This document shows, in pieces, positions 1-21,804 of a stretch of 21,804 bases of DNA (positions within the stretch are counted from its first letter, which is position 1; each line of letters begins with the position of its first letter). A program made the translations under genes and the position numbers. Source of the DNA: Minisyncoccota bacterium. Lineage in GTDB: Bacteria > Patescibacteriota > Minisyncoccia > Phycocordibacterales > JBAYGS01. The notes below the pieces were generated by a model, which saw only the letters and a program-made list of their open reading frames with translations, was not told the origin of the DNA and made no database searches. The stretch covers positions 1-21,804 of the forward strand of contig JBAYGS010000001.1 of NCBI GenBank assembly GCA_041666545.1, in the 5' to 3' direction.

Positions 1-1207
1 AACTGACCTCGCCACTTGGACAACCATCACGACTGTTCCGACTATCGTGAATGGTTGCAATACGGTTTCCACCACCACTCCGGCTATCGCGTCTTTCTAC
101 CAACTGGTGGCGCCGAGTGTGCCCCCAGTCTCTCCGACCGTTGCCGTCACCTTGACTCCGAGTGTGACTTCCGGCACAGCCCCGCTTAGTGGTGTCACTT
201 TTGCGGTGACGGTTTCCGGCACAGCTGTCGGCAGTTCAGTTTTGGATGTTGACTGCGATAACAATGGCGCAGTTGATTTTTCAACTACAACCAATCAAAC
301 AACTTTCACCACTGACGGCTCGTGTACTTACAGCACCGCTGGAACTTACACGGCTCACGCTTCGATTTTAAGACAGGGTGTTTCAGCAACGGCGGATGCG
401 ACGATAAATGTTTCGGCTCCAGTTGTTGCTAATGGTGGCAACGGAGGTGGTGGGGGAGGCAGTGGTGGTGGCGGAGCCCCATCTGGCGGGAACGGCCCAA
501 TTTCCGGAACGCTGGTTGTTTCAGTCGGTGGTTCCAATAATTCTCCGGCGTCAACTCCGGCCTCTGGTGGTGGCATTATTGGAAGCGGTACTCCTGCATC
601 TGCGCCACTTTCCTGTACTTACCTAAATTCATATCTTGGTAAGCAGAAGCAAAATGATTCGGCCGAAGTTCTGAAGTTGCAGGCCTTCCTTCGAGATACT
701 GAGAAGATTGATGTTCCCTTGAATGGAATTTATGATGATGCAACCGAGGTTGCAGTCATGGCCTTTCAGGTCAAATATTCAGCTGATGTCTTGGAACCTT
801 GGGCCACGACTACGCCGACCGGCTATGCCTACATCACTACCGTCAAGAAAGTAAACGACATCTTCTGTGGGTCACTTGATCCGAACTATGCCCCGACCGG
901 TCTGCCGGAACTTGTCCCTGATACCAGCATCCCCGTTGGCGCGGGTTCCCAGATCGGCAGTACGGCCACCTCGACTAATCTGGCCCTAACGAGCGAGGAA
1001 ATCCTTAAAGGACAAAATCTAGAGGCTACCTCAACCTTGCCGGTTACCGGATTGATAGGACTAAACATAGCGACAACTGGCTCAATTGCGACAAACAGTC
1101 CGCCTGTGATAGTTAGGATTCAATCAAACACCGCGACCGTTTTTAATGCCATCAGCAGTACAATCCTCGATGCCTTGAGGGCTCTCTGGGAGCGTCTGAA
1201 GCGATAA
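1..1207 (+). CDS. 5'-truncated Thr/Ser/Gly-rich secreted or surface protein with a C-terminal peptidoglycan-binding-like (PG_binding_1-type) domain
   Basis: The reading frame is open from base 2 to the TAA at 1205-1207, with no in-frame stop upstream, so the gene probably starts outside the window. It has long T/S/A/V-rich low-complexity stretches and a poly-Gly linker (GGNGGGGGGSGGGGAPSGGNG). The segment LKLQAFLRDTEKIDVPLNGIYDDATEVAVMAFQ resembles the helical peptidoglycan-binding repeat. Confidence 0.5.
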   Translation, partial: TDLATWTTITTVPTIVNGCNTVSTTTPAIASFYQLVAPSVPPVSPTVAVTLTPSVTSGTAPLSGVTFAVTVSGTAVGSSVLDVDCDNNGAVDFSTTTNQTTFTTDGSCTYSTAGTYTAHASILRQGVSATADATINVSAPVVANGGNGGGGGGSGGGGAPSGGNGPISGTLVVSVGGSNNSPASTPASGGGIIGSGTPASAPLSCTYLNSYLGKQKQNDSAEVLKLQAFLRDTEKIDVPLNGIYDDATEVAVMAFQVKYSADVLEPWATTTPTGYAYITTVKKVNDIFCGSLDPNYAPTGLPELVPDTSIPVGAGSQIGSTATSTNLALTSEEILKGQNLEATSTLPVTGLIGLNIATTGSIATNSPPVIVRIQSNTATVFNAISSTILDALRALWERLKR

Positions 1208-1347
1208 AGGACATGCATTTTGTCCTTTAGAAATGTCCTTTAGACACGGGACTCTCGGGTAGGTCAAAGTTATACACGCTAATCTGCCCAAATTGGGTAG
1301 GTTTTTGAGTTGGAGAAAACGGCCTTTTGGCTAGGGATTGACTCGCG

Positions 1348-1384
1348 GGCCCCGCACTTGTTGCAAATGCGGGGTCTTTAAAAC
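1348..1384 (+). terminator. Rho-independent terminator-like hairpin (CCCCGCA-cttgttgcaa-TGCGGGG) followed by TCTTTAAAA
   Basis: A GC-rich inverted repeat is followed by a T-rich tract, about 140 nt downstream of the stop of the 1..1207 gene. Confidence 0.4.
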
Positions 1385-1501
1385 GCTTGACCCCGTTAGA
1401 GATAGGTCATCAAGGATGACAGTAGATGTGGCTCTAGTCTCGCTTTTACTAAGTAAAATAAGGGAAAATCTGCCATTCTTAACAACAAATCTCTAACGGG
1501 G

Positions 1502-1529
1502 TTGACAAAAAAACTGGTTATGCTATACT
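1502..1529 (+). promoter_or_regulatory. Near-consensus sigma70-type promoter: TTGACA, 16-nt spacer, TATACT
   Basis: TTGACA lies at 1502-1507 and TATACT at 1524-1529 with canonical spacing. No protein-coding ORF of meaningful size lies downstream before the terminator at 1802-1835. Confidence 0.5.
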
Positions 1530-1536
1530 AGTATCA

Positions 1537-1835
1537 ATTCGGCTAGGAGTGCTTATGTCGTTGGCTAGGTCTCGTTGATGACCGCAAGCCCGCTCCCTCC
1601 CGAAGATAATAGTACAAACCCATCGGCGGCCCCCGCATGCGTTGCTAAGGGGCCATAATGAAAGAGTCTTGACCAACGGCCAAATCGCTAAACCGGTCAT
1701 GATTCTTGTATCCCGGCACCGGGCAAAACGCCCGACCAAAGGAGGTGAGTCCAATTCACTAGCTAAAATCATATAATTAAAACAAATCGGCGCGAGCCGT
1801 AGAGGTGGACCGCAAGGCCCACCTCTTTTTCTTTT
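1537..1835 (+). ncRNA. Candidate ~300-nt non-coding transcript bounded by the consensus promoter at 1502 and the intrinsic terminator at 1802
   Basis: There is no plus-strand ORF of 60 aa or more in the interval. The transcript would contain internal hairpins (GGCCCCCGCATGCGTTGCTAAGGGGCC at 1628-1654) and ends with GAGGTGGACC-gcaa-GGCCCACCTC followed by TTTTTCTTTT. Its identity is unknown. Confidence 0.3.
1802..1835 (+). terminator. Intrinsic terminator: GAGGTGGACC-gcaa-GGCCCACCTC followed by TTTTTCTTTT
   Basis: A perfect 10-bp GC-rich stem with a tetraloop is followed by a T-tract. Confidence 0.6.
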
Positions 1836-1991
1836 CCAGCTTTTATGATAATTTTTAGACAGAAAGGGGGTGTTGCTGATGACCGAAAATTCTGTGACGG
1901 GTGCTCTTACTTACTATGTTTGACTTCCTGTCACAGAGATCGGTGACCGTGTCCAAATCAACTCGCTATTACTACCACGCGCGGTCACCAC

Positions 1992-2031
1992 GGCCCCGCA
2001 CTTGCCTACAAGTGCGGGGCTTTTCTTTTTT
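1992..2031 (+). terminator. Intrinsic terminator: GGCCCCGCACTTG-ccta-CAAGTGCGGGGC followed by TTTTCTTTTTT
   Basis: An 11-12 bp GC-rich stem is followed by a T-tract. It is the same hairpin family as those at 1351, 2583 and 3713. Confidence 0.6.
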
Positions 2032-2072
2032 AAAATGGGGCATATAATTGCCAAAGGAAAGGAAATTCTGTT

Positions 2073-2558
2073 ATGGCTGATGATACTGAACGGGACAGTC
2101 AAGAAGGCTCCGGGCCTGGTCCATGTCTAAGCCCGCTAGGGCTTCTGGCTATCATTTGTGGTGAAGCCGAGGCTATTGAGTTGATGCAAAGAAGACTTCA
2201 AGTCCAGCTCGATACTTTGCATTTGGTTCTCACCAATGCCGATTTTAATCTGTGTATCGGTATCCTGAACTATCTCGAGAAGAGATTTCCGGACGAACAG
2301 CTGGTAGTTTTCAAACGTGCCTGTGACATGGCCGAAAATACCGGTCATCTCGGAATTCTCGAAGATTATCTGCAAAGAATACCAAGCGAGATTACAGGCT
2401 ATGCCATGCGGGAGTGGGAGAGGGCCTGTGAAAGGATTTTGAATCCTGAGGATGAGGAGGGGTCTCTGAATACTGGCCAGGGATCTGGCAGGGCAGAGGA
2501 GACTGAAACTCCGCCCAAGTCCGAGGAGCCACCGGCATCGTCTGGCTTTGCGGTTTAA
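2073..2558 (+). CDS. Hypothetical protein (161 aa) with an acidic C-terminus
   Basis: The ORF is preceded by AAGGAAAGGAAATTCTGTT then ATG, with a TATAAT-like box at 2044-2049 upstream, and is followed by a terminator module. No recognisable family. Confidence 0.5.
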   Translation: MADDTERDSQEGSGPGPCLSPLGLLAIICGEAEAIELMQRRLQVQLDTLHLVLTNADFNLCIGILNYLEKRFPDEQLVVFKRACDMAENTGHLGILEDYLQRIPSEITGYAMREWERACERILNPEDEEGSLNTGQGSGRAEETETPPKSEEPPASSGFAV

Positions 2559-2568
2559 AGTGAGTTCT

Positions 2569-2690
2569 TAAGAATTAAAACCGCCCCGACCTTGTAGCAA
2601 GCGTCGGGGCTTTCTCTTTCTCTCCTAATTTTTCCCCCTCTTTCTTCTCTTCTCTTTTTCATACCATATACCCTATACCTTATACTTCCT
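2569..2690 (+). repeat. Copy A of a repeated 3' module: conserved ~89-bp core (terminator hairpin CCCCGACCTTG-tag-CAAGCGTCGGGG, CT-rich tract, TTTTTCCCCCTCTTTCTTCTCTTC) followed by a short (TATAC[C/T]) microsatellite
   Basis: Bases 2569-2657 are nearly identical (1 mismatch over about 89 bp) to 3698-3786. It lies immediately 3' of the stop of the 2073..2558 gene. Confidence 0.8.
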
Positions 2691-2745
2691 ACCGTTGACA
2701 TTCTCGTCCTAAACTGATAGAACAAACCCAGAAAGGTTCTCTCAA

Positions 2746-3687
2746 ATGAAGACAATAAAAGAAATCAATCGATTGCAGAGACTCCAGTTTTCTCTCAGGT
2801 TGAAGCTTGGTAAGGATGCGTTGCCACAGATTAGAAAGGTGCTCGGTCTTACCGTTAACGATTCCCTGAGGGCCGGCATAGCGGAGCAAAAGAGGCATTT
2901 TATTCGTCGGGTCAAATCGGCCAAAAATTGTGTCCAGTGGGCGGGCCTGGCTAAGACCGATAACTTGGGCAAGAAACAGCGCGACCAGTATGCGGCCAAA
3001 GCCCTAAGGTTGGCCAAAACGAGCGACGACTGTCTCATGGCGGCCGAGGCGGCTGTCGAGGGGGGAGTCGTTTGGCGTAAAGCTGTGGACAAGGCCGAGA
3101 CGATAATTGGCACCCAACTGGTTCAGGCGACTGACATCAAGGTCGTTTCAGAAATCAATATCGAAAAATTGCCGACTTGGAGCAATATGCGAAAGTTGGT
3201 GACGGAGAAACTCAGAGTTCTTGCCATCAATGAATTCGCGAGTGCCCATACTACCGAGGATTGTTTACAGATCTCTCGGCGCACCTGGCAGTATTCCTTT
3301 CAGGTACCACTGTCAGGTCTGAATCATCAGATTTTGCGTCGGGCAGTAAAGCTGGCCGATACCGAGCAGAAGTGTCTTGCCGTTCGAAATTTCGGCAATG
3401 ATAGGATAATTCTGAAGTTGACAGAAAGAAAGCTTAAGAAGATTTTGACCGAAAGGCTCAACGAGGCCAAGACTTTTCAAGCTTGCTTTGATCTTTGGTC
3501 GAGGGCTCCACACAACAGCAGGATCGAGCGGCTCGTCATGAAGAAAACTTTCAAGCTGGCTCGGTCGGTGACTGATTGGGTGTCAGTCTGGGGCCGAGTG
3601 TGGCTCGACAAGGACAAGCGGGTTGTCATCCGGGCGCTTGCCAAATTGGCCGAGCGTGGCCGATTGGGCTGGTGTCTTCGTGAATGA
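2746..3687 (+). CDS. Hypothetical alpha-helical protein (313 aa)
   Basis: The long ORF starts at an ATG preceded by CCCAGAAAGGTTCTCTCAA and is followed by copy B of the terminator module. No recognisable family. Confidence 0.5.
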   Translation: MKTIKEINRLQRLQFSLRLKLGKDALPQIRKVLGLTVNDSLRAGIAEQKRHFIRRVKSAKNCVQWAGLAKTDNLGKKQRDQYAAKALRLAKTSDDCLMAAEAAVEGGVVWRKAVDKAETIIGTQLVQATDIKVVSEINIEKLPTWSNMRKLVTEKLRVLAINEFASAHTTEDCLQISRRTWQYSFQVPLSGLNHQILRRAVKLADTEQKCLAVRNFGNDRIILKLTERKLKKILTERLNEAKTFQACFDLWSRAPHNSRIERLVMKKTFKLARSVTDWVSVWGRVWLDKDKRVVIRALAKLAERGRLGWCLRE

Positions 3688-3697
3688 TCCACATTCC

Positions 3698-3905
3698 TAA
3701 GAATTAAAACCGCCCCGACCTTGTAGCAAGCGTCGGGGCTTTCTCTTTCTCTCTTAATTTTTCCCCCTCTTTCTTCTCTTCTTTTCTTCATACTTATACC
3801 TATACTTTATACTTATACTTCTTTTTCATACCATATACCCTATACCATATACTTCATACCTTCTTTTTCTACCATATACCATATACTATATACCTTATAC
3901 TTCTG
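3698..3905 (+). repeat. Copy B of the repeated 3' module, with an expanded ~115-bp TATAC[C/T]/TTCTTTTTC minisatellite (3790-3905) running up to the dnaX start region
   Basis: The core 3698-3786 matches 2569-2657. The downstream part contains three reiterations of a TTTTTC-(ATACC/TATAC)n unit where copy A has one. Confidence 0.8.
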
Positions 3906-3934
3906 TGCCCCTGCTTTTCTGCTATACTATCCCC

Positions 3935-4969
3935 ATGCACGAAGTCGCACTCTACCGAAAATATCGTCCAAAAAACTTCAAAGAAGTCTCCGGCCAGGAC
4001 GAGGTTGTCCGGGTTCTGGAAGGCGCGATTAAACAGGAGAAAATCGGCCACGCCTATATTTTTTCCGGCCCGCGCGGTACCGGCAAGACCTCTGTCGCAA
4101 GAATTTTCGCCGAAGCCATCGGCACTACCGGCAACGACCTCTACGAAATCGACGCCGCTTCAAACACCGGAGTCGACAACATTCGGGACTTGCGCGAGGC
4201 CATCAACACTCTGCCTTTCGAATCACCCTATAAAGTCTATCTAATAGACGAAGTGCACATGCTCTCCAAAGGCGCCTTCAACGCCTTGCTAAAGACCCTC
4301 GAAGAACCGCCCAAACACGCGATTTTCATTCTGGCTACCACCGAATTTCACAAAATTCCCGAGACGGTCGTTTCCCGTTGCCAAGTTTTCAGTTTCAAAA
4401 AGCCGTCTCTTTCCTTGCTCAAGGAGATGATTATTGATTTGGCGAAGCGCGAGGGTTTTACTCTCGAATCGGCCTCGGCCGATTTGGTGGCCCTCTTATC
4501 CGAAGGTTCCTTCCGCGACGCTCAAGTAATTCTCCAAAAAATCCTAAGTTCGGCCAAAGCTAAGAAAATTTCGAGTGAAGAAGTCGAGGCGATTACCGGC
4601 GCGCCGAAGGCGAGCCTGGTTAATCAATATTTGCAGGCGCTTGGTAGCGGGGAAGTCGAGCCGGGACTTCAAGCCTTGACGGAGGCCGAAAAACAAAATT
4701 TGGATATCAAAGTTTACGGCAAACTACTTTTACGCAAAGCGCGGGCAGTTTTAATTTTGAAGACCGCCCCGGGAATGGCGAAAAATCTTGAATCTGAATT
4801 TTCCGATTCCGATTTTGCTTTTCTCAAGGAATTGTCGGCAAACAAAAATTCTCGAATCAACTCTCCGGCTCTAATTGAAATCCTCACCGCCGTCGATCTC
4901 GTCGGCTACGCCTCAACCCAGACTTTACCTCTAGAATTGGCGCTGATAAAGTTGACGAATAATAAGTAG
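3935..4969 (+). CDS. dnaX: DNA polymerase III subunit gamma/tau (short form, AAA+ clamp-loader ATPase)
   Basis: The N-terminus YRPKNFKEVSGQDEVV is the DnaX signature. Walker A GPRGTGKTS, Walker B LIDEVHML and sensor-1 SRCQ are all present. The ORF opens at 3905 but the MHEVALYRKYRP start at 3935 fits DnaX N-termini. Confidence 0.8.
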   Translation: MHEVALYRKYRPKNFKEVSGQDEVVRVLEGAIKQEKIGHAYIFSGPRGTGKTSVARIFAEAIGTTGNDLYEIDAASNTGVDNIRDLREAINTLPFESPYKVYLIDEVHMLSKGAFNALLKTLEEPPKHAIFILATTEFHKIPETVVSRCQVFSFKKPSLSLLKEMIIDLAKREGFTLESASADLVALLSEGSFRDAQVILQKILSSAKAKKISSEEVEAITGAPKASLVNQYLQALGSGEVEPGLQALTEAEKQNLDIKVYGKLLLRKARAVLILKTAPGMAKNLESEFSDSDFAFLKELSANKNSRINSPALIEILTAVDLVGYASTQTLPLELALIKLTNNK

Positions 4970-5048
4970 CTAACAGCAAAGTAGTTTTTAATGGAGGTTG
5001 AAAAAAAGCCGTTTTTAAGGTAGTTTGTACGGTATCGTCTTTAGATAT

Positions 5049-5124
5049 TGGGGAGTGGTGTAACCGGTAACACGCTTGCCTTTGAAGCAAGAGACTCTAG
5101 GTTCGAAACCTAGCTCCCCAGCCA
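5049..5124 (+). tRNA. tRNA-Gln (anticodon UUG) with encoded CCA
   Basis: The sequence folds manually into a cloverleaf: acceptor TGGGGAG/CTCCCCA, D-stem GTGT/ACAC, anticodon stem CTTGC/GCAAG with loop CTTTGAA (anticodon TTG), T-arm CTAGG-TTCGAAA-CCTAG, discriminator G, then CCA. Confidence 0.8.
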
Positions 5125-5220
5125 GTTTGAGATAGGTTCGGACTCCAAGGAGCATCGTTCGACTCCTATGTCAGAGACGGTATATTTTGATTGGGTCTTA
5201 AGTTAGTGTGTAATGAAATC

Positions 5221-6438
5221 ATGAGCAAGAATCGACGAAAAAAGAAACGATACGTTCCCTATAAGCCGAAGCAGATGACTTCGATGGGTGTGTCATACAT
5301 GCCGAAACGCGTCAATGTTCTGAAACTTAACTCCTTACCACCATTGGTAGGCTTTGCTACAACCAATACTCCGGCAGGAAAAGAAGAATTAGTTCCTATA
5401 CTTGTTCGCGCTTATCTAACATCAGACGAGCGCGAATTCCATTTATATATGGAGCAAGTAAGCAACATCATTATCGAGAGGGCGAAGAAAGCAGGGATAA
5501 TCCTTTCCATTGATTCATTTGTCGAGTTTGTGCTTGTTATACATAAAGACGGCACAGGCGAACTTCATTTGGACGGGGCCGGCCGCGCAATCGAGATACT
5601 TACAAAGCGTACTGTCCAAGCCGGTGAAGCGGTTTACGGAGGAGATATTGGCGATATTCGTCGAATGAAGTATCACGCTTTGACCCCTGATCCCTCGGAT
5701 AAGATCGTCGCTTGTTTCAAGATTGGGTGGAAGTTTGGAATGTTCTTTGACCTTAGTGGTGAGCTGGATACGGATCGAATGGAGCGCGATTTGGCTACGC
5801 TTTACAAGCGTCTGCGCTACCAAGCGATGTATGAGGCACTTGCCGATGAAGCGACGGTCGAACGTATGACCAAAGCAGGTTGGTTCCCGTTTATCGAAGT
5901 CATTGGTGGTGACTTCGACCCACTAATAAAGGCATACAAAGCGGAGTTTGATATCGAGGCTAAGGAGAAACAACTTGTAGCCAAGTTCACTTCTGAACGC
6001 ATAGATAAGATTGCGGAGCGTTGGTGGCGAAACCCAGCGCTTGCTAAACACAAGACCGTGCTACAGGCTGGATTGGATGCATTCAAGGGTAACGACCCCG
6101 TTTCCTCTATAAAGAACATAATGACCGAAATCGAAGGTGTACTTGCGGATGTGCATTTGGCAGAGAAGGGATCGACGGCAAAGACTAAAGCATTGCTTAA
6201 ACATGCCGTAGAAAAGGGAGTGAAAAAAGTCGATGGCGAGGCATCGCTGTTCTTCCCGTCGAATTTCCTTGAATATCTTTTGAAAGTTGCGTACCCCGAT
6301 TTCGACCCTAACGCACCAGAAGTGGCTGGGGCTTCACGCCACACCGTCGGTCATGGGTATGCGGCCGGTGAGACATACACACAAGCACGTGCGCTCCAGG
6401 TGATACTCACGCTCGATCAAATCGTCTTCTATTTATAG
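5221..6438 (+). CDS. Hypothetical protein (about 405 aa) with a basic N-terminus (KNRRKKKRY) and a C-terminal SRHTVGHGY segment matching the HEPN Rx4-6H motif
   Basis: The ORF opens at a TTG at 5191; the first ATG is at 5221. It is the first gene after the tRNA and has no recognisable family. The C-terminal Rx4H motif is in the usual position for HEPN/Abi-type RNases; this assignment is inference. Confidence 0.5.
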   Translation: MSKNRRKKKRYVPYKPKQMTSMGVSYMPKRVNVLKLNSLPPLVGFATTNTPAGKEELVPILVRAYLTSDEREFHLYMEQVSNIIIERAKKAGIILSIDSFVEFVLVIHKDGTGELHLDGAGRAIEILTKRTVQAGEAVYGGDIGDIRRMKYHALTPDPSDKIVACFKIGWKFGMFFDLSGELDTDRMERDLATLYKRLRYQAMYEALADEATVERMTKAGWFPFIEVIGGDFDPLIKAYKAEFDIEAKEKQLVAKFTSERIDKIAERWWRNPALAKHKTVLQAGLDAFKGNDPVSSIKNIMTEIEGVLADVHLAEKGSTAKTKALLKHAVEKGVKKVDGEASLFFPSNFLEYLLKVAYPDFDPNAPEVAGASRHTVGHGYAAGETYTQARALQVILTLDQIVFYL

Positions 6439-6462
6439 GTTACCTCATTTCCGAGGAGAATT

Positions 6463-7185
6463 ATGCAAGATAGTTATATGGCAACTGGAATATTCTTTGC
6501 TCATCCACACACCCTTTTTAGTCAGGTGGAAAAGGTTTTAAAAAGAGTAGGTGCTCAGAAGTTTTTTACCAGTCCAGACGAAGAGGTGAAGAAGGCTCGA
6601 GAGGGATTTGCCGCCTATTTCTTCACGCTCACGATGAAGAAACACACCGGAAAGGACTGGTGGCTTGCACAGTATGACCAAGCCGAAAGAGCCTACCCAG
6701 ACTTCGACTTCATATCATTTGGGGAGACCCCAGAAAAGCTGGGTGCGGAATCTGTGGAATTAACTGGTGTCTACTCACACTTCAAGTCATTTGAGGAGAT
6801 GGCAAAGGTTGTTGAGAAAAAGCAGAAACAATATGGCGATAAGCCTGTTAAGTTCAGTTTATTGATATTCGTGAACCATGAGAAAAGCGAGGAGTGGATC
6901 AACCTCCTTAGGGAACGTCTGACAACCGAACATCCGTTTATAAGCATTTGGACAATTCACTTACGATTCAAGAAGGGTGGTCAGGAAGTCGGAAAGGCGG
7001 TCGCTCAGAGAATTAGACCATTGCCTGGATTGAGAGTTGAAGCTGATACTGATGATCCAAAAACTCACAAAAGACAACCTCTCCTGAGCTATATGGAAGA
7101 GAAGAGTGAGAACGGTACTAACTACGTTATCTTTAGACAAGAGTTTATTGATAAAATAATGTCATTCCGAGGAGCATCAAAATGA
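6463..7185 (+). CDS. Hypothetical protein (240 aa)
   Basis: A good RBS (GAGGAGAATT then ATG) 24 nt after the preceding stop makes it operon-like with the upstream gene. No recognisable family. Confidence 0.55.
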   Translation: MQDSYMATGIFFAHPHTLFSQVEKVLKRVGAQKFFTSPDEEVKKAREGFAAYFFTLTMKKHTGKDWWLAQYDQAERAYPDFDFISFGETPEKLGAESVELTGVYSHFKSFEEMAKVVEKKQKQYGDKPVKFSLLIFVNHEKSEEWINLLRERLTTEHPFISIWTIHLRFKKGGQEVGKAVAQRIRPLPGLRVEADTDDPKTHKRQPLLSYMEEKSENGTNYVIFRQEFIDKIMSFRGASK

Positions 7186-7254
7186 TAGAACAAAAGTAGT
7201 CAAATAAGCTTTGTTGGGCTTGATGGTAAAATTTACGAGACCGAGGAGGCCAGC

Positions 7255-7809
7255 ATGGAATTTTTAGTTGCAATAAAAGATTTTCTCTCCAGCCATGATT
7301 TTCAGGTATCTTTTTGGTCAGAGGTAATTGTGGCGGCAGTGGTCGGCTTTGTTGTGTATCAATATACTGATGTATTTAAATCGCCAAACCTTTGTTTTGT
7401 TGTGAAGCAGGATGGATTTTATAGAGACACTATTCTTCTTGTCGAGAATGGCGATGATTATACTGCGAGATTTCAGTTTGCTATAAGAAATAGCGGGAAT
7501 AAGGCACTGAAGGCAGGTGAGGGATATTGGCACTTGTATGTAAATACGAATTTACCCACAATATTTTCCGTCCCAGAAGAGCACGACCACAACAGGGACT
7601 TAATTCGAGGCACAATCTACCCGGGGTCATTTCTTGACATTGATTTAGTCTACGAATTGAAAGTAAAGAAAGAGGATATAGGCGAAAAAGAAATCCCCTA
7701 TTTTTTTAGTACCGACCATGGACAGTATCCAGCAATGGCAGAGATCGATCCGGCGACAGGAAAAGTTTTGTTCAAGAACATGGGTTATATTAAATTTGAG
7801 TTACCGTAA
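7255..7809 (+). CDS. Hypothetical protein (184 aa) with one N-terminal transmembrane helix
   Basis: The RBS is GAGGAGGCCAGC then ATG. A hydrophobic segment FWSEVIVAAVVGFVVYQY sits near the N-terminus. Confidence 0.55.
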   Translation: MEFLVAIKDFLSSHDFQVSFWSEVIVAAVVGFVVYQYTDVFKSPNLCFVVKQDGFYRDTILLVENGDDYTARFQFAIRNSGNKALKAGEGYWHLYVNTNLPTIFSVPEEHDHNRDLIRGTIYPGSFLDIDLVYELKVKKEDIGEKEIPYFFSTDHGQYPAMAEIDPATGKVLFKNMGYIKFELP

Positions 7810-7843
7810 TTAAATTAGTTGCCGGGACATTAGTGTTGCGTAT

Positions 7844-21804: not shown

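Follow-up and report, generated by a model that had tools for sequence, protein, structure and literature searches.

Which kind of element lies between the promoter at position 1502 and the terminator that ends at position 1835: a gene for a small RNA, a leader of the genes downstream, a tiny coding sequence or a remnant? The window, i.e., the whole stretch of 21,804 nucleotides analysed here, stems from a MAG of Candidatus Paceibacterota (CPR), an uncultivated, ultra-small bacterium. The original prediction saw in this region a promoter-to-terminator unit for a small non-coding RNA. Conservation, compensatory changes, excess stability and the lack of a conserved ORF bear this out, and the stretch in question is very probably a true gene, with a folded non-coding RNA of ~300 bases as its product.

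First, we focus on the borders of the unit (Table 1). The promoter is present exactly as predicted (TTGACA-16-TATACT at 1502-1529), has an additional TG and is the sole 11/12 match within the first 6 kb of the window. Its counterparts in two homologous loci, L064 (1255-1283) and L124 (1444-1472), each reach 11/12 plus TG and lie 8-9 nt upstream of helix P1 of the RNA, and the distance to P1 is the same in all three lineages. The promoter of a CPR 23S rRNA gene (L109, 711-739) has the same form. At the other end, the predicted terminator hairpin is found (stem strands 1801-1811 and 1816-1826), while its tail, which follows the last stem base T1826 at 1827-1835, reads T4-C-T4 and not an uninterrupted T9. 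In L064 and L124 the terminator stem has another sequence, with pairing retained at 10 of the 11 positions, six of them via two-sided changes. A promoter and an intrinsic terminator, both conserved, flank conserved non-coding sequence, the arrangement of a free-standing sRNA gene. Terminator-like hairpins also occur upstream of the unit in the window and in L124, suggesting that the RNA unit is insulated. A further short transcript had been proposed at 1836-2031. Its hairpin exists (1992-2021), but the transcript is not conserved: the segment is almost wholly missing from L064 and replaced by unrelated sequence in L124.

Table 1. Features of the RNA unit and of the spacer that follows it, in positions of the window.
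Feature	Position	Strand	Basis or remark
Sigma-70-type promoter, TTGACA / 16-nt spacer / extended -10 TGcTATACT	1502-1529	+	11/12 score plus TG
-35 TTGACA; TG; -10 TATACT	1502-1507; 1521-1522; 1524-1529	+	Promoter parts
Predicted transcript, ~300 nt	1536-1835	+	Predicted from the -10 box (start) and the terminator U-tract (end)
5' domain, irregular hairpin: P1 (TTCGG/CCGAA), P2, P2b, P3 hairpin	1538-1604	+	Alignment A4, covariance model R1
Hairpin B, GGCCCC...GGGGCC	1628-1654	+	In MFE fold
Hairpin C, AGAGUCUUGACC ... GGUCAUGAUUCU	1663-1706	+	Window-L064 comparison
Hairpin D, CGGGC-AAAAC-GCCCG, resembles 23S helix H19	1720-1734	+	Comparison of copies and 23S match
Purine tract AAAGGAGGUGA	1738-1748	+	Holds AAAGGAGG, invariant in all three lineages
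Tail motif UAGCUAAAAUC, unpaired in the predicted fold	1760-1770	+	Homologue comparison
Small hairpin F, CGGC-GCGA-GCCG	1788-1799	+	Fold and homologues
Intrinsic terminator, stem of 11 pairs including one A.C mismatch, GCAA loop and tail UUUU-C-UUUU	1801-1835	+	Sequence and fold
Second terminator-like hairpin, 13 pairs, very strong	1992-2021		Spacer before the orphan gene, window

Two diverged homologues of the unit were found (L064; L124/L125), resulting in three distinct sequences (window, L064 and L124). Contigs L060-L063, which encode identical proteins, are 100% identical across the region and thus uninformative. All three copies share the promoter, the terminator, ~9 helices and the invariant AAAGGAGG tract. 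Nucleotide identity of the RNA is close to that of the neighbouring protein gene (66% versus 72% and 58% versus 56% in the two comparisons), while the flanking spacers are merely 24-52% identical. The window RNA has an MFE of -104.5 kcal/mol (z = -4.2), and none of 200 shuffles folds as well; z-scores of -4.5 and -4.0 were obtained for L064 and L124. This stability and the recurrence of the whole unit, including its 11/12 promoter, in two diverged lineages suggest more than a chance arrangement.

The known distribution is narrow. In 59 GTDB species-representative loci, nhmmer found no RNA homologue adjoining dnaX, the gene near which the RNA lies, and a covariance model of the 5' domain had no match in 683 kb. 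The RNAs adjoining dnaX in eight relatives are tRNAs only. L126 and L127, whose dnaX is at most 65% identical, have a different gene, Dus, and unrelated intergenic sequence 5' of dnaX. A search via the upstream surface protein gave two remote matches, and the RNA is absent from both contigs. Phage and plasmid collections contained no match to the RNA, and a gapped pattern of the 5' domain found nothing. A 16-mer scan of viral contigs matched 39 stretches, all of which look like common ribosome-binding sites; in nearly every case a start codon lies no more than ~10 nt away. Our literature search found no description of lineage-specific non-coding RNAs of CPR/Patescibacteria.

Conservation extends to the fold. 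Across the three copies, the nine helices comprise 22 invariant pairs, 5 with one-sided and 28 with two-sided changes, and 4 broken pairs. In the 5' domain, an SD-like strand (AGGAGUG) is paired to the C/U-rich strand CGCUCCCU. Alignment A4 of this domain has 96.5% of its cells paired, compared with 33-58% if the partners are slid, two-sided changes occur at three pairs, and the three lineages reach 80-94 bits with covariance model R1. Compensatory changes, which the original prediction proposed to look for, are thus present in the helices, but three sequences provide little statistical power and 41 of 500 shuffles equal the observed covariation score of the 5' domain. The predicted internal hairpin GGCCCC...GGGGCC was found (hairpin B). 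Its place is taken by a hairpin in L064 and by one of other sequence (TGGTG...CACCA) in L124, where helices B, C and F are aligned by structure alone. The stem of hairpin C (pairs 134-144 with 165-175) is kept between window and L064 by three two-sided and two one-sided changes, and L124 has a shorter hairpin at this position. Hairpin D retains an invariant GGG/CCC core, and its closing pair changes from C-G to U-A in L124. Towards the 3' end, the tail motif UAGCUAAAAUC is unchanged in L064 and replaced by UUGACGAAAAUA in the same place in L124, and the position of hairpin F is occupied by CCGGA-UAA-UUCCGG in L064 and UCCGG-loop-UCCGGA in L124.

These data also bear on the notion that the unit is a non-functional remnant or a chance arrangement, e.g., what is left of a decayed rRNA operon whose promoter survived. 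An rRNA-type promoter, a short segment that resembles 23S rRNA (see below) and the very narrow known distribution would all fit. However, promoter, terminator and helices have been kept while the neighbouring orphan protein is only 40% identical and the flanking spacers diverged freely. Moreover, the compensatory changes point to selection on the fold. A remnant is therefore very unlikely.

Could the unit instead encode a peptide? The earlier statement that it contains no credible ORF agrees with the homologues: the open frames of window, L064 and L124 differ in frame and length on both strands, and no ORF is shared. Many gaps in the alignment of the RNA copies have lengths that are not divisible by three. 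A minus-strand ORF of 84-102 codons was rejected as its frame changes among homologues. We also considered a micro-protein or leader-peptide gene, in which the Shine-Dalgarno-like (SD-like) tract drives a tiny ORF (GTG-AGT-CCA-ATT-CAC-TAG in the window, six codons in L064 and ATG-GAA-ACT-TGA in L124). In line with this idea, each of the three lineages has an in-frame stop exactly 3 nt 5' of a conserved AAAAU, and L124 contains a canonical ATG 5 nt past GGAGG. Yet a GTG within the SD-like tract, with no room for a spacer, is the sole in-frame start that the window and L064 offer, and the peptides are unrelated in sequence and length. Longer frames break among homologues on either strand, and a tiny ORF would not account for the ~200 nt of conserved structure upstream. 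We regard a peptide-coding role as extremely unlikely.

The RNA does not belong to a known family either. As proposed at the outset, Rfam was searched: Rfam 15 (4227 models) at gathering thresholds returned tRNA-Gln only for the whole window, and searches at E <= 10 on 1200-2750 and 1530-1840 gave chance-level matches only, the best over the unit being SAM_alpha (12.3 bits versus a threshold of 36, E = 2.5). L064 and L124 matched no family. Individual candidates were rejected as well. For tmRNA, which combines a tRNA-like domain with a tag reading frame, ARAGORN finds only tRNA-Gln at 5049-5124 in the window. 6S RNA, whose two ends pair into a long rod around a large central bubble, is incompatible with a self-contained hairpin in the 5' 70 nt and a terminator hairpin at the 3' end in all three homologues. 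SRP RNA was considered for the dnaX-adjacent position, and reading the sequence revealed no helix-8 motif. Similarly, the P4 motif of RNase P RNA was not seen on reading the sequence, and its covariance models had no match. GGUGAGUACCGUCG in L064 recalls a T-box sequence; it is not present in the window or L124, and the Rfam T-box model has no match.

The genes downstream lead to the question whether the RNA acts in cis. In all three lineages an orphan gene (154-161 aa) follows the RNA on the same strand, and dnaX comes next in both lineages whose contig extends that far (window and L124). The 161-aa orphan protein is modelled by AlphaFold as a helical bundle (pLDDT 70), its best PDB match is not significant (E = 1.0) and Pfam returned nothing. 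The RNA might be a cis-acting 5' leader (riboswitch or attenuator), whose promoter would drive the orphan gene and dnaX and which would sense a signal and set terminator read-through. The strictly retained order of RNA, orphan gene and dnaX supports such a role. Furthermore, the orphan gene has a -10 box only and no recognisable -35, masking of an SD-like tract is a typical trait of riboswitch expression platforms, and the P2 and terminator strands have a short common sequence in L064 and L124, so that alternative pairing is possible. However, nascent-RNA folds of the three lineages reveal no conserved antiterminator: the 5' strand of the terminator pairs with non-homologous segments in the window and L064 and has no upstream partner in L124. 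The spacer between terminator and ATG is not conserved in length (237, 90 and 325 nt) or sequence (24-51% identity), and in the window it holds the second, very strong terminator of 13 pairs. Moreover, a TATAAT box is located 24-25 nt upstream of the orphan ATG in all three lineages (2043-2048 in the window), and the SD-like tract has no start codon after it in two of these lineages, the window and L064. A leader function is therefore possible but rather unlikely.

The SD-like tract itself belongs to the most conserved element of the RNA. Predicted as AAAGGAGGTGA at 1739-1749, it is indeed present, with coordinates one base lower (1738-1748). AAAGGAGG sits in a 23-nt block (1727-1749) that is identical between window and L064. 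The tract had been suggested as a possible ribosome-sequestering element. It is invariant, but in each of the three copies its GGAGG core is predicted to lie in a helix (P(unpaired) 0.14, 0.09 and 0.19), and a freely exposed ribosome-binding or ribosome-sequestering site is therefore not indicated. The partner strand of the core is not the same among the homologues, and hence the junction model is not settled. A search within the window for targets complementary to the purine tract gave nothing notable.

A possible clue to the role of this block, absent from the original prediction, comes from rRNA. An exact 18-mer of it (CCCGACCAAAGGAGGTGA) is present in the CPR 23S rRNA genes L109 and L117-L119, where it matches the 3' strand of hairpin D and the tract that follows. 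L117 is recognised as LSU rRNA (605.9 bits) and the match falls at model positions 337-376, which form a hairpin (<<<<<______>>>>>), followed by C-AUA-G and a second hairpin (GGG-UGAuAGu-CCc). In E. coli, nt 281-359 of 23S rRNA (H18/H19/H20) are the uL4/uL24 site (PMC6426284). The RNA could thus be an rRNA mimic, i.e., carry a copy of the H19-junction-H20 region of 23S domain I, to which the early-assembly proteins uL4 and uL24 primarily bind, and would titrate one of the two in trans. It would then resemble the leaders of r-protein operons that bind r-proteins, but stand free of any such operon. Besides the identical 18-mer and the location of the matched region at the uL4/uL24 site, several features are compatible with mimicry. 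A 5-bp hairpin (CGGGC/GCCCG) lies immediately 5' of the tract as in 23S, a GG...CC mini-hairpin can close after the tract in the window and L064, and L124 keeps AUAAG, near the AUAG of the H20 loop. The flanks of the seed are also more alike to those in 23S than shuffled flanks (p ~0.02), and for the window 23S ranks top among the seed matches.

Several points argue against mimicry. 23S is one of ~9 unrelated sequence families from the 18-mer scan, and the match is hence partly ascertained. Flank similarity is modest, and for L064 another match, L114, scores equal to 23S. The highly conserved H19 loop UGGAAA is lost (the RNA has AAAAC, GAC or GAAC), and both the ACCAA linker and an H20-like closure are missing from L124. 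Moreover, the Rfam LSU model does not match the RNA, Pfam detects no r-protein gene among the window ORFs, and neither rRNA nor r-protein genes occur among those called in the 5.6 kb past its end. Outside the ~45-nt element, similarity to 23S equals the shuffle mean, and for this reason the ideas of a reduced version of 23S domain I and of a 23S gene in decay were rejected. Taken together, we consider mimicry of the uL4 or uL24 site unlikely. The same applies to the more specific proposal of a free-standing, highly expressed CPR sRNA whose H19-H20 junction copy doubles as a perfect Shine-Dalgarno and serves as a trans decoy for uL4/uL24 or the 16S anti-SD.

In the reading that we prefer, the unit is a stand-alone gene whose product, a structured non-coding RNA of ~270-300 nt, represents an undescribed family known to date from one small clade of Candidatus Paceibacterota only; we regard the case for this full description as evenly balanced. 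Transcription would start at the near-consensus promoter, whose type is also found at a CPR 23S rRNA gene, folding would begin 1-3 nt past the predicted start and the strong intrinsic terminator would close the unit. The predicted fold opens with a hairpin domain at the 5' end and continues with a central domain of several helices (hairpins B, C and D); in the tail, a single-stranded motif precedes a small hairpin and the terminator. Such an RNA would be made as a discrete, probably abundant species and may act in trans. Judging by conservation, its functional site might be hairpin D together with the 5-nt linker and the invariant AAAGGAGG tract, which would be held within helices at the junction and not be free. 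This element would most likely dock a ribosomal component, and candidates are an r-protein that reads the H19-H20 junction of 23S or the pyrimidine-rich 3' end of 16S rRNA.

The genomes of CPR/Patescibacteria are tiny, and a conserved, strongly promoted and elaborately folded RNA of 300 nt is likely to be important to the cell. If the core imitates the uL4/uL24 site or engages the anti-SD, the RNA would be a trans-acting rRNA or mRNA mimic of an undescribed type. Should the decoy reading hold, an sRNA that mimics rRNA and stands apart from all r-protein operons would tune the production or the activity of ribosomes. The practical value is modest at present, with the family known from three lineages.

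How does the RNA compare with known systems? Like the platforms of riboswitches that mask an SD, it has a conserved structured domain followed by GGAGG in a helix and a terminator downstream. In contrast to these, neither a start codon or gene directly after the masked tract nor a conserved antiterminator is found, and the next gene begins 90-325 nt past the terminator, behind a variable spacer and its own -10 box. With 6S, SRP, RNase P RNA and tmRNA, stable housekeeping RNAs driven by rRNA-type promoters, it shares a strong consensus promoter, a discrete terminated transcript (predicted here) and a position 5' of dnaX; SRP RNA is often located upstream of dnaX in Firmicutes. It differs from all of these in that no covariance model matches, and from 6S RNA in that its 5' and 3' ends form no rod. 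The leader of the E. coli S10 operon reportedly mimics the uL4 binding site of 23S rRNA (Stelzl et al.), and the RNA described here, if it is a mimic, would similarly use its H18-H20 resemblance to bind an early-assembly r-protein. While the S10 leader is cis-acting, located in an r-protein operon and a three-dimensional mimic, the likeness here is partial and at the level of sequence, and no r-protein gene is nearby. Finally, the raiA motif RNA and other candidate classes from the Breaker laboratory are orphan structured non-coding RNAs of bacteria that emerged from comparative genomics. These RNAs are likewise a few hundred nucleotides long, with several conserved helices, their own promoter and terminator and no ORF, and their gene context does not reveal their function. 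A new family would join these structured RNAs without assigned function. The RNA presented here is set apart from them in that it matches no Rfam family including raiA, is known from three closely related CPR lineages only and carries an invariant Shine-Dalgarno-like tract.

The RNA unit at 1502-1835 is a real, conserved, structured and non-coding transcription unit and represents a new small-RNA family of a narrow Paceibacterota clade. It has its own promoter and terminator, it folds, and it is conserved without coding. The RNA (1536-1835) belongs to no known RNA family. The only Rfam 15 match in the whole window at gathering thresholds is tRNA-Gln, and permissive Rfam searches, run on 1200-2750 and separately on 1530-1840, gave chance-level matches only. 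ARAGORN detected no tmRNA, the phage and plasmid collections contain nothing resembling the RNA, and literature searches retrieved no description of such an RNA.

The orphan protein encoded downstream of the RNA has an identical counterpart, annotated as hypothetical, in a Candidatus Paceibacterota MAG, and the window forms the end of a 341-kb contig (ENA ERZ27249449 k141_82438). Contigs encoding an identical copy of this protein are 100% identical across the region and hence uninformative. In a collection of 5.8 billion proteins, this 161-aa protein has a single relative (70% identity), on whose contig (L064) the entire RNA unit recurs in diverged form between the same two genes as in the window. 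The best species-level relatives of the window dnaX are found among Paceibacterota/Parcubacteria MAGs at ≤60% identity, which with the identical orphan protein places the genome in CPR (Patescibacteria). The third copy, reached through a dnaX relative of 67% identity (contig L124), has diverged further (nhmmer E = 4.5e-9); L125 has the same RNA. In L124, the RNA is followed by a 154-aa protein (40% identical to the window protein) and directly thereafter by dnaX. Near dnaX, the RNA is absent in lineages whose dnaX is ≤65% identical, and a covariance model of the RNA 5' domain found no lineage beyond these three in 683 kb of CPR loci. In two sister lineages (dnaX 64-65% identical), the Dus-dnaX gap of 420-580 nt contains long hairpins as well as promoter-like and terminator-like features; it matches no Rfam family, does not resemble the RNA unit, and may hold other unannotated RNAs.

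All promoter-to-terminator features of the original prediction were found in the window with small corrections, including an internal hairpin (B) and a second terminator-like hairpin further downstream (see table). The predicted terminator stem is present, but its tail is interrupted by a C rather than being T9, and the Shine-Dalgarno (SD)-like tract exists one base away from its predicted position. Within the first 6 kb of the window, no site other than this promoter scores 11/12. TTGACA-16/17-TATACT with TG (11/12) recurs in all three copies and ends 8-9 nt upstream of helix P1. The promoter of one CPR 23S rRNA gene (contig L109) has the same form, which fits a stable, abundant RNA. An intrinsic terminator likewise closes every copy; its stem sequence varies with pairing kept, both sides having changed at 6 of 11 positions. 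A 33-nt inverted repeat with TTGAC on both flanks adjoins the -35 box in the window. It was seen in neither L064 nor L124, and a short palindromic insertion may account for it.

Positions of features in the window and in related contigs
Feature	Sequence	Position	Detail
33-nt inverted repeat	window	1390-1422 / 1470-1502	79% complementary, 47 nt apart
RNA promoter	window	TTGACA 1502-1507; TG 1521-1522; TATACT 1524-1529	16-nt spacing
5' domain	window	1538-1604	P1, P2, P2b, P3
Hairpins B; C; D; F	window	1628-1654; 1663-1706; 1720-1734; 1788-1799	
SD-like tract	window	1738-1748	AAAGGAGGTGA
RNA terminator	window	1801-1811 / 1816-1826	one A.C mismatch; tail T4-C-T4
Spacer	window	1836-2072	SD AAAGGGGGTG (good)
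Spacer 14-codon ORF	window	1879-1923	MTENSVTGALTYYV
Spacer hairpins	window	about 1895-1937; 1940-1990	
Second terminator	window	1992-2021	strong, 13 pairs
Orphan gene	window	2073-2558	161 aa
100-nt direct repeat	window	2565-2664 / 3694-3793	96% identical
Further repeat	window	2653-2693; 3820-3901	
313-aa ORF	window	2746-3687	
dnaX	window	3905-4969	
tRNA-Gln(UUG)	window	5049-5124	right downstream of dnaX
27-nt hairpin, identical copies	window	8381-8407 / 13241-13267	both sides of 1603-aa ORF
1603-aa ORF	window	8425-13236	internal repeats 9125-10239; GNAT acetyltransferase domain near C-terminus, residues 1480-1539
Palindromic element	window	14069-14099; 16209-16239; 17749-17779	GTTCCACTTTAG..CTAAAGTGGAACGGG
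Several orphan proteins; response regulator; M23 peptidase; glyoxalase-like and other proteins	window		
Dus-dnaX gap	L126; L127	4477-4897; 8402-8978	
23S rRNA gene promoter	L109	711-739	TTGACA-N17-TGCTATACT
23S rRNA genes	L109; L117	711-2300; 1-1279 (minus strand)	

The predicted 300-nt transcript has a minimum free energy of -104.5 kcal/mol, 4.2 SD below dinucleotide shuffles (0 of 200 as good); the corresponding margins for the L064 and L124 homologues over their own shuffles are 4.5 and 4.0 SD. All three copies share the helices of the 5' domain (P1, P2, P2b, P3), hairpins B, C and D and the small hairpin F, with P1 UUCGG/CCGAA invariant. Across nine helices, 22 pairs are invariant, 5 show one-sided and 28 two-sided changes, and 4 are broken, where the L124 alignment of B, C and F underlying the two-sided count follows structure alone because the sequences are too different. 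In the well-aligned 5' domain, 96.5% of cells are paired versus 33-58% with partners slid by 1-3 columns; 3 of its pairs are compensatory, and the observed score is reached by 41 of 500 column shuffles; three sequences allow no more. At the nucleotide level, the RNA is conserved to about the same degree as the adjacent protein gene (66% versus 72% identity between window and L064, 58% versus 56% between window and L124), while the flanking spacers are just 24-52% identical. No reading frame is shared among the homologues; open frames vary in frame and length on both strands, and alignment gaps are frequently not multiples of three.

AAAGGAGG is invariant across the three lineages, and the SD-like tract lies within a 23-nt block, ACGCCCGACCAAAGGAGGTGAGT, identical between window and L064. 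In partition-function folding, the GGAGG core of the three copies is unpaired with probabilities of 0.14, 0.09 and 0.19, and the preceding AAA is always unpaired. Both in the window and in L064, the partner of GGA is the UCC upstream of hairpin D. GGUGAGU has different partners in the two: in the window it is AUUCACU, giving a local hairpin, and in L064 it is a CUCACC-containing strand right after hairpin B. In L124, GAGGA pairs with UCCUC right after the 5' domain. Since the core is paired in all copies, the tract looks like a purine strand held in a multi-helix junction rather than a free ribosome-binding site, as far as the predicted folds go. Its invariance despite changing partners suggests that the sequence itself matters, beyond its pairing. 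Translation of a micro-ORF from the tract is unlikely: L124 does continue with ATG-GAA-ACT-TGA, and an in-frame stop lies 3 nt upstream of a conserved AAAAU in all copies, but in window and L064 the tract is followed by no start codon, with only a GTG inside it, and the 'peptides' are unrelated.

In each of the three lineages the RNA precedes the orphan gene, with dnaX next in window and L124, and the orphan gene has no recognisable -35 element, as would befit a cis-acting leader. We consider such a role improbable. Folds of nascent RNA show no conserved antiterminator, as the 5' strand of the terminator pairs with differing upstream segments in window and L064 and finds no partner in L124. 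The terminator is followed by a non-conserved spacer of 237, 90 or 325 nt, which in the window includes the second terminator. Moreover, a TATAAT box 24-25 nt upstream of the ATG is kept in all lineages, within a block nearly identical between window and L064 while the remaining spacer has diverged. Terminator-like hairpins also precede the RNA promoter in window and L124. Together with the rRNA-form promoter, these observations lead us to prefer a free-standing sRNA, to which we assign an even chance. The further short transcript originally proposed at 1836-2031 is not conserved: nearly all of this stretch is missing from L064 and L124 has unrelated sequence, and it is outside the conserved RNA. 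Together, the SD, ORF, hairpins and second terminator of the window spacer might form an attenuator of the leader-peptide type acting on the orphan gene, or may have arisen by chance; the L124 spacer has an SD and a 9-codon ORF (MNKPPFLSP), the L064 spacer neither.

The orphan protein is predicted to be a helical bundle (pLDDT 70); it has no Pfam domain, and nothing in the PDB matches it significantly. The window contains no ribosomal-protein or RNA-processing gene. Further downstream, the 313-aa ORF is flanked by the two copies of a 100-nt direct repeat, each made up of a terminator hairpin and a long C/U-rich tract. Ahead of the next promoter are short tandem repeats of the TATAC type. In L064, a similar tract comes after the orphan gene. 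L124 has no gene between its orphan gene and dnaX, so the 313-aa gene seems to have been inserted with duplication of the intergenic region. The dnaX-tRNA linkage is conserved in 8 of 8 Paceibacterota relatives examined (loci L001-L009). Three copies of a palindromic element (87-100% identical, about 1.5-2 kb apart) may be a repeated hairpin serving as terminator or a REP-like element.

The RNA would act as a discrete trans-acting RNA, with the hairpin-D/AAAGGAGG element as its putative working part and uL4/uL24, the 3' end of 16S rRNA or another molecule as candidate partner. A scan of metagenome contigs for the 18-mer CCCGACCAAAGGAGGTGA matched 18 stretches, which fall into about nine unrelated families; by our own uncomputed estimate, this is about as many as expected by chance. 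One family (L109, L117-L119) is CPR 23S rRNA (L117, 605.9 bits on the LSU model). The L109 and L117 23S genes have insertions of >100 nt in domain I; in the Rfam alignment of L117, 136 nt replace 6 and a second insertion measures ~110 nt. The L109 gene has its own promoter ~280 nt upstream, and 16S rRNA is not evident in the 1 kb upstream. The match covers LSU model positions 337-376 (hairpin cggcc-UGGAAa-ggccg, C-AUA-G, hairpin gGG-UGAuAGu-CCc), which, by position and as two hairpins inside H18, we take to be H19 and H20 of the H18/H19/H20 three-way junction. It is at this junction, E. coli nt 281-359, that uL4 and uL24, two proteins of early assembly, have their primary binding site (PMC6426284). 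Given the limited evidence, imitation of this site by the conserved element is a lead, not a finding, and improbable. Compared with shuffled flanks, those of the seed are closer to 23S at only p about 0.02, and for L064 another match ties; the other 220 nt of the RNA show no similarity to 23S, L124 has no ACCAA linker, and the Rfam LSU model does not match the RNA. Unlike H19, the RNA does not keep the conserved loop UGGAAA, but it resembles H19-H20 in the 5-bp hairpin CGGGC/GCCCG right before the seed, and H20 in a possible GG...CC closure after the seed (window and L064) and in AUAAG of L124, which is near the H20 loop AUAG.

Follow-up and report, generated by a model that had tools for sequence, protein, structure and literature searches.

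Phase-variable promoters and open reading frames, such as those of Neisseria, Haemophilus and Mycoplasma, rely on perfect repeats placed within the reading frame or between the -35 and -10 elements. Other intergenic repeats are interspersed around a chromosome. SPRITE, a family of small repeats interspersed in the pneumococcal chromosome, joins a stem-loop to a long uridine-rich tract (about 48% U), and the BOX elements of streptococci, organized as boxA-boxB(n)-boxC, have terminal inverted repeats, fold tightly and occupy many separate chromosomal loci (PMC3049150). The locus we describe here resembles each of these in part, and resembles ordinary intrinsic terminators as well.

It belongs to an uncultivated Paceibacterota (CPR) bacterium, in which two neighbouring genes carry near-identical copies of a module at their 3' ends. 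Within our window, the whole stretch of 21,804 nucleotides that was analysed, the order on the + strand is gene A, module 1, gene B, module 2 and dnaX. The reading we favour, at a probability of roughly 0.55, is that the module is gene A's native intergenic region, recently copied into the spacer between gene B and dnaX, where it acts as a terminator followed by a G-free spacer. The features are as follows.

1350..1374, + strand: H1, a diverged hairpin of the module family, CCCCGCACTTG-TTG-CAAATGCGGGG, found by regex scan; its 5' arm is that of H2
1994..2019, + strand: H2, a canonical terminator hairpin with T-run, CCCCGCACTTG-CCTA-CAAGTGCGGGG cttttctttttt, -27 kcal/mol
2073..2558, + strand: gene A, encoding a hypothetical protein of 161 aa without a Pfam match
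2565..2688, + strand: module copy 1, after gene A, 124 nt, with one TATAC unit of about 40 nt from 2653
2565-2582, + strand: module 1 lead-in, A-rich, TTCTTAAGAATTAAAACC
2583-2610, + strand: module 1 hairpin
2610-2660, + strand: module 1 pyrimidine tract
2696..2724, + strand: candidate promoter of gene B, TTGACA-17-TAGAAC, outside the repeat, as read from the sequence
2746..3687, + strand: gene B, lineage-specific, 313 aa, with a module copy on either side
3694..3903, + strand: module copy 2, after gene B, 210 nt, with three TATAC units of about 40 nt (3778-3904)
3694-3711, + strand: module 2 lead-in
3712-3739, + strand: module 2 hairpin
3739-3789, + strand: module 2 pyrimidine tract
3920..3928, + strand: dnaX extended -10, TGcTATACT, 6 nt before the ATG in a leaderless-type layout
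3935..4969, + strand: dnaX, DNA polymerase III gamma/tau, 344 aa

Anatomy of the repeated module

The repeat is no artefact of a single assembly pipeline, since a JGI contig (L002, from 3300037810) is 100% identical over 2601-4266 and Logan contigs span both junctions. A sequence-only reading of this DNA had pointed to near-identical 3' flanks behind two unrelated genes, and both halves of that statement hold: the proteins of genes A and B are unrelated (BLASTP E 0.11), and a repeat search of the window returns a direct repeat of 100 nt at 96% identity, 2565-2664 against 3694-3793, which starts 6 nt past each stop codon. The same reading had described a near-identical core of 89 nt with a single mismatch. 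The repeat is there, but its homology actually spans the 100 nt, and a base-by-base count of 2569-2657 against 3698-3786 gives three mismatches (2625, 2654 and 2657), of which only one falls in the first 85 nt of the interval. Beyond the direct repeat, 26 of the 28 bases in the tail of module 1 (2661-2688) agree with the extreme end of module 2 (3876-3903), which sets the modules at 2565-2688 and 3694-3903, differing by about two 40-nt units.

Both modules are built of the same four elements, namely an A-rich lead-in, a GC-clamped hairpin, a G-free tract and degenerate TATAC(C/T) repeats. The second copy had been credited with about three reiterations of its tail unit, and Tandem Repeats Finder agrees, assigning 3778-3904 a 40-nt period with 3.1 copies and 82% matches; the tract is alternatively scored as 16 copies of a 7-nt period (66%) or five copies of a 6-nt period (84%). 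The 41-nt unit at 2653-2693, which extends 5 nt beyond the end of module 1 at 2688, matches 3820-3860 at 95%. Tail length has indeed changed, in steps of about 40 nt between the two copies (one unit against three), and the second tract does end close to dnaX, 31 nt ahead of the ATG at 3935.

A search of the window for the hairpin, CCCCGACCTTG-TAG-CAAGCGTCGGGG, tolerating as many as three mismatches, finds exactly two sites; shuffled sequences are expected to contain none. Both copies are stable, GC-rich stem-loops sitting 25 nt past a stop codon, with a GC-clamped stem of 11-12 bp interrupted by a one-base bulge and a fold of about -21 to -23 kcal/mol (z -3.6 to -5.0). Centroid energies are -19.7 kcal/mol at 2583-2610 and -20.9 kcal/mol at 3712-3739, with z of -3.6 and -5.0, respectively. 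These two sites and their folds bear out the proposal of a copied 3' module with a terminator-type hairpin. What follows the stem, CUUUCUCUUUCUCUC, is not a clean U-run: of the 15 bases in the 3' tail CTTTCTCTTTCTCTC, nine are T, broken up by C. A consensus terminator scan lists the neighbouring H2, which has a true T-run, and does not list the module hairpins. H2 lies just upstream of the gene A promoter and is related in sequence to the module hairpin, and there are four related hairpins within 2.4 kb. With H1 and H2 upstream and of the same family, the local re-use of a hairpin terminator is real. We predict termination at the module hairpins, and the most likely function of the module is that of an intrinsic terminator with an insulating spacer before the dnaX promoter. 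Rfam searches of the window and of 1200-4000 return tRNA-Gln only, which makes the module no known RNA family. Elsewhere in the window, identical 27-nt hairpins, one at 8381 and one at 13241, flank a 1603-aa gene, and two further hairpin families, D5 and D7, are also locally clustered.

The tract beyond the hairpin is the odd part. The + strand is free of G for 84 nt (2610-2693) after gene A and for 166 nt (3739-3904) after gene B; the longest G-free run in 200 shuffles averaged 37 nt and reached 63 at most. Each module has pure pyrimidine runs of 17 and 32 nt, and 902 kb of other bacterial loci contain no such run of at least 25 nt. A plain terminator needs no 84-166 nt without G, so this conserved property is not explained by termination alone; it is unusual for bacteria and the sole feature here that ordinary termination leaves unexplained. 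Other identities were rejected. The + strand of the tract cannot code, since a G-free sequence cannot hold ATG, GTG or TTG, and the minus-strand ORFs at 2555-2755 and 3477-3791 are purine-run artefacts. Nor is it an origin with DnaA boxes: there is no match to TTATCCACA, and the dip in skew is caused by the G-free tract itself.

Of the two genes, A is conserved in the clade (70% amino acid identity in contig L092, 38% in L090). Gene B, around which the module copies lie 1129 nt apart, encodes a member of a loose family of helical repeats of about 35 aa (motif A.T..EC). A GAAAGG motif that looks like a Shine-Dalgarno sequence precedes its ATG at 2746. Comparison of gene B with phages gave no match, and comparison with the 1603-aa protein gave no significant similarity.

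The module in relatives

Two of the relatives, L089 and L092, are short contigs from different samples (SRR22216448 and SRR22388086, respectively) and maybe different species. On L092 the gene A ortholog is 70% identical in amino acids and 49% identical at third codon positions; synonymous sites between the species are near saturation. Its 3' flank, up to where the contig ends inside the tract, consists of GTTCTTGAAAATTAAAA, a hairpin, a run of pure pyrimidines 51 nt long, a stretch of 79 nt without G, and TATAC repeats. The hairpin, GCCCCGCGCATG-CTG-CATGCGCGGGGC (-27.8 kcal/mol), keeps the GCCCCG/CGGGGC clamp, and the inner stem pairs differ from ours and are fully compensated in this one ortholog. 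Against our module, lead-in and hairpin align with a score of 21 (3.5±1.6 in shuffles) and the TATAC tail with 15-19.5 (7±2 in shuffles). The same layout after gene A in both indicates that it is native to this gene's 3' flank and conserved there.

Upstream of dnaX the picture is different. L090 and L091 (DnaX 67%, gene A 38%) have gene A, an ordinary terminator and then dnaX, with neither gene B nor a module. L089 is closer (DnaX 85%). The C-terminus of the gene immediately preceding its dnaX is of the B family and aligns in register with residues 267-303 of B (hhalign 96.3%, E 1.7e-9); the spacer that follows is 112 nt long, with an unrelated hairpin of its own and no pyrimidine/TATAC tract. 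A B-family gene with an ordinary terminator and no module suggests that the copy before dnaX is probably recent and secondary, the alternative to recent copying being that L089 lost a module. The copies are 96% identical where synonymous sites between species are near saturation, and so copying or homogenisation was recent. In GTDB representative genomes the best match to DnaX is 38% identical, and there is no close genome there for synteny. Taken together, the layouts of L092 and L089 point to copying from the flank of gene A to that of gene B, in keeping with the copied module of the sequence-only reading.

How might this have come about? Gene A's own 3' region would be a Rho-independent-type terminator extended by a long G-free spacer up to the next promoter. 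In the lineage of the window, the whole module would have been copied about 1.1 kb downstream, where it displaced the terminator-to-promoter spacer that had separated gene B from dnaX. The likely route is template switching or non-reciprocal recombination, and microhomology may have guided it at both ends, through GC-clamped terminator hairpins at one and through TATAC or TATACT, the hexamer of the dnaX -10, at the other. The 40-nt units would afterwards have slipped or been exchanged unequally, leaving one after A and three after B. The module would then stop transcription leaving A and leaving B, and would set a spacer free of structure and of start codons before the conserved extended -10, leaderless-type promoter of dnaX.

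Rival accounts of the copies and of the tract

Other accounts of how the second copy arrived have to be weighed against this one. Duplicative insertion of gene B is unlikely, though it is the rival we take most seriously. The ancestor would have been A, module, dnaX, and B with a homologous module would have integrated by recombination within the module, for example from a circular intermediate; recombination between the flanking repeats could excise B again. Direct repeats of 100 nt, spaced 1129 nt apart, do enclose gene B together with one module; in L090 and L091 the next gene after A is dnaX, with B absent; gene B has remote relatives only; the 1603-aa gene is likewise bracketed by its identical 27-nt hairpins; and gene A lies between the related hairpins H2 and H3. 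Against insertion, no recombinase or transposase was found nearby, and the dnaX of L089 is already preceded by a B-family gene that has an unrelated terminator and lacks the module, so that B seems older at this site than the 96%-identical repeats. Bracketing by hairpin copies, seen around gene A (H2/H3), gene B (96% modules) and the 1603-aa gene (27-nt hairpins), would also fit genes inserted or exchanged on hairpin or terminator templates, cassette-like and with no recognisable recombinase. The bracketed lineage-specific genes sit between a conserved non-coding RNA and dnaX, in a stretch that is gene-free in more distant relatives. The G-free tract would then be a functional part, and could be, for instance, recombination-prone non-B DNA or a protein-binding site. 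We think this improbable. Improbable, too, is the idea that the module belongs to a genome-wide family of small interspersed terminator-like repeats of the SPRITE/BOX kind, spread by an unspecified mechanism, perhaps by local hopping. Its modular build (a core plus one or three units of about 40 nt) would suit such a family, as would its place near gene 3' ends with a hairpin and long U/pyrimidine-rich tract as in SPRITE/BOX (PMC3049150), and the four related hairpins within 2.4 kb alongside the D5 and D7 families. Yet in 27.4 kb of this genome (>341 kb), made up of the window and the 5.6 kb beyond it (L093, which has no module), only two full copies are seen, adjacent to one another. Scans for the hairpin gave no match in genome contigs, none in viral contigs and one in metagenome contigs (L008), which is unrelated and due to chance, its flanks being different and its neighbour a GIY-YIG-like ORF. 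In viral contigs neither the pyrimidine tract nor the TATAC unit was matched, and a comparison with plasmids found nothing. The module has no terminal inverted repeats, its ends (TTCTTAAGAATT... and ...CCTTATACTTC) not being complementary; its flanks have no duplicated bases in common that would mark a target-site duplication; and the ORFs of the window include no integrase, recombinase or transposase. An integron attC site was dismissed because there are no GTTRRRY core sites at the module ends and no integrase in the window, and a MITE because there are no inverted ends and no target duplication. Moreover, L092 has its module at the orthologous site, a sign that gene A's own flank was inherited vertically. 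The mobile cassette that the sequence-only reading had envisaged finds no support in any of this.

The tract itself invites two further accounts. One holds that the tract and its TATAC units are functional, as a Rho-loading (rut-like) fail-safe, as a stack of weak promoters (TTCATA-16/17-TATACT is present in each 40-nt unit) or as an array for a pyrimidine-specific protein, and were copied because dnaX benefits. With 0% G and 29-37% C over 84-166 nt, the tract has the composition of a rut site, for which some 70-80 nt or more are called for, and L092 has retained both composition and TATAC repeats despite near-saturated synonymous sites. TATACT is the -10 hexamer of the clade's strong promoters, and TTCATA-17-TATACT sites occur at 2658-2686 and 3825-3853. 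Such promoter-like matches score just 9/12, however, and 26 are found where shuffles give 22.5; the TATACT copies of the tract all lack the TGn extension of the real promoters; and L089, L090, L096 and L097 run dnaX without such a tract. Literature searches on Rho in CPR/Patescibacteria yielded nothing. We regard a signalling role as having little chance of being right. The other account, a contingency locus in which the number of TATAC repeats switches or tunes dnaX expression, is very improbable. It can point to the different unit numbers of the paralogous copies (1 vs 3) and to a tract that ends about 20 nt ahead of the dnaX -10 (3903/3904 against a hexamer at 3923-3928). That position puts the repeat upstream of the core promoter, however, and neither inside an ORF nor between -35 and -10; the promoter, TGnTATA(C/A)T-N6-ATG, is conserved in five species, lies outside the repeat and, as an extended -10, needs no -35. 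Nor is there a long perfect tandem repeat of a 1-7-nt unit, matches being 66% at period 7, 84% at period 6 and 82% at period 40, and dnaX is an essential housekeeping gene. As for the length polymorphism on which phase variation was to depend, the tract of L002, the sole other assembly to span it, is exactly equal in length to that of the ENA contig, in samples that may not be independent.

Our preferred reading, a native flank of gene A copied locally, would make this an example of the local copying of intergenic control regions (terminator plus spacer) in very small CPR genomes, and would show lineage-specific genes accumulating between a conserved RNA gene and dnaX. With 100-nt direct repeats around it, gene B is predicted to be prone to deletion or amplification by recombination. 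The locus bears on no long-standing open question, nor does it offer evidence of a new regulatory switch; readings of the module as a mobile element or a genetic switch are not supported.

The locus beside known systems

Simple-sequence contingency loci share with this one short tandem repeats adjoining a promoter. The repeats here differ in being degenerate, upstream of an extended -10 and, in two assemblies, of unvarying length. With BOX elements the module has in common a modular intergenic build in which the number of an internal tandem module varies between copies (PMC3049150), whereas terminal inverted repeats, a tight fold and many loci are traits of BOX that the module, as far as tested, does not have. 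SPRITE is alike in form, with a stem-loop and then a long U-rich tract near gene 3' ends, the module being 49% T (PMC3049150), but it is from another phylum and has no sequence similarity to the module, which is known as two adjacent copies, one of them at an orthologous site in another species. Intrinsic terminators offer a further likeness: a GC-rich stem-loop after the stop codon, with A-rich sequence leading into it and U/pyrimidine-rich sequence following, and a stem that compensatory changes have maintained in the ortholog. The difference lies in the tail, which is a mixture of C and U and runs on as a G-free tract of 84-166 nt, far beyond what a terminator needs.

Two unrelated genes with a common 3' flank

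Genes A (2073-2558, a 161-aa hypothetical protein) and B (2746-3687, 313 aa) stand one behind the other ahead of dnaX (3935-4969), and 6 nt past each of their stop codons begins a 100-nt direct repeat (2565-2664 and 3694-3793, 96% identical). The sequence-only reading had allowed a single mismatch in 89 nt; the flanks are indeed near-identical, but a base-by-base count gives three. It was right that genes A and B are unrelated, their proteins showing no relationship on comparison, and that the second copy carries about three reiterations: 3778-3904 holds 3.1 copies of a 40-nt period with 82% matches (alternatively scored, a degenerate 6-7-nt period with 66-84% matches). A 41-nt unit at 2653-2693 matches 3820-3860 at 95%, and the end of the first copy (2661-2688) equals the extreme end of the second (3876-3903) at 26 of 28 positions. 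The repeat and these end matches set the limits below, module 2 being longer by roughly two units of 40 nt. What was first noticed is confirmed, and it extends further than described.

Module copies in the window
2565-2688 (124 nt), + strand: module 1, 3' of gene A
3694-3903 (210 nt), + strand: module 2, 3' of gene B

The module hairpin folds at about -21 kcal/mol and occurs twice in the window, with none expected from shuffles. Past it, the + strand is free of G for 84 nt in module 1 and 166 nt in module 2; shuffling 200 times gave a longest such run of 37 nt on average and 63 nt at most. Each module has pure pyrimidine runs of 17 and 32 nt, and 902 kb of other bacterial loci contained no pyrimidine run of at least 25 nt. 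Lacking G, the tract can hold no ATG, GTG or TTG and no strong RNA structure, as follows directly from the sequence.

Within a metagenome contig of 341 kb (ENA ERZ27249449 k141_82438), the window makes up the final 21.8 kb, and NCBI lists genes A and B as WCT25_00010 and WCT25_00015 under a Candidatus Paceibacterota MAG. Short contigs with 100% identity come from SRR6484324, SRR18595301 and JGI 3300037810, the last cited by a bioRxiv paper on landfill viruses; all module junctions are spanned by independent assemblies. Most window genes are without a Pfam match, consistent with a CPR bacterium, and the top DnaX match among GTDB species representatives reaches only 38%. The window starts inside a repetitive surface-protein gene (1-1207), 18 nt from the contig end. 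A JGI contig (L005, 1-933) carries an additional ~825-nt repeat copy in this gene (702-aa product, Ig-like domain matches), so either repeat number differs among assemblies or an assembly has collapsed. At the other end, a second JGI contig (L094, 998-2450) encodes exactly the 173-aa protein of window 21273-21794, and its downstream genes differ from those of Logan contig L093, which suggests strain-level rearrangement within one community downstream of 21794.

Origin of the copy before dnaX

Relatives provide the decisive evidence. One is a Logan contig (L092, SRR22388086) whose gene A ortholog is 70% identical in amino acids, with codon-position identities of 78%, 84% and 49%, so that synonymous sites are near saturation. 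Its gene A is followed by GTTCTTGAAAATTAAAA and then by a hairpin of -27.8 kcal/mol in the same module layout. The GCCCCG/CGGGGC clamp is retained, while inner stem positions differ yet fully pair; beyond lie a stretch of 51 nt of pure pyrimidine, one of 79 nt without G, and TATAC repeats up to the contig end. Lead-in plus hairpin and TATAC tail align with the module far above shuffled controls; of the pyrimidine tract, composition alone is conserved. From this layout at such divergence we infer that the module is native to the gene A 3' flank, kept while neutral sites were scrambled.

Other relatives bear on gene B. In L090 and L091 (DnaX 67%, gene A 38%), gene A is followed by an ordinary hairpin with T-run, a 126-nt spacer and dnaX, gene B and the module both being absent in between. 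In L089 (DnaX 85%), the C-terminus of a B-family protein lies immediately upstream of dnaX (hhalign with a profile of B and remote relatives aligns it in register with B residues 267-303 at 96.3% probability and E 1.7e-9), and the 112-nt spacer has an unrelated hairpin and neither pyrimidine nor TATAC tract. In the more distant L096 and L097 (64-65%), dus lies ahead of dnaX, separated from it by 420-575 nt of non-coding DNA. Comparison with L089 and L092, short contigs from different samples and possibly not one species, indicates that the B-family gene before dnaX is older than the 96%-identical repeat and that the module belongs to gene A. Most simply, then, the copy between gene B and dnaX would be a recent secondary copy of the gene A flank. 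It would have replaced gene B's own terminator-to-promoter spacer, the module copies afterwards gaining or losing ~40-nt units. Direct repeats of 100 nt at a spacing of 1129 nt are predicted to permit recombination that deletes or amplifies gene B.

Among 5.8 billion proteins, none is a close homolog of gene B. Its family is loose (280-340 aa, ~35-aa repeats, motif LA.T.EEC); the remote matches share 23-36% identity and include a 1554-aa protein with seven matched stretches.

Hairpin re-use and the search for further copies

The module hairpins (H3 in module 1, H4 in module 2) have company.

Other recurring hairpins in the window
1350-1374, + strand: H1, diverged relative of the module hairpin
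1994-2019, + strand: H2, diverged relative of the module hairpin
8381-8407 and 13241-13267: identical copies of the 27-nt hairpin AATCTACAAGGTCCGGCCTTGTAATTA
14069-14099, 16209-16239 and 17749-17779: 12-bp-arm palindrome GTTCCACTTTAG-N4-CTAAAGTGGAACGGG, 87-100% identical

H1 to H4 share the form CCCCG..CTTG-loop-CAAG..CGGGG, then CTTT/TCTTT; in L092 the corresponding places lack H1-like and H2-like hairpins. A short ORF (1863-1907, MTENSVTGALTYYV) with a GGGGG Shine-Dalgarno-like motif sits between H2 and a candidate non-coding RNA described below, and the segment holding both ORF and H2 is absent at the corresponding place of L092. The 27-nt hairpins lie 13 and 5 nt past the stops of consecutive genes (7844-8368 and 8425-13236), bracketing a 1603-aa gene just as gene B is bracketed. 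DNA repeats of families D3 and D4 lie inside this gene, whose product has a GNAT acetyltransferase domain at its C-terminus only (residues ~1480-1539). Genes at 5191-8368 have no Pfam match, and the entire 5-13 kb stretch looks lineage-specific, since L096 and L097 carry different genes downstream of dnaX. The palindrome has three intergenic copies in 3.7 kb, one of them between divergent promoters, and a response-regulator gene lies close by; it may serve as an operator or be a REP-like hairpin. The 5.6 kb past the window add no copy.

Species-representative genomes gave no true match to hairpin, pyrimidine tract or TATAC unit, JGI metagenome contigs a single unrelated chance match, and viral contigs none to any of the three. 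Plasmids, Rfam families and the 5.6-kb extension likewise lack the module. The window, this extension and these collections give no evidence for the mobile cassette first proposed. Its description as recombining fares better in part: the module, 27-nt and palindrome families cluster locally, which supports short-range re-use, seemingly a habit of this genome, and not genome-wide mobility.

Probable termination, promoters and known systems

The module is most likely an intrinsic terminator for genes A and B, a reading that draws on its strong, compensation-conserved hairpin, A-rich lead-in and pyrimidine/U-rich tail. The hairpin would terminate transcription out of both genes, and the structure-free spacer behind it would insulate the next promoter.

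Promoters discussed here
1502-1529: strong promoter TTGACA-16-TGcTATACT
3920-3928: dnaX promoter TGcTATACT, 6 nt ahead of the ATG at 3935

The first stands before a candidate non-coding RNA, ~300 nt long (window 1502-1836, +; L092 1250-1562; L090 1440-1752), that ends in a hairpin and T-run. RNA and promoter are kept in three species, always upstream of gene A. Of the 63 pairs in the consensus fold of this RNA, 19 show compensatory change in one sequence or more, and Rfam has no match. An SRP RNA gene lies upstream of dnaX in many bacteria, so the candidate could represent either a divergent form of SRP RNA or a new RNA. At dnaX, the extended -10 TGnTATA(C/A)T-N6-ATG is kept in five Paceibacterota-like species (window 3920-3937; L089 232-243; L090 2664-2675; L096; L097), and its distance from the ATG points to a leaderless mRNA.

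TATACT being the -10 hexamer of strong promoters in the clade, the TATAC repeats are strings of -10-like hexamers, every one without the TGn extension. Inside the units TTCATA-17-TATACT scores only 9/12, and the scan's total matches do not exceed shuffles. The suggestion that the tract is a contingency locus, phase-varying dnaX, is unlikely: the repeats are degenerate, the promoter downstream of them works without a -35, dnaX is an essential gene, and the tract is of identical length in the single other assembly that spans it. What a terminator with a spacer leaves unexplained is 80-170 nt without G in two species. The tract is possibly a Rho-loading site, a protein-binding array or a recombination-prone non-B DNA segment, non-B motifs having been tied to instability in bacteria (PMC4666352).

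Overall, a conserved terminator-plus-spacer module of unusual composition has been duplicated locally. An integron attC site and a MITE were both excluded. Pneumococcal SPRITE elements are interspersed, with a stem-loop followed by a long tract of ~48% U near gene 3' ends, and BOX elements contain internal boxB modules in variable number (PMC3049150). The module, with two adjacent copies in the sequence covered and ends that are not inverted repeats, is assigned to neither, the defining points being dispersed copies and inverted ends, but in build and position it resembles them, and they are its closest described analogues.
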